Assembly (NCBI GenBank): GCA_946186455.1
Contig: CAMHNK010000002.1
Coordinates: 186 to 64,185 of the forward strand
Source: an uncultured Candidatus Saccharibacteria bacterium
GTDB taxonomy: Bacteria; Patescibacteriota; Saccharimonadia; Saccharimonadales; Saccharimonadaceae
Reading direction: 5' to 3'
Length of the DNA: 64,000 nt
Shown here piece by piece: positions 1 through 64,000 of this stretch. Positions within the stretch are counted from its first letter, which is position 1. Every line of letters starts with the position of its first letter. Made by a program: the position numbers and the translations under genes. The notes under the pieces are model-generated. The model was not told the origin of the DNA, ran no database searches, and saw only the letters and a program-made list of their open reading frames with translations.

Positions 1-650
1 GTTGGGCGGATGCCTTTGCGGCGCTTGCGACCAGCTGCACCAATCTTAACGTTCTGATGCTGTAAGTTTGATACGGTACCAATCGAAGCTTCGCATGTAG
101 CGAGAACCTTGCGGACCTCACCTGAAGGCATTTTAAGGGTGGCATAGCCATCTTCTTTTGCCATTAATTGTGCCGAAGCACCAGCGGCGCGAACCATTTG
201 AGCTCCACGACCTGGCGTTAATTCGATTGCGTAAACAAATGTACCAACTGGGATGTTTTCGAGTGGAAGACGGTTTGAATCTTCAACTTCAACATCGCCG
301 GTCTTGAAGGTGGTACCTTTTTCCATCTTCGTATCAGCGAGTACATAATAATATGTACCGTTTTGATCTTTCACACGAGCAATGCGTGCGGAACGGTTTG
401 GATCGTATTCGATTTCCTCGACCTTAAGGGTAAGACCTTTTGGTAGGTTGTAGGTCATAATACGATAGTGGCGCTTTACACCACCACCACGATGGCGGAC
501 GGTGATACGGCCTTGATTATTCTTACCCGCTTGCTGCTTCTTGGCGGCGAGAAGTGACTTCATCGGCTTGTTAGTCGTGATTTGGTCATAATCTTCTGTC
601 GTCTTCTGACGTTGCGCCGGAGTAATCGGGCGATATGCTTTAATAGCCAT
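1..650 (-). CDS. rplB: 50S ribosomal protein L2 (5' part, runs off window)
   Basis: Manual translation from ATG at 650: MAIKAYRPITPAQRQ..., contains GKNNQGRITVRHRGGG and EYDPNRSARIA; follows rplW with a TAATG overlap. Confidence 0.97.
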   Translation of the reverse strand, partial: MAIKAYRPITPAQRQKTTEDYDQITTNKPMKSLLAAKKQQAGKNNQGRITVRHRGGGVKRHYRIMTYNLPKGLTLKVEEIEYDPNRSARIARVKDQNGTYYYVLADTKMEKGTTFKTGDVEVEDSNRLPLENIPVGTFVYAIELTPGRGAQMVRAAGASAQLMAKEDGYATLKMPSGEVRKVLATCEASIGTVSNLQHQNVKIGAAGRKRRKGIRP

Positions 651-1060
651 TATTTATTCTCCTTACCTGCATTCTTGTCCGCCTTTTTGGCTGCTTTTTC
701 AGCTTTCTTGGCTTCCTTTGCGCTGGTTTTATTATCTTCTTTTTCCGGCTCATCAAATACACGAATTGAATTGCCTTCAGCTAAAGTTACATAAGCGAAC
801 TTGCGGTCCTGGCGGTGAGTAATGCCTGGGTAAGCGTGCTTGCCCTTGCTGAATTTAGTTTTCTTACCGTCGCGGATCATCGTGCGAACGTCTGTAACTT
901 TCACATTAAATTCTTTTTCAACCATCTTGGCAACATCTTGTTTTGAAGTCGAGCGCTTTACGATAAATACGTAAGTGCGCTTGGTTTGCTCAAGATAGGT
1001 TTTCTCCGTAGCACGTGGCTCGAGGATATGAAGATTGATATTGGTTTTTGCGTCTGCCAT
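650..1060 (-). CDS. rplW: 50S ribosomal protein L23 with charged Lys/Ala-rich C-terminal extension
   Basis: PRATEK, YVFIV, K..VEKEFNVKV..V, K.AYVTL motifs; lies between rplD and rplB. Confidence 0.96.
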   Translation of the reverse strand: MADAKTNINLHILEPRATEKTYLEQTKRTYVFIVKRSTSKQDVAKMVEKEFNVKVTDVRTMIRDGKKTKFSKGKHAYPGITHRQDRKFAYVTLAEGNSIRVFDEPEKEDNKTSAKEAKKAEKAAKKADKNAGKENK

Positions 1061-1061
1061 T

Positions 1062-1658
1062 TTACTTCTCTCCCTTCAACCACTTTACGGTAGCTTTATA
1101 ACCTGCATCGCCGAATACGATTGCATCAGCGTTCATGATGTCAAATACATTAAGATAAGTTGCACGAACTAACTTCACATTTGGAAGGTTGTTGGTCGAG
1201 CGAAGGATTTCTGGAGTCTTCTCAGAAACCACTGCAAGTACTAACTTATCTTCGAGCTTCATGTCCTTAAGAACCTTAGCTGCAGTCTTGGTCTTGCCAT
1301 CAAGTTTGACGGTTGGCTCAAGTACAAATACAGCTTTGTCTTTGTTCTTAATCGAAAGAGCTTGGCGTACGGCTTGGAGCTTAGCGCTGCGAGAGATCTT
1401 CTTGGTGAAGTTTTCTTCGCCGGTGCGACCAAATGCTACACCACCATGGCGCCAGATTGGGTTACGAGTCGAACCAAAACGAGCACGACCAGTACCTTTT
1501 TGCTTCCATGGCTTCTTGCCACCACCTCTTACTTCGCCACGCTTCAAAGTTTTAGCGTGTGATGAACGTGAATTTGCAAGATATGCATCGTATGCAAGCT
1601 TTACTAATTCATGATTTTCGACGGAAAGGCCGAATACATCTTTATCTAAAGTAGCCAT
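1062..1658 (-). CDS. rplD: 50S ribosomal protein L4
   Basis: RGEVRGGGKKPWKQKGTGRAR..S...P.WR.GG signature. Confidence 0.98.
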   Translation of the reverse strand: MATLDKDVFGLSVENHELVKLAYDAYLANSRSSHAKTLKRGEVRGGGKKPWKQKGTGRARFGSTRNPIWRHGGVAFGRTGEENFTKKISRSAKLQAVRQALSIKNKDKAVFVLEPTVKLDGKTKTAAKVLKDMKLEDKLVLAVVSEKTPEILRSTNNLPNVKLVRATYLNVFDIMNADAIVFGDAGYKATVKWLKGEK

Positions 1659-1659
1659 A

Positions 1660-2280
1660 TTATTCCTTTCCCTCCACCGTTACGATTCCTTTTTTCGGAC
1701 CAGGCACAGCGCCTTTTAGACCGATTAGATTGTTGGCTGCATCAATGTATGCAACAACAAGATTTTTGACAGTGACGGTGTCGTGGCCCATACGGCCTGG
1801 CATTCTTTTGCCTTTGAAGACTTTCTGTGGGTACATCGAACCGATGGAACCAACTTTACGAATGTCGCCCTTAAAACCATGGGTATTACGGGATTCGTTA
1901 AAGTTCCAGCGCTTAACGGTACCGGCATAGCCTTTACCTTTGCTGATTCCGGTCACAGAAACCTTGTCACCAAGCTTGAAACTCTCAACTGTAAGAGTAT
2001 CACCAAGCTTTAGGCCTTCTGGGATTTCGTCAACACGAAATTCCTTTAGAACCTTAGGATTAATATTTTCACCGGCCTTCTTTACGTGGCCAGCAACCGA
2101 CTTGCTCAGATTCTTACCCTGACCATAACCCACCTGCACAGCGTTATAACCATCAGTTTCGACGGTTTTAATCTGAGTCACCGTGGCTGGGCCGGCTTGA
2201 AGAATTGTTACAGGAGTAACTACACCATCTTCGCCGATGATCTGGGTCATACCAATTTTGGTGCCGAGAATGACTTGCAT
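1660..2280 (-). CDS. rplC: 50S ribosomal protein L3
   Basis: GTKIGMTQ, DGYNAVQ, SKGKG, KGKRMPGRMG, KGAVPG motifs; SD-like AAGGA upstream. Confidence 0.98.
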   Translation of the reverse strand: MQVILGTKIGMTQIIGEDGVVTPVTILQAGPATVTQIKTVETDGYNAVQVGYGQGKNLSKSVAGHVKKAGENINPKVLKEFRVDEIPEGLKLGDTLTVESFKLGDKVSVTGISKGKGYAGTVKRWNFNESRNTHGFKGDIRKVGSIGSMYPQKVFKGKRMPGRMGHDTVTVKNLVVAYIDAANNLIGLKGAVPGPKKGIVTVEGKE

Positions 2281-2316
2281 CCTTATCCTTTCCTTTATTT
2301 TTTTACACTATTAAAA

Positions 2317-2375
2317 CTAGACTTTTAGGCCGGTTTCCCCTGTAAAAATCACAGAAGACCTCACCTTATGTCTAG
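2317..2375 (-). promoter_or_regulatory. long hairpin in 5' leader of the rplC operon (candidate r-protein leader)
   Basis: CUAGAC/GUCUAG, AGG/CCU, GGU/ACC and CUUCUGUGA/UUACAGGGG nested stems on the minus-strand transcript. Confidence 0.55.
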
Positions 2376-2386
2376 ATAACGCTATA

Positions 2387-2415
2387 ATTTTACCACACTT
2401 TTCAAGAGATTACAA
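2387..2415 (-). promoter_or_regulatory. sigma70-type promoter of rplC operon
   Basis: TTGTAA-17nt-TAAAAT with extended TG (TGGTAAAAT). Confidence 0.65.
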
Positions 2416-2442
2416 GGGGTTTTTAAGAGATTTTCTAAAGAA

Positions 2443-2958
2443 TTATTCGTCTTCGTGTTTGGTGATTTTGATATCAATGTCTTTGATTGAATTTTTCGTA
2501 TCCAAATTAACGTCAAACGACTCGCCTTCATCCGTCACAAACATGAAATAGGCCTTGTCGTAATCTTTGCTTAAATATTTGTAGCTATCTTTTTTGTAAC
2601 TGATTCGCTTCACATTCGGACGATTCTCAGAAAGGTATTTTGCAAGTGTATTGATAAGCTTTGAATAATGATCTGCCATCATGCCCATCTTCTTCAACTG
2701 GTAAAGCCCAATCATGACAATTTGGCCATCTTTAATTTCGGTATCTTGTTGCACTTTACGAATTCTTTCACCAGAAATTGGGTCGATTTCGGTCGTGATG
2801 CGTTCATTTTCTGGCAAAATCCCACCGCTTCTATCGATTTTAATCACACCGGTTGCAATTAAAATAATCAAAGTCAAAATTGCCACCCCAAAGATTACGC
2901 CCACCGCGATGAGTGCTCTACCTTTTTTCGTACTGGTTAATAAATTCTCGTTATTCAT
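2443..2958 (-). CDS. single-pass membrane protein, partner of upstream hydrolase
   Basis: 171 aa, one N-terminal TM helix; starts 1 nt after the upstream stop. Confidence 0.8.
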   Translation of the reverse strand: MNNENLLTSTKKGRALIAVGVIFGVAILTLIILIATGVIKIDRSGGILPENERITTEIDPISGERIRKVQQDTEIKDGQIVMIGLYQLKKMGMMADHYSKLINTLAKYLSENRPNVKRISYKKDSYKYLSKDYDKAYFMFVTDEGESFDVNLDTKNSIKDIDIKITKHEDE

Positions 2959-2959
2959 A

Positions 2960-4300
2960 CTATTTGCTAATTGCGTAGGCGTTTGATAAGCCTGCTGTTA
3001 CTTGATATGGATCATAGCTGGAAATTTGATCGTGGCTACCGGCCGAATCAGCCACAATCCATTCACCAGAATCAGTAATACCAACAATTGCGACATAGTG
3101 ACCGCCCTCCGTAAATGGATAGCCACCAGCGCCCACTGCGTGAATCATTTTGCCTGCTCTAAGCGCCGCGTTAATCGTTTCAACACTTGCATTGCCAAGA
3201 TTTTGTGCATGAAGCCCGTAATGGTTCGCTAGTACATTGGAAATTTCCCAGCTACTGCCACACAAATCGCCACCAGCACAGCGTACATGCATACCAGCTC
3301 TACCGGCCACATCGGCTGTATCTGCCGGCGTTACGCTCATGCCCATCGTCGCCAGAATCGAGGCAAACGAAGTCGGGCCACAGCCGGATTCACAAATCGA
3401 GTTCATATCGTGACCGTTAATACCTTGATTACCATAGTTGAGACTACCCCATGCTGGATCACACTGGCTGAATGAAACTACGCCATCAGCGGTCACTGGG
3501 TTGCCTGGACCACCACTGTAGCCACCGCCACCACCATCTTCATCTTCTGGTACACAATTCACTACTCCATTACTACCAGTGCTTGGATCGCCCGTATCTA
3601 CCACTTCTGGTAAATCACCTGGTGCAATGCCGAGGAATTCACCGGCTTTTTCGTAACGCCTTTGGAAATCATCCGTGGCTGGGTTTTCATACTTACGCCA
3701 CACTTGGTTCACAGCACCAGCAAGGTCAAGTGAGTTTAACTCGCCTGGGCTACAACCATAGTATGGGTCGTTTAATTCCTGGACCAAATACCCCACCTGT
3801 GCCTGAATCGAAGTCACCGGAAGGTTTCTGCTATCCGCGTATTCCTGAAGTGCCTGGACACGTGATTCGTAAGTCCACTGAGCGAGACCAAAACCACCGC
3901 TATACGTCTTACCGCCATCCCAAGCACGGAAGTTCTCTGCCACAATTGCGCCTCCTTCGAGAACGCGTGGGTTAAGATTCGACTCCCAGTACAAGTTACC
4001 GAGAATCGCAGCTGCGGATTGTTGCGAATAACCATTTTCCATCAAGCTACCCATCAGGCCACTTGCGTTATCATCCGCTGAATAATAGTAATCAGACGGG
4101 TCTACGACTTGATAATTTGAAGAACCGGCCTCAACACAAGCGTTTGAGCCGTATGGATCGTAAAAAAGAATGTTGTTCTGTGCGAACTTCTCGAGCATTT
4201 CTTCAGACATCGCCGCATGCGCAACTGAAGTGCATACGCCAACTACCGCTGCAAAAGTCAACGAAACGCCCACTACCGGTAAGATTTTACGTTTATCCAT
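2960..4300 (-). CDS. secreted cell-wall hydrolase: phage-tail-lysozyme-like + peptidase C39-like domains
   Basis: Signal peptide; AAAILGNLYWES..NP, GFGLAQWT, YENP (lysozyme-like); Q.D..W, SGCGPTS, GHY, DS (C39-like). Start moved from 4336 to 4300 (TTGATA-17-TATACT-7nt-ATG). Confidence 0.82.
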   Translation of the reverse strand: MDKRKILPVVGVSLTFAAVVGVCTSVAHAAMSEEMLEKFAQNNILFYDPYGSNACVEAGSSNYQVVDPSDYYYSADDNASGLMGSLMENGYSQQSAAAILGNLYWESNLNPRVLEGGAIVAENFRAWDGGKTYSGGFGLAQWTYESRVQALQEYADSRNLPVTSIQAQVGYLVQELNDPYYGCSPGELNSLDLAGAVNQVWRKYENPATDDFQRRYEKAGEFLGIAPGDLPEVVDTGDPSTGSNGVVNCVPEDEDGGGGGYSGGPGNPVTADGVVSFSQCDPAWGSLNYGNQGINGHDMNSICESGCGPTSFASILATMGMSVTPADTADVAGRAGMHVRCAGGDLCGSSWEISNVLANHYGLHAQNLGNASVETINAALRAGKMIHAVGAGGYPFTEGGHYVAIVGITDSGEWIVADSAGSHDQISSYDPYQVTAGLSNAYAISK

Positions 4301-4347
4301 TGATATAAGTATAATATGTTTTTTACGAGATATCAAGCATAATGCTT

Positions 4348-5064
4348 TTAATATCCACCGGAATCGTCATAGTATTCAAAAATGTAATTACTTGGCTCGT
4401 AGCCCATTTCTTTAATCTTGTTTTTCGCATTTTCGAGTTGCCCGCCACTATAGTCTACTACCATCAAAACTAAGCGATCATCATCATTAAATTTACCGCG
4501 AATCTCGTAATGTACGGCTCGTCTGGCGGCAAAATCAAATTCGTCCACTTCAATCGGCAATTTACTATAAAGCGGATTATTTCTGATATTCTCAACGTCA
4601 CGTGTTGTGTTAAACATACTTTTACAGAACGAATTCGGGAATTTACTTTGTTCCTTGTTTGGGCAAGTAATTGTAATCGCGTCCGAAATCTCCACTTTGT
4701 CCGACCAACTCGCCGCCACCGCATAAGTTTGTTTGTAAGAATCAATATCAACGAGGAATGTCACCGAAGTAATATCACTATCAATACTCTCTTCATAAGA
4801 ACCATTGCGAATCTCACCTTTAATTACTTCTTCCGGCTTCGCATCTTCCTCTTGAATCAATAAGTTCTTCAATTGCTCGCCGAGACCCCTCCGGATTTCT
4901 TCTGGCATCGATGCTGGATAAAACTCCATCATAACTTGCCGCGCCGCATCTTCATGCTCCTTCATTACTGCGAGCACAATCGCCATAATAATAATGGCAA
5001 GCGATACTGCTACGCTTACCACAATTAGTAGTTTTGTTTTTCGTTTGTTGCCGCCTATTTGCAT
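4348..5064 (-). CDS. single-pass membrane protein, partner of upstream hydrolase
   Basis: 238 aa, basic N-terminus then TM helix, two extracellular Cys; starts 1 nt after the upstream stop. Confidence 0.8.
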   Translation of the reverse strand: MQIGGNKRKTKLLIVVSVAVSLAIIIMAIVLAVMKEHEDAARQVMMEFYPASMPEEIRRGLGEQLKNLLIQEEDAKPEEVIKGEIRNGSYEESIDSDITSVTFLVDIDSYKQTYAVAASWSDKVEISDAITITCPNKEQSKFPNSFCKSMFNTTRDVENIRNNPLYSKLPIEVDEFDFAARRAVHYEIRGKFNDDDRLVLMVVDYSGGQLENAKNKIKEMGYEPSNYIFEYYDDSGGY

Positions 5065-5065
5065 A

Positions 5066-6400
5066 TTATATTCCTTTCAACACGCTATCCGTGTATGCAT
5101 ACGTCGGCCCATACGGGCTAGAAGAATTCGTATATTCAGACAGGCTGTATGCCTGTGCACGCGGGCGATAGGCTCTCGAACCTCTACCAGAACCACAGCT
5201 CGCCTCGCCAATAATAATCTGATTTTTTGACTCGTCAATTCCGAGCACGATTCCGGTATGGTTAGCCCAACCATCCGCCGAACCACTAACTGGTCCTGAG
5301 CTCATAATAGCATACATTCTCGGTGTTCTGCCACCGTTTTTCAGCTGTGGGTGCGATGCTAAATTCTGGCTCACAGCCTGTGAACCCTGAATTAGTGCCA
5401 CGCCATTTGGCCCCAGCGTCGTATAACGATTCAAAAACCATTTCGTAAAGGCAGAACAGTTATTAAGCGAACCACTCGGGCATCCCACATCTTCAATCGA
5501 AACACCCTGGAATGTCACCGTACCGTGTTGCATTTTGTCCGATTCTCTTGCATACGCTTCCATGAATGATTGTGCCTGCGCGAGGCTCATCCCACCACTC
5601 ACGAGTTTACCTTCTGTTACGGCCTGATCTTCCTCGGCTTTAGTATCCTCTTTTTTACTCACCACGCAAGTCGTCATTTCGTCCATGCCGACATCCGAAC
5701 CATCACCACCGGCCGCATTCTTGGCCGCATTTTCATACCATTCTGGATATTCTTCCGCGAGTTCCTTGGATGACTTCCAGCCTTCTTGCTGTGATAGATT
5801 CTCAATCATAGAGATTAAAGAACTAAGCTTCGAAACATAATTCGGGTCGGTCGCATACCCTGCATTCTTAATTGCCTGTGCGTAAGCATATGGATTCGTA
5901 ATTGTCTCGCCCTGGAACACGCCGTGATTCCGGTAAGTTGGCGTGTTTACGATGTTTTTATAATAACCTTCCCAACCTTCCATTGGCGTTGCATATGAAA
6001 ATGCATTGTCTGGATTGCTATCAAACGCCCCGATACCAAAGAAATTATTTCTTTCGCGTGCAAAATACGAAGTACCCGATGCCGACTCCAAAATCCCCTG
6101 TGCCATCACTGTTTCCCAAGGAATTCCGTAATTGATACTAAGCGTCACCGCGACGTCATGGTAGGTCTTAATAAAACTCACTTGCGTACCGTCCGGCTCG
6201 CCACCTAGCACCCCACCATCGGCTGACGCACTTACGCAACTACCGTATGGATCATAAAACAGGATATTATTATCCGCATAAATCGAGAGTTCATCTTCGG
6301 TCATTTTATTCTTAGTTGCAAACGTACCGGTCGTAAAAACCAGGCTCGTTCCGAGAATGCACGTAATCAGAAATAATTTACGCTTCATCACTTTGAGCAT
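5066..6400 (-). CDS. secreted cell-wall hydrolase: GH73 glucosaminidase + CHAP-like amidase
   Basis: Signal peptide; AQGILES, NNFFGI, GYATDPNY (GH73); NCSAF..WF, HTGIV, IGEA (CHAP-like Cys/His/Glu). Start may be 6388. Confidence 0.82.
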   Translation of the reverse strand: MLKVMKRKLFLITCILGTSLVFTTGTFATKNKMTEDELSIYADNNILFYDPYGSCVSASADGGVLGGEPDGTQVSFIKTYHDVAVTLSINYGIPWETVMAQGILESASGTSYFARERNNFFGIGAFDSNPDNAFSYATPMEGWEGYYKNIVNTPTYRNHGVFQGETITNPYAYAQAIKNAGYATDPNYVSKLSSLISMIENLSQQEGWKSSKELAEEYPEWYENAAKNAAGGDGSDVGMDEMTTCVVSKKEDTKAEEDQAVTEGKLVSGGMSLAQAQSFMEAYARESDKMQHGTVTFQGVSIEDVGCPSGSLNNCSAFTKWFLNRYTTLGPNGVALIQGSQAVSQNLASHPQLKNGGRTPRMYAIMSSGPVSGSADGWANHTGIVLGIDESKNQIIIGEASCGSGRGSRAYRPRAQAYSLSEYTNSSSPYGPTYAYTDSVLKGI

Positions 6401-7472
6401 AACAATTTTCTAAGAAATTATCAATAAACCCGTCTATCTCACCATCTAAAACCGCATCCGGATCGGTCTCTTCATACCCGGTGCGCGTATCTTTTACTAA
6501 CTTATAAGGTTGCAGTACATAATTTCGAATTTGCTGCCCCCAGCCAGCAGACTCACCTGCGCGGAGCTTATCAATAGATTCCGCGTGTTGTTCTAACTGC
6601 ATCTGCACGAGCTTACCGCGGAGAATTTCCATCGCTTTTTCCTTGTTCTGTAGCTGCGAACGCTCGTTTTGAATCGCTACCACGGTATTGGTCGGAAGGT
6701 GCGTAATGCGTACTGCCGAATTTGTCGTGTTTACACTCTGCCCACCATGTCCACCGGAATGATAAACATCAATCCGAAGGTCTTTTTCGTCAATTTTTAC
6801 ATCCGTATCGGCCTTAATCACCGGCAAGACTTCGACTAACGCAAACGAAGTCTGACGGAGATTATTTGCGTTAAATGGCGAAAGCCTTACTAATCGATGT
6901 ACGCCGTGTTCAGACTTGAGTAGTCCATACGCGTTCGCACCAGTTACTTCATATACGCCCGTTTTAATCCCGGCTTCTTCACCGGCCACCCGCTCGAGAG
7001 TCTGCACTTTAAAGCCTTTTCTTTCAAAGAATCTAAGATACATGCGTTCCAGCATTCCAGACCAGTCCATCGCTTCCGTTCCACCGGCTCCCGCCGTGAT
7101 GCGGATAATTGCATCTTTATCGTCGTACGGCCCGTTAAAACGAAGCGCCTTCTTTAAATCCTGAAAATTTTTTTCCATCGCCTCGACTTGCCCGGCAATC
7201 TCTTCCTTTAGGCTCTCGTCAGACATTTGGGTTAATTCTTTCAAATCTTCAATCTGGGTTTTAAGCAGCCGCCACGGTTGGGTTTCTTCCGTCACTCTCG
7301 CGAGTTCCTGATTTTTACTCGTCGCTTCCTCAATATTGTGCCAAATTTCTGGCACCGCCACTTCTTCTTCAAGCTTCGCCATCTTAGCGAGTTTATCTTC
7401 AATTTTTAGCCGTTCATAAGCCACCAAAAAATCTTTCTCAAGGTCTGTCAGTCGTTTCTGTAATTCCTGCAT
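6378..7472 (-). CDS. prfB: peptide chain release factor 2
   Basis: SPF tripeptide (RLSPFN), GGQ, GAGGTEA; one uninterrupted ORF. Confidence 0.97.
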   Translation of the reverse strand: MQELQKRLTDLEKDFLVAYERLKIEDKLAKMAKLEEEVAVPEIWHNIEEATSKNQELARVTEETQPWRLLKTQIEDLKELTQMSDESLKEEIAGQVEAMEKNFQDLKKALRFNGPYDDKDAIIRITAGAGGTEAMDWSGMLERMYLRFFERKGFKVQTLERVAGEEAGIKTGVYEVTGANAYGLLKSEHGVHRLVRLSPFNANNLRQTSFALVEVLPVIKADTDVKIDEKDLRIDVYHSGGHGGQSVNTTNSAVRITHLPTNTVVAIQNERSQLQNKEKAMEILRGKLVQMQLEQHAESIDKLRAGESAGWGQQIRNYVLQPYKLVKDTRTGYEETDPDAVLDGEIDGFIDNFLENCYAQSDEA

Positions 7473-7520
7473 AGCCTAATTATATCATTAAGTCTTAAAA
7501 CGGAGTGTTATAATCAAATC

Positions 7521-8279
7521 ATGGAAAAACTAACCCCCTCACACGAAAAACTCGAAACGCCAAAATCCCGTGATCAAAAAATTGGCGAAACCGCTCTCGA
7601 GGAAAACTTCAAAATTGAGCAGGTCCGCACTTGGGCCGAGCGCTACGTTAGCACCGAAAAATCCTATGCTAGACACCGTAAACACGTTGTCTCTCTAGAT
7701 TACGAAGACCTCGAAGAATGGGAATCCCGCGCTAAACTCTCCTATGAAAACATGAAAGACGCCGAAAAATCTGCCAAATTCCGCTCTCGCTACGAACGCG
7801 ATAGCACCGAAAGAATTGGTACGCTCGATCCGGATGAATCCATCGAAGCCGATGCTGGTAAATTTTATCTTCGCCGTCAACGCGCGCTCGTTAAGGCCAT
7901 CGAAGCCTCTGACGAATCAAATAAGAACAAGGATATTCTGGCCAGCGAAGAACTTTATCGCTTTGTCAATGAGCATCTCTATTACGAACATGATTATGAC
8001 ACCAGAAGTATGGATCCCGGATATTATCAAAGCCGTCGTCGAGCCGCCCACAATGCCTTAATCAATCATTTAAACCATATGAACGATCTCTGCCGTAAAT
8101 ACGGCGTCACTCCATTTACCTTCCGTAATTTCGAAGACAACGATTTTACTTACTACCCAAATTTAGACACCGGCGGACACACCAACGCTCGTGCCGAATA
8201 CGACCGTTCTACCGTAGAAGCCTATTGTCGAAATGCCTTTAGTTCCTCTTACGAAAAAGCCGAAAAAGACAATCACTAA
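7521..8279 (+). CDS. hypothetical protein, C-terminus resembles DUF3232
   Basis: 252 aa; RR.AHNALI..LN..N.LC.KYG..PF motif recalled from DUF3232; TGTTATAAT 6 nt before ATG. Confidence 0.6.
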   Translation: MEKLTPSHEKLETPKSRDQKIGETALEENFKIEQVRTWAERYVSTEKSYARHRKHVVSLDYEDLEEWESRAKLSYENMKDAEKSAKFRSRYERDSTERIGTLDPDESIEADAGKFYLRRQRALVKAIEASDESNKNKDILASEELYRFVNEHLYYEHDYDTRSMDPGYYQSRRRAAHNALINHLNHMNDLCRKYGVTPFTFRNFEDNDFTYYPNLDTGGHTNARAEYDRSTVEAYCRNAFSSSYEKAEKDNH

Positions 8280-8291
8280 CAGATTAGAGTA

Positions 8292-8320
8292 TTGACTTTT
8301 TTAAGCATATGTGCTATAAT
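8292..8320 (+). promoter_or_regulatory. sigma70 promoter
   Basis: TTGACT-17nt-TATAAT with extended TG. Confidence 0.7.
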
Positions 8321-8354
8321 TAAAGCATCGTTCTGTCTCTAGGGGGTGGTTACT

Positions 8355-8630
8355 ATGAACGAGAAGTTTTATAAGCCCTTCGATGCGGAGAGTTTCGTCA
8401 AGAATCTGGACAAAGATGTCTTCCATGAGGAATTCATCAACAAACTTGGTCGCACTCTGGCGTTTTCGAGGCTCCGTTGTGGTGGTGAGCATCATCTTAC
8501 CGGTGAAGAATGGGCTGTGATTGAGCGTGGTTACCGCGCCCTTGGCGTCCCGATGGTCCTTTCGACCAGTGAATCCATCGAATTTGCCCATGCCCTTACG
8601 GCTCGTGCCGTCACTACTGCCCACTTTTAG
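8355..8630 (+). CDS. small hypothetical protein (about 91 aa)
   Basis: Has own promoter, G-rich SD and downstream terminator; ATG 8355 preferred over GTG 8346. Confidence 0.65.
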   Translation: MNEKFYKPFDAESFVKNLDKDVFHEEFINKLGRTLAFSRLRCGGEHHLTGEEWAVIERGYRALGVPMVLSTSESIEFAHALTARAVTTAHF

Positions 8631-8637
8631 TGGGTCC

Positions 8638-8664
8638 GGCTCGCTCTTATAGCGGGCCTTTTTT
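8638..8664 (+). terminator. intrinsic terminator
   Basis: GGCTCGCT-cttat-AGCGGGCC followed by T6. Confidence 0.7.
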
Positions 8665-8671
8665 ATTCCTT

Positions 8672-8709
8672 AAAAAGCAGAGAGGCCCCTATAAAAGGGG
8701 CCATTCTCT
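8672..8709 (-). terminator. intrinsic terminator of the 84-aa gene
   Basis: AGAGA..GGCCCCT/AGGGGCC.TCTCT hairpin followed by T5 on the minus strand. Confidence 0.55.
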
Positions 8710-8962
8710 ACCGTGTGAGATGCCAGGACAAATCACTCGAGTTGAACTCGAGTCGCATTTGCTCCCGACCAACCAGAATGTCGAAAATGTGAAGCGTGGC
8801 TTGCCCCGCGAAGTGAATATGGGTGCGGAGCAGCTCTGTCACTTCAGTTTCCGTTTGTCCACGTCGCCTGAAAGTGAGAGGCTGGCATGGCGTCATTTCG
8901 TAGCTGAAAAGCGCCATCACTTCGACTTGTTCTGTTTTGTTGTTTTTGTTAAAGTTTTTCAT
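8708..8962 (-). CDS. small beta-rich protein resembling those found beside DinB/PolY genes (P..F.....HIF....L.F....L.W.L)
   Basis: 84 aa ORF with AAGGAG SD; family resemblance is from memory only. Confidence 0.6.
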   Translation of the reverse strand: MKNFNKNNKTEQVEVMALFSYEMTPCQPLTFRRRGQTETEVTELLRTHIHFAGQATLHIFDILVGREQMRLEFNSSDLSWHLTR

Positions 8963-9100
8963 AAAAGACTCCTTTAATTAAATTATTAGAGTCATTTATG
9001 TGAGCCTCTGTTTTATTGGCTCGTAGTAATAAGGCAAAATGACAATACCTTACTACCTTAAACTTTTCTCTTTACCAGTGACCGAAGTATAGCAAGAGAC
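8963..9100 (-). promoter_or_regulatory. structured 5' UTR: four hairpins plus potential pseudoknot, SD sequestered
   Basis: Stems at 9067-9099 (cUUCGg loop), 9026-9056, 9002-9022, 8967-8993; loop GUCAUUU complementary to AAAUGAC. Confidence 0.6.
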
Positions 9101-9106
9101 ACTTCT

Positions 9107-9128
9107 ATTTTACCACATGTGGTATAAT
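9107..9128. promoter_or_regulatory. back-to-back extended -10 promoters forming a 22-bp near-palindrome
   Basis: ATTTTACCACATGTGGTATAAT = TGTGGTAAAAT (minus) and TGTGGTATAAT (plus). Confidence 0.65.
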
Positions 9129-9167
9129 AGTAACCCTGGGAGAACATTAAAAAAGGAGGTGGTTGAT

Positions 9168-10013
9168 ATGGAGAGAGCAGTCTCTGCTATCGATGACCTG
9201 AAAAAGCTTGGTGATAGGTTAATAGTATTCGAAGATGATGCTACAAATCCGCCGTCGCTTACCATTGTGAAATTTCCCGAAAATCGCGGGACCATCATCC
9301 AAAGGGGCGTCCTTTATGATTGGTATGGTCGCGAAGTCGAGCTCGGAGAAGGCATTAAGCGTATCGTTGAGCCATTTGGGCATTATACCGACGGTATCGA
9401 CCTGACGCATTGTCACGACAATTTCGTCGTGGAGCTAAAAGACGGCACTTTTGCAATTAGTGGCATTAAATATTATCGCTTGCCAAGATCGGAATGTTTA
9501 GGCTATTCTGGCCTAAAATATGCCATCACAGGCGGTGCCTTAAAAATGGTGCCACACATGTACCTAGATGAATCACTTCCGCGTTATGAAGAAATCAAAT
9601 TAGACGCTCTTAAAGACACTTGTTTTGAAATCTTCAAACGTTGGAACGGTCCTCATGAGTACGCTCTTGGCATCAATCCAATTTTCTATGGTTCGGTCGA
9701 AAAAGGCCTCACGCATCTTATTTGCGGCGAACTTGCCGGCGGTAATGGCAGATGTTGGTTTTCTATCGCAGAGAACCGCGAAATACTCTTAAAAACCACC
9801 AAGACTAAACTCGGTCGCATGGAAGAACCCCCACTTTATCTCAGCATGGACGAAATCTTTGGCGAAATCACGGTCTCAGAAGACGGTAACAAACTTACTG
9901 CTAGAGTACCTAAAAAGCATTTTGACAAAGAATCGATTCGTATCTCTACGGACGCTGAAGTTTTGGGGCACATGGAAGAGTCCCACTTTTGGTGGTACCT
10001 TGACCCAATCTAA
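9168..10013 (+). CDS. hypothetical protein (about 281 aa)
   Basis: Long ORF; AGGAGG SD supports ATG 9168; terminator downstream; no motif recognised. Confidence 0.7.
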   Translation: MERAVSAIDDLKKLGDRLIVFEDDATNPPSLTIVKFPENRGTIIQRGVLYDWYGREVELGEGIKRIVEPFGHYTDGIDLTHCHDNFVVELKDGTFAISGIKYYRLPRSECLGYSGLKYAITGGALKMVPHMYLDESLPRYEEIKLDALKDTCFEIFKRWNGPHEYALGINPIFYGSVEKGLTHLICGELAGGNGRCWFSIAENREILLKTTKTKLGRMEEPPLYLSMDEIFGEITVSEDGNKLTARVPKKHFDKESIRISTDAEVLGHMEESHFWWYLDPI

Positions 10014-10021
10014 TCCCAGGT

Positions 10022-10048
10022 TCCCCGTTTTTACAACGGGGATTTTTT
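10022..10048 (+). terminator. intrinsic terminator
   Basis: TCCCCGTT..AACGGGGA then T6. Confidence 0.7.
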
Positions 10049-10065
10049 ATGTTATAATATTACTT

Positions 10066-11004
10066 ATGATTTGGAACGATTTACATAGACCGTTTTTGAT
10101 TTTAGCTCCGATGGAAGGCGTCACCGACGTGATTTTTCGTCAAGTCGTCGCGCGCGCCGGCCGCCCGGATCTCTTTTTTACGGAATTCACCAATGTTTCT
10201 AGCTATGCTTCCGAAAAGGGCCGTGATAATGCCCTCGAACGCCTCGAAATCGCTCCTTCCGACTCGCCGATTATCGCTCAGATTTGGGGTAAAAACCCCG
10301 AGCATTTCGCTAAAACTTGCGAAGCTCTTGAAAGCCTCGGCTTTGTCGGCGTCGATCTAAACTTCGGCTGCCCAGACAAACACGTCAACAAAGCCGGTGG
10401 TGGTGCTGCTATGATTAAAACTCCAGAGCTCGCCGTCGAATGTTTCCGCAATGCCGTGAGATCCACTAATCTCCCAGTTTCGATTAAAACTCGTCTCGGC
10501 TGGGCTAAACTCGACGAATACGAAGATTGGCTATCTACTCTCTTAAATGAGCATCCGGCTGCACTTACTGTTCATCTCCGCACTAAAAAAGAAATGAGCA
10601 AAGTTCCGGCTCACTATGAATTAATTCCAGAGATTATTAAACTTCGCGACACGCTTAGCCCGGAAACTAAACTAATCATTAATGGTGATATTAAAGATAG
10701 GACCGCTGCACTTAAACTTCACGAAACTTATCCTGAGGTTGATGGTTTCATGATTGGCCGCGGCGTCTTCGCTAATCCATATTGTTTTACCGATCACACG
10801 CCAACTCGCGAAGAGCTCATGGATTTACTCCGTTTTCACCTTGATTTACACGAAGCCGAATCGAAGAAGCATTATCTTTCTTACGAACCATTAAAGCATT
10901 TCTTCAAGATTTACATCAACAACTTCCCTGGCGCCTCGGACCTCCGCGCTAAACTGATGGAAACCCATTCCGTACCTGAAGCGCGTGCTATAATAGAGTC
11001 ATGA
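10066..11004 (+). CDS. dus: tRNA-dihydrouridine synthase
   Basis: LAPMEGVTD, DLNFGCP, SIKTRLG, H.RT, NGDI, MIGRG; start reassigned to ATG 10066. Confidence 0.93.
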   Translation: MIWNDLHRPFLILAPMEGVTDVIFRQVVARAGRPDLFFTEFTNVSSYASEKGRDNALERLEIAPSDSPIIAQIWGKNPEHFAKTCEALESLGFVGVDLNFGCPDKHVNKAGGGAAMIKTPELAVECFRNAVRSTNLPVSIKTRLGWAKLDEYEDWLSTLLNEHPAALTVHLRTKKEMSKVPAHYELIPEIIKLRDTLSPETKLIINGDIKDRTAALKLHETYPEVDGFMIGRGVFANPYCFTDHTPTREELMDLLRFHLDLHEAESKKHYLSYEPLKHFFKIYINNFPGASDLRAKLMETHSVPEARAIIES

Positions 11005-12227
11005 AAATCGCATTATTAGGTTACGGCAAAGAAGGCAAAGCTGCCGAAAAATATTTTAAAGCTAAATTCGACGCGGAGTTCGAAATCTTTGAGAACTTCA
11101 CGCGCGATGAAATCGAGAAAAAAGATTTCTCTAGTTTCGACTTAGTTTTGCGTAGCCCTTCCGTCCCACCGCTCCATCTTAAAAATGAATCCAGTTTAAC
11201 CCGTTATTTCTTTGAACACTGCCCTTGCCCAATCATCGGCGTCACCGCCACTAAAGGTAAAGGTACTACCTGCTCCTTTATTAAATCCTTGCTCGACGCC
11301 CATCATGAAGATGCCTATCTCGTCGGCAACATCGGCACCCCAGCTATTGAATCGCTTGATGCTTTGAAACCTAATTCCGTCGTTGTCTACGAAATGAGTA
11401 GTTTCCAGCTCTGGGATCTCGAAAAATCTCCACACGTCGCCGTCGTTGGCACCATCGAACCGGATCACTTAAACGTCCATAATGGTTTTGATGATTACGT
11501 GAACGCCAAAGCCAACATTTGTCGCCATCAATCAACTAAAGACTATCTAGTTTATTATTCCGAAAATCCTGATACCAAGAAAATCGCCGACACCTCAAAA
11601 GCTAAGAAACTTACTTACCCGTTTGATTTGCCGTCCGATGTGCTAGAAGCTATCGTTATCCCTGGAAAACACAACCAAATGAACGCTATGGCCGCTATCG
11701 CTGCCGTCGCCTGCTACAAAAATATCTCACCAGACGAATATTTAAGCACCTATAAAACCGAAATTATTAAAGGCTTAAAGAGCTTTAAAGGCCTCCCGCA
11801 TCGCCTCGAATACGTCGGCGAATTAAATGGTGTTAAATATTACGACGATAATTTCTCCACCAACCCAGCTTCGACCAGGGTAGCCATTGACGCCTTCCCA
11901 GATAACAATGTTATCGCCATCATTGGTGGTCGCGACAAGACGGATAACGAAGATCTCCCAGAAATCTACGAAGTTATTTCCGCAAAGAACGTGAAAAAAG
12001 TCATCCTAATGGGCGAATCCGGCCACGAAATCGCGAAACGCTGGCAAGATGACCGCTTCATTGTGGTTGAATCATTAAAAGATGCCGTAAAAACCGCAAA
12101 ATCAGAAGCCGAAAAACTGGCTAGCGCCATCGTTTTGATGTCCCCCTCCGCTGCCAGCTTTGATATGTTCGAAAACGTTTACGATCGCGGTGCTAAATAC
12201 CAAGCTTTAATTAAACGCCTCTTTTAA
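11001..12227 (+). CDS. murD: UDP-MurNAc-L-Ala--D-Glu ligase
   Basis: VT.TKGKGTT, GNIG.P, EMSSFQL, PDHL..H, HRLE, SPSAASFD.F.N..RG. Confidence 0.95.
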   Translation: MKIALLGYGKEGKAAEKYFKAKFDAEFEIFENFTRDEIEKKDFSSFDLVLRSPSVPPLHLKNESSLTRYFFEHCPCPIIGVTATKGKGTTCSFIKSLLDAHHEDAYLVGNIGTPAIESLDALKPNSVVVYEMSSFQLWDLEKSPHVAVVGTIEPDHLNVHNGFDDYVNAKANICRHQSTKDYLVYYSENPDTKKIADTSKAKKLTYPFDLPSDVLEAIVIPGKHNQMNAMAAIAAVACYKNISPDEYLSTYKTEIIKGLKSFKGLPHRLEYVGELNGVKYYDDNFSTNPASTRVAIDAFPDNNVIAIIGGRDKTDNEDLPEIYEVISAKNVKKVILMGESGHEIAKRWQDDRFIVVESLKDAVKTAKSEAEKLASAIVLMSPSAASFDMFENVYDRGAKYQALIKRLF

Positions 12228-13244
12228 TTCTTCTTCCGTTACTGGTTTAGTAGCATCAGCCGTAGTTACCGGCGTTACTACTGTTCCTGTTCCCGGAGCC
12301 GCCGCATCATTCTTAAATGGGTTTTCTTTCTCCGGTTCGGCTGGCGTATCACCTTCACCACCATTGTCTTTCTTGCCCTTGCCAAGCTTCTTGATTAGTA
12401 AGAAGAGCAAACCAAGTACGATTAAGGCGCCTTCCGAGATTGCCACAATCATCCAAATCAAAGAATTATCTTCTTTTTCTTCGCATTTCTTGCAAGTATC
12501 ACAAACTGGGCAATCTAAGCTCGCTCTCGTGACTTCCACGATGTAATCTTTTCTCGTACCGTCTTCAGCCGTTACAATTACGACAAATTTATTAAGGCCA
12601 ACTTTCAAAATCTGCTTTCCGACTGCACCAGTTACAGTTGCTTTGCTATCGGTCGCCGTTACTTTGAGGTCGATTTCCGAAACATCATTGTCGACAGTAA
12701 TCTTGTAGTTATCACCATCAAGTTTCGCTTCCTTTTCGCCAATCATAATTGATTTTACGCTCGTATCACTACTCTTCGCTGCGGTATCCGGCACTGGTGT
12801 GTCTGGAGTCGGCGTTGGGGTAGGTGTAGGAGTTGGCGTTGGCGTTGGAGTCGGCGTTGGCGTTGGCGTTGGATCCTTTACAGTTAACCGCACCATACGT
12901 GTCTTTCCAGTAATTGTTACATCATCGTAAGTCGTCATATCGGTAGCAGTCACCGTAATCACCGTCGTGCCAGACACTAAACCCGTTACCGTCACGACCG
13001 CGCTACCTTTATCAAGAAATTCCTTTGTTGTCGAAATTGAAGCTACGCCAGGATTGCTAATTGAAATATCCACGCGTCCAGCTGCATTATCTGCCGTAAC
13101 TGTAAATGTACCAGTCTTACCCTTTTCAATCGTTAGTGTCTCCGGTGACACTCTCATATCGCCAGTTGCATAAGTTAATCCAGATGGTAAAACCATCGAT
13201 AGTGCTAGGGCAATTGCTAGGAGAATGCTTTTAATCTTTTTCAT
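12207..13244 (-). CDS. membrane-anchored surface protein: Ig/cohesin-like module, PT linker, cadherin-like beta-sandwich, CxxCxxCxxC, C-terminal TM
   Basis: Signal peptide; (PT)11 linker; L.VG.N.F...VTAEDG....Y...VTR cadherin-like pattern; TM then KK; ATG 13244 overlaps the upstream TAA. Confidence 0.8.
   Translation of the reverse strand: MKKIKSILLAIALALSMVLPSGLTYATGDMRVSPETLTIEKGKTGTFTVTADNAAGRVDISISNPGVASISTTKEFLDKGSAVVTVTGLVSGTTVITVTATDMTTYDDVTITGKTRMVRLTVKDPTPTPTPTPTPTPTPTPTPTPTPDTPVPDTAAKSSDTSVKSIMIGEKEAKLDGDNYKITVDNDVSEIDLKVTATDSKATVTGAVGKQILKVGLNKFVVIVTAEDGTRKDYIVEVTRASLDCPVCDTCKKCEEKEDNSLIWMIVAISEGALIVLGLLFLLIKKLGKGKKDNGGEGDTPAEPEKENPFKNDAAAPGTGTVVTPVTTADATKPVTEEELKEAFN
12804..12872 (-). 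repeat. Pro-Thr coding tandem repeat (PT)11P
   Basis: Degenerate CCAACG hexamer array. Confidence 0.9.
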
Positions 13245-14068
13245 TACGGTCTCCATTCTCCAGTCCCATCCATAATGTATAGTCTGACTTTCACATAGTC
13301 ACCCGAAGTTACTTGATCATCTTTCGTAATATCCGCCGCAAACCAAATTGCTGAACCTTCGTCAATCGTTTCGGTTTCCATGATGTGCTTCTTAATCTTA
13401 ATATAATCAGCCGAATTAATCGAACCATCGCGGTTTACATCGCCAAGGAATGCCAAAGTATAATCAAAGTTTACGCCAGAAATCGTGATTCTCAGTTTAT
13501 CGCCGGTTATAACAGTATCATTATCGGCCTCAGACCCATCACCTCTTAAATGTGAAATCGTAGCTGAATCACCAGCTTCAACTCTGTCTTCAACATCACC
13601 AAAATCGCCGCTGTTTAGGAGGAGGATATTATCAGCAACGAATTCAAGTTGTGCATCTTCTGCAATCGACGGGCCAACGACTACGTCCACTGTATAAGTC
13701 GTAGATGAGGAGAGTTGTTCTTCGTCGAATGTTACTACGTCGGTCAGCGTCACCGTAATGGTGGCCGTACCAACACCTGCGCCGGTTACTGTGATTGTCT
13801 TGACGCCTTCGTTTTCGATACCAGAGTCGAGAAACACGCTAGTATCTGAAATCGTCGCGATATCCGTATCACTAGAAGCGATATCGACACGTCCAGCTGC
13901 ATTCGTCGCAGCAATATTAAATGTCCCGGTTCCACCATACGCCACGTTGAGATTGTCGGTCGAAACTGCCACGCTCCCAACCGCTAGCGCCGTATGCGAA
14001 AAGAGCGCAAGCATAAGTGCCACTACTGCTAGTGTCGCTCCGATTAATATTTGTTTTAGTCTTTTCAT
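13244..14068 (-). CDS. secreted protein: Ig/cohesin-like module + C-terminal dockerin
   Basis: Signal peptide; GDVNRDGSINSADYIKIKKHI...AADITKDDQVTSGDYVKVRLYI duplicated Ca-loop/helix. Confidence 0.82.
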   Translation of the reverse strand: MKRLKQILIGATLAVVALMLALFSHTALAVGSVAVSTDNLNVAYGGTGTFNIAATNAAGRVDIASSDTDIATISDTSVFLDSGIENEGVKTITVTGAGVGTATITVTLTDVVTFDEEQLSSSTTYTVDVVVGPSIAEDAQLEFVADNILLLNSGDFGDVEDRVEAGDSATISHLRGDGSEADNDTVITGDKLRITISGVNFDYTLAFLGDVNRDGSINSADYIKIKKHIMETETIDEGSAIWFAADITKDDQVTSGDYVKVRLYIMDGTGEWRP

Positions 14069-17000
14069 GAATCTCCTCCATTCATAATATAGTTTCTTAC
14101 TTTTATATAATCCATAGACGAAACCAGCGTGTCGTCATTTAGATCCGCAGCCAAGAAGTACGGCGTTGAAACAGCGATTGTTTCAATCGTCATGATGTGC
14201 TTCTTTATATCAACATAGTCTCCCGATGAAACGTCGCCATCGCCGTTTACGTCGCCGGAAACCACCATCAAATAATCATAATACCAACTATCATCGACCG
14301 ACATCCTCACCGTATCGCCGGTCCTAATCTCATCATATACTGCCTCGTTGCTATTCTTGTCGAAATGCATATAAGTTACTTCGGCATCATTAGACATCTC
14401 GAGATGGCTCGTCACATCCGTGATACCGCCCTCATGCATCTTTAGGACTCCCGAACCGCTTTCCGCGACCACGCCATCCGAAGTATCTACCACTGGACCG
14501 ACAACGGTTACAGTCATATCGCGTTCATTGCCATCGTATTGTAGCAGCAAATGAATCGTCGCTACACCTGGCTTCACGCCTACGATTTTAATGTCTTCTG
14601 GATAGTAATTATTGTCCGCATTCTTTTCATCAATTACTTCCACTGCACCGCCACCAGAATCTGTCACGGTATAGGTAACTCTCGCTGCATCCATAATCGG
14701 CTCAATATAGTTCATAAGAGACATCGTCTCGCCCTGCTTCAGTTCAATATCCGTATCAATCGTCGAAAATTCAAATAATGAAGCATTAGCAACCTTTGCG
14801 AGCAGTGGTGTTCTAGCTACGCCGTCCACCGTTCTCGTCGTCCAACCAATTCCGGTCTTATAATTATTAATCTCATTTTCATAAAACTTACCGCGCTTAA
14901 TCAGTGCCGATGCGATGTAATTCGTGAGATTAATGTCTGTATTATCTTCTTTACCGACGATTTGGTTGTGATAATCGGTATAGGTATCATCAGCTTTAGC
15001 CTTCGCAGTGATCGTACCGGCATTTTGCATAAACTTCAAAGTCAGGCCACCATAAGGTCCCACGCTACCAAATATACCGCTAGATTCTTGCCCAGACACA
15101 TCTGCCGAGGAGAAAACATATTGGAACGAAAGACTATTCGCACCATTCGCAAATGTCGTCTTACCAATTAGAGCGCCGGCATTTCCTCCGGTTGACTCAA
15201 CCGAACCACCTATAATATATATGTCCTTAAATTGCGGCGTAGTATTCATTGGGTTATAGAAACAACCAATCAACCCCGCATTTTGCGAGCCTTTAATATC
15301 CATATTGTCGATGAATATTGAAATTAATGGATAGTACGAGCCACCACCACCCTGCATATAACCAAACATGCCTGCACATTCATCATCGCTAGTCACTTTC
15401 AAATTCGAAATCTTATGGCCACCACCAGATAGTTTACCCGTAAATGGCGTCATCGCTGTACCGATTGGCGTAAATGGCTTCGTTAGCTCGATATCATTAC
15501 TGAGTTCAAACAAAGCGTACGGATATGCTCTCATCGCCGAGAATTCACTTTCCTTAGAAATCAGATACGGATCACCATCCACGCCCGTACCACCAGCTAC
15601 CGAAATACCCGAAATCGTAATATCCACATCGTCACAACTATTTTGATAGCAAATCTTGAGTATAAAATCGCCAGCCCCAATATTAGTGTTAATTGCAACG
15701 TAGGCATTAATTTTGTTGGCACCCACACCATTATTCGTTACAGTTAGATTGCCAGATGTAATATCCGTACTACCATTCCACAAAGAATAAGTTGGCGTCG
15801 CGCCAGAAGGAATGTTCTTGGTGTAAGTCATTACTTTAAGATCGTGTGTCGAGTTTTGCGGAATAATACCCACATTAATATCAATGTCATCCGTGCTAGT
15901 ATGTGGCGTATCGGTGACATTTGAAGTAAAGACACTAATCGCATTCTTAATCATTACTTTAGAGCCAGTCACACTTACCGTAAATGCCTCGCTATCTAGG
16001 ATAATATTCTGGTCCGAAACATCAATCGTAAAGACGCCCGGCCAGATTACTGTATCGTTAAACACAGTCCGATTATTAGTACCATCCGATACGGTAATTG
16101 TGTAATTTGTATTGTATGAATAAGAAATCAGTTTAATGAGTTCAAGTTTCTCTGCCCCCGGTACTTTGCGCTGTACCGTGATTGAGTCTGAAAAACCAGA
16201 GCCGCTACCATGATACCAGTGATTTCTGTGATAATTATTGTCCCAAGTTCTTTCACTCATCAGTGACAAATCGGTCGCGAAGTTAATTTGCATCGTTGAA
16301 CGATTCGAATCGTATGCAATATAAATATAATCACGGCCATCGCTTCTGACGCCCCAAGAGTTTCTCACGATCCACGCGCCCACGCCGGATATTCTTTCGC
16401 CGTTATCGCAGTTTCCATAAACATTTGGTGCTAAGTGCATTGATCCAAAACGACAGAAAACCCAAGAATAATTATCATCCCAACCGATAATCTGCATCGA
16501 GTGGGCACCGAACGCGGCATCTTGTTGGCAAGATACTTCGTCAAAGATAATTGGACGACCGTTCCAATCAGAACCACAAGAACCAGTTGGTGAACCCGTT
16601 GAAACTTCTGCACCACCATAGCGCATAATGCCATCTTTGGCATATTTAACATAGTCGCTCTGTGTCAAAGCCGCCTTTGGTAACATAATTGCACGGTTTA
16701 GTTCATAGATTGGCTGTACGTAATTCAGGATGTATGCCATTTCGCGCGGATTTACATCACTGGTTGTGTACGGGAAGAACGATTCCGGTGCGTATGCCAA
16801 GCCATTAGCTGCAATCCACGATGCCATAAAGAAATTACCGCCCTTCGTGAGTAGACGTGAGCCGTCTTCGTTTACATAGTTATTAAAACCATTCGTACTT
16901 GTAGCATAGTCCATTTGGCGGATTGAGAATTGTTGTGTGGTGAGCGCATTGTATGGTTGATTATTCTTTCTCATTAAATAGCTCTCGGCCTGTTCGTTAA

Positions 17001-17529
17001 AAGCGAAATCCCAGCAAAGCCCATAAGAACCTTGGTTTTTTAATGGTGTAATATATGATTTACCATTCACATTGCGAAGATCAAACGTTGTCGGAAATAC
17101 CTCATCCTTACTTAAATATTCGTTAAATGTCATACTTTCAGTCGTCTCAGTTGCTGGGCTCTTTTTACTGCCACCACGCTTAGTGGTTGGCTCTGCTTCC
17201 TTGGTTTCACTCAAAGCATAGGCCATCGGAATCACATCAATTTCCGCTTTTTCTTCGTCGCTAAGTTCAAGATATCTTACATATTCTGGATTAAGATAGA
17301 GTTCGCCAGGTTTCTGATTCTTTTCGGTCAAAATCAATGAGTTGTTTTCTTCATAATTCTTACGGATAAAATCCTTCGCGACATCCGGAAGATAGCTATA
17401 ATCGTCAGACTTAAGAATAATTTCAATCGCATCAAGCGCGTAGGCTTTCTGGAAACCAAAAAAGCCAGCACATATAGCAACTGCTGCAATCACTAAAATA
17501 TATCTGTTTTTTAGCTTTGACCTAAGCAT
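14065..17529 (-). CDS. secreted C1 (papain-like) cysteine protease with GLUG-like region and C-terminal dockerin
   Basis: KNQGSYGLCWDF (Q, C), HSMQIIGWDD (H), WIVRNSWG (N); GT..DPY.I, F.G.L.G.GH.ISNL; GDVNGDGDVSSGDY...AADLNDD. Confidence 0.88.
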   Translation of the reverse strand: MLRSKLKNRYILVIAAVAICAGFFGFQKAYALDAIEIILKSDDYSYLPDVAKDFIRKNYEENNSLILTEKNQKPGELYLNPEYVRYLELSDEEKAEIDVIPMAYALSETKEAEPTTKRGGSKKSPATETTESMTFNEYLSKDEVFPTTFDLRNVNGKSYITPLKNQGSYGLCWDFAFNEQAESYLMRKNNQPYNALTTQQFSIRQMDYATSTNGFNNYVNEDGSRLLTKGGNFFMASWIAANGLAYAPESFFPYTTSDVNPREMAYILNYVQPIYELNRAIMLPKAALTQSDYVKYAKDGIMRYGGAEVSTGSPTGSCGSDWNGRPIIFDEVSCQQDAAFGAHSMQIIGWDDNYSWVFCRFGSMHLAPNVYGNCDNGERISGVGAWIVRNSWGVRSDGRDYIYIAYDSNRSTMQINFATDLSLMSERTWDNNYHRNHWYHGSGSGFSDSITVQRKVPGAEKLELIKLISYSYNTNYTITVSDGTNNRTVFNDTVIWPGVFTIDVSDQNIILDSEAFTVSVTGSKVMIKNAISVFTSNVTDTPHTSTDDIDINVGIIPQNSTHDLKVMTYTKNIPSGATPTYSLWNGSTDITSGNLTVTNNGVGANKINAYVAINTNIGAGDFILKICYQNSCDDVDITISGISVAGGTGVDGDPYLISKESEFSAMRAYPYALFELSNDIELTKPFTPIGTAMTPFTGKLSGGGHKISNLKVTSDDECAGMFGYMQGGGGSYYPLISIFIDNMDIKGSQNAGLIGCFYNPMNTTPQFKDIYIIGGSVESTGGNAGALIGKTTFANGANSLSFQYVFSSADVSGQESSGIFGSVGPYGGLTLKFMQNAGTITAKAKADDTYTDYHNQIVGKEDNTDINLTNYIASALIKRGKFYENEINNYKTGIGWTTRTVDGVARTPLLAKVANASLFEFSTIDTDIELKQGETMSLMNYIEPIMDAARVTYTVTDSGGGAVEVIDEKNADNNYYPEDIKIVGVKPGVATIHLLLQYDGNERDMTVTVVGPVVDTSDGVVAESGSGVLKMHEGGITDVTSHLEMSNDAEVTYMHFDKNSNEAVYDEIRTGDTVRMSVDDSWYYDYLMVVSGDVNGDGDVSSGDYVDIKKHIMTIETIAVSTPYFLAADLNDDTLVSSMDYIKVRNYIMNGGDS

Positions 17530-17581
17530 TAGCTTAATTATACTTTTTTCTCCAAAAAAATCAATAATTAAGCATATGTTT

Positions 17582-18853
17582 TTAGAAATTTAAATGCGTT
17601 TCGAGTTCCGAAATTACGGCTTTTTCCACAGAGGAAACGGTCGCAAAACCTTTAATGCCAGAACCGGCAAATTCACGCGCGAGTTCAATCATTTTCGCTT
17701 TATCAATTCCTTTAATGAGGTTTGGCATATCATCGTACCGTTCAATCGTTTCGTTCGTGAAATAATTCTCGGCGTAATAATCGGCGATTTGGCCCACCGT
17801 CTGTGCACCCATTTGGAATCTGCCAAGCGCATACGAACGTGCCGCTTCAAAATCTTCATCCGAGACTTCGCCGTTTAATGCTTTCACCATTTCGGTTTGA
17901 ATTAACTCAAATAGTTCCATCGCATTTTCGATGTTTACTTCCCCATCAAAATCCCAATACGAATTCGTGGCATTGCTTGCAATCGAGCTACCCATACCGT
18001 AAACTAAGCCACGTTTCCTCGCCGCACCAAAAATTTTCGAATTCATCGTACCATTTAAAATGTGATTTAAACAGCTCATCGCAAACACTTCATTTGTTTC
18101 TAAATGTCTTGGCGTGACGAGCGAAAATCCAAATGTAATATTCGAAGCATCTTTTCTTCTAATCGACACGGCTTCGGATGAATGCAAATCCGAACGTGGA
18201 ATCTCGAATTTCTCACCTTCTTTTAGATCCCAATTTTCGAGTTCGTGAATGATTTTGTGTTTTCGTCCATGAATCTTTCCAGCGATAATAAACAACATAT
18301 TCTTCGCTGTATGTGTTCTGCGATAATGTTCACGGATATCTTTTAATTCAATGTTTGGAATTGTTTTAAGTCTCTCCGGCAAATCCAGAATATCTTCGCC
18401 CACGGCTTGTTGCACGCGTGGCCATAGCAAACGATAATAATCATTCATATAGCCCGTGAGCTCCGACTTCACATTGGCTTTTTCGGATTTCAATTCTTCT
18501 TCATTAAACTTCGGCTCGCAAATGGAAAGTTTCTGCAAATCCATAATGCGATCCCATTCAAAATCGGCGCATTCCGTTTCGTAACACACTGAAATATCCG
18601 AAGTCCACGCATTGTGGTAAGCACCGTTTTTCGTAAACTCCGCTTCAAACGCTTGCTCGTCTTTAAACTTCGAGTTCGCACCAAAAGCCAGATGCTCCAC
18701 CACGTGTGGTATTTCGTACACTTCGTGGCTTTTCGCATACATCATGCCGGCCCGGAACTGAATCCTGGTCGACATCACTGACGCACCCGGAATATCGATT
18801 AATAGCCCTTTAGCGCCATTTTTTAGCGTGATTTCTTCAACTGAATGCTTCAT
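17582..18853 (-). CDS. M16 family zinc peptidase
   Basis: HVVEH inverted zinc motif, NAWTS, R..GLVY. Confidence 0.9.
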   Translation of the reverse strand: MKHSVEEITLKNGAKGLLIDIPGASVMSTRIQFRAGMMYAKSHEVYEIPHVVEHLAFGANSKFKDEQAFEAEFTKNGAYHNAWTSDISVCYETECADFEWDRIMDLQKLSICEPKFNEEELKSEKANVKSELTGYMNDYYRLLWPRVQQAVGEDILDLPERLKTIPNIELKDIREHYRRTHTAKNMLFIIAGKIHGRKHKIIHELENWDLKEGEKFEIPRSDLHSSEAVSIRRKDASNITFGFSLVTPRHLETNEVFAMSCLNHILNGTMNSKIFGAARKRGLVYGMGSSIASNATNSYWDFDGEVNIENAMELFELIQTEMVKALNGEVSDEDFEAARSYALGRFQMGAQTVGQIADYYAENYFTNETIERYDDMPNLIKGIDKAKMIELAREFAGSGIKGFATVSSVEKAVISELETHLNF

Positions 18854-18856
18854 AAA

Positions 18857-21613
18857 TTACTTGCGTTTCTTGGAAGACTTCTTCTTTGAACCAGATTTTT
18901 TCTTCGACTTCTTCGTTGGAACTTTCTTACCAGTTGCACCCGGAGTCTTCTTCTTAAATTCGGAATCGAGATTCTTCTCGCCCTTCTGAATTTCGTTCAC
19001 GCCACGCTCGGTCTGTTTATCAGCCATCTTGGTGAGTTCAGATTCATATTCTTCCCCATCCGTCACATTGTCATCGCGAGCCTCAGCCGGAGTAATTGAA
19101 AGTAGGATATGTAGTACTTCCTCTCGCAGATTTCTTTGAAGTCCGTCAAAGAGTTTTTGTGATTCGGAACGATATTCTACGAGTGGATCGCGCTGACCAA
19201 CTGAACGCCAGTGAATACCTTCACGGAGATGTTGCATATTTTCAAGGTGTTGCATCCATAAAGTATCGAGCACCTTGAGATACACTTCACGCTCAATCTT
19301 GCGCATGATTTCCGGCGTAAATTCATCTTCCTTCAGTTTGTAAGCTTGTTCAACTGCCTCGAGTGCTAATTTTTCACGATCTTTTTCTTTGCGCTTCAAA
19401 CCGATTTCGGAAATCAAGTCATCATCGAAATCGAAGACGGCCTTAAATTCTTCGTTGAAATTCTTATTCACGCGTGACGAGAATTCGGTCAGCATCTTCG
19501 TCTCATCTACCATCAAGCGATGAATCTCTTTATAAATGTCTTCACCTTCAAGAATCTTACGACGAATCATGTAGACCACTTTACGATGGCGGTTAATCAC
19601 GTTATCGTATTGCACCACATTTTTACGTGAATCAAAGTTAAATCCTTCAATTCTTTTCTGAGCTGCTTCTAGAGTCTTTGAAATCGTCTTCGTTTGGATT
19701 GGCATATCATCATCCACGCCGAGTCTAGTAAGAATCATCTTCACACGATCACCTTGGAAAATACGCATCAAATCATCTTCACACGATACGAAGAATTGTG
19801 TTGTACCTGGGTCGCCTTGACGGCCACCACGACCGCGGAGCTGGTTGTCCACGCGACGTGAATCATGACGTTCTGAACCAATCACAACGAGACCACCGAG
19901 TTCTTTCACGCCTTTACCAAGTTTAATATCGGTACCACGACCAGCCATGTTAGTAGCGAGCGTAATCGCACCTTTTTCGCCAGCTTTCGCAATAATCGCG
20001 GCTTCACGTTCATTGTTCTTGGCGTTCAAGATTTCATATGGCAAACCAAATTGATCGAGATATCTTGCAATCTCTTCGTTGTTTGCAATCGAACCAGAAC
20101 CAACTAGTACCGGTTGACCCTTCTCGTGATACTTCTTCACTTCCTCGGCAATTGCCTTGAGCTTGCCAGCCTTGGTTTTATAAATCAAATCATCCTTATC
20201 CACACGGGCAATCGGCTTGTTTGGTGGAATTTGAATTACGTCAAGTGCATAGATCTGTTGGAATTCTTCCGCTTCCGTAAAGGCGGTACCGGTCATACCC
20301 GAAAGTTTCTTGTAGAGTCTAAAGAAATTCTGGAACGAAATCGTTGCGAGCGTCATCGACTCTTGCTTTACGACCACACCTTCCTTGGCTTCAATCGCCT
20401 GGTGCAGACCTTCGTTGTAACGACGACCTTGCATCAAACGGCCAGTATGCTCATCCACAATAATCACTTCACCAGAGTTTGTCACCACGTAATCCTTGTC
20501 GCGCTTAAAGACGACTTCAGCACGAAGCGCTTGTTCCATGTGATAAACTAGGCGCGTATTCTTAGTTGAATAAAGATTATCGACACCTAAAATTTTCTGT
20601 ACCTTATCGATACCAGCGTCGGTCAAAGTCACCGAGCGACGCTTTTCGTCGAAGACGTAATCTTCCGGCGTCAATCTACTGGCAACTTTTGCAAATTGGT
20701 AATATGATTCCGGATTATCACCGGCCGGCGCCGAAATAATGAGCGGGGTTCTGGCTTCATCAATCAAAATTGAGTCGACCTCATCCACAATTGCGAAGTT
20801 TAATTCACGTTGACGAAGATATTGAACTTCCGAGGCCATGTTGTCGCGGAGATAATCGAAACCGAACTCGTTGTTCGTACCGTAAGTAATGTCGGCATTG
20901 TAAGCTTCTTTTCTGGTAGCCGGACGGAGATGGCGAAATCTCTCATCGTCGTGCTCTTCATTTTCGTATTCACGATCGTAGATAAATGAAGCTTCATTAA
21001 TAATTACGCCAACCGAAATACCGAGGAAATCGTAGATTGGGCCGTTCCAACCGGCATCACGTTGAGCGAGATAATCGTTCACGGTGACAATATGTACACC
21101 ACGACCAGTCAAAGCATTAAGGTATGCCGGGAGCATTGCGACGAGCGTTTTACCTTCACCCGTCTTCATCTCGGCTACATTGCCTTCATGGAGTGCCATA
21201 CCACCGATGAGCTGCACATCGTATGGACGCATCTTAAGTACGCGCTTTGATGCTTCCCTTGCTACCGCAAACACATCTGGCAGTAACTCGTTCAAAATCT
21301 TCGTGTCATCAGCCTCAACACGCTTCTTGGATTTCTTTGTCTTCTTAGACTTCTTAGTATCTACCTTTTTCTCTTCGACTTTCGCGGTCTTCAAAGCTTT
21401 TTCAATCTTTTTCTTAAAAATGTCAGTCTGAGCCGCGAGCTCTTTGTTGCTCATCTTTTCGTATTTCGGCTCGAGTTTGTTAATTTCTTGCGCACGCTTC
21501 CAGTATCTCTTCAAAATCTTCTTCTGGGCGTCACCAAACACGCCCTGCAAAAATTTAGTAAGGGCAGTTTTATCAGCCAATTTATCAGTCGGCTTCTTCT
21601 CTTTTTTCGCCAT
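18857..21613 (-). CDS. secA: preprotein translocase ATPase SecA
   Basis: AEMKTGEGKT, VDEVDSILIDEARTPLIIS, ATNMAGRGTDI, QLRGR.GRQGDPG. Confidence 0.98.
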   Translation of the reverse strand: MAKKEKKPTDKLADKTALTKFLQGVFGDAQKKILKRYWKRAQEINKLEPKYEKMSNKELAAQTDIFKKKIEKALKTAKVEEKKVDTKKSKKTKKSKKRVEADDTKILNELLPDVFAVAREASKRVLKMRPYDVQLIGGMALHEGNVAEMKTGEGKTLVAMLPAYLNALTGRGVHIVTVNDYLAQRDAGWNGPIYDFLGISVGVIINEASFIYDREYENEEHDDERFRHLRPATRKEAYNADITYGTNNEFGFDYLRDNMASEVQYLRQRELNFAIVDEVDSILIDEARTPLIISAPAGDNPESYYQFAKVASRLTPEDYVFDEKRRSVTLTDAGIDKVQKILGVDNLYSTKNTRLVYHMEQALRAEVVFKRDKDYVVTNSGEVIIVDEHTGRLMQGRRYNEGLHQAIEAKEGVVVKQESMTLATISFQNFFRLYKKLSGMTGTAFTEAEEFQQIYALDVIQIPPNKPIARVDKDDLIYKTKAGKLKAIAEEVKKYHEKGQPVLVGSGSIANNEEIARYLDQFGLPYEILNAKNNEREAAIIAKAGEKGAITLATNMAGRGTDIKLGKGVKELGGLVVIGSERHDSRRVDNQLRGRGGRQGDPGTTQFFVSCEDDLMRIFQGDRVKMILTRLGVDDDMPIQTKTISKTLEAAQKRIEGFNFDSRKNVVQYDNVINRHRKVVYMIRRKILEGEDIYKEIHRLMVDETKMLTEFSSRVNKNFNEEFKAVFDFDDDLISEIGLKRKEKDREKLALEAVEQAYKLKEDEFTPEIMRKIEREVYLKVLDTLWMQHLENMQHLREGIHWRSVGQRDPLVEYRSESQKLFDGLQRNLREEVLHILLSITPAEARDDNVTDGEEYESELTKMADKQTERGVNEIQKGEKNLDSEFKKKTPGATGKKVPTKKSKKKSGSKKKSSKKRK

Positions 21614-21645
21614 ATTATCTCCAATCTTCTCTTTATTCTAACACA

Positions 21646-22011
21646 CTAGTGTCTCTTAATAAAGAGATTTTTGAGACTTCTTCTTTGGCGATGTGGTTGG
21701 GTTTCTAGTTTATAACGACGGATTTGTCCAGTGAGTTTTGCTTCCACCAAATCCACGCCTGCAAACACGTTTGAGCATTCATCTTTAGCTGCTACAACCT
21801 TGCCACCAGGAATATCCATCGCCACGGAAATCTCGTATTTGTCGCCTTTGCTCTTGCCGATTTCCGTCACAATTACTTTTGCAATCACATCTTTCTTTGA
21901 ACCGCGCGGTAGATAACGATCGAGTTTGCCGATTCTCTTTTCGACGTACTTACGAAAGCCATCCTCAACCTTATAGCCATTGTTTCCAGTGACTTCAATT
22001 TTTTCAATCAT
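21646..22011 (-). CDS. hpf: ribosome hibernation factor HPF/RaiA (short form)
   Basis: IEVTG, YV.KRI.KLDRY, AGVD.VE.KL..QIRRYK; adjacent to secA. Confidence 0.88.
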   Translation of the reverse strand: MIEKIEVTGNNGYKVEDGFRKYVEKRIGKLDRYLPRGSKKDVIAKVIVTEIGKSKGDKYEISVAMDIPGGKVVAAKDECSNVFAGVDLVEAKLTGQIRRYKLETQPHRQRRSLKNLFIKRH

Positions 22012-22012
22012 T

Positions 22013-23257
22013 TTAGATTTCCTCCTTATTGTTTAGATATGGCCTGAGTACCTCTGGTACCTTAAATTTACCACCTTCAGTTGCGTAGTTCTCAAGAAGC
22101 ACTACGAGCGCTCTAGCTAGCGGGATTGCGGTACCGTTCAAAGTATGGACGAACTCAATCGTGCCATCCTTACGACGGACTCTACAGTTTACCGCTCTAG
22201 CCTGGAAGTCTGTACAGTTTGAACAACTGGTGATTTCCTGGTACTTCTGATTCACTGGCGACCAGTATTCCATATCATATTTCTTCGCCGCTGGCGCACC
22301 AAGATCGCCGGCCGCAATGTTAATTATATGATAAGGAATACCAAGTCCTTGCCAAATGTCTTCTTCAATCGCGAGAATCTTTTCGTGAATCTCTTTTGAT
22401 TGCTCTGGCAAACAAAATGCGTACATCTCGAGTTTATTAAATTGGTGTACGCGGAACAAACCACGTGTGTATTTACCATACGTACCCGCCTCTTTTCTAA
22501 AGCATGGCGAATAACCAGAATAGAACAAAGGAAGTTTATCTTCGTCAATAATCTCATCCATATGATAGCCGGTGAGTGACATCTCGGCCGTCGCGATTAA
22601 TGCTAAATCTTCACCTTCAATGTAGTATTCATCAGATTGATCCGAAGTGCGTGGGTTAAAACCACAACCTTCGAGTACTCTCGAGCACACCATGTCTGGT
22701 ACCGTCATAAAGGTGAAACCGTGTTCCAACACTTTTGACAAACCATATTGCAGTAATGCATTCTCGAGTAAAGCCATTTCACCTTTGAGATAGTAGAATT
22801 TCGCACCAGCGACCTTTGCGCCACGCTCGAAATCTACCCAGTCACGGCTCACGGCGTAGTCCAAATGATCGACGCCTTTTTCATGATGTTTGCCCCAAGT
22901 CTTAACTTCCTTCGAGCATTCCTCACCACCAAGTGGTACATCGTCAAAAATGATGTTTGGTACGGTCTTTAGTAATGCGTTGAGTTTCGTCTCGGCTTCA
23001 GTTAATTCCGCCTCGCATTCTGCGAGCTCGGCTTTTACTTTCTTGCCCTCCTCAACAAGTTCCGGAGCTGGCTTACCACCTTTCATTTTACCGGCGATTT
23101 CATTACGCTTTTGTCTCAGCGCCTCCACGCGCGAAAGAATAGATTTTCGTTCATCATCCAGTCGCACAACATCGTCTACATTAATTTTATAGCCTTTTTC
23201 TTTGGTGGACTTCTTCACCAAATCGAGATTTTCTCTGATAAACTTCACATCTAACAT
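22013..23257 (-). CDS. serS: serine--tRNA ligase
   Basis: MLD.KFIREN, TAE, CFR.EAG, RVHQF.K.E, HTLNGT. Confidence 0.98.
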   Translation of the reverse strand: MLDVKFIRENLDLVKKSTKEKGYKINVDDVVRLDDERKSILSRVEALRQKRNEIAGKMKGGKPAPELVEEGKKVKAELAECEAELTEAETKLNALLKTVPNIIFDDVPLGGEECSKEVKTWGKHHEKGVDHLDYAVSRDWVDFERGAKVAGAKFYYLKGEMALLENALLQYGLSKVLEHGFTFMTVPDMVCSRVLEGCGFNPRTSDQSDEYYIEGEDLALIATAEMSLTGYHMDEIIDEDKLPLFYSGYSPCFRKEAGTYGKYTRGLFRVHQFNKLEMYAFCLPEQSKEIHEKILAIEEDIWQGLGIPYHIINIAAGDLGAPAAKKYDMEYWSPVNQKYQEITSCSNCTDFQARAVNCRVRRKDGTIEFVHTLNGTAIPLARALVVLLENYATEGGKFKVPEVLRPYLNNKEEI

Positions 23258-23304
23258 ATTAAAACTATTATAACACTAAATAGTTAAAAATCGATTAAAA
23301 TAGA

Positions 23305-24057
23305 TTAGTTTAGCTTGCGCCAAAGATTGAAATAATCGCCGAGATGTAGGTCGGCCGGACGGGCATCCAAACTAAGCTGAAGCTCGTTGAAAATATCCGT
23401 AAGCTTTTCTTTGCTCGCGAGTGGCGCTAGATTATGAATCAATTTCTTTCTTGGCGCCGAAAACGCCTGCGCTATTACTTTAAAGATTTCGTCTGGAAAA
23501 ATTGGGCCGGAGGAATGCGGTGCAAGTACAATCACGCGGCTATCCACCTTTGGTGGCGGTGTAAATTCAGCCTTCTTCACGACTGGGCCAAGTGCGACAC
23601 TGGCGCGGTTCTTTACAAATAATGACAGCATCGATTCTTTTTCATCTGCAATTCTTTCGGCCACTTCTTTTTGAACTAGAAGTACAATCCTTGCTGGCAC
23701 GTTCTTAGTTGTTAATAATTTCTCAATAATTGGGCTCGTAATATAATATGGTATATTTCCGGCCACTGCATAGCGTTCCGAAATTTCATCAAAATCAAAC
23801 TTCAAAATATCTTTATTAATCACTTCGAGATTCTTGCCCGGGAATGATTTTGGTAGATTCGTTGCAAGATGCGAATCATATTCTACTGCCACCACGCGTT
23901 GGAAATTCCTGAGTAAGCTCGAAGTTAGAGTCCCAAGACCCGGCCCAATCTCTACCACCAGCGCTACGTCATCCGGAGTTTTCGCAAGCTCCGCAATTTC
24001 ATCGAGCACTGCACGATTATTAAGCCAATGTTGTCCTAGTGATTTGATATTTTTCAT
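23305..24057 (-). CDS. rsmA: 16S rRNA m6(2)A dimethyltransferase
   Basis: KSLGQHWL, EIGPGLG.LT, NIPYYITSP, QKEVAER, F.PPPKVDS, F...RKK. Confidence 0.93.
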   Translation of the reverse strand: MKNIKSLGQHWLNNRAVLDEIAELAKTPDDVALVVEIGPGLGTLTSSLLRNFQRVVAVEYDSHLATNLPKSFPGKNLEVINKDILKFDFDEISERYAVAGNIPYYITSPIIEKLLTTKNVPARIVLLVQKEVAERIADEKESMLSLFVKNRASVALGPVVKKAEFTPPPKVDSRVIVLAPHSSGPIFPDEIFKVIAQAFSAPRKKLIHNLAPLASKEKLTDIFNELQLSLDARPADLHLGDYFNLWRKLN

Positions 24058-25143
24058 TTATACTCCATCGCGCCGAGTCCAGTCGGTCGCAAGATCAAAT
24101 TGTTCAGGGTTCGCTGTCGCAAACGAACCAGTATCATATACTTTACCAAGCCCAAGACTCGTTTCTACCACCGAGCAACGCGGATAACGGCTTAAGTTTG
24201 CCGCCACCAACACATATCCTTCCGCATCTACCTTCACACCATCAGAACGCACCGAGTAGGTCGCTGGCACGCCACATTCACGGGCGGCAATTCTCATCAC
24301 ACCACTCATATTAAGATCGTAATAAGTTTCTTGGCGCTCCACCTTCTGGCCATTCGCCTTCGTCACGGTATAACGATTGCGTCCCTTTGATTTGGTTAGC
24401 GGAGTTTGTTCAATCGCACTAGCACCCACTGCCACGATTCTCGTGACCGGCTCTTTCTTCACTTCTTCCGAGACTAACTTTCTCGTCGCCTCAGCCCCAT
24501 CGACATATTGAACTTCATAAGTCTTCACTTTAACTCCGACCTCGCCAAACTGGCGCACTTCTTCTTTGCCTGGCGCGACATTGTAATCCTTCACTCTCTG
24601 TTCGCTAAATGGAATCTCTTCCTCTTCAGTTATCTTCGAACCGCCATTTCTCTTAATGTCATAAATCTCCACCATTCCAAGCTCTAAAAACAGCGTATTC
24701 ATCACCGGCTTTATCTCATCACCGTCATATACTTCAAATCCAGCGGCTCTCGCAATCGTTTTAAGATCGTAGCTCGCCGTCATCACATATTTATTATTGT
24801 CACCATCACGCACCAGTGCCGGACGGGCCCGGTAAATATTAATAAAATAATTATCGGCGTTCACGACAGTCTCAAGTGCTGGCTCAACAATATCGCCAGT
24901 GGAAAGTTCCACACCGGAGCGTTCCAGAATCTCAGCCACAGTCGCTTCTTTAGATTTAACTGTCAACTTATCCGAGCCATCAAAAATATTCACAAAGTAT
25001 TCCGATAAAAGAGCGGCTGGTTCTTCTTCGCTCGCGGCAAAGGTCCTCTGTAAAGTTAGCGTGAAAATTGAACCTGCCAAAAGTAGGACAACACTAATCA
25101 CTAATAAAATCAGAGCCTGATCGAGGTTTTTCGAAAGTCTCAT
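24058..25143 (-). CDS. YabE/RpfB-like protein (TM, DUF348, G5, C-terminal 3D-like domain)
   Basis: TVAE.L...G..L..GD.V.P (DUF348); EEIPF...G..G.K...Y.V.Y.DG...EPV..IV.VG (G5); G.V.DTG; upstream of rsmA as in Gram-positives; start reassigned to 25143. Confidence 0.85.
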   Translation of the reverse strand: MRLSKNLDQALILLVISVVLLLAGSIFTLTLQRTFAASEEEPAALLSEYFVNIFDGSDKLTVKSKEATVAEILERSGVELSTGDIVEPALETVVNADNYFINIYRARPALVRDGDNNKYVMTASYDLKTIARAAGFEVYDGDEIKPVMNTLFLELGMVEIYDIKRNGGSKITEEEEIPFSEQRVKDYNVAPGKEEVRQFGEVGVKVKTYEVQYVDGAEATRKLVSEEVKKEPVTRIVAVGASAIEQTPLTKSKGRNRYTVTKANGQKVERQETYYDLNMSGVMRIAARECGVPATYSVRSDGVKVDAEGYVLVAANLSRYPRCSVVETSLGLGKVYDTGSFATANPEQFDLATDWTRRDGV

Positions 25144-25164
25144 ATTACCATTATACCACATAAT

Positions 25165-25292
25165 AAAAACCCGGCGGGGACCGGGTTCTCAATAATCTCT
25201 AGGTGGAAAACAATTTAGCCAAATTAACTCAACGCTCTCCACCCAATAAAACTTGATTCCAGTCCCTCTCAACGTTAGATTGACTTGAATCT
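25165..25292 (-). ncRNA. candidate sRNA or attenuator leader with own promoter and terminator
   Basis: TTGACA-16-TAAAAT (25299-25326), internal stem GGGUGGAGAGCG/UGUUUUCCACCU, terminator AACCCGG/CCGGGUU+U tract; no credible ORF. Confidence 0.55.
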
Positions 25293-25451
25293 AACTTTAT
25301 TTTAGCATAGCCAATTTGTATGTCAATATTGATTTTTGACTTTTTTGATGTTTTTTATGATACAAAGTTTTCCACAAACAAACAGGGGTACAAATGCAAA
25401 AACCGAACACTTTTCGCTTGACAAAATTTAACTTTATTTTACAAGATATTT

Positions 25452-26009
25452 TTACAAATTGATGCGTTTGGCTTCAAAAAGTACAGTTGGTACAGCCGGA
25501 GGTGGTGTAAAATCAGTCGGTTTTAACGGCAAACGGATCTTAGTATTGTAATCCTGGATTAATTTCAACCCGAGTTGCGAAGTATAATGTCGCTCCGTAT
25601 TAATCAGTTTCAGCGCCATCTGCTTCTGCAATATCAGATAAAAGGATTCCGGTGGGTTCTCTGCCTCAATCAATTTATGAATAATCGCCGAACTTAGATG
25701 AAACGGTGGATTCGAGAATACTTTGTATGGCCCTTCCGGAAGCTCCACATTCATAAAATCGTCTTCAATAATCTCGACGTTCTTAATTCCCCGTTTATTC
25801 AAATTTGCCCGAAGTTTCACCGCCGCCATACGATCCGGCTCTACTGCTATCACCTTCGTCACCCTATTCGCTAGAGCGCTCGTAATCACCCCTGAGCCTG
25901 CGCCAATCTCTAGCACGGTATCCCGTTTCTTAAGATTCGAATGACCAATGAGAATTAATGCCAGCTTTGGCGACCTTAAAAAGTGTTGTGATAAATTCGG
26001 ATCTCTCAT
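25452..26009 (-). CDS. Erm/KsgA-family rRNA adenine N6-methyltransferase lacking the C-terminal domain
   Basis: SQHFL, EIGAGSG, AVE.D, DF, SNPPF, F.PPP.V; only 185 aa. Confidence 0.8.
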   Translation of the reverse strand: MRDPNLSQHFLRSPKLALILIGHSNLKKRDTVLEIGAGSGVITSALANRVTKVIAVEPDRMAAVKLRANLNKRGIKNVEIIEDDFMNVELPEGPYKVFSNPPFHLSSAIIHKLIEAENPPESFYLILQKQMALKLINTERHYTSQLGLKLIQDYNTKIRLPLKPTDFTPPPAVPTVLFEAKRINL

Positions 26010-26010
26010 T

Positions 26011-26700
26011 TTACGATTTCAGGCCGGCGTCGAAGAATAGTTTCACGTATTCCCAACCCCAGTTTAGATCAAAGCCACTTGGCGTGTAGTTATTAAACTT
26101 AAAGTGTGGCATGCCGTCTACTAACTTTGTCATCCTCTGTGCATTCTTCACGATATCGGCTAACGGTTCTTCATTTTCGACGCAAGTTTCAAAGGTTTCA
26201 CCTAAGCCCACTTCCTTACCGAGTTTAATATAGTATTCTTTTTCAATCTTATTGAAATCGGCAAATGCAGACTTACCGGCCTCTTTAAACCAACCGTTCC
26301 AAACCTTTACAATCAACTTATTATAATAGTCCCAGAATTTACCTTCGTTCTTTGCACAGTAAATCGCCTCCGCCGAATATCGTGACTGAATCGATTGGCT
26401 CTGACCATATTCATACATAAAATCAGATAAACGTACCTCAACCAAGATGTCGTTTTTCTCGATGTATTCTTTGAATTCGTCTTCATGCTCGATGATGGCA
26501 TTTTCAAATGCTAAACAATACGGACAAGCAATATCTGAATAGATAATGAAATAGTTTTTGGCGTCCATATTACCAACCGTCATGTCTTTGTCCCAGACAA
26601 TCTCCGAATTTGGCGTTTTATGCGTCATACTCGTCACGATCGCTGCAATCAAAACACCGAGCACAGCCACCACACCAATAATTCTAAATACTTTCCCCAC
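26011..26700 (-). CDS. membrane-anchored DsbA-like thioredoxin
   Basis: N-terminal TM, G..DA.., D..CPYC, A..C A..EGKFW.Y, G.P.F.FN. Confidence 0.85.
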   Translation of the reverse strand: MGKVFRIIGVVAVLGVLIAAIVTSMTHKTPNSEIVWDKDMTVGNMDAKNYFIIYSDIACPYCLAFENAIIEHEDEFKEYIEKNDILVEVRLSDFMYEYGQSQSIQSRYSAEAIYCAKNEGKFWDYYNKLIVKVWNGWFKEAGKSAFADFNKIEKEYYIKLGKEVGLGETFETCVENEEPLADIVKNAQRMTKLVDGMPHFKFNNYTPSGFDLNWGWEYVKLFFDAGLKS

Positions 26701-27310
26701 GCTCCTCCTTCTTCCTCTTCATGTATTTTTCATTCACTATTATAACATACGTTTCTTCGCCAAGTCTCTTGAGTGAAAGAATTGCAATTATAATTGCAAG
26801 CGCCGTCACAATCCCCGAAATCACCCCTACCATCGCAAGGCCACCAGTTGAAAATAGTGCACCAAGTAGCGGAGTTAAGAGCGTAGTCCCACAAGTCGGA
26901 CAACCGGCTCCAAGTGCAATTAAACCAGTAATAATTCCCGCCTTCTCAACGTTTGCCGAATTAGTACTTTCTTTACCGTTACTGATGCGCCTCTTGTGCC
27001 AAAGCAAGACGATAAGACCGATTAAAATACCTTGAAGCCATGCCAAAGAGAAAACCGGCAACCACTCGAGAAAAATCATATTGATACCAAATACGCCCAA
27101 CAAAGCATCACCAATAATTTTCATACTGCCACCAAATCCGACCATTCCCATTAGCTCAAATTTCGAAAAACCCCCAGATAGCAGATTCATCAACGTTCCA
27201 AAAAACAAAAAAGCAATAATAAATCCGACCCAAAATCTCTTTTCCTTCGTCGCTAGCAAAATACCTTTGCCCGCGAGGACGAACTCATCTAACCACTTCC
27301 TCCAATTCAT
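26684..27310 (-). CDS. multi-pass membrane protein with CxxC (GCPTCG)
   Basis: About 4 hydrophobic segments; overlaps the start of the DsbA-like gene. Confidence 0.8.
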   Translation of the reverse strand: MNWRKWLDEFVLAGKGILLATKEKRFWVGFIIAFLFFGTLMNLLSGGFSKFELMGMVGFGGSMKIIGDALLGVFGINMIFLEWLPVFSLAWLQGILIGLIVLLWHKRRISNGKESTNSANVEKAGIITGLIALGAGCPTCGTTLLTPLLGALFSTGGLAMVGVISGIVTALAIIIAILSLKRLGEETYVIIVNEKYMKRKKEERGESI

Positions 27311-27338
27311 GGAACTATTTTAGCACAAGTAAAATGAT

Positions 27339-28610
27339 TTAGTTAAACTTTTTGATTTCGTAAGTACCGGATTTGGCTTCGTTTTCACCAATCACAATAC
27401 CATTTTCAGCTAGTTTTGCAGCGTAAGTCAGTTTATCGCCTAATCTTTTATCGGTCGCGACAATCGTCACCTTCTCACCCTGATCACGACGATCCTTCGC
27501 CACCCTCATAGCAAGCTCAATCTCATTTTCTGTAATCGGAATCACTGCCGTATCAATCGGTTTACCTTCTTGACTTTTCACCAAATTATTTTCATTTAGA
27601 ACATAAAATAGCCGCGTAAGTCCAATCGAACCCCCGACACCTGGTAGTTCTTGCTCGGTAAAGAAACCGGCCAAATTCTCGTAACGACCACCACCACAAA
27701 CTGAACCAACCTGTCTGTATTCCGGCAAAACAAATTCAAACACGGTACCCGTATAATAATCGAGTCCACGCACAATCAACATGTCGGCTTCGATATCCGT
27801 ACCACGGCCATCCATTTCAAGTGCGAGCATCACCTTCTCGAGTTCCGCGATGCCCTTCTTGTATGTTTCATTAAGATCGCCAAACTCACGAAGTGCCTGT
27901 GTCACACTAGCCCTACCACCATGAATGCCGATAAACTTAACTAACTGATTAATCTTTGCATTTTCAATCCCAAGTTCCGCAAATGCCTCACGCGTCGCTT
28001 CCGGTGGTACTTTCTCGGCATGATCAATTACGCCAAAAATTTTTCCAGAAATTTCAGATAAGCCCATCGCCTCAACGAAACCAGACAAGATTTTGCGATT
28101 ATTGATTCTCGCGAGCACTGGCGTACCGAGCTCAAAGCCTTTAAACGCATCAATTAGAGTTGCAATCACGTCGGCATCATAATAAATCGGCAAGTTGCCT
28201 CTACCAATCACATCTACATCGCACTGATAGAATTCGCGGAAACGTCCTTTTTGTGCTCTCTCGCCACGGAAGTTACGTCCGATTTGCGTTACCTTAAATG
28301 GAAAAGTCAACTCATTTTCGTGTTCAACCACATAGCGCGCTAGTGGCACAGTGTGGTCAAAGCGAAGTGCCTGGTCGGCATCATCCTCAGACTCAGCCGT
28401 CTTAATCACTTTGTAAATTTGTTTTTCAGTATCACCACCCGCCTTGGCTAAAAGGATTTCGTTGCGGTCAATAATCGGAGTTTCGATGCTAAGAAAGCCA
28501 TGGTTATGATAAACTTCACTGATTACGTTTTTGTATCGATCAAAAATTGCTTGTGTTTCTGGTAGCAGCTCTTGCATGCCAGAGATTGGTGAAGTATTCA
28601 TCTTTTTCAT
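27339..28610 (-). CDS. hisS: histidine--tRNA ligase
   Basis: LRFDHTVPLARY, FRGERAQKGRFREFYQCD, RGLDYYTG, GGGRY. Confidence 0.98.
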   Translation of the reverse strand: MKKMNTSPISGMQELLPETQAIFDRYKNVISEVYHNHGFLSIETPIIDRNEILLAKAGGDTEKQIYKVIKTAESEDDADQALRFDHTVPLARYVVEHENELTFPFKVTQIGRNFRGERAQKGRFREFYQCDVDVIGRGNLPIYYDADVIATLIDAFKGFELGTPVLARINNRKILSGFVEAMGLSEISGKIFGVIDHAEKVPPEATREAFAELGIENAKINQLVKFIGIHGGRASVTQALREFGDLNETYKKGIAELEKVMLALEMDGRGTDIEADMLIVRGLDYYTGTVFEFVLPEYRQVGSVCGGGRYENLAGFFTEQELPGVGGSIGLTRLFYVLNENNLVKSQEGKPIDTAVIPITENEIELAMRVAKDRRDQGEKVTIVATDKRLGDKLTYAAKLAENGIVIGENEAKSGTYEIKKFN

Positions 28611-28647
28611 AGATTAATTATAACACTAAAAATGGTATAATATAAGC

Positions 28648-29205
28648 ATGAGCGAAGACGAGCAAGAAGTCATAGCAGAAGAAGCAGTCGAAGAGACTCC
28701 AGAAGCCGAAAACGCCGTTCTCGAAGAAGACCCGGACGAAGAAATCAAAATCTCCGTGCCAATTGCTTCAATCTGTCTTTCAGTATTACCTTTTGTTTTG
28801 TACACGATTTGCCTCAACACTTCCGGTGGCAGTCTTAAACAAGAAGGCGGTGCAGCGCAGTGGTGGATTCTAGCGGCTTATTACATCACAACCATCGGCT
28901 TTATTCTGGGTGTACTTTCATTATCCTTTGCTTTTGCTGCTCTTCGCACTCGCTTCAAAGGTATGGCGATTATTAGCCTGCTCATTAAAGCCACCTATAT
29001 TATTATCCTAGGTCTCACGCCATTCCTTGGTCCAGAGATTTTCTATGAATTCCTATTTAATTATCATTTGCTAATCATCGCCGGCATCGGCATTGCCCTT
29101 AGCGTCATGCTCTACGGCATCGTCGGTATTCACGAACTCAACAAACTCGAAAAAGAAGAAGCACTCGCCCGAGCCGACACCGACATCGAACCGGCCGACG
29201 AATAA
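28648..29205 (+). CDS. four-TM membrane protein with acidic termini
   Basis: 185 aa hydrophobic ORF; TGGTATAAT 6 nt before ATG. Confidence 0.75.
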   Translation: MSEDEQEVIAEEAVEETPEAENAVLEEDPDEEIKISVPIASICLSVLPFVLYTICLNTSGGSLKQEGGAAQWWILAAYYITTIGFILGVLSLSFAFAALRTRFKGMAIISLLIKATYIIILGLTPFLGPEIFYEFLFNYHLLIIAGIGIALSVMLYGIVGIHELNKLEKEEALARADTDIEPADE

Positions 29206-29213
29206 TTCTTCAA

Positions 29214-29244
29214 CAGAAAAGCCCCCGAGAGTGGGGGTTTTCTG
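29214..29244. terminator. hairpin terminator between convergent units
   Basis: CAGAAAAgCCCC...GGGGgTTTTCTG inverted repeat. Confidence 0.55.
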
Positions 29245-29280
29245 CATCAACTTAATAGAAAGGAAGACCATATGAACATA

Positions 29281-29357
29281 TGGTGGGCGATACAGGAGTC
29301 GAACCTGTGACCTCGTCTACGTCAAAGACGCGCTCTAGCCAACTGAGCTAACCGCCC
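29281..29357 (-). tRNA. tRNA-Val(GAC)
   Basis: Cloverleaf; anticodon arm CGTCT-ttGACgt-AGACG; TTCGA; encoded CCA. Confidence 0.95.
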
Positions 29358-29379
29358 ATAATAAAATTTCTTTGAAATT

Positions 29380-29456
29380 TGGTGAGTCGGGAGGGGCTCG
29401 AACCCTCGACACCGGGCTTAAAAGGCCCGTGCTCTAACCTGCTGAGCTACCGACCC
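29380..29456 (-). tRNA. tRNA-Lys(TTT)
   Basis: Anticodon arm CGGGC-ctTTTaa-GCCCG; TTCGA; CCA. Confidence 0.95.
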
Positions 29457-29511
29457 AAGTTGTTAATTGTGGTGGCGCCGTTGGCGAAGCCCGACCCACG
29501 CGTTCATTAGC

Positions 29512-29587
29512 TGGTGGCGCCGACTGGACTTGAACCAGTGACACAAGGCTCTTCAGGCCTCTGCTCTACCAGCTGAGCTACAGCGCC
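29512..29587 (-). tRNA. tRNA-Phe(GAA)
   Basis: Anticodon arm GAGGC-ctGAAga-GCCTT; TTCAA; CCA; TGTGGTATAAT promoter upstream. Confidence 0.95.
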
Positions 29588-29629
29588 AACGCTACTTCAG
29601 CTATTATACCACATTTTCTTAAGTTTTGT

Positions 29630-30382
29630 CTATTTTTTTCTTAGATACGTTAAATAGTAACCACCACCGACGAGTACGGCCCCACCGATGATATTCCCGA
29701 TCGTCACTGGAAGTAAGTTCTCCACCAAGAACGATTGTACGGATAAACCAGCCGTTGCTGCACCATTAAACCAATTCATAAATAACCCCGCCGGTACATA
29801 ATACATATTAGCGACCGAGTGTTCAAAGCCACATAAAACGAAAAGAAACACTGGGAAAAACACTGCCGCAATTTTACCACCCACCGTTTTTGCGCCAAAC
29901 GCCATCCAAACTGCAATACAAACTAGAAAATTACAAAGCACACCCCTCAGCATCGCGACCGGAAAGCCCATACTCACCTTCGCACTCGCCGTCGCTACGA
30001 CTGAATCCGAAATCGGATCGAGCACGCCACTAGAAGTGACAATGAGAGCCACAAGCAATGCGCCGATAAAGTTCCCAATGAACACAAACAACCAGTTCTT
30101 TAATAACCTAAGTGGCCCAATCTCCCGGCTAAGAAGCGCCGTCACCATCAAACAATTCCCCGTAAACAATTCGCTTCCTGCCACTACCACCATTGCGAGC
30201 CCGGCCGGAAATATTAAAGCACCAGCGATTTTCCCGACATACGCATTCCCAAAGGTGGCACCCACACCTGCTAGCGCAATAAACGCCCCCGCAAACATTC
30301 CGAGTAGGATCATTTTAAATATACTGAGATTTGCTTTCTTAATCCCAGCGCTCACCGCTTTTGTTGCTATTTCGTCTGGCAT
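29630..30382 (-). CDS. formate/nitrite transporter (FNT family)
   Basis: FP.GL..V...GSELFTGN, GNFIGA, LCN.LVC.AVW, GFEHSVANM, VTIGNIIGG. Confidence 0.95.
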   Translation of the reverse strand: MPDEIATKAVSAGIKKANLSIFKMILLGMFAGAFIALAGVGATFGNAYVGKIAGALIFPAGLAMVVVAGSELFTGNCLMVTALLSREIGPLRLLKNWLFVFIGNFIGALLVALIVTSSGVLDPISDSVVATASAKVSMGFPVAMLRGVLCNFLVCIAVWMAFGAKTVGGKIAAVFFPVFLFVLCGFEHSVANMYYVPAGLFMNWFNGAATAGLSVQSFLVENLLPVTIGNIIGGAVLVGGGYYLTYLRKK

Positions 30383-30389
30383 AAACCTC

Positions 30390-30614
30390 CTATTTACCGA
30401 TAATTTCTATCGTTTTTTGGTGAGACCTTCCACCCGACCGAATCTCAACACAGCTCTTCGCCACGTCATAATAATCTGCTAGCAAACGAACAAGTGCATC
30501 ATTTGCTTCACCATCGTGCGGTTTCTCCCGCAAATACACGGTGACGCCTTCTGCTGTTTCCTCCACTAACGGACCTTTTTTCGATCCAGGCTTCACTAAA
30601 ACTTTAATTAACAT
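30390..30614 (-). CDS. DUF167 (YggU-like) protein
   Basis: V.VKPGSKK, P.DGEAN.AL..LLA.Y.DV.KS.VEI.SG..S..K; start reassigned to 30614. Confidence 0.9.
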   Translation of the reverse strand: MLIKVLVKPGSKKGPLVEETAEGVTVYLREKPHDGEANDALVRLLADYYDVAKSCVEIRSGGRSHQKTIEIIGK

Positions 30615-30637
30615 TACATCTATTATATAATAAACCA

Positions 30638-31309
30638 ATGATTATTGGTGTATTTGATTCAGGAAGAGGCGGTAAAACGGTCGCGGACACTATCATCGAA
30701 ATGAATCCTGGTATTCACGTGATCTATGTTTCTGATGCCAAACATTGTCCCTACGGCGAAAAAGACGACGAAACTCTCTATGGACTCGTTTCTAGAATCG
30801 TCCGGGGATTCGTTAATGCTAATCTCGATATGGTCGTCATTGCTTGTAACACCGCCACCACTCGTTGCATCAAAAGACTCCGTGAAGATTTCCCAGACAT
30901 GCCTTTTATCGGCACTGAACCAGCAGTAAAACTCGCCGCTGGTTCCGATGCTAAAAAGATTCTCGTTCTCGCCACTCCTGGCACCATTCATTCCGAACGC
31001 CTCGAAACACTCGTGAAAGACAACCAGAAAAAAGGCCAAACCATTGATCTTTTGGCTTGCCCCGGCCTTGCCGATACGATTGAATTCAACCTCGACGAAG
31101 ATAATTCTAAAATCGAGCAAAAACTGGGCGAACTCTTAAAAGATACTGACAAAGATTACGATGCTATCGTCCTTGGCTGTACTCACTATTCATTAATTAA
31201 GCCGATGATCCAAAAGTTTTTCCCTACTGCAAAACTCATTGACGGGAACGAAGGTATCGCGAGAAGAGTGGGCGCCATCGCCGAAGAAATCAGAAAAAGA
31301 GAAGCCTAA
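30638..31309 (+). CDS. murI: glutamate racemase
   Basis: GVFDSG.GG, PYG.K, IACNTAT, LGCTHY. Confidence 0.96.
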   Translation: MIIGVFDSGRGGKTVADTIIEMNPGIHVIYVSDAKHCPYGEKDDETLYGLVSRIVRGFVNANLDMVVIACNTATTRCIKRLREDFPDMPFIGTEPAVKLAAGSDAKKILVLATPGTIHSERLETLVKDNQKKGQTIDLLACPGLADTIEFNLDEDNSKIEQKLGELLKDTDKDYDAIVLGCTHYSLIKPMIQKFFPTAKLIDGNEGIARRVGAIAEEIRKREA

Positions 31310-31340
31310 AAAAAATCCCCCTTTTACAGGGGGATTTTTT
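31310..31340. terminator. bidirectional terminator
   Basis: AAAAAATCCCCCT-ttta c-AGGGGGATTTTTT between convergent genes. Confidence 0.8.
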
Positions 31341-31350
31341 GACAACCCGA

Positions 31351-31773
31351 TTATTTCTTCTCGGCAAGTTTGTCGGTATTGCGCCAAATGCGGCAAAGAA
31401 CCAAGATAAGTTCAAAGGCAAGGCGAAGCACGAGTGGGTAAAGGAGAAGTTGTTCGAAGAACGGCAACACACCATTACCACCAAGAAGGATAAGATTATT
31501 AATAGAAGTTAATACAAAGTAAATTACAAATGCATAGTAGAACATCTTTGCAAGTGCTTCGACGTGCATAGTCTTGAATGAAAGATAATCGCGTAGGCTC
31601 TTTGCAAAACCCTTGAAATCAGCTTTCGACTTCACGAATAGGAAGTAGATAAGGATAGCGGCGGCAATTGCAAGAATTGTTGCAACAATCGTCCAAATCT
31701 GAACACCTAAGATAGTATTGCTCGTGCTTGTATAAGAGCTATAAGCAGTATTCATTAATGATTGTAAGTCCAT
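31351..31773 (-). CDS. three-TM membrane protein (DUF4282-like C-terminus)
   Basis: 140 aa; L.F..M....L.K..Y and LR..FE....L..I..N patterns; AGGAG SD. Confidence 0.7.
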   Translation of the reverse strand: MDLQSLMNTAYSSYTSTSNTILGVQIWTIVATILAIAAAILIYFLFVKSKADFKGFAKSLRDYLSFKTMHVEALAKMFYYAFVIYFVLTSINNLILLGGNGVLPFFEQLLLYPLVLRLAFELILVLCRIWRNTDKLAEKK

Positions 31774-31857
31774 ATTTTTTAATAACTCCTTTTATTATTA
31801 ACTTAATAATACCATAAAAAATTTATTTTTGTATAAAAATCTTATATAATCATTTTT

Positions 31858-33048
31858 ATGAATAGAGTTCCCCTGGCCGAGAGAATGCGACCAACTAAAT
31901 TATCAGAGGTTTTGGGCCAAAACGAGATTATTGGCGAAGGCAAAATTTTGACGGAAATCGTCAAAAAAGGCGAGCCGGTCAACTTGATTTTTTGGGGACC
32001 TCCGGGCACCGGCAAAACTACTTTAGCCAGAATTCTTGCCAAAGAATTTAATGCGGATTTTATTGAAATCTCCGCTGTTACGGCCGGGAAGAAAGATGTC
32101 GAAGAAGTTGTTGAGCGCGCCAAAGTCAACTGGAATTTAAAAACCAGAACCGTACTCTTTGTAGATGAAATCCATCGTTTTAATAAAGCCCAGCAAGACG
32201 CTTTTTTGCCACACGTCGAATCTGGATTAATCACCTTGATTGGCGCCACTACTGAGAATCCAAGTTTTGAAGTGATTTCACCACTGCTTTCTCGTTCCCG
32301 CGTAGTTGTCATTAAAGGCCTTGATCGTGATTCCATTATCGAAGTTTTAAAGCGTGCCATTAAAGCCGAAAAAGCCACTAAACGCGTCACCAAGAAAGCG
32401 ATTGAAATGATTGCCGATTTATCTGGTGGCGATGCTCGCTCGGCCTTAGGCGACCTAGAACTCGCGCTTTCCCTTGCCGAAAAGGTTGATGAAAAAGTCG
32501 TCGAAGAAGCCGCCGGTCGCAAGATGCCGGGCTACGACAAAAAAGGCGACAAACATTACGACACAATTTCTGCATTTATCAAGTCAATGCGTGGCTCCGA
32601 CACTGACGCAGCGCTTTATTACTTAGCTCGCATGGTTCAGGCCGGCGAAGACCCAAAATTCATCGCTCGTCGTATGGTAATCTTCGCTTCCGAAGACATT
32701 GGCCTTGCCGGTAATGGTGCTCTTTCTCTTGCTACCGCTTGCTTCCAAGCCGTCGAACGCGTTGGTATGCCGGAATCCGGTCTAATCCTTGCCCATACTT
32801 GCATTGCTCTTAGCAAATCTAAGAAAAACCGCGACTCCGCCGACGCTTGGTATAAAGCCCTGGATCTCGCCCATAAAACACCAAACGAACCGGTACCAAT
32901 CTGGCTCCGCAACGCCCCAACCAAACTCATGAAAGACCTCGGTTTTGGCAAAGGTCAAAAATGGGAATCTGGTTTTCATCTTGATAAAAACTATTTACCT
33001 GATTCAATCAAAAACGAAAAAATCTATCACAATACAAAGACTGATTAA
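31858..33048 (+). CDS. rarA: replication-associated recombination protein A
   Basis: PLAERMRP, WGPPGTGKTT, DEIHRFNKAQQD, ISAFIKS.RGSD, ASEDIG.A. Confidence 0.96.
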   Translation: MNRVPLAERMRPTKLSEVLGQNEIIGEGKILTEIVKKGEPVNLIFWGPPGTGKTTLARILAKEFNADFIEISAVTAGKKDVEEVVERAKVNWNLKTRTVLFVDEIHRFNKAQQDAFLPHVESGLITLIGATTENPSFEVISPLLSRSRVVVIKGLDRDSIIEVLKRAIKAEKATKRVTKKAIEMIADLSGGDARSALGDLELALSLAEKVDEKVVEEAAGRKMPGYDKKGDKHYDTISAFIKSMRGSDTDAALYYLARMVQAGEDPKFIARRMVIFASEDIGLAGNGALSLATACFQAVERVGMPESGLILAHTCIALSKSKKNRDSADAWYKALDLAHKTPNEPVPIWLRNAPTKLMKDLGFGKGQKWESGFHLDKNYLPDSIKNEKIYHNTKTD

Positions 33049-34820
33049 TCTTTATCGTCAAGAAAAGCGCCACTCTGCCTAGACCATAATTTGGCATATT
33101 CGCCTTTTCTCACAAGTAATTTTTTATGCGTACCCTGTTCTACGACTTTTCCTTCATTTAAAACTACAATTTCATCTAGGCCAGCAATCGTCGAAAGACG
33201 GTGCGCTACTACAATCGAAGTACGATTTTTCATTAGGTTTTTTAATGCATCCTGAATTAGCGCTTCGGATTCTGAATCTAGAGCCGACGTTGCCTCGTCA
33301 AGCACCAAAATTGGAGCATTTTTAAGAATTGCTCTTGCTATGGCAATTCTCTGTCTTTGGCCGCCCGAAAGCTTTATTCCGCGTTCGCCCACCAGTGTTT
33401 CATAACCATTTGGCAAGTCACGAATGAAACCGTCCGCATTTGCAAGCTTGGCAGCTTCTACAACTTCCTCTTTACTTGCCCCGGGCTTACCATAAGAAAT
33501 GTTTTCAAACACCGAACGATGAAACAAAGATGATTCTTGCGGCACATAAGCAATTGCTTCGCGCAATGATTTCTGTGTTACATTGCGAATATCTTGACCG
33601 TCAATGGTGATTCCTCCACCAGTCACATCCGCAAAACGAAGTAACAACTTTGTTAATGTAGTTTTTCCGGAACCGGATATCCCTACCAATCCTACACTTT
33701 TTCCGGCCGGGATTATTAAATTGAAATTATCAAATAAAGCCGTCTTCTGCTCGGCGTGCTTAAAATTAATCTTATTAAATATAATCTCTGCTTTTTCAAC
33801 TTTCAAAGGTTTATCGGTTTTATCGTCAATAATATATGGCATGTCTAAAATCTCCACCATTTCCTTAGCATCACCAAATGCTCGATTCATTGTCCTAAGA
33901 ATATGACCAAGCATCCACAAATGATCCATTAGTGACATAGATATTGTGTACAAGAACACGGTATTTGCCACACTAAGACCAAACCATTGCTGACTACAAA
34001 TAATTAATATTACTATTACTACGAACGTAATTGTTTCAACCGTATTGAGGGCCGAATTTCTTACGAGCGACGCTTTTGCCATTCCAAATGTCGCATCGTG
34101 AGTTCGTTTAGTCGCTTTAGCAAAGCGTTTTCTCTCAAAATTCTCACGCGCGTACGACTTCACGCTTAAAACATTCGTCACCGAATCAGCTAGCTGTCCA
34201 GTTTGCTTATTTTCCGCCTCCGCTAACTCTTCTTCACGATAAGCATCGCGGCGAAACATATAAAACGCGATAAATACGAAGAAAATCGAGAATAACACTA
34301 ACACCAATGCAAACGGCGGACAGATTAAGAATGCTGTAATAATCGAATAAAACGCAATCAAAATTAACGGAAAAACATCCCAAACAAAATTCGATTTAAA
34401 GTTGATAAATGCACCTGACAACTTATTTGCCTGAGATGTAAGCGAACCGGAAAAATGATTACTATGAAAAGTCATCGACTGATTAATCACCGCATTAAAA
34501 GCCAGTTGCGCTAAAAATTCTCCACCTTTAGCGTCAAGTGACCAATCTAGCCAATCAAGGATTCTAATTAAAACAAGATTATTAAATGCCGCCGGGAGCA
34601 AAGTCAATAAAAGAATTCCGATATAATTATTAATTTCAAAATCACCAGCGCTAATTTGCCCGATAATTTCACTAGTTCCACGAGGCACTATTACATGTGC
34701 AATAAAAATCCAAATCGGAATTAAAAGAAGAATTAAAAATGTCCGAACTTTATTTTGCATCAATGCCATCCAAAAATAATGGAGTGTTCGTTTCAGATTA
34801 ATCTTTTTCTTCTTCGCCAT
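33045..34820 (-). CDS. ABC exporter, fused permease/ATPase
   Basis: TM domain, GISGSGKTT, LSGGQRQR, LDEATSALD, AHRLST; start reassigned to 34820. Confidence 0.95.
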   Translation of the reverse strand: MAKKKKINLKRTLHYFWMALMQNKVRTFLILLLIPIWIFIAHVIVPRGTSEIIGQISAGDFEINNYIGILLLTLLPAAFNNLVLIRILDWLDWSLDAKGGEFLAQLAFNAVINQSMTFHSNHFSGSLTSQANKLSGAFINFKSNFVWDVFPLILIAFYSIITAFLICPPFALVLVLFSIFFVFIAFYMFRRDAYREEELAEAENKQTGQLADSVTNVLSVKSYARENFERKRFAKATKRTHDATFGMAKASLVRNSALNTVETITFVVIVILIICSQQWFGLSVANTVFLYTISMSLMDHLWMLGHILRTMNRAFGDAKEMVEILDMPYIIDDKTDKPLKVEKAEIIFNKINFKHAEQKTALFDNFNLIIPAGKSVGLVGISGSGKTTLTKLLLRFADVTGGGITIDGQDIRNVTQKSLREAIAYVPQESSLFHRSVFENISYGKPGASKEEVVEAAKLANADGFIRDLPNGYETLVGERGIKLSGGQRQRIAIARAILKNAPILVLDEATSALDSESEALIQDALKNLMKNRTSIVVAHRLSTIAGLDEIVVLNEGKVVEQGTHKKLLVRKGEYAKLWSRQSGAFLDDKD

Positions 34821-34880
34821 ATCAAAATTATAACACACCCACTTATCTCTATTAGGATAAGAGTATGATATAATACTTTT

Positions 34881-36233
34881 ATGAGCAAATTAGAGGATAT
34901 AGTAAGTTTATGTAAGCGCCGTGGATTTATTTTTCCAGGGAGCGATGTTTATGGCGGTATGGCCGGAACGTGGGACTTTGGTCCACTCGGTGTCACGCTA
35001 AAAAAGAAAATAATGGACGCTTGGTGGGAGTTCTTCGTCGAGAGCCGCGATGATATGTATGGCGTTGATGCTGCTATCATCATGAACCCAAGGACTTGGG
35101 TTGCTTCTGGCCATGTGGCCACTTTTGCCGACCCATTAGTTGAATGCAAAGAATGTAAATCCCGTTTTCGTGCCGACAAGATTGCCGATGGTATTACCGA
35201 ATCTGTTACTACCGAAGAATTCTTAGCCACACACACTAAATGTCCAGTTTGTGGCAAAGAAAATTGGGGTCCAATCCGTAAATTTAACATGATGTTCTCT
35301 ACCCATGTTGGCGCCGTTCTACCGGAAGATACCGCCGAGAATAAAGAACTTGCCGAAAAATCCATTGCTTACCTTCGTCCGGAAACCGCCCAAGGTATTT
35401 TTACAAACTACAAAAACGTCGTCGACACAATTTATCCAAATCTTCCTTTTGGTATCGCCCAACAAGGTAAGGCCTTCCGCAACGAAATATCGCCACGCGA
35501 CTTTATCCTCCGCGACCGCGAATGTAGTCAAATGGAAATTGAATATTTCGTCGCGCCAAATACTTGGGAAGAAAACTTCGAAAAGATGCGTGAGCTTCAG
35601 CACGAATTTCTCGAAAAAATTATCGGACTTCCGGCCAATCATCTTCACGAATACGACGTTCCGGCCGAAGATCGTGCTCACTATAGCAAGCGCACTACCG
35701 ACTTCATGTTTGATTATCCAAATGGCGCAGAAGAACTCATGGGTCTTGCTTATCGCACCGATTTCGACCTTTCGAACATTGCGCGTGAATCCGGTAAATC
35801 CATGGATTACCGCGACAAAGTCACTGGTGAGGTCTTTATTCCACACGTGATTGAACCTTCAATCGGCGTTGAGCGTCTATTCCTCGCTGTTCTCTCGACC
35901 GCTTATTCCGAAGACGAAGTCAATGGCGAAAAGCGCATCGTCCTAAAACTTGCTGAAAATCTCGCTCCATATCGTTTCTGTGTTTCCCCACTTCTAAAGA
36001 ACAAGCCAGAGCTCGTCGAAAAAGCGAAGACCGTTTATGACCAGATTCGCAAGAAGTATGGCAACGTCACTTGGGATGATTCTGGCAACATCGGTAAGCG
36101 CTATCGCAAGCAAGATGAAATCGGTACGCCAAAATGTGTCGTAATCGACTTCGACACTCTCGAAGATGACACCGTCACCGTGCGTGACCGCGACACAACC
36201 GAACAAACTCGTATTAAAATCGCTGATTTGTAA
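34881..36233 (+). CDS. glyQS: glycine--tRNA ligase (homodimeric type)
   Basis: SLCKRRGF, YLRPETAQG, FRNEI.PR.F, AHYS, PHVIEPS.GV, IGKRY..QDEIGTP. Confidence 0.97.
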   Translation: MSKLEDIVSLCKRRGFIFPGSDVYGGMAGTWDFGPLGVTLKKKIMDAWWEFFVESRDDMYGVDAAIIMNPRTWVASGHVATFADPLVECKECKSRFRADKIADGITESVTTEEFLATHTKCPVCGKENWGPIRKFNMMFSTHVGAVLPEDTAENKELAEKSIAYLRPETAQGIFTNYKNVVDTIYPNLPFGIAQQGKAFRNEISPRDFILRDRECSQMEIEYFVAPNTWEENFEKMRELQHEFLEKIIGLPANHLHEYDVPAEDRAHYSKRTTDFMFDYPNGAEELMGLAYRTDFDLSNIARESGKSMDYRDKVTGEVFIPHVIEPSIGVERLFLAVLSTAYSEDEVNGEKRIVLKLAENLAPYRFCVSPLLKNKPELVEKAKTVYDQIRKKYGNVTWDDSGNIGKRYRKQDEIGTPKCVVIDFDTLEDDTVTVRDRDTTEQTRIKIADL

Positions 36234-36268
36234 CTATTTATGGTAAAATAATATTAATAGGAGGTAAA

Positions 36269-36814
36269 ATGACTGAAGAAGTTAGAGAAAAAAAGAAGCT
36301 TAATAAGAATTTGTTGGTTGCAATTATTGGCGTTGCTGCTGCCGCTATCACAGTTTTAGTGCTAGTCCTAGTGCTTGGTCGCGGAAATGGCGAATTAAAT
36401 GAAAACTGGTTCAAGTCTGATGGCTCAAAATTAGTCTTAACCATCGAATCTGATCCATCCATGGTGGCGGAAAATGAGCAAACTCCAATCAATTCCCACC
36501 TTGTCTACACCTATTCTGGCGAAACTGTTACTGGTCTCAAGGTTTACTACCAATACGAGAACCCAGTTAAGGCCCAATCTGCTTACGAAACTTTGCATGA
36601 TTCCAACAATGGCCAATACAAAGATGTATTAATTGATGGTCGCTATGTCATTCTCGTTGCTGTCGACTCTGAATACGAGCACCTCAAAGCATCCGATGTG
36701 AAGCAACAAATCGACTTCATGGAAATGATGAAGGGTACTACTTCTGTCGATCCATCCGATGGCAGCGAAGAAGCTCCAATCGAATCCATCGAAGCCCCAG
36801 CTGAAGCTAAGTAA
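36269..36814 (+). CDS. single-pass membrane protein, paralogue of 37445-37939
   Basis: TM plus FKSDG.KLVL...VY.Y.G.T...A..AY...G.YVI motif; GGAGG SD. Confidence 0.8.
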   Translation: MTEEVREKKKLNKNLLVAIIGVAAAAITVLVLVLVLGRGNGELNENWFKSDGSKLVLTIESDPSMVAENEQTPINSHLVYTYSGETVTGLKVYYQYENPVKAQSAYETLHDSNNGQYKDVLIDGRYVILVAVDSEYEHLKASDVKQQIDFMEMMKGTTSVDPSDGSEEAPIESIEAPAEAK

Positions 36815-36818
36815 AACA

Positions 36819-36849
36819 AAAAAATACTCCCTTTCGGGAGTATTTTTTT
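36819..36849. terminator. bidirectional terminator
   Basis: AAAAAATACTCCC-tttc-GGGAGTATTTTTT. Confidence 0.8.
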
Positions 36850-36858
36850 ATTCGCTAA

Positions 36859-37389
36859 TTATTTGTCTTCCCAGCGCTTAATGGCTGCAGCAATCACTTC
36901 CTTAGCCTCTTCCACACCTTCAAAACACTTAACCTCAGTCGTGCCAGGTTTCTTCAAATCCTTATAATGATTGAAGTGGAATTCAATTTGCTTCAAAGTC
37001 TGAGCTGGCAAATCTTTGAGTGAGTTATAGCAATCACCATTGTTACGATCATCGGCTGGTACACAGATGATTTTATCATCAACTTCACCACCATCCACAA
37101 ATTTCATCACGCCGAGGATTTTTGCCTTCATCCAAATACCAGTCGTAAGTGGTTGATCGGTAATCATTAAGACATCAAGCTCATCGCCATCCTCATCAAT
37201 CGTTTGTGGAATAAAGCCGTAGTTGCATGGCTTTGCAAATGCCATTGGTTCAACACGATCGAGCATAAAGCAAGCGCGCTCGCGGTCCCATTCAATCTTG
37301 TGGTTTGAGCCGGTTGGAATTTCAATCACGACGTTGAGTTCGCCCTTTTTGTAATCCCCTGGTGTCAAAACTTTATTAAAGTCTGCCAT
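36859..37389 (-). CDS. ppa: inorganic pyrophosphatase (family I)
   Basis: IEIP, NYGFIPQT..EDGD.LDV, D.GE.DDK, F..YKDL. Confidence 0.95.
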   Translation of the reverse strand: MADFNKVLTPGDYKKGELNVVIEIPTGSNHKIEWDRERACFMLDRVEPMAFAKPCNYGFIPQTIDEDGDELDVLMITDQPLTTGIWMKAKILGVMKFVDGGEVDDKIICVPADDRNNGDCYNSLKDLPAQTLKQIEFHFNHYKDLKKPGTTEVKCFEGVEEAKEVIAAAIKRWEDK

Positions 37390-37444
37390 AATATCTCCTA
37401 TGTTTTTATATAGGATATATTATAACATATTTTAAATATTCAGT

Positions 37445-37939
37445 TTAGTTTTCGCTAAGCTCGATTGCGCCACCGGCTGCCACCATACTAGCAATATTGT
37501 CTTTGACTTTTTCCGTGGTTAAATCACTATATTGATCAGAACTTAATTCAAAAATCACATATTTACCTTGGAGTTTTTTCTTGAGCGCCCAGTTTTTACC
37601 ATCCATCGAAATGTTATTATAGGCCGTTCTCGCTTCATTTTTAGTATCATAAGCAAAGAAAACTCTGACATTATTAATCGTATTTCCAGTATAGTAATAC
37701 ACGACATGCGTGACATCCGCTTCGTAATCACTGTCATCAAATGATGCGATATCTTTATTCATCGAAAGCACTAGTTTCATGCCATCGGATTTAAAATAGG
37801 AACTATTCAGTCTATTGATGGCTTGTAGATTCATACCTACGCCAACCATCACTGCCACTAAAATAAAAACACTCGTGATAATCATCGCAATTGCAAAATC
37901 TTCACGAAACTCTATTGTGCGCTTTGATAATACGCTCAT
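37445..37939 (-). CDS. single-pass membrane protein, paralogue of 36269-36814
   Basis: YFKSDGMKLVL, VYYYTGNT, ARTAY, GKYVI. Confidence 0.8.
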   Translation of the reverse strand: MSVLSKRTIEFREDFAIAMIITSVFILVAVMVGVGMNLQAINRLNSSYFKSDGMKLVLSMNKDIASFDDSDYEADVTHVVYYYTGNTINNVRVFFAYDTKNEARTAYNNISMDGKNWALKKKLQGKYVIFELSSDQYSDLTTEKVKDNIASMVAAGGAIELSEN

Positions 37940-37959
37940 GCTTTTATTTTATCATACTT

Positions 37960-38634
37960 TTACTGTTTCGCGATAATTCTTGCAAATTTTAGAAGTAACG
38001 GCGCGTAGCTATCGTAGCCTTTTACTCTTGCCGCAATTTCTAATTTATTTGTCATCATAAGTCGGAGCATCTTAATTTCATCCGCCCCGAATTCGCCATT
38101 CTCTTTTTTATAGAAAGCCGACTCTGACACATCCCACACGTAATTCTCGTCCGGCGATAATTTCTCACCTTTTTCGTCACGATACAAATTAATATCCTCG
38201 CCAGTTTCTTTCGTGAGGTTAATTAAAAACCACGCCTCGACAAGCGCCGGACTCGCTCCGTCGTTTAAAGCTCTCAAGCTCTCGTCTGTAATTTCAAAGA
38301 ATCTCGGTGAGTCCGAATGCTCCGCCACTAAACTAATCTTTTTTAAAATCATCGATGCCAGTTCCATTCGGCTGTAATCCTTTAGCAGATTTTCATAGAA
38401 CCGGAGCATTTTTGCGCTCGTAATCGTGCCGAATTCGCCCTTACCTTTATGGATAGTCAGCTCCGCAAGCGAGAACATCTCCACACCACCCGCGAGTTTC
38501 GATTTTTCTTTTCTTACACCTTTTGCAATCGCCGAGATTTTCCCAACCGGCGTAATTAAATTGAGAATCCGATCCGCTTCGCCATAATTCGTTCGACGAA
38601 GCACATAACTCTTAGTTTTAATCTCATTTTGCAT
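37960..38634 (-). CDS. recO: DNA repair protein RecO
   Basis: VLRR.NYGEADRI..L.T..GK..AIAKGVRK.KS.L.G..E.F. Confidence 0.93.
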   Translation of the reverse strand: MQNEIKTKSYVLRRTNYGEADRILNLITPVGKISAIAKGVRKEKSKLAGGVEMFSLAELTIHKGKGEFGTITSAKMLRFYENLLKDYSRMELASMILKKISLVAEHSDSPRFFEITDESLRALNDGASPALVEAWFLINLTKETGEDINLYRDEKGEKLSPDENYVWDVSESAFYKKENGEFGADEIKMLRLMMTNKLEIAARVKGYDSYAPLLLKFARIIAKQ

Positions 38635-38968
38635 AATACTTCACCAATGCTCTAATATCCTTCGGTGTCATGTCATCCTTTGAAAGCACTTTCACTACGC
38701 CATACACTGATAAATCTTTATCCGACAAATCTAGCGACGTCACAATTACCACCGGAATTTTCGCCGTGTCGTCATAAGAAATCATCTCATTTAAAAAAGT
38801 GAAGCCGTCCGGCCCATCAAGCAAAATATCGAGAAAGATTAATTTCGGAATATTCCCCTTGACGATCTCATTCATCGCTTCAATCGCGTTCGAAAAAACT
38901 TTTGCATCTCCAGCCGCGTTCGCAATGCACTCCGCCATTATTTCATCATCATCAATTACAAAAATCAT
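38624..38968 (-). CDS. single-domain response regulator
   Basis: VIDDD, FLD..L.G.DG, IVTS, K. Confidence 0.9.
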   Translation of the reverse strand: MIFVIDDDEIMAECIANAAGDAKVFSNAIEAMNEIVKGNIPKLIFLDILLDGPDGFTFLNEMISYDDTAKIPVVIVTSLDLSDKDLSVYGVVKVLSKDDMTPKDIRALVKYYAK

Positions 38969-38976
38969 CTTCGCTC

Positions 38977-39657
38977 CTAAAACAAACTGGCCTGCTTCGA
39001 TTTCATTAAATCGACATAAAAACTCGTCCCATCCCGATGACGAATCGCCCCCACCTCAGCATTCATGTAATGTGAAAACTTTGAAGCAATAAATAATCCG
39101 AGCCCCGATGAACCTGGGCGCATCGCAATCGAAGTTGGTTTCTCCACAAATCCGCGATTCATTTCTCGCCACACATCCGTTGGAAGTTCTGGCCCAAAAT
39201 CTCTCACTACCACGCGCACACGGTCATTTTTATCCTTCACCATGAGTTCCGAGCGCGTTTCTGCCCCGGAATAATGCATTGCATTGAGTAGAAAGTTATA
39301 AATCACACCATGAAGTAGCTCGCGATTTGCAATCACGAGTTGCGAACGATTGGAATACTTAATCGATAAATCTCTCTTGTTGTATTTAAAGAGGTGCATG
39401 AGTTCTCTAGTTACATCATCACAAATCGGACGCACTGCTACCGGCTCCATCACAAAGAGTCCATCTTCTAGTCTTCGCACCTTGGTTAGATCATTAACTT
39501 GCCGAATCGCACGTTCAGAAACACTCACCATTTCATCCCTGATTCGTTCGTCTTTTGCACCCACACCTTCAAACGAGAGGGCTAGCTGGCGTAGTACCGC
39601 GAGCGGAGCTTTGAGCTCATGCGCCGCTACCAAAATACCATCTACCTCCACATCCAT
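38977..39657 (-). CDS. histidine kinase without sensor or TM domain
   Basis: HELKAPL H-box at residue 13, N..NA..Y, D.G, SGLGL. Confidence 0.9.
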   Translation of the reverse strand: MDVEVDGILVAAHELKAPLAVLRQLALSFEGVGAKDERIRDEMVSVSERAIRQVNDLTKVRRLEDGLFVMEPVAVRPICDDVTRELMHLFKYNKRDLSIKYSNRSQLVIANRELLHGVIYNFLLNAMHYSGAETRSELMVKDKNDRVRVVVRDFGPELPTDVWREMNRGFVEKPTSIAMRPGSSGLGLFIASKFSHYMNAEVGAIRHRDGTSFYVDLMKSKQASLF

Positions 39658-39674
39658 ATCTTGATTATAGCATA

Positions 39675-40448
39675 CTAAGCGTTGAAGGTGACTGAATCGA
39701 GAATCTTGTTGAAGTCTGACTCAAAGAGAATCGAATCGGTTTGAAGAATCGCAGTTTTATCGCGAATCTTAAAGACAATAATGTAACCACTAAATTCAGT
39801 ATTTGGAATTGTGCCAGTGTATTTGTTAGCAGTAGCACCATTCTTGAGCGTGATAGATTCAACTGACAAATTAGAATTCTTCTTCTCGAGTGCTTTCTGA
39901 TATTCTGCTACGACTGTTTCGAAAGCTTTGTCGCGAATCTTGACGCGAAGACCATAAAGCGAATTTTTGCTAGCAGTTGATTCGACTCCGCCCGGATTAA
40001 GATAGGCTTCAAAATCACCCGAAGTTTTAAGCAAATCGCTTGCGATATAAACGCTCCAGGTCTTTGGATACTTGAACGAAAGTTCGCCATAATCTACCGG
40101 ACCAGCAAATGTCTTATACGGATATTTTTCACGTTCCGCGAAGTCTTTCTGATCCTTCTGGTATTGCTCGTCCTTCGCATTGGCCACTGCTACGTCAATC
40201 TGACTTTGAACATCAGTGTTAACCTCGTTGTATTGATTCAAGAAGTAAATAAATAGACAAATAAATGCAACGGTCGTAAGACCAAGAATCACAATCGCAA
40301 TCGTCTTAATTAAACTATTTGGATCTCCATATTTTTTCGGCCCCACATCCGGTGGTAAAACTGGCTGCGGTGGCGTAATTGGAGATAAGACTGGTGATTG
40401 CATTACAGGTACATTTTGTTGTACTGGCGGCATCATTTGATTATCCAT
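39675..40448 (-). CDS. membrane-anchored protein with Pro-rich N-terminus and PsbP-like extracellular domain
   Basis: TM; SFKYPK.W and F.KIL.S..F patterns. Confidence 0.7.
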   Translation of the reverse strand: MDNQMMPPVQQNVPVMQSPVLSPITPPQPVLPPDVGPKKYGDPNSLIKTIAIVILGLTTVAFICLFIYFLNQYNEVNTDVQSQIDVAVANAKDEQYQKDQKDFAEREKYPYKTFAGPVDYGELSFKYPKTWSVYIASDLLKTSGDFEAYLNPGGVESTASKNSLYGLRVKIRDKAFETVVAEYQKALEKKNSNLSVESITLKNGATANKYTGTIPNTEFSGYIIVFKIRDKTAILQTDSILFESDFNKILDSVTFNA

Positions 40449-40463
40449 AAGTTTATTATACCA

Positions 40464-40661
40464 TTATTTACTAAAATCTTCAGACAAAACTTCGATTTCG
40501 TTCTTTAATTCGTTTAAGTCTTTCTTGATATCGTTTGCGAGCGCCATCGCATCCTTGTAACGCTCTGCCGATTCTTCCAATTTGAAATCATCCGAATAGA
40601 ACCAACCCGTCTTCTTATCGAGTTCTTCCATTTTCTTAGTTAGTGACATTTTTTCGCTCAT
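40464..40661 (-). CDS. xseB: exodeoxyribonuclease VII small subunit
   Basis: 65 aa, LEES...Y.....L......L; overlaps end of xseA. Confidence 0.85.
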   Translation of the reverse strand: MSEKMSLTKKMEELDKKTGWFYSDDFKLEESAERYKDAMALANDIKKDLNELKNEIEVLSEDFSK

Positions 40662-41787
40662 GTATCTCCTTTACTTCAGCCGTTATCTCTTTATCGTATG
40701 TTGTAATATTTACAACACTCCCTGGAGAAACCTTGCCTGACAAAATCGCATAACCCTGTCTTAGCACTTTTTCCGGATTCAAAGCCTCCAGAATCTTCAC
40801 CTTCTGGAACAACATATTGTGATAAAAATCGATTTTTTGCTTAATGAATCTACGAATATTATCAAATGGCTGATCTACTCTCTCAAGCGCCGCATCAATC
40901 TTATTGTAAATAATCGATTCAGCTCGCGATACGGACATATCTACCGTATAGCCGACTGCTTCTCGGTCTGGCGTCAGCATCTCGGCTGCATTTGATGGCG
41001 TTGAAGCTCGCACATCAGCCGCAAGATCCGCAAGACTTTCATCGACTTCGTGTCCAATTCCCGTAATCACCGGAATCTTCGAAGCCGCAATTGCACGCAC
41101 TAATTCCTCGTCGTTAAAGCAAGACAAATCATCCGCCGAGCCACCACCACGCAAAATGGCAATTACTTGCACTTCTGAACGTTCATTGAAATATTTGAGC
41201 GCCCGAATGATCTGATCCGGTGCATCCATTCCCTGCACCTGCGTATGCGCCACTTGTACATGAATACCACCCCACCTCGCGTTCAAAATCTTCACAAAAT
41301 CCGCATAGCCAGCCGCGCCCGTGCTCGAAATCACACCAAGTTTTGTTAGATCTTTCGGCAGTTCACGCTTTTTCTCCGGCGCAAACAAACCTTCATCCGA
41401 TAATTTCTTCTTTAATAATTCAAACGCCTTCTTGATACTACCATCACCGACCGGCTTAATCGCCGAAACCGTAAACGAGAATTTTCCCCACTTCGTGACT
41501 TTTGGTACGCCTCGTACTACAATTTTCATACCATCCTCAAGTGGTACGCGAAGCTGGTAAATCGACATAAAACAAGAAATGCTCGACTCCTCGTCTTTTA
41601 GATCAAAGAACACCCATTTGCCTTGGTTTACTTTATAGCTCGCGACTTCACCAACAAGCAGTGCACCTTCATAGGCATATTCCAAAGTCTGGTTCATTGC
41701 CGCAATTAATGTAGACGGCGTAAACCTTGGTGGTTCACCCGGAATCGGGATATCAGCTTTTGCTGTCTTTAGCGGACTTATCGTCAT
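40636..41787 (-). CDS. xseA: exodeoxyribonuclease VII large subunit
   Basis: GEV, F.LKD, VQG, RGGGS.DDL..FN.E, TGIGHE.D, TPS.AAE, L.QGYA. Confidence 0.96.
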   Translation of the reverse strand: MTISPLKTAKADIPIPGEPPRFTPSTLIAAMNQTLEYAYEGALLVGEVASYKVNQGKWVFFDLKDEESSISCFMSIYQLRVPLEDGMKIVVRGVPKVTKWGKFSFTVSAIKPVGDGSIKKAFELLKKKLSDEGLFAPEKKRELPKDLTKLGVISSTGAAGYADFVKILNARWGGIHVQVAHTQVQGMDAPDQIIRALKYFNERSEVQVIAILRGGGSADDLSCFNDEELVRAIAASKIPVITGIGHEVDESLADLAADVRASTPSNAAEMLTPDREAVGYTVDMSVSRAESIIYNKIDAALERVDQPFDNIRRFIKQKIDFYHNMLFQKVKILEALNPEKVLRQGYAILSGKVSPGSVVNITTYDKEITAEVKEIHERKNVTN

Positions 41788-42829
41788 GTTCTTTTCCTCT
41801 AATCACTTTATAATAAGGTATTGTACCCGTAACAATTGTCAGAATCAAGGTTAAAACTCTAGTCATTACAGTTACAATAGTCACGGTTGGGAAATGTTCC
41901 ATTCCAAGGAGAGCAATCATTACGCCCGCCATACCAAGCTCGTACAGACCATAAGGCACAATACCATCGAATACTGAACCAATTGCCTCTCCTACTAAAA
42001 TAAACGGCAAAAGATCCGGTCTTCCAAGCGAAATTGCCACAATCCAATAAGTCGCCACTTCAAAGAAACTATAAACAACCCCCCAGTACAGCGGATATTT
42101 CAGATACTTCTTATTTGCCTTTGCAATCATCACGCTTTCATGGATGTCGTCAAAATAATGCTTAATTTTGTCTTCTTTAATGGCTTTCTTTTTGTGGCCA
42201 AAAGTCAAAATCTTAATTACAGCGTTAACGAACCGTGTTGCTTTCAAAGTAAAGAATTCTATACGCTTTTTACTACTCGCGATATAAACAATCAGCGATA
42301 GCCCAATAAATACGCTAAAGTTCATGATGAGCGCAACTGGAATCACCCACATTGCCTCACCCGGAATCAGATTTAGACACAATAATACCACAATTGCGAC
42401 GAGCGCCTGGAAATAATTAATCACCGTCGTTACAGCGTAGCGAAAAATATAAAGAAACCCGGATTGTCCTGCCGTCACATTATACGGACGAAGACGATAG
42501 GCAAGGTAGGCGAGCCCACCAAGACCACCTGCCGGCACGGCGTGATTCACAAAATTAAGCTCTGTCGAAATTGTGAGAATTTCCTTTTTCGAAAATTCTT
42601 TCACTTCTTTGCTATTTCTAAGAAATGAGAAAAAAATCTGCCCGCAAGCAAAATACATAAATAATTGCTCCGGGATTAAGAGCAAAAGCACTGGAATATT
42701 AGTATCGCTTAAATGATGGAAGGTCTTCACCATATCTGGCCAGTTTTGATAAACCACATAACCAACCAGTATCACTGTACCGACAGACAAAATAGTCCGA
42801 AAAGAAATGCCAAAGCGCTTTTTTGCCAT
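41753..42829 (-). CDS. lysylphosphatidylglycerol-synthase TM / flippase-like membrane protein
   Basis: Multi-TM, FVN..VP.GGLGG, G.YE, R. Confidence 0.75.
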   Translation of the reverse strand: MAKKRFGISFRTILSVGTVILVGYVVYQNWPDMVKTFHHLSDTNIPVLLLLIPEQLFMYFACGQIFFSFLRNSKEVKEFSKKEILTISTELNFVNHAVPAGGLGGLAYLAYRLRPYNVTAGQSGFLYIFRYAVTTVINYFQALVAIVVLLCLNLIPGEAMWVIPVALIMNFSVFIGLSLIVYIASSKKRIEFFTLKATRFVNAVIKILTFGHKKKAIKEDKIKHYFDDIHESVMIAKANKKYLKYPLYWGVVYSFFEVATYWIVAISLGRPDLLPFILVGEAIGSVFDGIVPYGLYELGMAGVMIALLGMEHFPTVTIVTVMTRVLTLILTIVTGTIPYYKVIRGKEHDDKSAKDSKS

Positions 42830-42873
42830 AAGAACATTATACCATAAAAAAGAGCCCCGTTTGGGGCTGATTT

Positions 42874-43146
42874 TTAGCGAACTTCTACGCGGATCCTTGG
42901 CAATGATTTGCCAGAGAAATGAGTTTTCTTAGTCTTAACAAATGTGACTACACCGTCTTTCGCAGCATGGATAGTGAAGTTGCGTGACATGTAGGTACCA
43001 GGGCCTGCAAGTTTAGTAGCACCAGTTTGGCGAACAATTACTTCGCCATTTTTAACTTTTTGGCCACCAAAGCGCTTGACGCCGAGGCGCTGGCCAGCAT
43101 TATTATGGACGTTCTTGGCGGTACCGCCAGCTTTTACGTGTGACAT
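42874..43146 (-). CDS. rpmA: 50S ribosomal protein L27
   Basis: MSH.KAGG, RLGVKRFGGQ.V..G..IVRQ.G, A..DG.V.F. Confidence 0.96.
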   Translation of the reverse strand: MSHVKAGGTAKNVHNNAGQRLGVKRFGGQKVKNGEVIVRQTGATKLAGPGTYMSRNFTIHAAKDGVVTFVKTKKTHFSGKSLPRIRVEVR

Positions 43147-44334
43147 TTAATCTTTCCTTAATATTATTAAATCTCTCGCGACAATCTGCCCCTCTCGATG
43201 ATAAAGAAGCCCCTCGCGAGATTTATTGTAAACATTATACCCCATATCAGTAATTTCGTCAAGGATTTCTAACCTTGAATACGAGCCGTCTTCCCTAAGC
43301 CAAGCTGGCATCGCCACCACCACTGGCGTCCCGGATTTAATCTGTGAAGCTAAGTTCTTTAAGAACCCCACCATAATTGCCTTGCACTCTTGTTTCTCAG
43401 TTTTTAGCTTAATCTCCGCCGGTACCGCCGACATTGGCCTCCCGAGATACCCTTCACACGCCACCGCATCAATCGGCTGCTGCCATTGATGAGAAGTTGC
43501 ATCGCCTTGTGAAATCTGAAAAACACATCTTTCGAGAGAATCCGGAGCTTGGCAAAGCGAGGACGAGCGCCGGTCACCCGTGGCGACGGGCTGACCGGAC
43601 GCGGCCCGAGAAAGCGTGTTTTCAGATTTTACGAGCCATTCAAGATTCCTTTCGGTGTATTCAACCATCCGTTCATTAATATCGGTCCCATACGCCTGAT
43701 ATCCCATCAGCAATGCCTCTTGTAGAACTACACCAGTTCCACAAAACGGATCTAGTACTCTCGAACCAGCCGGCAAATCGCCACAAAGATTAATCAAAAT
43801 CTGTGCCAGTTTCGGTGGGAGCATCCCTACTTTCGCGTCTCTCGCTGGTCTGGCTTGATCGCGCTTTGTGTAAGCATCAATATCCTGCACGCCAATCACT
43901 TTGTACCACTCATCGTTCACTTTAATGAGTTCAACTTTACGTTCGTTTTTGCCAGAAAGACCGTTATGAAGCGAAGTCGCCGTCGAAATTACGGCATCTT
44001 TATTCTCAACCACCCGCACCGAACGCCCGTGCCTTACCAAAATCTTTTTTAATTTCAGCGATTCAGTCGTTGCGGTTTTCTTGGATGCACCGCGTGAAAA
44101 ATCGGACACACCGAGCGTAATCTTTCCTTCCGCTAGTTCTCTTAGATAATCCAGAGGTTTAACTTCGATTAGTTCAGCGAGTTTCAAGCTTCCGCCCAAC
44201 CGATCAATTTCTGGTTTTTTATCCGCATGAAAAACTGCGAGCTTCCCCGTGATTTGTTTCACTTCACCAAAAAGCGCTTCGAGTTCTGCGACAGATATTT
44301 CCGGTTGACGACCTAAAACCGCTAGATATTTCAT
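43147..44334 (-). CDS. Trm11/TrmG10-like RNA methyltransferase with in-frame palindromic insertion
   Basis: RD..RP.RD..VGMLPPKLAQ..INL, LDPFCGTG, G.DI, GDA, E.YLG. Confidence 0.85.
   Translation of the reverse strand: MKYLAVLGRQPEISVAELEALFGEVKQITGKLAVFHADKKPEIDRLGGSLKLAELIEVKPLDYLRELAEGKITLGVSDFSRGASKKTATTESLKLKKILVRHGRSVRVVENKDAVISTATSLHNGLSGKNERKVELIKVNDEWYKVIGVQDIDAYTKRDQARPARDAKVGMLPPKLAQILINLCGDLPAGSRVLDPFCGTGVVLQEALLMGYQAYGTDINERMVEYTERNLEWLVKSENTLSRAASGQPVATGDRRSSSLCQAPDSLERCVFQISQGDATSHQWQQPIDAVACEGYLGRPMSAVPAEIKLKTEKQECKAIMVGFLKNLASQIKSGTPVVVAMPAWLREDGSYSRLEILDEITDMGYNVYNKSREGLLYHREGQIVARDLIILRKD
43512..43629. mobile_element. GC-rich miniature palindromic element, copy A (in frame in the methyltransferase)
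   Basis: Outer IR AAATCTGAAAAACAC/GTGTTTTCAGATTT; core GAATCCG..CGAGGAC..CCCGT-N4-ACGGG shared with 56746-56855. Confidence 0.6.
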
Positions 44335-45596
44335 TTTACAATTACAAACTTATTCTTACCTTTTTTCACGATGGCAGTTTGATTTAAGTCAATTTCTTCC
44401 GTTACTTTCGTACCGTTAATCGTGATTGCACCACCAGTAATAAATTCGCGGGCTTTCTTCTTTGAATCGGCGAGGCCAGTATTACAAAGTGCATCAACGA
44501 GCGCCGTACCCTTCGAAACTACCGGGAGATAGGCGGCAAATTCCGTGATTTCGTCAGCTGTAAAATCGGCAAAATCTGTATTCTTATCAAAGAGCACAGC
44601 CGTGAGATTTTCAACGGCGGCGGCATTGTCTTTACCGTGCACCACTTCCGTCACACCACGCGCGAGTGCCTTTTGCGCGATGCGTTTTTCAGGTGCTTCT
44701 TTGTGGCGCTTCAAAATATCCTCAATTTCTTCTTTAGAAAGCAAAGTATAAATTTTAATCAAATATTCAACGGATTCATCCGGCTGGTTCATCCAGAATT
44801 GGTAGAAATCAAAGATTGAAGTATAGTTACCAGAACCATTATCAGTTGCGGCGAGCCAGACGGCGTTACCTTCAGACTTACCGAATTTGCGTCCAGTCAC
44901 TGGGTCAATCACAAGTGGCGTTGACCACACATCGGCCTCGCCATTTTCAAGTCTCTTAATCAAATGAATACCGGAAGAACAGTTACCGAATTGATCAGCA
45001 CCACAAAGCTGCATCTTAACACCATAAGTACGATAGAGATACAAGAAATCATAGCCCTGAATAAGAGAGTATGAAAATTCAGCATACGAAATACCGGAAC
45101 CGCCTTCACCGATACGATTCTGCACGAATTCGCGATCGAGAAGTTGCGTCATCGAAAATGCCTTACCGACTTCACGTAGGAAATCGAGATAGTGGATATC
45201 TTTAAACCAATCATAGTTATCGACCATCGTAAGACCCGGCGTTACGCCATCCTTGGAATTACCATCGCCAGCATTAATTACGCGTTCAATTTGTTCACGA
45301 ATACATTTCTTATTGTGCTCAACTTCGTCAAGCGTTTTCAAATCACGTTCACCGTTTTCTTTTGGGTCACCAATTTGCCCGGTAGCACCGCCAACCAAAA
45401 GATACGGCTCGTAACCATGACGAACAAAGCAAGCACACATCATGATGGCTGCTAAGTTGCCGATTGTCAAAGAATCGGCCGATGGATCTGCACCCCAATA
45501 GAACTTTTTATTCTTTCTGGAATCAAGGTCCGCCGGGTTTTCTATGGTTGTTTCGGCTTTAAAGCCACGATAAATTAGTTCCTCTGATAGTTTCAT
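44331..45596 (-). CDS. tyrS: tyrosine--tRNA ligase
   Basis: Y.G.DPSADSL.IGN, GGATG.IGDP, EFSY...QGYDF, G.DQ.GN, KFGKSEG. Confidence 0.97.
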   Translation of the reverse strand: MKLSEELIYRGFKAETTIENPADLDSRKNKKFYWGADPSADSLTIGNLAAIMMCACFVRHGYEPYLLVGGATGQIGDPKENGERDLKTLDEVEHNKKCIREQIERVINAGDGNSKDGVTPGLTMVDNYDWFKDIHYLDFLREVGKAFSMTQLLDREFVQNRIGEGGSGISYAEFSYSLIQGYDFLYLYRTYGVKMQLCGADQFGNCSSGIHLIKRLENGEADVWSTPLVIDPVTGRKFGKSEGNAVWLAATDNGSGNYTSIFDFYQFWMNQPDESVEYLIKIYTLLSKEEIEDILKRHKEAPEKRIAQKALARGVTEVVHGKDNAAAVENLTAVLFDKNTDFADFTADEITEFAAYLPVVSKGTALVDALCNTGLADSKKKAREFITGGAITINGTKVTEEIDLNQTAIVKKGKNKFVIVK

Positions 45597-45637
45597 ATAT
45601 ATAATATATCATAATTTCAGAGAAAAGCTAAATTCTA

Positions 45638-46066
45638 TCAGATTTCAGCGCCTTCACGCGCCTTGTTGGCCCAAATGTCTGCCATCTCGTTTAGTTCAGT
45701 GCCAACATGTCCGCGCACCCACACGATTTTCACATCATGTGATTCGTATAAATCATATAATTCTTTTACTAGATCTAAATTCTTAATTGGTCCGGATTTC
45801 TTGACCCAGCCATTTGCCTTCCAAGTCGGCGCCCACTTCGTGAGTACATTAATCCAAAATTCCGAATCGGAATGAATTTCGCAACCTTCATCGCCAGCGT
45901 ATTTAATCGCTGCAATCATGGCCTGGCCTTCCATCTTAATGTTGCTAGTGTCTTTATCACGGCCAAGCACTACTGGCCTCGCTCCGTCTTCCGTTTGTTC
46001 AATCACGGCAAAACCACCCGGCCCCGGGTTTGGTGATGCACTACCGTCTGTCCATAGAATCTTCAT
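45638..46066 (-). CDS. rnhA: ribonuclease HI
   Basis: TDGS..NPGPGG, N..ME, SDS, W...GW, WV.GH.G...NE.AD..A. Confidence 0.95.
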   Translation of the reverse strand: MKILWTDGSASPNPGPGGFAVIEQTEDGARPVVLGRDKDTSNIKMEGQAMIAAIKYAGDEGCEIHSDSEFWINVLTKWAPTWKANGWVKKSGPIKNLDLVKELYDLYESHDVKIVWVRGHVGTELNEMADIWANKAREGAEI

Positions 46067-46081
46067 GAGTTAATTATACCA

Positions 46082-48100
46082 TTATTCGTAAACTGGCAAA
46101 TCTTCTGGGAATGGATCAAAGTTATCTCCACCAAAATCGTCACTAAAATCATCCGTAAAGCCATCACCATCTTCATCTTTAAATCCAGCCGAACCATACG
46201 GATTGTAACCAAGTTCCGTAAGAAATCTCGATGGCATATTATAGTTCCGGCTCCCAAACGAATAGCGAGATAGCGCATAAGTAAGGAATAATCTCTTCAT
46301 CGCCCTAGTCATGCCGACATACGCCAGACGTCTTTCCTCTTCCAGTCCTGCCTCGTCATCCATACATCTCGCACTTGGGAACAAACCCTCTTCCATCCCC
46401 ACAATGAATACTACCGGAAATTCCAAACCTTTCGCCGCGTGGAGCGTCATGAGCGTCACTGAATTCTTACCAGCACTTTCATCCGCTGACGACATCAAAC
46501 TTGCCTCCGCTAGGAAGTCTTCCAAGTTTTCAAACGATTCGGCATTGCCAGACAAGACTTCGAGGTTCTTCATTCTTTCATCGCTACTTGGCGTGCCATC
46601 GTCTGTTAACTTTTGGAAATCAAAGTAGTCCACAACTTTTTTGATAATTTCACTCGGATTCGTACCGACCGCCGTCTCACGAATAAATCGTACCAATCTC
46701 GTCAGTGCGTTCTTCGCTTTGGCGGTCGTCAAAACTTCTGGCAAATCTAAGCTTCGCATAGGATCGACGCTTTCCGGCATTGAATCCATCGCCACTAAAA
46801 TCTTCGCGAGTGATGCTTCGCCAATTCCGGACAATACATTTCCGACTACGCGTTCCAAACTCACTTTATCGCGACCATTCACGATTAGTCTTAAGATAGC
46901 AAGCACATCCTTCACCTCCTTACGGTCGTAGAATCTCACGCCACCCACAATCTTGTAAGGAATATGCAGATTCATGAACGCTTTTTCAAATGTATACGAC
47001 TGCGCATTGGTACGATATAACACTGCAAAACTCGAAAAATCCGGAAAGTCTTTCTGGAGTCTCAAAATCGACATCGCCACAAAACTGGCTTCGGATTCTT
47101 CATCACGAAGCGACTCGATATCTACCGGTTCGCCATTCCCCGCCTCTGTAAACAAAGTCTTTTCGGTCCGCGTTTTATTCTTATTAATCACTTTTTGCGA
47201 AGCCGTAAGAATGTTTCCAGTCGAACGATAGTTTTGCTCAAGTTTAATCACCTTCGCGCCCGGAAAATCTCTTTCAAAATGCAAAATATTCGTAAAATCC
47301 GCTCCGCGCCACGAATAAATCGACTGCCAATCGTCGCCCACCACTGCAATATTATTCTTTTCGTTCACGAGTAACTTCACTAAATGATACTGCACCATGT
47401 TCGTATCCTGGTACTCGTCAATCAAAATGTACTTAAACTTGTCTTGCCATTTTTTCCGGACTTCCGGATGTTTCGAGAATAATTCCAAAGTTTTAATAAG
47501 AAGGTCGTCAAAATCCAGCGCCTCAGCTTTATTCTTTTCTTCTTCATATTTCTTAAAAACCTTCGCGATGTCGCGTTGATTCGGATAGAGTGCCTTCGCT
47601 TCGTAGTCGCTCGGATCGTTCCCCATGTTTTTCTCAGTCGAAATAATTCCCTGAATCGACTTTGGTTTCAGCGCCTTATTATCATTTAAATTAAGATTCT
47701 TCATCACGCGACGAACCAGCGAAATTTGGTCATCCATATCATAAATCACAAAATTTTTGTCGAGCCCAGCCGCATCCGCTTCTTGGCGGAGAATCTTCAC
47801 GCAAATTCCGTGGAATGTCCCCATATACGGCATAAACGAGCGTGGCGCCTCAGCATCCTTTTCTACTCCCGGCGTCAGAATTCTAAACAAACGGTCACGC
47901 ATTTCTTTCGCGGCTTTATTCGTAAAAGTCACTGCGAGAATATTAGACGGCTTCACTCCGTGCGCAATCAAATTCGCAATACGATGCGTCAAAGTTTTCG
48001 TCTTACCCGAACCAGCACCCGCCAAAATCAGAAGCGGACCATCGAGCGTCTCCACAGCCTCTTTTTGCGCTGCATTTAAACCATCTAAAATCGGATTCAT
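46082..48100 (-). CDS. pcrA: UvrD/PcrA helicase
   Basis: AGAGSGKT, DEYQDTN, VGDD.QSIY.WRGA, LEQNYRS, T.HAAKGLEF, EERRL.YV.MTRA. Confidence 0.95.
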   Translation of the reverse strand: MNPILDGLNAAQKEAVETLDGPLLILAGAGSGKTKTLTHRIANLIAHGVKPSNILAVTFTNKAAKEMRDRLFRILTPGVEKDAEAPRSFMPYMGTFHGICVKILRQEADAAGLDKNFVIYDMDDQISLVRRVMKNLNLNDNKALKPKSIQGIISTEKNMGNDPSDYEAKALYPNQRDIAKVFKKYEEEKNKAEALDFDDLLIKTLELFSKHPEVRKKWQDKFKYILIDEYQDTNMVQYHLVKLLVNEKNNIAVVGDDWQSIYSWRGADFTNILHFERDFPGAKVIKLEQNYRSTGNILTASQKVINKNKTRTEKTLFTEAGNGEPVDIESLRDEESEASFVAMSILRLQKDFPDFSSFAVLYRTNAQSYTFEKAFMNLHIPYKIVGGVRFYDRKEVKDVLAILRLIVNGRDKVSLERVVGNVLSGIGEASLAKILVAMDSMPESVDPMRSLDLPEVLTTAKAKNALTRLVRFIRETAVGTNPSEIIKKVVDYFDFQKLTDDGTPSSDERMKNLEVLSGNAESFENLEDFLAEASLMSSADESAGKNSVTLMTLHAAKGLEFPVVFIVGMEEGLFPSARCMDDEAGLEEERRLAYVGMTRAMKRLFLTYALSRYSFGSRNYNMPSRFLTELGYNPYGSAGFKDEDGDGFTDDFSDDFGGDNFDPFPEDLPVYE

Positions 48101-48107
48101 TGTTTCA

Positions 48108-49658
48108 TTATATACCAGTTAACGGTACAATGTCAGCCCCTAAATGACGAAGTCTCACTGCAAAATCTTGGTAGCCACGATTAATCGGATAAACATTGCG
48201 AAGAATTGATGTGCCTGGTGCAGCGAGCATGCCAATTAGTACCACTACTGCTGGACGCAGTGCCTGCGGTGCCACGAGCTCAGCTGGACGCCAGTTAGTC
48301 GGGCCTTCAATATACACACGGTGCGCATCTAAAAGTTCCACCTTCGCATTCAAATTCGAAAGCTCTGTAATATAAACTGCGCGATTTTCAAACACCCAGT
48401 CGTGAATCAAAGTTCTGCCCTTCGCCATCGCGGCAATCACCGAGAAGAATGGCAAATTATCAATGTTAAGCCCCGGGAATGGCATCGGATGAATCTTATC
48501 CACTGGCGCCACGAGTTCAGATTTTTTAATCGTAAGATCAACTAACCTCGTTCTACCATTTGCAGATAAATACTCCGGCGATTTTTCAAACTTCGCATTC
48601 ATGTTTTTGAGAACTTCGAGCTCAACTTCAAGGAATTCAATCGGTGCGCGAATCAGTTTAATCTCCGAATGTGTCGCAAGCGCCACGGCGATAAAACTCA
48701 TTGCTTCAATCGGGTCTTCCGAAACGTTATATTCAACATCATCATTAATACGCGAACGACCACGCACTACTAAAGTAGTTGTACCGATACCAGAAATCTT
48801 CACACCAAGTTTTTCGAGGAAGAAACAGACATCCTGCACCATGTAGTTTGGTGAAGCACCCACAATCGTCGTCTTGCCTGGCGAAAGCGCCGCCGCCATC
48901 AACACATTCTCCGTCACCGTATCACCGCGCTCAGTTAATACAATGTAACGATCCGTGTATTTGTTAAGTGTTTCCTGATTCACTTCTACTTCGTAAAAAC
49001 CAGAGTTCTTTGTCGCATCAACCTTTAAACCAAATGATTTAAGCGCAAGTAGATGTGGTTCAATCGTACGCGTACCCAGCGAACAGCCGCCTGCATAAGG
49101 TAGTTGGAACTTTTGATAACGATGAAGAAGCGGGCCGAGGAACATAATAATCGAACGTGTCCTTCTAGCTGCTTCAATGTCTAATTCGTCCAGTTTTAAT
49201 TCGCGTGGTGATATAATCTCCAAGTCACGATGGCGATTTTGCCAATGGCATTTCACACCAATCGATTCCAAAACTTCGATAATTCTAAAGACCTCTTCAA
49301 TTCTCGCTACGCGGTGAAGCACCGTTTTACCGGAATTAAGAAGTGCCGCACAAAGCAGACCAACGGCAGCATTTTTCGATGTATTAATCGTAATTTCACC
49401 ACTTAATTCTTTGCCGCCACGAATGCGGAAACTCTGCGAAACTGAATCATTAATAGAGAGAATCTGATTTCCAAGTGCCTCCGAAAGCTTTTTCACCATT
49501 TCTAGTGAAATGTTCTGGCCCCCTTTTTCAATACGATGAATCGCGGACTGGCTCGAGCCTACGGCTTCAGCCAAATCACCCTGCGTCCAGCCTTTTTCTA
49601 GACGCATCTGTTCAATCGTTTCCCCGATCACCTGCTGATAAGTCTTTGCCTTTTTCAT
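48108..49658 (-). CDS. murA: XRE-HTH fused UDP-GlcNAc 1-carboxyvinyltransferase
   Basis: N-terminal R...G.TQ..LAE.VG.SQS.I.RIE.G HTH; SKNA, GGC.LG.R, D.IEA, PFPG...D, FENR, RGY. Confidence 0.92.
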   Translation of the reverse strand: MKKAKTYQQVIGETIEQMRLEKGWTQGDLAEAVGSSQSAIHRIEKGGQNISLEMVKKLSEALGNQILSINDSVSQSFRIRGGKELSGEITINTSKNAAVGLLCAALLNSGKTVLHRVARIEEVFRIIEVLESIGVKCHWQNRHRDLEIISPRELKLDELDIEAARRTRSIIMFLGPLLHRYQKFQLPYAGGCSLGTRTIEPHLLALKSFGLKVDATKNSGFYEVEVNQETLNKYTDRYIVLTERGDTVTENVLMAAALSPGKTTIVGASPNYMVQDVCFFLEKLGVKISGIGTTTLVVRGRSRINDDVEYNVSEDPIEAMSFIAVALATHSEIKLIRAPIEFLEVELEVLKNMNAKFEKSPEYLSANGRTRLVDLTIKKSELVAPVDKIHPMPFPGLNIDNLPFFSVIAAMAKGRTLIHDWVFENRAVYITELSNLNAKVELLDAHRVYIEGPTNWRPAELVAPQALRPAVVVLIGMLAAPGTSILRNVYPINRGYQDFAVRLRHLGADIVPLTGI

Positions 49659-49692
49659 AGCAAAATTATATCACAAAATGAATATTTGTTAA

Positions 49693-50751
49693 CTATTTTG
49701 CTTCAAGTACGGCAATACCCGGAAGTTCTTTGCCCAGCAAGAATTCCAGCGCCGCACCACCGCCAGTCGAAATCAATGAATATTGAAGGTTCGGATGCTC
49801 TTTTACAAGGTTTTCGACGAATCCAGTTGTATCACCACCACAAACTACCGTTTCGGCGCCGAGCTTTTCACCCATCATTTCTGCCACAATCGTGGAAGCC
49901 GTCGAATAAGCTGGGTCTTCTGCCTTGCCCATTAATCCATTCCAGATGATTGTCTTTGCATCGGCAATGTAGCCAGCGATTTTACCCGTCGACAATGGAC
50001 CCACATCGAGCCTATTTCCCTCGCCATCTTCATCAAAATCATCAGCAACGAAAATCTTACCAGAACCCTTGTAGCCATCGGCAGCAATCTTGCCACCTAC
50101 CACAATTTGATCCGCTAATTTCTCAAACTTTTCGATTAGCGGCTGCTTGTCGTCCACTTTTGCACCACCAATAATAAGAAGTAGCGGGCGATCTGGCTTC
50201 TCGGTCACTTTGCTTAAGTTCACAATTTCCTTTTCCAGCAGCAACCCAGCATAAACCGGTAGATGATTTGCTACGGCATTTGTCGAAGCATGCGCACGGT
50301 GCACTACAGCAAAACCATCTTGTACGAAAACTTCAGCACCCGTTGCATCAATAATCTCGCGAATAAAATCATCCGAATTCTTCTCTTCGCCTGGATAAAA
50401 ACGGAGATTCTCAAGCAGCAGGATTCCACCTTTACCGACTCTTTCTACTGCTTCCTCTACGTCTGGTCCAGATACATCATCCACAAACGAAACATCCGAA
50501 ATCAGTTTTCCAAGTTGCGTCGCCACTGGTTTAAGTGACAAACTCTTGTCTCTACCTTCCGGACGACCAAGGTGCGAAATCAGAATGATTTTCTTGGCTC
50601 CACCATCACGTAAGAATTGCAATGTCGGTAGGCTCGCTCGAATTCTTAAATCATCGGTAATTTTACCATTCTTCATCGGCACGTTATAGTCCACACGGAC
50701 TAGCACAACTTGCCCTTTAAAGCTAATGTCCTTAATGGTTTTATAATTCAT
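49693..50751 (-). CDS. pgk: phosphoglycerate kinase (shortened)
   Basis: VRVDYNVP, SHLGRP, LENLRF, HRAHAS, GGAKV.DK, GGDT, STGGGA; start reassigned to 50751 (GAGG SD). Confidence 0.96.
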   Translation of the reverse strand: MNYKTIKDISFKGQVVLVRVDYNVPMKNGKITDDLRIRASLPTLQFLRDGGAKKIILISHLGRPEGRDKSLSLKPVATQLGKLISDVSFVDDVSGPDVEEAVERVGKGGILLLENLRFYPGEEKNSDDFIREIIDATGAEVFVQDGFAVVHRAHASTNAVANHLPVYAGLLLEKEIVNLSKVTEKPDRPLLLIIGGAKVDDKQPLIEKFEKLADQIVVGGKIAADGYKGSGKIFVADDFDEDGEGNRLDVGPLSTGKIAGYIADAKTIIWNGLMGKAEDPAYSTASTIVAEMMGEKLGAETVVCGGDTTGFVENLVKEHPNLQYSLISTGGGAALEFLLGKELPGIAVLEAK

Positions 50752-50771
50752 ATTCCTCTTTCTGCCCACTT

Positions 50772-52205
50772 TTAAACGTTACGCACTCTAATAGTATCGG
50801 AGCCAAATTGGTTTTTGTCACCAGACACGATAACTGCAAGAAGATCTTTTTCGCCTTCTTTGGTTTTGAGATATTCGGATTCTTTTAGCTCTTCGGCCAG
50901 TTTGTAACCAAATTCATCGGCATAAGGACGTACAAAGGCTGAGTTTGCATAAATGAGTGCTAGCTGATTCGCCACACGTTGATTCGAAGTTACCGACACA
51001 ATCGGAAGATTCGGGCGCTGCGCCGCCATCGCAAAGGCGGTTGCACCAGAAGCCGTCTGACAAATAATTACATCGGCATCAATTCTTTCCGCTAATCTTG
51101 CCGCAGCATCCGAAATCGCATCATAAACCGCTTTTTCACCTTCTGGCTCTCTTGAAATCGAAGCGATCCGTGAGTGATTTTGCGTATAAAGAATTACTTT
51201 CTTCATCTCGGCTACAGTTTCTACTGGATAGTTACCATTGGCTGTCTCGTCCGAAAGCATCACCACATCAGCACCTTGAACCACTGCCGTTGCGACATCC
51301 GAGACTTCTGCACGAGTTGGTTCCGGCGAATCCACCATCGATGAAAGCATTTGTGTTGCCACAATACAGAGTTTCGAGTGCGCACGACACATTGCAATGA
51401 GTTTCCGTTGCACGATTGGCACGACTTCGGCACCGGCCTCTACGGCCATGTCACCACGTGCCACCATAATGCCATCCGAAGCTTTCACAATTTCTTCGAG
51501 ATGCTCGTCAGATTGAATAGCCTTCTTGGTTTCAATCTTGGCAATCACCTTTGCGGTAGAACCAAGCGATAATAGCATTTGCTTTAATCTCTCAATATCC
51601 GCCGCACTTTGCACGAACGAAAGCGACACATAGTCATAGTCACAATTTGCACCGTATTCAATATCAGCAATATCCTTTGGCGTTAAAATGTCGCCACCAA
51701 AATCGGTATCTGGAAGATTTAGCCCCTTCTTTGACATGATAAATCCGTCATTCTGGATTTCCACGCGAATTGCAGTATCCGAAACAATCTCCGTAATCAC
51801 GCTCTTAATCTTACCGTCAAACATCGAAAGCGGTTCCCCAACTTTCACTTTCTCAGCCAAGTTATATTGCACCGGCACAGTCATACCACCATCGTGCTCA
51901 AAACCTTCCTTCGCCTCAAGTACTAGTTCATCACCTTTTTTTAGATCTAGATGATTGTCTTTGATTTCGCCAAGACGGATTTTTGGACCTTGTAAATCTT
52001 GCAAAATCGCAACCGAACGACCTTTCTTCTCGGCCGCCATGCGAATCCATTTAATCTGTTGATCGCGTTCTTCGTTCGAGCCGTGAGAACAGTTGAGCCT
52101 ACAGCCGTTAACACCGGCCATAATCACTTCTTCAATCTTTTCCTTAGAATTTGTTGATGGCCCAATCGTCGCCAAAATCTTGGTTCGTTTAAAAAGCTTA
52201 CTCAT
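50772..52205 (-). CDS. pyk: pyruvate kinase
   Basis: RTKI.ATIGP, RLN.SHG, DLQGPKIR, AKIE, MVARGD, ATQML.SM...P.PTRAE; start reassigned to 52205. Confidence 0.97.
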   Translation of the reverse strand: MSKLFKRTKILATIGPSTNSKEKIEEVIMAGVNGCRLNCSHGSNEERDQQIKWIRMAAEKKGRSVAILQDLQGPKIRLGEIKDNHLDLKKGDELVLEAKEGFEHDGGMTVPVQYNLAEKVKVGEPLSMFDGKIKSVITEIVSDTAIRVEIQNDGFIMSKKGLNLPDTDFGGDILTPKDIADIEYGANCDYDYVSLSFVQSAADIERLKQMLLSLGSTAKVIAKIETKKAIQSDEHLEEIVKASDGIMVARGDMAVEAGAEVVPIVQRKLIAMCRAHSKLCIVATQMLSSMVDSPEPTRAEVSDVATAVVQGADVVMLSDETANGNYPVETVAEMKKVILYTQNHSRIASISREPEGEKAVYDAISDAAARLAERIDADVIICQTASGATAFAMAAQRPNLPIVSVTSNQRVANQLALIYANSAFVRPYADEFGYKLAEELKESEYLKTKEGEKDLLAVIVSGDKNQFGSDTIRVRNV

Positions 52206-52251
52206 ATATTTATATATTACCATATTAAAGTTTTTATGGTAATATGAAACT

Positions 52252-52749
52252 ATGAAGACTGCAAAAAAGAAAAACGCCAGTTCTACTTTGCATACATCCC
52301 GCACTCGCATTGAATCTTCCAGAATCGCTCACGACAAAAAAATTGAACGTATCAAAGCCGATACTGCTCAAACCGCCATTATCGGCGTGATTTTAGGCGC
52401 CATGCTTGTCGTGGTCGTAGGTGTTCTCGCCATCCAATTTGCTAAACCAGAGCGCCAAGTCGCCGACAAAGTCAGCGCACTTGCTTCTAACTACTATGAG
52501 AATTCACTCTACAAATCCGTCACCGACGAAGGCGCCAATAAAGATGTTTTGAAAAAATACACCGAAACCGGTTTCGCACTAGTCACCCTTCGCCAACTCC
52601 TTCTCTTCAAGAGTTATACTGATACCAAAGAATCTAAATACTTAAATAAGTATTGCAGCGACGAAGCCACTCGGGTGACCTATTATCCAAAAGAACCATA
52701 CGGCGTCAAAGACTATACGGTTGAATATCAATACTCCTGCTCATTCTAG
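52252..52749 (+). CDS. single-pass membrane hypothetical protein
   Basis: 165 aa; TM, two Cys, YYP..PYG..DY. Confidence 0.75.
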   Translation: MKTAKKKNASSTLHTSRTRIESSRIAHDKKIERIKADTAQTAIIGVILGAMLVVVVGVLAIQFAKPERQVADKVSALASNYYENSLYKSVTDEGANKDVLKKYTETGFALVTLRQLLLFKSYTDTKESKYLNKYCSDEATRVTYYPKEPYGVKDYTVEYQYSCSF

Positions 52750-52796
52750 GCGCTAACCCTTGCGAAGAATTCGATTTTTTGATATAATAATTCTGC

Positions 52797-52871
52797 GGTC
52801 TCGTAGTATAGCGGTTAGTACATCGGGTTTTCATCCCGACAATGCGGGTTCGACTCCCGCCGAGATCACCA
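52797..52871 (+). tRNA. tRNA-Glu(TTC)
   Basis: Acceptor GGTCTCG/CGAGATC; anticodon arm TCGGG-ttTTCat-CCCGA; TTCGA; CCA. Confidence 0.95.
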
Positions 52872-52916
52872 CTAAGAATAAAAAGAAGTCCCAAAGGGAC
52901 TTATTTTTATTCTTAG
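52872..52916 (+). terminator. long hairpin terminator after tRNA-Glu
   Basis: CTAAGAATAAAAA.AAGTCCC-aaa-GGGACTT.TTTTTATTCTTAG. Confidence 0.7.
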
Positions 52917-52921
52917 ATAAT

Positions 52922-53013
52922 GTCGGGGAGAGGCGAATCCGCAGGGTTCGCTCGCCGAAGGCGAATAGCGAGCGCAGCGAGCTAACTCCCGCCGAAGCGT
53001 GCACCGATCACCA
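52922..53013 (+). repeat. REP-like cruciform of three GNA-triloop hairpins interleaved with a degenerate tRNA-Glu 3' end
   Basis: CGAATCC-gca-GGGTTCG, TCGCC-gaa-GGCGA, TAGC-GA-GC-gca-GC-GA-GCTA; GGGTTCG..ACTCCCGCCGA..GATCACCA. Confidence 0.55.
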
Positions 53014-53072
53014 AAATATGTTATAATATATCCCAAGCTATCAGAGCTAATCTGTACATTAGGAGGGTTAAT

Positions 53073-53726
53073 ATGAACACATACGTTTGTCCAAAAGTAC
53101 GCGCTTACATTGAAAACGAGATTTTACCTCGTTACGACGCACTTCCCGGCCACACCGGAAGCCACATCAATAACGTCATTGAGCGTAGTCTCAAGATCGT
53201 TTCGATACTCGAGAACACCGATACCAAAGTCGACGTAAATATGGTCTACGTTATCGCCGCTTATCACGACCTCGGCCGTGAAATCGCCAACAAGACACAC
53301 CACGAATGGTCCGCTTATTTGCTTCGTCGCGATGAAAAGTTAAGGAAACTCTTCCCGCCGGAAGAAATCGAAATCATGGCGGAAGCCGTGGAAGATCACC
53401 GCGCTTCATCGGAGCGCCCGGAGCCTCGTAGTATTTACGGCAAAATCGTTTCTTCTGCCGACCGTTCGTATAGTGTCAACGAAATCCTGGCTCGCGCCTA
53501 CGATTACAACAAGACACTTCATCCAGACTACACGGAAGACGAGCTCATCGAAGCGGTTCGCAGGATTCTTCGTCGCAAGTACTCGCCGGACGGCTACGCC
53601 GCAACCAAAATCTATTTCTTGAAAGAAGAATACTACGAGTTCTTAAAAGAAGTTGATCGCCTCACCCGCGATCCCGAGCAGTTCAAAAAGACCCAGCAAG
53701 AGTTCAATAAAAAACGAGGACTCTAA
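53073..53726 (+). CDS. HD-domain phosphohydrolase
   Basis: H...HI..V..RS, AAYHDLG, HH, EDHRAS, PRSIYGKIVS.ADR; GGAGG SD. Confidence 0.9.
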   Translation: MNTYVCPKVRAYIENEILPRYDALPGHTGSHINNVIERSLKIVSILENTDTKVDVNMVYVIAAYHDLGREIANKTHHEWSAYLLRRDEKLRKLFPPEEIEIMAEAVEDHRASSERPEPRSIYGKIVSSADRSYSVNEILARAYDYNKTLHPDYTEDELIEAVRRILRRKYSPDGYAATKIYFLKEEYYEFLKEVDRLTRDPEQFKKTQQEFNKKRGL

Positions 53727-53729
53727 AAC

Positions 53730-53759
53730 AAAAAACTCCCGCTAGGCGGGAGTATTTTT

Positions 53760-53761
<2 letters not shown>
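53730..53761. terminator. bidirectional terminator
   Basis: A-tract ACTCCCGC-tag-GCGGGAGT T-tract. Confidence 0.75.
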
Positions 53762-56872
<3,111 letters not shown>

Positions 56873-56892
<20 letters not shown>

Positions 56893-57751
56893 GTTCCAGC
56901 CTCTCAATCCTCTTCTCAATTGGTGGGTGCGTACTAAACAAACTACTTAAGAACCCTTTTCTTAAAGGATCATTGATATACATCGAGGCGGCTGCCGTAT
57001 TCTGGCTCTTCAAAGGTTGCGAATGTGCTTGAAGCTTCTTTAATGCATTAATCATCCCATCCGGATAGCGCGTGATGTTTACTGCCGATGCATCCGCAAG
57101 ATATTCACGCTCACGCGAAACTGCCATTTGAATAATTGACGCTAAGATAGGCGACAAGATCCCAGCGATAAGAAGCATCACTAGACCCACCGGGCTACCT
57201 TCATTATCACGACGACGGCTACCATAAAACACCATCCTTGTGCCAATATCTGCAATCAAACCAACCACACAACAAAGCCCAAATACAATGAGTGACACCC
57301 GAATATCATAATTCTTTACGTGCGACATCTCATGCGCCATCACGGCTTCAAGTTCCTTGTTATCCATAATATCAATTAGCCCAGTTGTCGCCGCGACCAT
57401 CGCATGCTTCGGATCACGTCCCGTTGCAAACGCATTCGGCGCCGGATCATCAATGAGATAAACCTTCGGCATCGGAAGACCCGTCGTAATACTTAAATTC
57501 TCTACCGTATTATATAGTTTCGGGCAATCTTTTTTCGTAATCTCATTTGCACCCGTAAGCATCATCGTCGTCGCGCCAGAAATAAAGTATTGAATCACTG
57601 CATATATTACCGCAACAATTGCTACCCATAGCACAATCCACCAATCTCCAAGATAAGCGGCCAGTGCTACGCCCAGCAATGAAATGAGCACGACAAAACC
57701 AAGCATAATATAAATGGTTCGTCTTTTATTCTGTGCGATTTGCTTATACAT
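56873..57751 (-). CDS. htpX: M48 zinc metalloprotease HtpX
   Basis: PNAFATG, AHEMSH, SR.REY.AD, THPP...RI.RL; downstream of lemA. Confidence 0.93.
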
Positions 57752-57801
57752 TTTTCGTGATAGTACTACGCCCCGCTCCTCGCGAGGCGTAGCAAATTAT
57801 A

Positions 57802-58380
57802 TTAGAATTTTACATCTGGAGCTTTTTCGATTTTGGCTTGCTCAGCTTCGGAAACTTCGAAGTAATCACGCTTCTTGAAGTGACCAAACATGTTGTTTAC
57901 CACGTTGGCTGGGAAAGTCTTAATCTTAGTGTTGAGCTCTTTTGCGCCGGCATTGTAAAAACGGCGAGCAGCTTGAATTTTGTCTTCACAATCTTGAAGT
58001 TGACCTTGAAGAGTTTGGAAATTCGTATTTGCTTTGAGCTCTGGATAAGCCTCGGCGATTGCAAAGATACGACCAAGTGCATTTTGCATTTGGTTCTCTG
58101 CTTCAGCCGCCTGCTTAACGGTCTTTGCACCCATGGCAGCCGTACGAGCTTCCGTCACCATCTTGAAGGTTTCGTTCTCGTGCTTGGCATAGCCCTTAAC
58201 AGTCTCAACCACATTTGGGATGAGATCTGCACGATACTTGAGCTGAACAGTAATGTCAGACCAAGCTTCGTTTACGCGCTCATTGAGCCCGACTAAACTG
58301 TTGTAGATCGCAATAATCGTACCAATGACGATTAATAGAATCGCGCCGACAACTATTAATGCTATTAATCCTGGATTCAT
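57802..58380 (-). CDS. lemA: LemA family protein
   Basis: YN.LV, AWS.I.VQL..R.DLIPN.VETVKGYA.HE, EAYPELKA, ARRFYN, FP; ATG 58380 fits AGGAG spacing. Confidence 0.95.
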   Translation of the reverse strand: MNPGLIALIVVGAILLIVIGTIIAIYNSLVGLNERVNEAWSDITVQLKYRADLIPNVVETVKGYAKHENETFKMVTEARTAAMGAKTVKQAAEAENQMQNALGRIFAIAEAYPELKANTNFQTLQGQLQDCEDKIQAARRFYNAGAKELNTKIKTFPANVVNNMFGHFKKRDYFEVSEAEQAKIEKAPDVKF

Positions 58381-58432
58381 TTCCACTCCTTATATTATAT
58401 ATATAATCATTATAGCACAAAAACTGCTAAAA

Positions 58433-59077
58433 CTAAATCTCGGGCGCTGCTTCGTTTGCCGGATGCACCATCGTATATTTCACTTTTCCAGTGTAACTAC
58501 CAGATGGTTGGGTACCAGAAATATTTACCGCATAACTCGATATTACCGCCGCTCCGGATTCCGGAGTTGTGCGCGCTGTGTAAGTAATTACTTTCGTATA
58601 GTTTGCCGGAATCACTTTATAATTTTGGTAGCCACTTTCAATCCCAAGATTTGACGGCACATACGAGTCCATATCCTTCACGAGTCTCATCGACCAGTTC
58701 GAAGTTGTTTCATCGACACCCGTACCAGTCGCAATTGTATAACCATTTGCATTCACCATATTGGTATTCCCATAAGTATCACCAGAAAAACCAATCGCAT
58801 AAATCACAAATCCGGAAGCATCATTACAGATTGCCGTGAGTTTAGTTTTACCAAGATCTTCTTGATAAGAATTCACGCTTAGAGCATAAAGATGTGTCGT
58901 TATAGAAGCCGTCGACATCGTACAAGCTGCCGTCACACTAACCGTTGCGGTTTTTGATTCTGCTCTCACGAATTCCAAATTAATCATGGAAAAAGCCGAA
59001 AACAGTATCAATAATGATGGGGCAATCATAAAATAGAAGTCACTTTTTCCCGTCTTTATTTTTGTCTGACTTTTCAT
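58433..59077 (-). CDS. secreted beta-rich protein (stand-alone Saccharibacteria-type surface domain)
   Basis: Signal peptide; ACTM..CND..G..IYAIG, C-terminal Q.SG.Y.GKVKYTMVHP. Confidence 0.7.
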   Translation of the reverse strand: MKSQTKIKTGKSDFYFMIAPSLLILFSAFSMINLEFVRAESKTATVSVTAACTMSTASITTHLYALSVNSYQEDLGKTKLTAICNDASGFVIYAIGFSGDTYGNTNMVNANGYTIATGTGVDETTSNWSMRLVKDMDSYVPSNLGIESGYQNYKVIPANYTKVITYTARTTPESGAAVISSYAVNISGTQPSGSYTGKVKYTMVHPANEAAPEI

Positions 59078-59101
59078 ACTTATGATTATACCATGCTAAG
59101 A

Positions 59102-62100
59102 TTAATACCTCGGAGCAAGTTCGTGTGTATATACTGCAGTAAGATTCCGATGTTTGTTGTCAGGATCAGCTTTTGCTCTTCCCCAAAGGATGGTTGACAC
59201 ATCATAATTTACAACTTCTGCCGGTACTTTAGAATTAACGCCAGTAGCCGCTCCATACGTACGATTAAGAAATAGTTTATTAGCCATAATCGAACCATTA
59301 ATCTTAAGTTGATGAGAATTAAGTCTAAGGTTAATATTTTCAGATACACAAGTATTTACATCCTCTTCCGCGATGATAATGGCATCGATTCTGCTTACCG
59401 CACAACCTATAGTGATATTTCTACCATAAATAATTAGCTTCTGAATATCCGACAAATTCGTAAATGCCATGTCTTGATAGGTAATATTTCCGGCTATTGT
59501 TATATCGCCAGTCGCGTTAACTATATGTGTTCTTCCCACGCTGATGGTACTGCTATTTAGCACAACATTACCTTTCACATTGTATCTCACGACGTTTTTA
59601 GGCGTCCCATTGTTAAATACAATCGTCGTATTTCCAGTATATTCATTTACTAGAGAGTCTTCGTTTGGCAATCTAGCGATGATGGAGTCTCTATTTATTG
59701 TAGCAACAGAAATACCAGAACTACCGGTCATTTGCGCACTTGGGCAAATTCCCGAAACAATACTATTTGAATAATTGCCAATCGAAAGTGGCACACGGTA
59801 TTTACAATAATCTGCATTTACCTCCAAACTTCCACCACCCGCGATATTATTAGCTAGCCCAGAAGCGGCACCAGATGCCAAAGCAATCACGCGACCTTTG
59901 GCCGTTATACTCTGTTCCACCCAAGAACTAAATACGAACGTTCCCGTAAATTTCGGTAGTCCACTTAATGTTTTCTTGTGCATGGCAGAAGTCGTAATTA
60001 CGCCACCAGAATAGGCACTCCCGCCCCACACTTGGAAAGTTGGACGCTTAGCAATAATATAACATTTAGAGTCCGAGATACGCCATCGATGGTTCCCTTC
60101 AGGATCGCTGAAATTCGTGTATTCACCACTATTGCTTGGATATGTTGCTACGGCAACACAAATCTTAGAACCGGCAGGAATGTCTGGGACGATATAGCTT
60201 AATTTGTATTTGTCACTACTACCATTTCTATTACCGCTAGCATTAAGTATCTGATTCTTTTCGTTATCATATTTACAAGTGCTTCCATTATTTGTGAGGC
60301 TATAATAACGACATAAGTCATCTGTTTTAGAACTGCCATAATTTGATGTTCCACCTTTTTCGCCACCAGAACTCGGGCGATAAATAATTAGTTTCGAAAT
60401 CGAATCTGGCACGATTGTAGCATACGCATCCTTTTCATCCCCGTTGGTAGTTTCTGGATTCACCCTTTTTTCGACATTAACGATATAACTGAATTCATCC
60501 TCTTCTCCAGAATAGAGGATTTGCTTATCTTCCGGAACAATTACCTCTACCTTAGTATCAAAATTATATGGCACTCTTGCTTCCGCAGCACTACTCTTAG
60601 TTGCAGTAATCACATTGGCATTGATATTACTACCAGACGCCGTGAATGTAACCTGGCTTGGCGTTGTCTTAGTTGTATTATTTAAATTAGTCTGAGCGGT
60701 TTCAACCAGTTTTTTACCGACCTTCGAGCTCACGACGGTATAATCATTGGTTTCTTTTCTTTTCAAAGTATTCCCGACACTATAAGAATAATTCTGCGAG
60801 AACGAAAAGTTCTCATTTGATCTAATCGAGAATGCATTTTTCCATGTATACGTATTCTTATTATCAAACAAACTATATAAATAATACCCATTATTGGTAA
60901 TAGTAGCTCCTCCATCTATTTGCATGGTCTGAGGAATTATCGAATAGCTATATTGCAAAATCGGATTATACGTACCACGGTAAGTCAAAATATCTCCGGG
61001 CTTTGCATATACTATTTTTTGGAACTTCTTATACTTATCTGCACCGGAATTATTTTTGACACGCATATCAAGAAATGCATTGCTTAAATCATCATCTTCC
61101 ATAACGGCAGAATCCGTCGGATCTGGTGGTTGTGCATTGCCGGTTGCCATTACACAGTATTTAATATCAGCCGCCGGCTTAACATCTATCACGTTATTTG
61201 AAGGCTTGAATGTTAATATCTCGCACACCATTTGTCCAGGAACCAAGGTAATATTATTATCATCAGCTTCTTTAACTCCGGTGTTATTTGGAAGATTAAT
61301 AAAATATTCCGTGACATTATTCTTCAAAACGCTATTTGAAACAACAGAATAATTCGATGTACGTTTAATCGTATAATCCGTAAACCCAATTCCGGATGTC
61401 CTACGAAGATAGTGCTGGAAATTTACGGTGCAAGGCTTAGCGTAAGTACAGGATGTTAAGATTTTGCTTTGCGAATCATTACTTGATTTCCAACCAGTGT
61501 CACCAGTAGCACCTCCAGAAACACCAATCCTCCCTTGGAAAGACGATTCTTTCGCTCGCGCACACGCCTCAGCAGCCGATATTTTATCATTCGAATAGCT
61601 ACCATAAGGTTGAAAGGCAATACTAAAACAATAAGTTTCTCCCGGATGCAATGTATCTGATGCATAATTACGATAAAAAGTATCGCCACTAGCATAATAA
61701 TATGATTGAATATCTAAGAGTGTTCCAGAAGTAGATGGAGAGAAAGGACTAAGTGGTGATGTTATTAAGTAAAAGAGCAGTCCATTTTTTCTGATTCGTC
61801 CGGTATAATAAGCTAGTCCAGAACCCTTTTCTCTCTTCATGGCTAGATCGAACGAACCACGACATCCATCGTTCGGACATTCCATGTCTATAGAAACAGT
61901 TCTATCGTATTCAACATATCCGGTGCTCGCATTATTCGCGCTACCTGTTCCTTCTCCCTCAAAAACTCGCGCCCGTCCAGAAAATTCATCTCTTTCATAA
62001 ACCGCATATATAGTAGTATCTGATTCTATATACCCAGCATCATAACACAAACTAGTATCATCCCACCAAGTGTAAGACGAAGTACTTCTACCCCACTTAA

Positions 62101-62758
62101 TCTTTGTATAGCCATTTGCTGTTCCTATACATGCTTGTGCCCTACCACCAGGGTCCACCTCAACCGTAGCGTCTGGAATTATGGAAGATAGCGACCATCC
62201 ATTCGTATCAATAGCCTTAATCGTAAGAGTATTCGATACTCGCTCTTCAACTGTGATTTCAATATCATCTAGAAAATCGCCCCAACCATCTTCGCGCGGC
62301 CAGTCGGACCCCCACCAATCATAGTGATCTACTTCAACCCATAGAGACCAAACTTCGTAGTTACCTCTCCTAGTAGAATAACCATAGCGCTTAATATCGT
62401 CTTTTGAAATAGAGAAATTATAAACATTGTATTTTGGGCTATAATCCTGTAGCTCTTGTGACCACGACACTCTATTACCAAGGAAGAAATCCTGGCTGCC
62501 TCGATAATCTGAAGTAATTCTTGTGTACAAAGGAACTACTTCTGTCCAATTCGGATTAGTATTATATGTGATACCTGCATAGATATTCACGGAGCAATCA
62601 TATTTTGTGCTTCGCTCTTTACAACTCAAATCTCCATCAACCCACCCCTCAAGCGAATAAGCATTCACGTTATTAGCGAGAAAGAAAAGCCCAAACAACA
62701 ATGAACCTGTCAGTCCAAACAGAAACATGAATAGTTTGTTGAAGATATTAACCTTCAT
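59102..62758 (-). CDS. large secreted Cys-stapled surface protein / putative adhesin (about 1218 aa)
   Basis: Signal peptide; repeated modules; C-terminal P.FQVWGG..RTYGA..PAE..ELAPRY; start 62758 (GGAG SD) preferred over 62803. Confidence 0.75.
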   Translation of the reverse strand: MKVNIFNKLFMFLFGLTGSLLFGLFFLANNVNAYSLEGWVDGDLSCKERSTKYDCSVNIYAGITYNTNPNWTEVVPLYTRITSDYRGSQDFFLGNRVSWSQELQDYSPKYNVYNFSISKDDIKRYGYSTRRGNYEVWSLWVEVDHYDWWGSDWPREDGWGDFLDDIEITVEERVSNTLTIKAIDTNGWSLSSIIPDATVEVDPGGRAQACIGTANGYTKIKWGRSTSSYTWWDDTSLCYDAGYIESDTTIYAVYERDEFSGRARVFEGEGTGSANNASTGYVEYDRTVSIDMECPNDGCRGSFDLAMKREKGSGLAYYTGRIRKNGLLFYLITSPLSPFSPSTSGTLLDIQSYYYASGDTFYRNYASDTLHPGETYCFSIAFQPYGSYSNDKISAAEACARAKESSFQGRIGVSGGATGDTGWKSSNDSQSKILTSCTYAKPCTVNFQHYLRRTSGIGFTDYTIKRTSNYSVVSNSVLKNNVTEYFINLPNNTGVKEADDNNITLVPGQMVCEILTFKPSNNVIDVKPAADIKYCVMATGNAQPPDPTDSAVMEDDDLSNAFLDMRVKNNSGADKYKKFQKIVYAKPGDILTYRGTYNPILQYSYSIIPQTMQIDGGATITNNGYYLYSLFDNKNTYTWKNAFSIRSNENFSFSQNYSYSVGNTLKRKETNDYTVVSSKVGKKLVETAQTNLNNTTKTTPSQVTFTASGSNINANVITATKSSAAEARVPYNFDTKVEVIVPEDKQILYSGEEDEFSYIVNVEKRVNPETTNGDEKDAYATIVPDSISKLIIYRPSSGGEKGGTSNYGSSKTDDLCRYYSLTNNGSTCKYDNEKNQILNASGNRNGSSDKYKLSYIVPDIPAGSKICVAVATYPSNSGEYTNFSDPEGNHRWRISDSKCYIIAKRPTFQVWGGSAYSGGVITTSAMHKKTLSGLPKFTGTFVFSSWVEQSITAKGRVIALASGAASGLANNIAGGGSLEVNADYCKYRVPLSIGNYSNSIVSGICPSAQMTGSSGISVATINRDSIIARLPNEDSLVNEYTGNTTIVFNNGTPKNVVRYNVKGNVVLNSSTISVGRTHIVNATGDITIAGNITYQDMAFTNLSDIQKLIIYGRNITIGCAVSRIDAIIIAEEDVNTCVSENINLRLNSHQLKINGSIMANKLFLNRTYGAATGVNSKVPAEVVNYDVSTILWGRAKADPDNKHRNLTAVYTHELAPRY

Positions 62759-63188
62759 CTTCGCTCCAGTGCACTTTAGACCTACCCTCTTTCCCTGATT
62801 CACCTGAATCGTTCTTTTCTACGCAAGAAGACATAATACTAGCCGTCAGCTGCTTCATTTCGCCAGATTGATCTAACTCATTTGCGAGATTAAGGTCACG
62901 CTCAATCATTTCGCATAAGTCAACATCGGTTTCAAGCATATATTTCTTTAATTCATACGCTCGATCAATATAAAGGTTCATTCTTGCTACGTCGTCAGTA
63001 GATTTATCATCTATTTTGGTTTGATATCGTGACACGATTTGTTCGACTTCAGACTTTTTTTCAGGAACTATCTCCTGTTTTTTTATAAAATGGACGGCAA
63101 CTATTACACCCGCGAGACTAATGCCTAAAAGAACCAAAAAGCAAAATGCAATTTTGAGAACACGTCCCTGGGTGTTATTATGCTCCAT
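62748..63188 (-). CDS. single-pass membrane protein with helical (TPR-like) domain
   Basis: 146 aa; TM; overlaps start of the large secreted protein gene. Confidence 0.7.
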   Translation of the reverse strand: MEHNNTQGRVLKIAFCFLVLLGISLAGVIVAVHFIKKQEIVPEKKSEVEQIVSRYQTKIDDKSTDDVARMNLYIDRAYELKKYMLETDVDLCEMIERDLNLANELDQSGEMKQLTASIMSSCVEKNDSGESGKEGRSKVHWSEDEG

Positions 63189-63287
63189 AATCTATATTAT
63201 ACATAAGTTTTTTTGAAAAAAACATAACAATTATTTAACTACACAGAAAGCAATAAAAAAAAATACTAATATACATGCAATAAAAAA

Positions 63288-63364
63288 TGGTGCGAATGAA
63301 GAGACTCTAACTCTCGACCTCTTCCTTGGCAAGGAAGCGCTCTAAACAACTGAGCTACATTCGC
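63288..63364 (-). tRNA. tRNA-Gly(GCC) with non-canonical U19/A56
   Basis: Acceptor GCGAATG/CATTCGC; anticodon arm CTTCC-ttGCCaa-GGAAG; T-loop TTAGAGT; D-loop AGTTGTTTA; CCA. Confidence 0.9.
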
Positions 63365-63484
63365 ACGTTTAATCTATTATAACACATATTTTTAAACTAA
63401 TAAAGATTTTCTTTGACAAATTCAAACTTATCTGCTAAAATCATAAACATAATAAAGCAAAAATAAACAGGCAAACAATAATAA

Positions 63485-64000
63485 ATGGAAATGTTTCTAC
63501 AAATAGTGATGTTGGTTGCTGGCTTCGTACTTTTGATTAAAGGTGCGGACTGGCTAATCTCCGGTGCATCTTCCGTCGCACAAAATTTCAAAGTTTCAAA
63601 AATGCTAATTGGTCTTACAATTATCGCATTCGGCACCGGTGCTCCAGAGCTTGCAGTTTCCATTTCTTCTATGATTAGTGGCAACACCGATGTTCTCCTC
63701 GGCAACGTTGTCGGTAGTAACATCGTAAACGTCATGCTTCTTCTTGGTGTTGGTGCCGCTATTGCACCAATCATTGTCAAAAGAAACACTGTCAAAAAAG
63801 AATTACCGATTTTGCTTCTTATTTCCACCATACTTGTTGTTCTGTTCCTTGATACATCGCTAAACGACGCTACGGTTAGCAAAATCTCTCGTGCCGATGC
63901 CATTGTCTGTATTCTATTATTTGGCGTCTTTATTTATTACCTTGTCGCCATGGCGAAAAAGAAGAAAAACGGCAAAAACGAAGTTGAAAAACCAAAATGG
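63485..64000 (+). CDS. calcium/sodium antiporter YrbG family (partial, runs off window)
   Basis: Manual translation MEMFLQIVMLVAGFVLLIKGADWL..IGLTIIAFGT.APEL..GNVVGSNI.N. Confidence 0.92.
   Translation, partial: MEMFLQIVMLVAGFVLLIKGADWLISGASSVAQNFKVSKMLIGLTIIAFGTGAPELAVSISSMISGNTDVLLGNVVGSNIVNVMLLLGVGAAIAPIIVKRNTVKKELPILLLISTILVVLFLDTSLNDATVSKISRADAIVCILLFGVFIYYLVAMAKKKKNGKNEVEKPKW

Follow-up and report, generated by a model that had tools for sequence, protein, structure and literature searches.

The locus described here raises a simple question. On the minus strand of the genome of an uncultured Candidatus Saccharibacteria bacterium, about 140 nt upstream of an open reading frame for an 84-residue protein contain no other credible gene; is this stretch a regulatory RNA and, if so, how would it act? 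The sequence is from assembly GCA_946186455.1 (0.71 Mb, 83% complete), contig CAMHNK010000002.1, of which a stretch of 64,000 nt (the window) was analysed. Close protein relatives are labelled Candidatus Saccharibacteria in their source records. An earlier note on this DNA had described a riboswitch-like leader, a description that is supported by conservation, covariation and sequestration of the start site; a role for an effector is what we infer. A conserved, covarying and strand-specific RNA structure lies at the 5' end of the mRNA and sequesters the start site. The reading that we favour, and that we hold to be evenly balanced between right and wrong, is that of a cis-acting translational leader of about 140 nt on a monocistronic mRNA, OFF by default and switched ON by an effector.

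Structure of the leader

The elements of the leader and of the gene that it precedes are as follows.

9107..9115, minus strand: extended -10 element TGgTAAAAT (sequence reading and comparison of homologous leaders)
near 9101-9099, minus strand: predicted transcription start (from the position of the -10 box)
9067..9099, minus strand: P1, the 5'-terminal hairpin (single-sequence fold; the stem covaries)
9087-9082, minus strand: P1 cap C(UUCG)G (sequence reading)
9091-9076, minus strand: P1 apical motif UAUAC-UUCG-GUCACUG (fold and comparison)
9058..9066, minus strand: J1/2, A-rich linker AAAGUUUAA (GA.AAA core conserved at >=97%)
9025..9057, minus strand: P2 hairpin, 12 bp including a terminal G.U, 9-nt loop UUGUCAUUU (folds independently)
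9037..9043, minus strand: putative pseudoknot 5' strand GUCAUUU, in the P2 loop (invariant in 81/81 distinct leaders)
9002..9022, minus strand: P3 hairpin GAGCC/GGCUC with an A-rich loop (99.8% of cells paired)
8991..8997, minus strand: putative pseudoknot 3' strand AAAUGAC (six of seven bases inside the 5' half of P4)
8960..9000, minus strand: P4 sequestering hairpin, CAUAAA/UUUAUG and GACUCU/GGAGUC (folds; 93-95% of cells paired)
8974-8969, minus strand: Shine-Dalgarno (SD) sequence AAGGAG, within P4 (sequence reading)
8962-8960, minus strand: AUG start codon, within P4 (sequence reading)
8708..8962, minus strand: controlled gene, 84-residue protein (open reading frame; homologues)
8684..8702, minus strand: intrinsic terminator 3' of the gene (terminator prediction)

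The window leader folds with a minimum free energy of -45.4 kcal/mol, compared with -25.1 +/- 3.2 kcal/mol for its dinucleotide shuffles (z = -6.36), none of the 200 of which was as good. Most of the elements were found as the earlier note had drawn them: P1 with its cUUCGg loop (9099-9067, cap at 9087-9082), P3 as GAGCC/GGCUC (9022-9002), the 11 bp of P2, which fall inside a 12-bp stem when the terminal G.U is counted, and the complementary strands GUCAUUU and AAAUGAC, exactly at 9037-9043 and 8991-8997. P4 required correction. It had been described as GACUC/GAGUC covering part of the SD, and it does cover AAGGAG, but its extent was understated: the hairpin extends outward via CAUAAA/UUUAUG, so that the start codon (8962-8960) is sequestered as well. 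The overlap claimed between the pseudoknot target and P4 is likewise real, but it comprises six of the seven target bases rather than three.

The structure has no counterpart in Rfam 15. A search of the whole window with Rfam 15 gave only tRNAs at the gathering threshold, and a permissive search of 8600-9300 (E <= 10) gave only weak matches, on the other strand or to terminator-like hairpins, all far below gathering. The impression that no known riboswitch class is present therefore held in Rfam 15, both at gathering and at E <= 10. The permissive matches (plus-strand terminator-like hairpins at 8603-8666, E of 0.009-0.09, and miRNA and snoRNA models) were dismissed as chance-level. A literature search on Saccharibacteria riboswitches, DUF6504 and translesion riboswitches found nothing relevant. 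Switch-like leaders are thus known as a kind; this RNA family is represented neither in Rfam 15 nor in the literature searched.

Conservation and covariation

The 84-residue protein is present in 20 of 36 genomes of the same genus, and the leader was found at all 20 loci with an intact upstream region. Each of these 20 leaders, folded alone, yields the identical order P1-P2-P3-P4. A covariance model built from them was then run on wider genome sets and located the leader in 100 of 150 same-genus genomes, as a single copy in all but three. No match to the full leader model was obtained in 148 genomes from 119 other genera of the order; a weak match of the model in the genome G109 (E = 2.9e-4) proved on reading through not to be a leader.

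Covariation was assessed on 81 distinct leader sequences, using single-sequence folds and the covariance-model alignment. These replaced RNAalifold on a plain MAFFT alignment, in which P2 was out of register and the pseudoknot appeared as a nested helix. Across the 81 sequences, 84% of cells hold standard pairs, against 28-44% when the partners are slid, and 220 cells have changed on both sides, against 111 +/- 9 in shuffles. The double changes in P1 affect six of its ten stem pairs; the A-U and C-G pairs of its apical part are invariant. The covariance model mis-registers the inner part of P2 (47% paired), and P2 was judged by independent folding instead: in 81/81 leaders the segment alone forms a hairpin of 8-13 bp with GUCAUUU unpaired, and 60 distinct stem sequences carry this one invariant loop. 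P3 is nearly invariant, with one compensatory change from A-U to U-A (GUGCC/GGCAC) and two G.U variants. In P4 (93-95% paired) the changes are mostly one-sided, between G-C and G-U. Many unpaired bases outside P1 are invariant, the 12-nt CAUAAAUGACUC is invariant too, and most of the conservation in the leader falls outside the sequestering helix P4. The upstream regions of homologues therefore bear out the leader, through its presence in 100 of 150 genomes and the strong covariation of P1 and P2. What is seen is a conserved structured 5'-UTR domain with covariation, which is one part of the generic description of a riboswitch.

The constraint acts on the minus-strand RNA, as judged by two features: G.U pairs are frequent in the stems of the 81 sequences, and in 75 of 80 leaders the sense strand folds more stably than the antisense (-44.4 versus -34.0 kcal/mol).

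Two further pairings or reading frames were considered and set aside. J1/2 in the window (AAAGUUU, 9058-9066) can pair with codons 2-4 (AAACUUU, 8951-8957), which would close a domain of P2 to P4; this helix is confined to the MKNFN subclade, to which the window belongs, rather than genus-wide, and its statistics are confounded by relatedness. A short upstream reading frame could start at the AUG in AAAUGAC; it has no SD and its length is not conserved.

Promoter, transcript and genomic setting

The extended -10 box TGgTAAAAT (9115-9107) ends 7 nt before position 9100. A -10-like hexamer with at least five of six matches lies upstream of P1 in 81/81 distinct homologous leaders, at a distance of 6-8 nt from hexamer end to P1 in 79 of them, and the extended TG is present in 66/81. 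The stems are thus expected to be transcribed, given that the hexamer directly precedes P1 in the homologous leaders. A consensus sigma-70 promoter scan reported nothing at the leader; the scan demands a -35 box, which is absent here. Transcription most likely begins 6-8 nt past the conserved extended -10 box, so that P1 would form the extreme 5' end of the RNA. The proposed long leader of about 138 nt agrees well with the 6-8 nt spacing in 79/81 leaders, with the start placed by that spacing. The intrinsic terminator after the gene (8702-8684) indicates that the unit is monocistronic, and a GC-rich hairpin with a T run follows the stop codon of the small gene at most same-genus loci.

A long leader had been thought to stand out in a window of mostly leaderless genes. 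This is roughly consistent with a crude test on 62 open frames of at least 150 codons: taking in each frame the first start that showed a recognisable signal, 30 were preceded by a -10-like box at 4-9 nt and 19 by an SD.

Back to back with the -10 box of the leader is a second extended -10 box, TGgTATAAT, which serves a divergent plus-strand gene. The two boxes, TGTGGTAAAAT (minus) and TGTGGTATAAT (plus), overlap in a 14-bp palindrome, TACCACATGTGGTA (9107-9128), which could be a shared operator. The palindrome is not conserved with the leader in other genomes and so belongs to this divergent gene pair. The divergent gene (9165-10013, plus strand) encodes 282 residues without a Pfam match; its start is most likely the ATG at 9165 behind AAGGAGGTG rather than the ATG at 9117 of the longest listed frame.

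This arrangement bears on the possibility that the stems represent an independent small RNA, chance, or DNA palindromes (operators) unrelated to the gene. A palindrome does stand between the two divergent promoters, but it lies upstream of the leader and does not travel with it. There is no terminator between P3 and the gene. The leader, for its part, always precedes the same gene of 82-85 residues, in a fixed register to its SD and AUG, and covarying stems with G.U pairs fit RNA rather than protein-bound DNA. We disfavour this explanation and consider it very improbable indeed.

The leader and its gene belong to an island of unknown genes, bounded on one side by prfB (6378-7472, minus strand) and on the other by a dus-like gene that ends at 11004, and the flanks of the unit vary among genomes of the genus. 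At 8301-8665, frames overlap on opposite strands (107 residues minus, 94 residues plus). The plus-strand frame at 8346-8630 is probably the real gene there, convergent with the 84-residue gene, because it ends at a good terminator (8638-8658).

Proposed competition between P4 and a pseudoknot

The hairpin had been proposed to sequester the SD, and this pairing proved to be conserved: besides the 93-95% pairing of P4, the AUG has a pairing probability of 0.97-1.00 in 80/80 full leaders. The median energy of P4 is -12.2 kcal/mol.

That a pseudoknot competes with P4 was a further claim of the earlier note. The competition follows directly from the overlap of the strands, which would make the two structures mutually exclusive, but compensatory change in support of the pseudoknot itself is absent. 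All seven pairs are standard in 81/81 leaders and five are invariant. The two others vary only by A to G in the AAAUGAC strand, which leaves a U.G wobble in the pseudoknot; a changed base that also belongs to a P4 pair keeps a wobble in that hairpin too. Among the 81 leaders no compensatory double change occurs in these pairs, so that covariation cannot prove the pseudoknot. In the window sequence alone, 2.7% of mononucleotide shuffles show a perfect 7-nt complement of the P2 loop farther downstream; the single-sequence match is therefore only mildly unusual and its weight comes from conservation. The case for the pseudoknot is built on an invariant loop carried by a freely changing stem, on the invariant CAUAAAUGACUC and on analogy with the related leaders described below. 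It fits the data, short of proof by covariation.

The energetics of the switch were modelled with nearest-neighbour parameters, ignoring pseudoknot loop penalties and tertiary contacts. When both pseudoknot strands are blocked, the pairing of the AUG drops to a median of 0.32 and that of the SD only from 0.75 to 0.66, which suggests that pseudoknot formation would, in the model, mainly free the AUG rather than the SD. Blocking the strands costs approximately 10.9 kcal/mol and the 7-bp pseudoknot duplex returns about -5.0 kcal/mol. The OFF state should therefore dominate unless some 6 kcal/mol are added or the pseudoknot is trapped co-transcriptionally.

On the favoured reading, the ground state would be OFF, with P4 pairing both the SD and the start codon. 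If the P2 loop GUCAUUU paired with AAAUGAC, which occupies the central part of the 5' strand of P4, the hairpin would be broken up and the start codon released. A putative effector would bind the conserved core of P1, P2 and P3, stabilize the pseudoknot and so turn translation ON; an effector is called for because the pseudoknot state is approximately 6 kcal/mol worse than P4 by the nearest-neighbour estimate.

The leader might also work with no effector. P1 would then be a 5' stabilizer, P4 would lower translation or melt as a thermometer, and the pseudoknot would be absent or static. P1 does stand at the predicted 5' end, where known stabilizer hairpins are found, P4 alone explains the sequestration of AUG and SD, and the pseudoknot is the element that covariation leaves unproven. 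Such a leader would, however, have no need for an invariant 7-nt P2 loop, for the invariant 12-nt segment or for a conserved P3, nor would it explain why the P2 stem varies freely and its loop never does. A hairpin of about -12 kcal/mol is also judged strong for an RNA thermometer, and the related leaders swap the SD hairpin for a terminator and retain the long-range pairing. We therefore regard an effector-free leader as improbable, and the effector-opened switch as the better account.

The 84-residue protein and the Y-family polymerase

The protein has no match in Pfam or NCBIfam. The YolD-like family PF08863 was not matched at E <= 1 by the window protein and 22 relatives, nor at E <= 0.1 by 85 diverse relatives. 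The window protein also has no match to DUF6504 (PF20114), to which 17 of 85 distant relatives match weakly (best E of 1.7e-5), and DUF6504 occurs in 16% of the proteins in the nearest named Atlas cluster; from these sequence likenesses the protein appears to be a distant relative of DUF6504. Its AlphaFold2 model is all-beta with seven strands (pLDDT 90). Nothing informative came from a PDB sequence search, Foldseek or VIA-align, the best structural match having a Z of 6.1 to a generic, cystatin-like beta-sheet.

A family profile search found the small protein in 208 of 401 genomes of the order (a tally that includes the unpublished genome G412). At 26 of 28 loci from other genera, the next gene downstream on the same strand encodes a Y-family DNA polymerase. 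The earlier comparison of the protein with small proteins beside error-prone polymerases is thus upheld by the neighbourhood at these loci, but not by any match to the YolD family.

The window gene is not directly upstream of a same-strand IMS (PF00817) gene and is followed by its own terminator; the only IMS gene of this genome is on another contig. That gene (L026 625-1980, minus strand, equivalent to G000:C20) lacks an SD and carries a TAAAAT box 7 nt upstream of its ATG. To judge from these sequence signals, the Y-family polymerase gene of this genome looks leaderless and unlinked to the small gene. Among 36 genomes of the genus, 12 have both genes, eight only the small gene, ten only the polymerase gene and six neither. 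This independent occurrence makes a damage-response role in the genus uncertain. In two divergent members of the genus (G019 and G024) the polymerase gene is 84-90 nt downstream of the small gene.

In some families of other genera a short Peptidase_S24 (UmuD-like) frame adjoins the homologue of the small protein, as at these loci:

G281:C1:627918-628469: S24 frame beside the small-protein homologue
G216:C2:120287-120819: S24 frame beside the small-protein homologue
G177:C26:17532-18083: S24 frame beside the small-protein homologue
G212:C5:52646-53560: S24 frame beside the small-protein homologue

The pairing of the S24 frame with the small gene suggests a three-part module of the umuD/umuC type. 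An S24 peptidase domain was not found in this genome or in two other sampled genomes of the family (a set that includes the unpublished G183). This genome does hold a LexA-type DNA-binding domain (PF01726, 68 bits, G000:C6:5030-5215), and the protein concerned may be a LexA-like repressor without a self-cleavage domain. The idea that RNA took over because LexA is absent is not supported: 40 of 41 same-genus genomes carry the LexA-type DNA-binding domain.

Related leaders in other genera

Long conserved non-coding regions also precede the small gene in other genera. These related leaders, at 12 other-genus loci, have no match in Rfam. They resemble the window leader in that the first gene behind them is of the same family and in that many carry the P1 apical motif, UAUAC-UNCG-GUCACUG. 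Most of them finish with an intrinsic terminator, and the operon behind them has two genes. The window type differs from them in being shorter, purely translational, confined to one genus and usually monocistronic. Several of the long leaders have a tRNA gene a few hundred bases farther upstream (L109 1115-1186, L106 2176-2247 and L127 2457-2528).

Two types were distinguished among the related leaders. The first (200-290 nt) combines a 5' helix with CCUCC and a larger P2, and many of its members show the P1 tip. Its internal GAACGG pairs with a CCGUUC that immediately precedes the intrinsic terminator, and this pairing covaries, as AGACGG:CCGUCU (three loci), AAGUGG:CCACUU and AAACGG:CCGUUU, in a sample of 16 loci in which the partner was picked by best fit and its position was constant. 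The second type has a GAAACG:CGUUUC pairing with its 3' strand overlapping the anti-SD strand UUCUCUA. A long-range pairing with its 3' strand at the expression platform is therefore common to all three types: in the window type and the second type this strand overlaps the 5' strand of the platform, and in the first type the terminator follows it immediately. This shared placement is the best available indirect support for the pseudoknot in the window.

Homology of the three leader types beyond P1 is plausible. From these comparisons we infer that the window leader may belong, as one variant, to a family of regulatory RNAs for this gene that spans the order. With at least three leader architectures on one gene family, the loci form a natural experiment in platform swapping, between a terminator and an SD hairpin. 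P1 has no secondary-structure connection to the switch between P4 and the pseudoknot, yet it is the only element common to most leader types.

Nature of the proposed effector

Our tentative first choice, possible though short of probable and slightly ahead of a protein, is that the effector would be a small molecule or ion, making the leader a true riboswitch. That it would be a protein is rather unlikely. The gene context points to no particular ligand.

In its explicit form, the protein alternative has a protein bind the P1 tip or the pseudoknot and shift the balance between P4 and pseudoknot, on the model of S15 on rpsO; the 84-residue product and partners of it, for instance the polymerase, are candidates. 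The one element common to most leader types is a compact hairpin, a typical protein site, and the gene family has several RNA architectures in front of it, a situation familiar from ribosomal-protein leaders. When the two genes of the operon are separated, it is the small gene that keeps the leader; in this genome the polymerase gene looks leaderless. However, the predicted ground state is already OFF, so that a repressor seems unnecessary, and an activating RNA-binding protein would be the rarer case. The model of the 84-residue protein has no recognisable RNA-binding fold, its best structural match being the generic beta-sheet at Z 6.1, and many of the invariant unpaired bases are outside P1. 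We consider protein binding of this kind unlikely, and a small molecule or ion remains our preferred effector.

A more far-reaching version of the small-molecule reading is distinctly unlikely. It takes the window leader and its longer relatives to be order-wide true riboswitches that would respond to a small molecule signalling, for instance, DNA damage or nucleotide-pool stress, and activate an accessory protein of translesion polymerase. If true, mutagenesis genes would be under RNA control, either in addition to LexA-type repression or in its place.

Significance and comparison with known systems

Saccharibacteria are ultrasmall epibionts with few known regulators, and we know of no native riboswitch-like control of DNA-damage tolerance genes described for them. 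The leader is a compact (about 140 nt), conserved, apparently default-OFF design that is directly testable. A new ligand or RNA-binding protein could come to light through it, and it could supply a native inducible element to a group with few genetic tools, a use for which a review of the field considers riboswitches promising (PMC11665869).

Several known systems share parts of this design. RNA thermometers (ROSE and fourU) have a hairpin that pairs the SD or AUG, as P4 does, and stabilizers (the ompA, aprE and ermC leaders) have a hairpin at the extreme 5' end, as P1 would be; neither class needs invariant distal loops or a pseudoknot partner. The E. coli rpsO leader, regulated by S15, shares an equilibrium between hairpin and pseudoknot over the translation start in which the factor-bound conformer sets expression. 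In rpsO, however, the protein-bound pseudoknot represses by trapping the ribosome, whereas in the window leader the pseudoknot would expose the start site, and the two sequences are unrelated.

The closest parallels are the translational ON riboswitches, which like the window leader have a structured domain upstream of the platform and mutually exclusive structures. In the add adenine riboswitch of Vibrio vulnificus the ligand removes an SD-sequestering helix; here, too, SD and AUG are hidden and the default is apparently OFF. The ZTP and fluoride riboswitches are pseudoknot-based ON switches, and here likewise a putative pseudoknot strand is shared with the platform. The window leader differs from all of these in its own architecture, with a 5' P1 that has a UNCG-capped internal loop, a predicted pseudoknot from the P2 loop to P4, and P3 between them.

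Follow-up and report, generated by a model that had tools for sequence, protein, structure and literature searches.

The window, that is, the whole 64,000-nt stretch of DNA analysed here, comes from a gut or rumen Saccharibacteria bacterium and contains three genes (g1, g2 and g3) which probably, at about 60%, form a self-contained surface-display cassette, with a socket on g3 and DY-type X-dockerin plugs on g1 and g2 that would bind it physically. In such a cassette g3 would be a type I membrane protein whose proline-threonine linker and cadherin-like stalk hold an Ig-like socket off the cell, while the secreted g1 and g2 proteins, each with a C-terminal X-dockerin of the DY..IKN.IM subtype, would plug into that socket module, probably in a Ca2+-dependent manner. 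Most likely, the kit hangs a papain-type protease on the bacterium's own surface via its dockerin plug. Small-genome gut Firmicutes and Saccharibacteria appear to share a widespread unit of two genes, in which the gene of a membrane socket comes after that of a hydrolase with a dockerin tag; the socket is a compact cohesin in most sibling copies, and the present kit would be the variant in which the module takes that role. Dockerin-tagged peptidases are known to occur in the rumen (PMC6487960).

The ORF listing and translations place all three genes as overlapping reading frames on the minus strand, to which every coordinate below refers: g1 at 14065-17529 (1154 aa), g2 at 13244-14068 (274 aa) and g3 at 12207-13256 or 12207-13244 (349 or 345 aa, depending on the start). 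The initial annotation had described them as coupled, and direct reading confirmed an ATGA overlap at the g1/g2 junction and a TAATG overlap at the g2/g3 junction. MKKIK at 13244 is the likelier start of g3 since GGAG lies 6 nt upstream. As for the single promoter proposed ahead of the operon, a promoter-like site, TTGATT-16-TATAAT, is indeed present at 17537-17564, 7 nt before the g1 ATG (a leaderless-like start), but it is a consensus match only, and shuffled sequence contains such sites at least as often. On the proposed check of conservation across Saccharibacteria, 7 further MAGs of this group, obtained from different samples, were found to carry the operon at a single syntenic position, flanked by an M16 peptidase gene and SecA on one side and by murD on the other; a chimeric contig was rejected given these identical flanks. 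Base composition displays no anomaly over the operon, and a NCBIfam search of g1, g2 and g3 returned nothing useful.

The architecture given for g3 was borne out, namely a shared module, a (PT)11 linker, a cadherin-like domain and a transmembrane (TM) anchor, so that the 345-aa protein is a predicted type I membrane anchor. Its socket module (12873-13166, residues 27-124) is 43% identical to the one of g2 (E 2e-22) and is followed by the (PT)11 proline-threonine linker, read in the sequence at 12786-12872, and by a cadherin-like beta-sandwich domain at 12522-12761 (Pfam PF12733, 29.3 bits for a cut-off of 24.2). A Cys-rich stalk (residues 242-261) and the TM helix (residues 262-287) occupy 12384-12521, and a cytoplasmic tail of 58 aa ends the protein at 12210-12383. 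The cadherin-like domain was considered as the socket and rejected, since it is missing from g2 and from minimal anchors found elsewhere (L019, P0024 and P0026) that consist only of a module and a TM helix.

The g2 protein, a predicted secreted adaptor, had been taken for a module plus a dockerin only. Both are present, but an X domain of ~ 75 aa, also found in g1, lies between them, so that the order is signal peptide, module, X domain and dockerin. The socket module (13673-13981, residues 30-132) is modelled as an Ig-like beta sandwich with an AF2 pLDDT of ~ 95; the X domain (13445-13672, residues 133-208) follows a strand-strand-helix-strand-strand-strand pattern; and the DY-type dockerin (13265-13444, residues 209-268) matches Dockerin_1 (PF00404) with 39.3 bits (cut-off 22.9). 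On fold comparison, residues 206-269 of the g2 model superpose on 2ccl_B with a Z of 11.3 and a rmsd of 1.5 over 62 aligned residues. In both g1 and g2 the two dockerin repeats carry D.N.DG....D, and the residues quoted earlier (S-A/S-G versus S-G/S-M, KKHI and R.YI) agree with the sequence. Since socket and plug are united in one protein, g2 could link g1 to g3 as an adaptor, which would lengthen or multiply the tether; the head-to-tail chaining of g2 first suggested and the stoichiometry, like the substrate of the protease, belong to the conjectural side of the scheme. This module-X-dockerin form was found only in the Saccharibacteria clade (P0001-P0009).

The g1 protein is predicted to be secreted; behind its C1 protease comes a long stretch rich in beta structure, then an Ig-like and an X domain, and a dockerin forms the C-terminus. 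The assignment to papain-type proteases with a complete Q/C/H/N set holds: the peptidase C1 domain (16210-17094, residues ~ 146-440) exceeds the Pfam cut-off for Peptidase_C1 (35.9 against 20.7 bits) and Q166, C172, H343 and N390 stand at the motif positions. Furthermore, g1 could be aligned to DPP1, cathepsins and Cwp84, with NQGSYGLCW facing NQASCGSCY of DPP1 and WIVRNSWG facing WIVKNSWG. Its Ig-like domain (14497-14775, residues 919-1011) is distinct from the module of g2 and g3, as it is devoid of the NAAGRVDI and TD..TYD motifs and reaches only 2% against the module in hhalign. The X domain (14257-14496, residues 1012-1091) is homologous to the one of g2, and the dockerin (14077-14256, residues 1092-1151), of DY type in both repeats, scores 37.3 bits with Dockerin_1 (PF00404, cut-off 22.9). 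Given that residues 980-1151 of g1 match residues 92-268 of g2 (35% identity, E 1e-24), the similarity spans the X domain ahead of the dockerin.

The module shared by g2 and g3 opens the proteins of a big membrane-anchor family that counts 600 clusters at E<=1e-10; behind the signal peptide it always precedes every other domain. The present socket carries the motifs NAAGRVDI, FLD and TD..TYD. Among the 100 family anchors scanned, Cadherin-like (PF12733) was found in 60 and a dockerin in none. By fold and by profile this candidate socket is Big_2/Ig-like, as the initial annotation had cautioned it might be, with no recognisable cohesin. Big_2 (PF02368) scores 11.3 bits on g2, below the cut-off of 22.8, and is reached by relatives (25.4 bits for P0040; 20 of 100 family members at E<=1e-3). 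The closest solved match is domain 5 of SbsC (PDB 4uid), with a profile E of 3.9e-5 and a fold match of Z 11.8, rmsd 1.9 and 31% identity over 85 aligned residues; altogether the Ig-like beta-sandwich matches range from Z 9.3 to 11.8 against SbsC, Big_2-CBM56, intimin and invasin domains, and language-model features place the module likewise. Compared with SbsC domain 5 and Big_2 domains, the module has conserved motifs of its own and a fixed first-domain position beside a dockerin gene. Pfam Cohesin (PF00963) gave no match at E<=1 in g2 or g3, none at E<=1e-3 in 100 module-family anchors and none across the source genome assembly, which is 83% complete and may therefore leave a cohesin unassembled. 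Similarly, no cohesin, with its nine-stranded jelly roll, appears among the best 50 VIA-align fold matches of either model, all of which have a Z of at least 8.1.

In sampled gut Firmicutes genomes the module is mostly found next to dockerins. The gene directly upstream of a module match ends in a dockerin in 10 of 13 cases in Clostridia (399 genomes) and in 10 of 14 in Bacilli (400 genomes), hence in 20 of 27 sampled matches when pooled, and the cargo of these neighbours varies (S8 with LRR, M6, C1, SH3_3 and Big_2). A two-gene form exists at L019, where a C1 protease with an X-dockerin precedes a minimal module-TM anchor, while at L058 a strong module anchor stands without an upstream dockerin gene. 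A Pfam cohesin is absent from most of the sampled Firmicutes genomes as well as from the source genome (G000), and in five sampled genomes free of Pfam cohesins the sole dockerin adjoins a module anchor. One weak Pfam-cohesin-like match in G202 (L032) was set aside as an unrelated, N-terminally anchored dockerin protein of 290 aa.

Dockerin loci themselves exhibit the same arrangement. For 28-29 of the best 30 in Bacilli, the next gene downstream encodes a signal peptide, an N-terminal module and a C-terminal TM helix, and Cadherin-like was present in 18 of the 20 such downstream genes scanned; the N-terminal module is a compact cohesin in 16 of the 30 loci and the shared module in 5. The dockerin helix signature differs according to the socket, with DY..IKN.IM beside the module and DLL..QK.IL beside a cohesin, and both repeats of the adjacent dockerin are of DY type in 21 of 22 module pairs compared to 0 of 16 cohesin pairs. 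These adjacency and co-variation counts come from homologous cassettes inherited as units, hence they are not independent events. Domains, gene order, conservation and co-variation are the observed part of the picture.

In order to model the pairing, AF2 was applied to a natural read-through chain made of X-dockerin, QQ, signal peptide and module, which yielded a pLDDT of 91.8 and a pTM of 0.83 compared to ~ 0.49 expected by our own arithmetic for two independent bodies; the model was judged by pLDDT and pTM alone, and the hydrophobic signal-peptide linker could glue the domains artificially. Taken with the adjacency across phyla, the changing cargo, the cohesin that occupies the same slot in siblings and the dockerin signature, this makes the module the likely dockerin partner, the binding being inferred from adjacency, co-variation and AF2. 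The plug-and-socket logic first proposed, with a dockerin enzyme, an adaptor and a membrane anchor, is thus retained on the same evidence, except that the socket is no recognisable cohesin. Cellulosome function, on the other hand, finds no support, as there is neither a CAZyme cargo nor a multi-cohesin scaffoldin: Pfam and NCBIfam found no CBM or GH domain in g1-g3, and each protein has one socket at most. In a literature search neither this cassette nor a dockerin partner of Ig-like type was found described.

The same module could be a mere structural Ig spacer, with the dockerins binding a glycan of the cell wall, a cohesin on a host or neighbouring organism or one that the assembly lacks, and with adjacency reflecting co-expression of surface proteins. 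We consider this unlikely. It would suit the Big_2/Ig-like profile, fold and language-model features, since Big_2 domains commonly serve as spacers, and the missing Pfam cohesin in the 83%-complete G000 is no proof of absence. Furthermore, a transposon screen in another Saccharibacterium scored its dockerin protein SEML1_0315 as essentially required, and host glycans were a speculation of the authors (PMC10633639). Against a mere spacer speak the minimal anchors L019, P0024 and P0026, made up of the module and a TM helix only, and the invariable place of the module, behind the signal peptide and ahead of all other domains. The cohesin found in the same slot of sibling cassettes, a dockerin subtype that tracks the slot type and the pTM of the read-through chain equally argue for a socket. 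Far less probable still is a role of the module proteins as regulators or substrates of the neighbouring hydrolase, such as a chagasin-type inhibitor or an immunity protein, rather than as tethers. It is true that chagasin inhibits the class of C1 proteases, to which g1 belongs, and that weak matches to Pfam Inhibitor_I42 (chagasin) occur on the N-terminal modules of some cohesin-type sibling anchors, but these are below cut-off and do not concern the shared module. Moreover, one inhibitor fold would not serve a cargo that spans unrelated catalytic classes, and conservation alongside the module concerns the dockerin rather than the catalytic domain.

The ancestry of the socket is a separate matter: the module may be a very divergent cohesin or an Ig domain that replaced one. 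A true but shortened cohesin, too divergent for Pfam to reach, would leave the mechanism unchanged and alter only the ancestry; we find it possible but doubtful. In hhalign the module aligns with the compact cohesins of sibling anchors at 92-94% probability (E 6e-7, 81-96 columns), while reversed controls reach 0.2-0.3% and further beta-sandwich domains from these proteins at most 2%, and the remainder of the anchor (Cadherin-like, TM) is homologous. Against canonical cohesins, however, the probability falls to 3.8%, compared to 87% against a Big_2 set, and it is 6.7% against the single cohesin anchor L056. The Pfam counts (Cohesin in 0, Big_2 in 20 of 100 family members), an Ig-like SbsC domain as best solved match by both sequence and fold, and the lack of cohesins among the best 50 fold matches likewise speak against it. 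Somewhat less doubtful, though still tentative and short of even odds, is that the module, Ig-like and of Big_2 type, receives dockerins without being related to cohesin. Together with DY..IKN.IM dockerins it would then constitute a second system, orthogonal to cohesin-dockerin, which would display proteases and cell-wall hydrolases in hundreds of small-genome gut lineages and be extendable by g2 in Saccharibacteria.

The display cassette we favour resembles several known systems. In Clostridium thermocellum OlpA/OlpC with type I dockerins (PDB 3ul4, 4dh2) and in Ruminococcus flavefaciens ScaE with the ScaB/CttA X-dockerins, one cell-bound socket likewise receives secreted proteins with C-terminal two-repeat Ca-loop dockerins; the g2 dockerin model superposes on these solved dockerins (Z 8.4-11.3), and like X-Doc dyads the present proteins have a further domain ahead of the dockerin, described here by its strand/helix pattern. 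In contrast to these systems, the present socket has no Pfam cohesin match and an Ig-like best fold, it is anchored by a C-terminal TM helix instead of SLH domains or sortase, its cargo is a protease rather than a glycoside hydrolase and its dockerin helix is of the distinct DY..IKN.IM type. The socket-X-dockerin order of g2 is the one of R. flavefaciens ScaC and of the C. thermocellum CipA C-terminus, CohI9-X-DocII (PDB 3kcp, 4fl4), and in a Foldseek comparison the complete g2 model aligned with chains 3kcp_A and 4fl4_L at a low TM-score, but g2 is minimal with its 274 aa and one Ig-like module. Compact cohesin anchors that adjoin dockerin genes in other Saccharibacteria and in Bacilli and Clostridia of the gut (L072-L099, L056, L005/L007/L009) have identical gene syntax and the same build, in which a signal peptide and an N-terminal socket of ~ 110 aa are followed by a linker, a cadherin-like domain and a TM helix. 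They differ by a socket motif GSW...L.YD...L.L that matches solved cohesins (3l8q, E 1.7e-8) and by DLL..QK.IL dockerins.

Concerning the cargo, a papain-family surface protease on a Gram-positive-type envelope has a counterpart in Clostridioides difficile Cwp84. Cwp84 is attached through cell-wall-binding (CWB2) repeats, and g1 carries an X-dockerin instead. The g1 protease region matches this enzyme, cell-surface-associated according to its PDB title (4ci7, 4d59), with an E of 1.3e-5.

To our knowledge, cohesin is the only described dockerin partner system, and we know of no description of S-layer or Big_2 domains as dockerin partners. Many genomes nevertheless contain dockerins without a detectable cohesin. 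A small Ig-like module in the slot of the cohesin, paired with its own dockerin subtype, is a specific candidate partner, and as a receptor unrelated to cohesin it would explain part of these dockerins without cohesins. If it is instead a very divergent cohesin, current domain models miss a large anchor family (the 600 clusters above) as cohesins. Binding, if true, would provide more natural high-affinity connectors and orthogonal pairs for synthetic scaffolds. It would also show by what means ultrasmall epibionts and gut Firmicutes with small genomes equip their surfaces with proteases and wall hydrolases, and give a molecular handle on the surface biology of uncultured rumen Saccharibacteria.

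An import from Firmicutes had also been proposed for phylogenetic analysis, which a module tree addresses weakly: its resolution is too low for the donor or the direction of transfer, and the Saccharibacteria label needs 3 changes on it. The Saccharibacteria copies do group with those of Clostridia G294/G324 and a Lachnospiraceae copy (90/90 support), and the pair could, given this grouping, let the epibiont plug into sockets of a Firmicutes host.

The three genes lie on the minus strand in the order g1 (protease; 14065..17529, 1154 aa), g2 (adaptor; 13244..14068, 274 aa) and g3 (membrane anchor; 12207..13244, 345 aa counted from the MKKIK start). As the initial annotation had read them, they are coupled, by ATGA between g1 and g2 and by TAATG between g2 and g3, and the single promoter it placed ahead of g1 was found as a TTGATT-16-TATAAT site (window 17529-17564), promoter-like by consensus match only. 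Given that the -10 box ends 7 nt ahead of the g1 ATG with no Shine-Dalgarno sequence between them, the start looks leaderless-type and the g1 mRNA may be leaderless. Pfam searches identified, all above cut-offs, Peptidase_C1 and Dockerin_1 in g1, Dockerin_1 in g2 and Cadherin-like in g3. The g1 protease region can be aligned with DPP1, cathepsins and the surface protease Cwp84; catalytic Q166, C172, H343 and N390 are present and the Gln/Cys and Asn/Trp motifs are intact, in agreement with the papain-type protease with C-terminal dockerin first described. The likeness of the g1 and g2 dockerins was also recovered and reaches further than proposed, since the g1 C-terminus and g2 residues 92-268 share 35% identity and an X domain (~75 aa) hence precedes both dockerins. 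Likewise, g3 carries the same N-terminal module as g2, an Ig-like domain of ~100 aa (43% identity), followed by the expected (PT)11, cadherin-like domain and single TM helix, together with a Cys-rich stretch before the helix and a 58-aa tail after it. The long beta-rich middle of g1 (residues ~440-915; 14780-16210), with G-rich repeated motifs of the AGLIG, GALIG and SGIFG type, showed no match in Pfam or NCBIfam. A murD-like gene (11001..12227) converges on g3 with a 21-nt tail-to-tail overlap (window 12207-12227), which leaves no room for an intervening terminator.

The window operon is a real, conserved surface-display operon. The genome carrying it (G000; 707 kb, 35 contigs, 83% complete) has Candidatus Saccharibacteria MAGs as its closest records, some from roe-deer omasum and goat jejunum, and in 7 such MAGs the three genes, proposed as one unit, occur together at one syntenic site, flanked by M16 peptidase and SecA genes at one end and by murD at the opposite end, which rules out a chimeric contig. 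Identity across these 7 MAGs is 79-99% for the flanking genes and 49-98% for g1-g3, as expected of fast-evolving surface proteins. In one further MAG (L019) there are two genes only: a C1 protease of 743 aa bearing an X-dockerin (X domain plus C-terminal dockerin) and then a 252-aa anchor composed of module and TM helix, nothing else. Of 100 genomes of other species sampled within the genus, 10 carry the module, and the family sample (200 genomes) gave weak matches only; accordingly, the operon is an accessory trait of patchy distribution. G000 contains exactly two dockerins (g1, g2) and two modules (g2, g3), and no Pfam cohesin was found in this 83% complete assembly. Elsewhere in the genus, 223- and 237-aa module ORFs lie on opposite strands (G667:C8:56983-58198), unlike the window operon.

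A module profile search covering 1.84 billion representatives matched 600 proteins at E<=1e-10. Among the best 150, proteins of ~230-560 aa, the module almost always occurs once, at residues ~20-125, straight after the signal peptide. The cadherin-like domain is also found in 60 of 100 module-family anchors scanned. Among 399 Clostridia genomes, 10 of 13 module matches have a same-strand gene with C-terminal dockerin immediately upstream, as do 10 of 14 matches in 400 Bacilli genomes with a dockerin-ending gene; the exceptions are weak matches in large Ig-repeat proteins, short frames (L066, L068), a weak anchor-sized match (L044) and an orphan anchor (L058). Dockerin and anchor stay constant while the cargo changes between genomes: S8 subtilase with LRR, M6 peptidase, SH3_3 or Big_2 + HL_N-beta proteins, and the C1 protease in Saccharibacteria. 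Most of these Clostridia and Bacilli genomes have no Pfam cohesin, and in five (G201, G203, G205, G221, G458) the sole dockerin adjoins the module anchor.

Dockerins were found in 86 of 399 Bacilli genomes, mostly small, usually with 1-3 each. At 28-29 of the best 30 loci the dockerin stands at the very gene end and an anchor gene follows 8-62 nt on, whose ~430-490-aa product combines a signal peptide, a module of ~110 aa at the N-terminus and a TM helix at the C-terminus (Pfam Cadherin-like in 18 of 20 scanned); L071-L099 appear to represent a widespread two-gene display cassette, of which no published description was found. Among the best 30 loci, the N-module shows a cohesin motif in 16, the module in 5 and is unclassified in 8. 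The cohesin-motif profile matches solved cohesins (3l8q, E 1.7e-8), with only two of the 16 passing the Pfam Cohesin cut-off. In such sibling cassettes a cohesin occupies the same slot as the module. Further cohesin versions are P0059, P0090 and L056, and in other Saccharibacteria of the family the dockerin genes are followed by anchors with the cohesin motif. In L056 (G351:C1:355000-363000), a Big_12 protein of 1869 aa with a dockerin at its end is followed by a 233-aa signal peptide/Pfam cohesin/TM protein; since G351 also has a module-type pair (L049), both socket types exist in one cell. The N-modules of L080, L083, L084, L087, L089, L091 and L098 fit neither profile and may be further socket classes; L080 and L083 share an AAWN..I motif and adjoin DLLR.RQ.LL dockerins. 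Cohesin-type N-modules of L086, L088 and L090 gave weak sub-threshold matches to Pfam I42 (chagasin-type peptidase inhibitor; E 3.5e-4 to 4e-3), probably fold-level similarity. L032 (G202:C22:25421-28588; ORF 838..1710, 290 aa), with an N-terminal TM helix, a beta domain weakly matching Pfam Cohesin (E 0.004) and a C-terminal dockerin, was rejected as a cassette member, being an unrelated protein.

The dockerin plug subtype follows the socket type. Neighbours of module anchors have DY[IVLM].[IV][KR] (DY-type) in both dockerin repeats in 21 of 22 pairs, window g1 and g2 included; beside cohesin-type anchors this signature occurs in 0 of 16 and D[LI][LFIV].[IVLM][QKR] in both repeats in 15 of 16. 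The nominal Fisher p of 8e-10 is descriptive only, since the cassettes are kin. The positions that change presumably lie in or beside the helix positions contacting cohesins in type I complexes. On contig C90 of G1045 (L071 and L061; 19233-24872), two DY-type dockerin genes lie within ~5 kb upstream of one module anchor, which suggests several cargos per socket.

In Clostridia G294 the cargo and anchor genes are in one frame with TAG TAA between them. L035:1027-1824, translated with table 6, gives a 266-aa chain of X-dockerin, QQ, the signal peptide as a ~25-aa linker and the module, which was modelled from a 53-row alignment (nine natural paired plus unpaired rows). AlphaFold2 reached pLDDT 91.8 and pTM 0.83, all five models having pLDDT of at least 90.9 and only the linker being low (62-67). 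Given a calculated pTM of ~0.49 for two bodies this large placed independently of each other, the module is confidently fixed relative to the X-dockerin in the model, although the hydrophobic linker may glue the domains.

We read the operon as cohesin-dockerin-like anchoring with a previously unrecognised socket type, the docking being predicted. The g3 protein would display a socket on the cell's own membrane, onto which we infer that the g1 protease and g2 dock through their DY-type X-dockerins; g2, having socket and plug in one protein, could bridge g3 and g1. Besides the architecture, conservation, cargo exchange, positional equivalence and co-variation, which are observed, we give docking of the DY-type X-dockerin into the module socket a probability of roughly 0.6. 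We likewise infer Ca2+ dependence, stoichiometry, g2 chaining and the protease target; by analogy with Cwp84, this target might be surface proteins of the host or of the cell itself. Rumen metagenomes are known to encode dockerin-tagged peptidases (PMC6487960), and a transposon screen of another Saccharibacterium scored one of its dockerin proteins as essential (PMC10633639). A full-text literature search found no account of the cassette, nor of any Ig-like partner for dockerins.

The module could be a cohesin diverged in place or an Ig domain that replaced the cohesin. The AlphaFold2 model of g2 (27-row alignment; pLDDT 90.6, pTM 0.77) comprises a beta sandwich (32-131), a small domain of strand-strand-helix-strand-strand-strand order (141-207) and three dockerin helices; its dockerin part can be superposed on type I dockerins of solved structure (2ccl_B, Z 11.3, rmsd 1.5, 62 aligned). 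The best fold match of the module is SbsC S-layer Ig-like domain 5 (Z 11.8, rmsd 1.9, 85 aligned, 31% identity; profile E 3.9e-5 by sequence), then Big_2, intimin, invasin and PapD/MSP-type sandwiches, with no cohesin among the 50 fold matches listed for this model or for a second one. At E<=1e-3, Pfam Big_2 was found in 20 of 100 module-family members and Cohesin in 0 of 100, so the initial caveat of a Big_2 Ig fold was well placed; language-model features point to Big_2 clusters (0.85-0.88), as a lead only. Divergence in place would agree with hhalign, where the module matches the compact cohesins of sibling anchors at 92-94% (E 6e-7, 81-96 columns) against 0.2-0.3% for reversed controls, 2% for the g1 Ig domain and 0.3% for cadherin-like domains. 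The module nevertheless gives 87% with a small Big_2 set and 3.8% with canonical cohesins, versus 1.2% and 97.7% respectively for the compact cohesins. We lean towards Ig-like ancestry; under either, the module holds the socket position.

In an unrooted, poorly resolved tree of 33 modules, the Saccharibacteria copies group with a Lachnospiraceae copy and those of Clostridia G294/G324 (support 90/90), from which transfer from Firmicutes is no more than plausible. The g2 adaptor form was found in the Saccharibacteria clade only.
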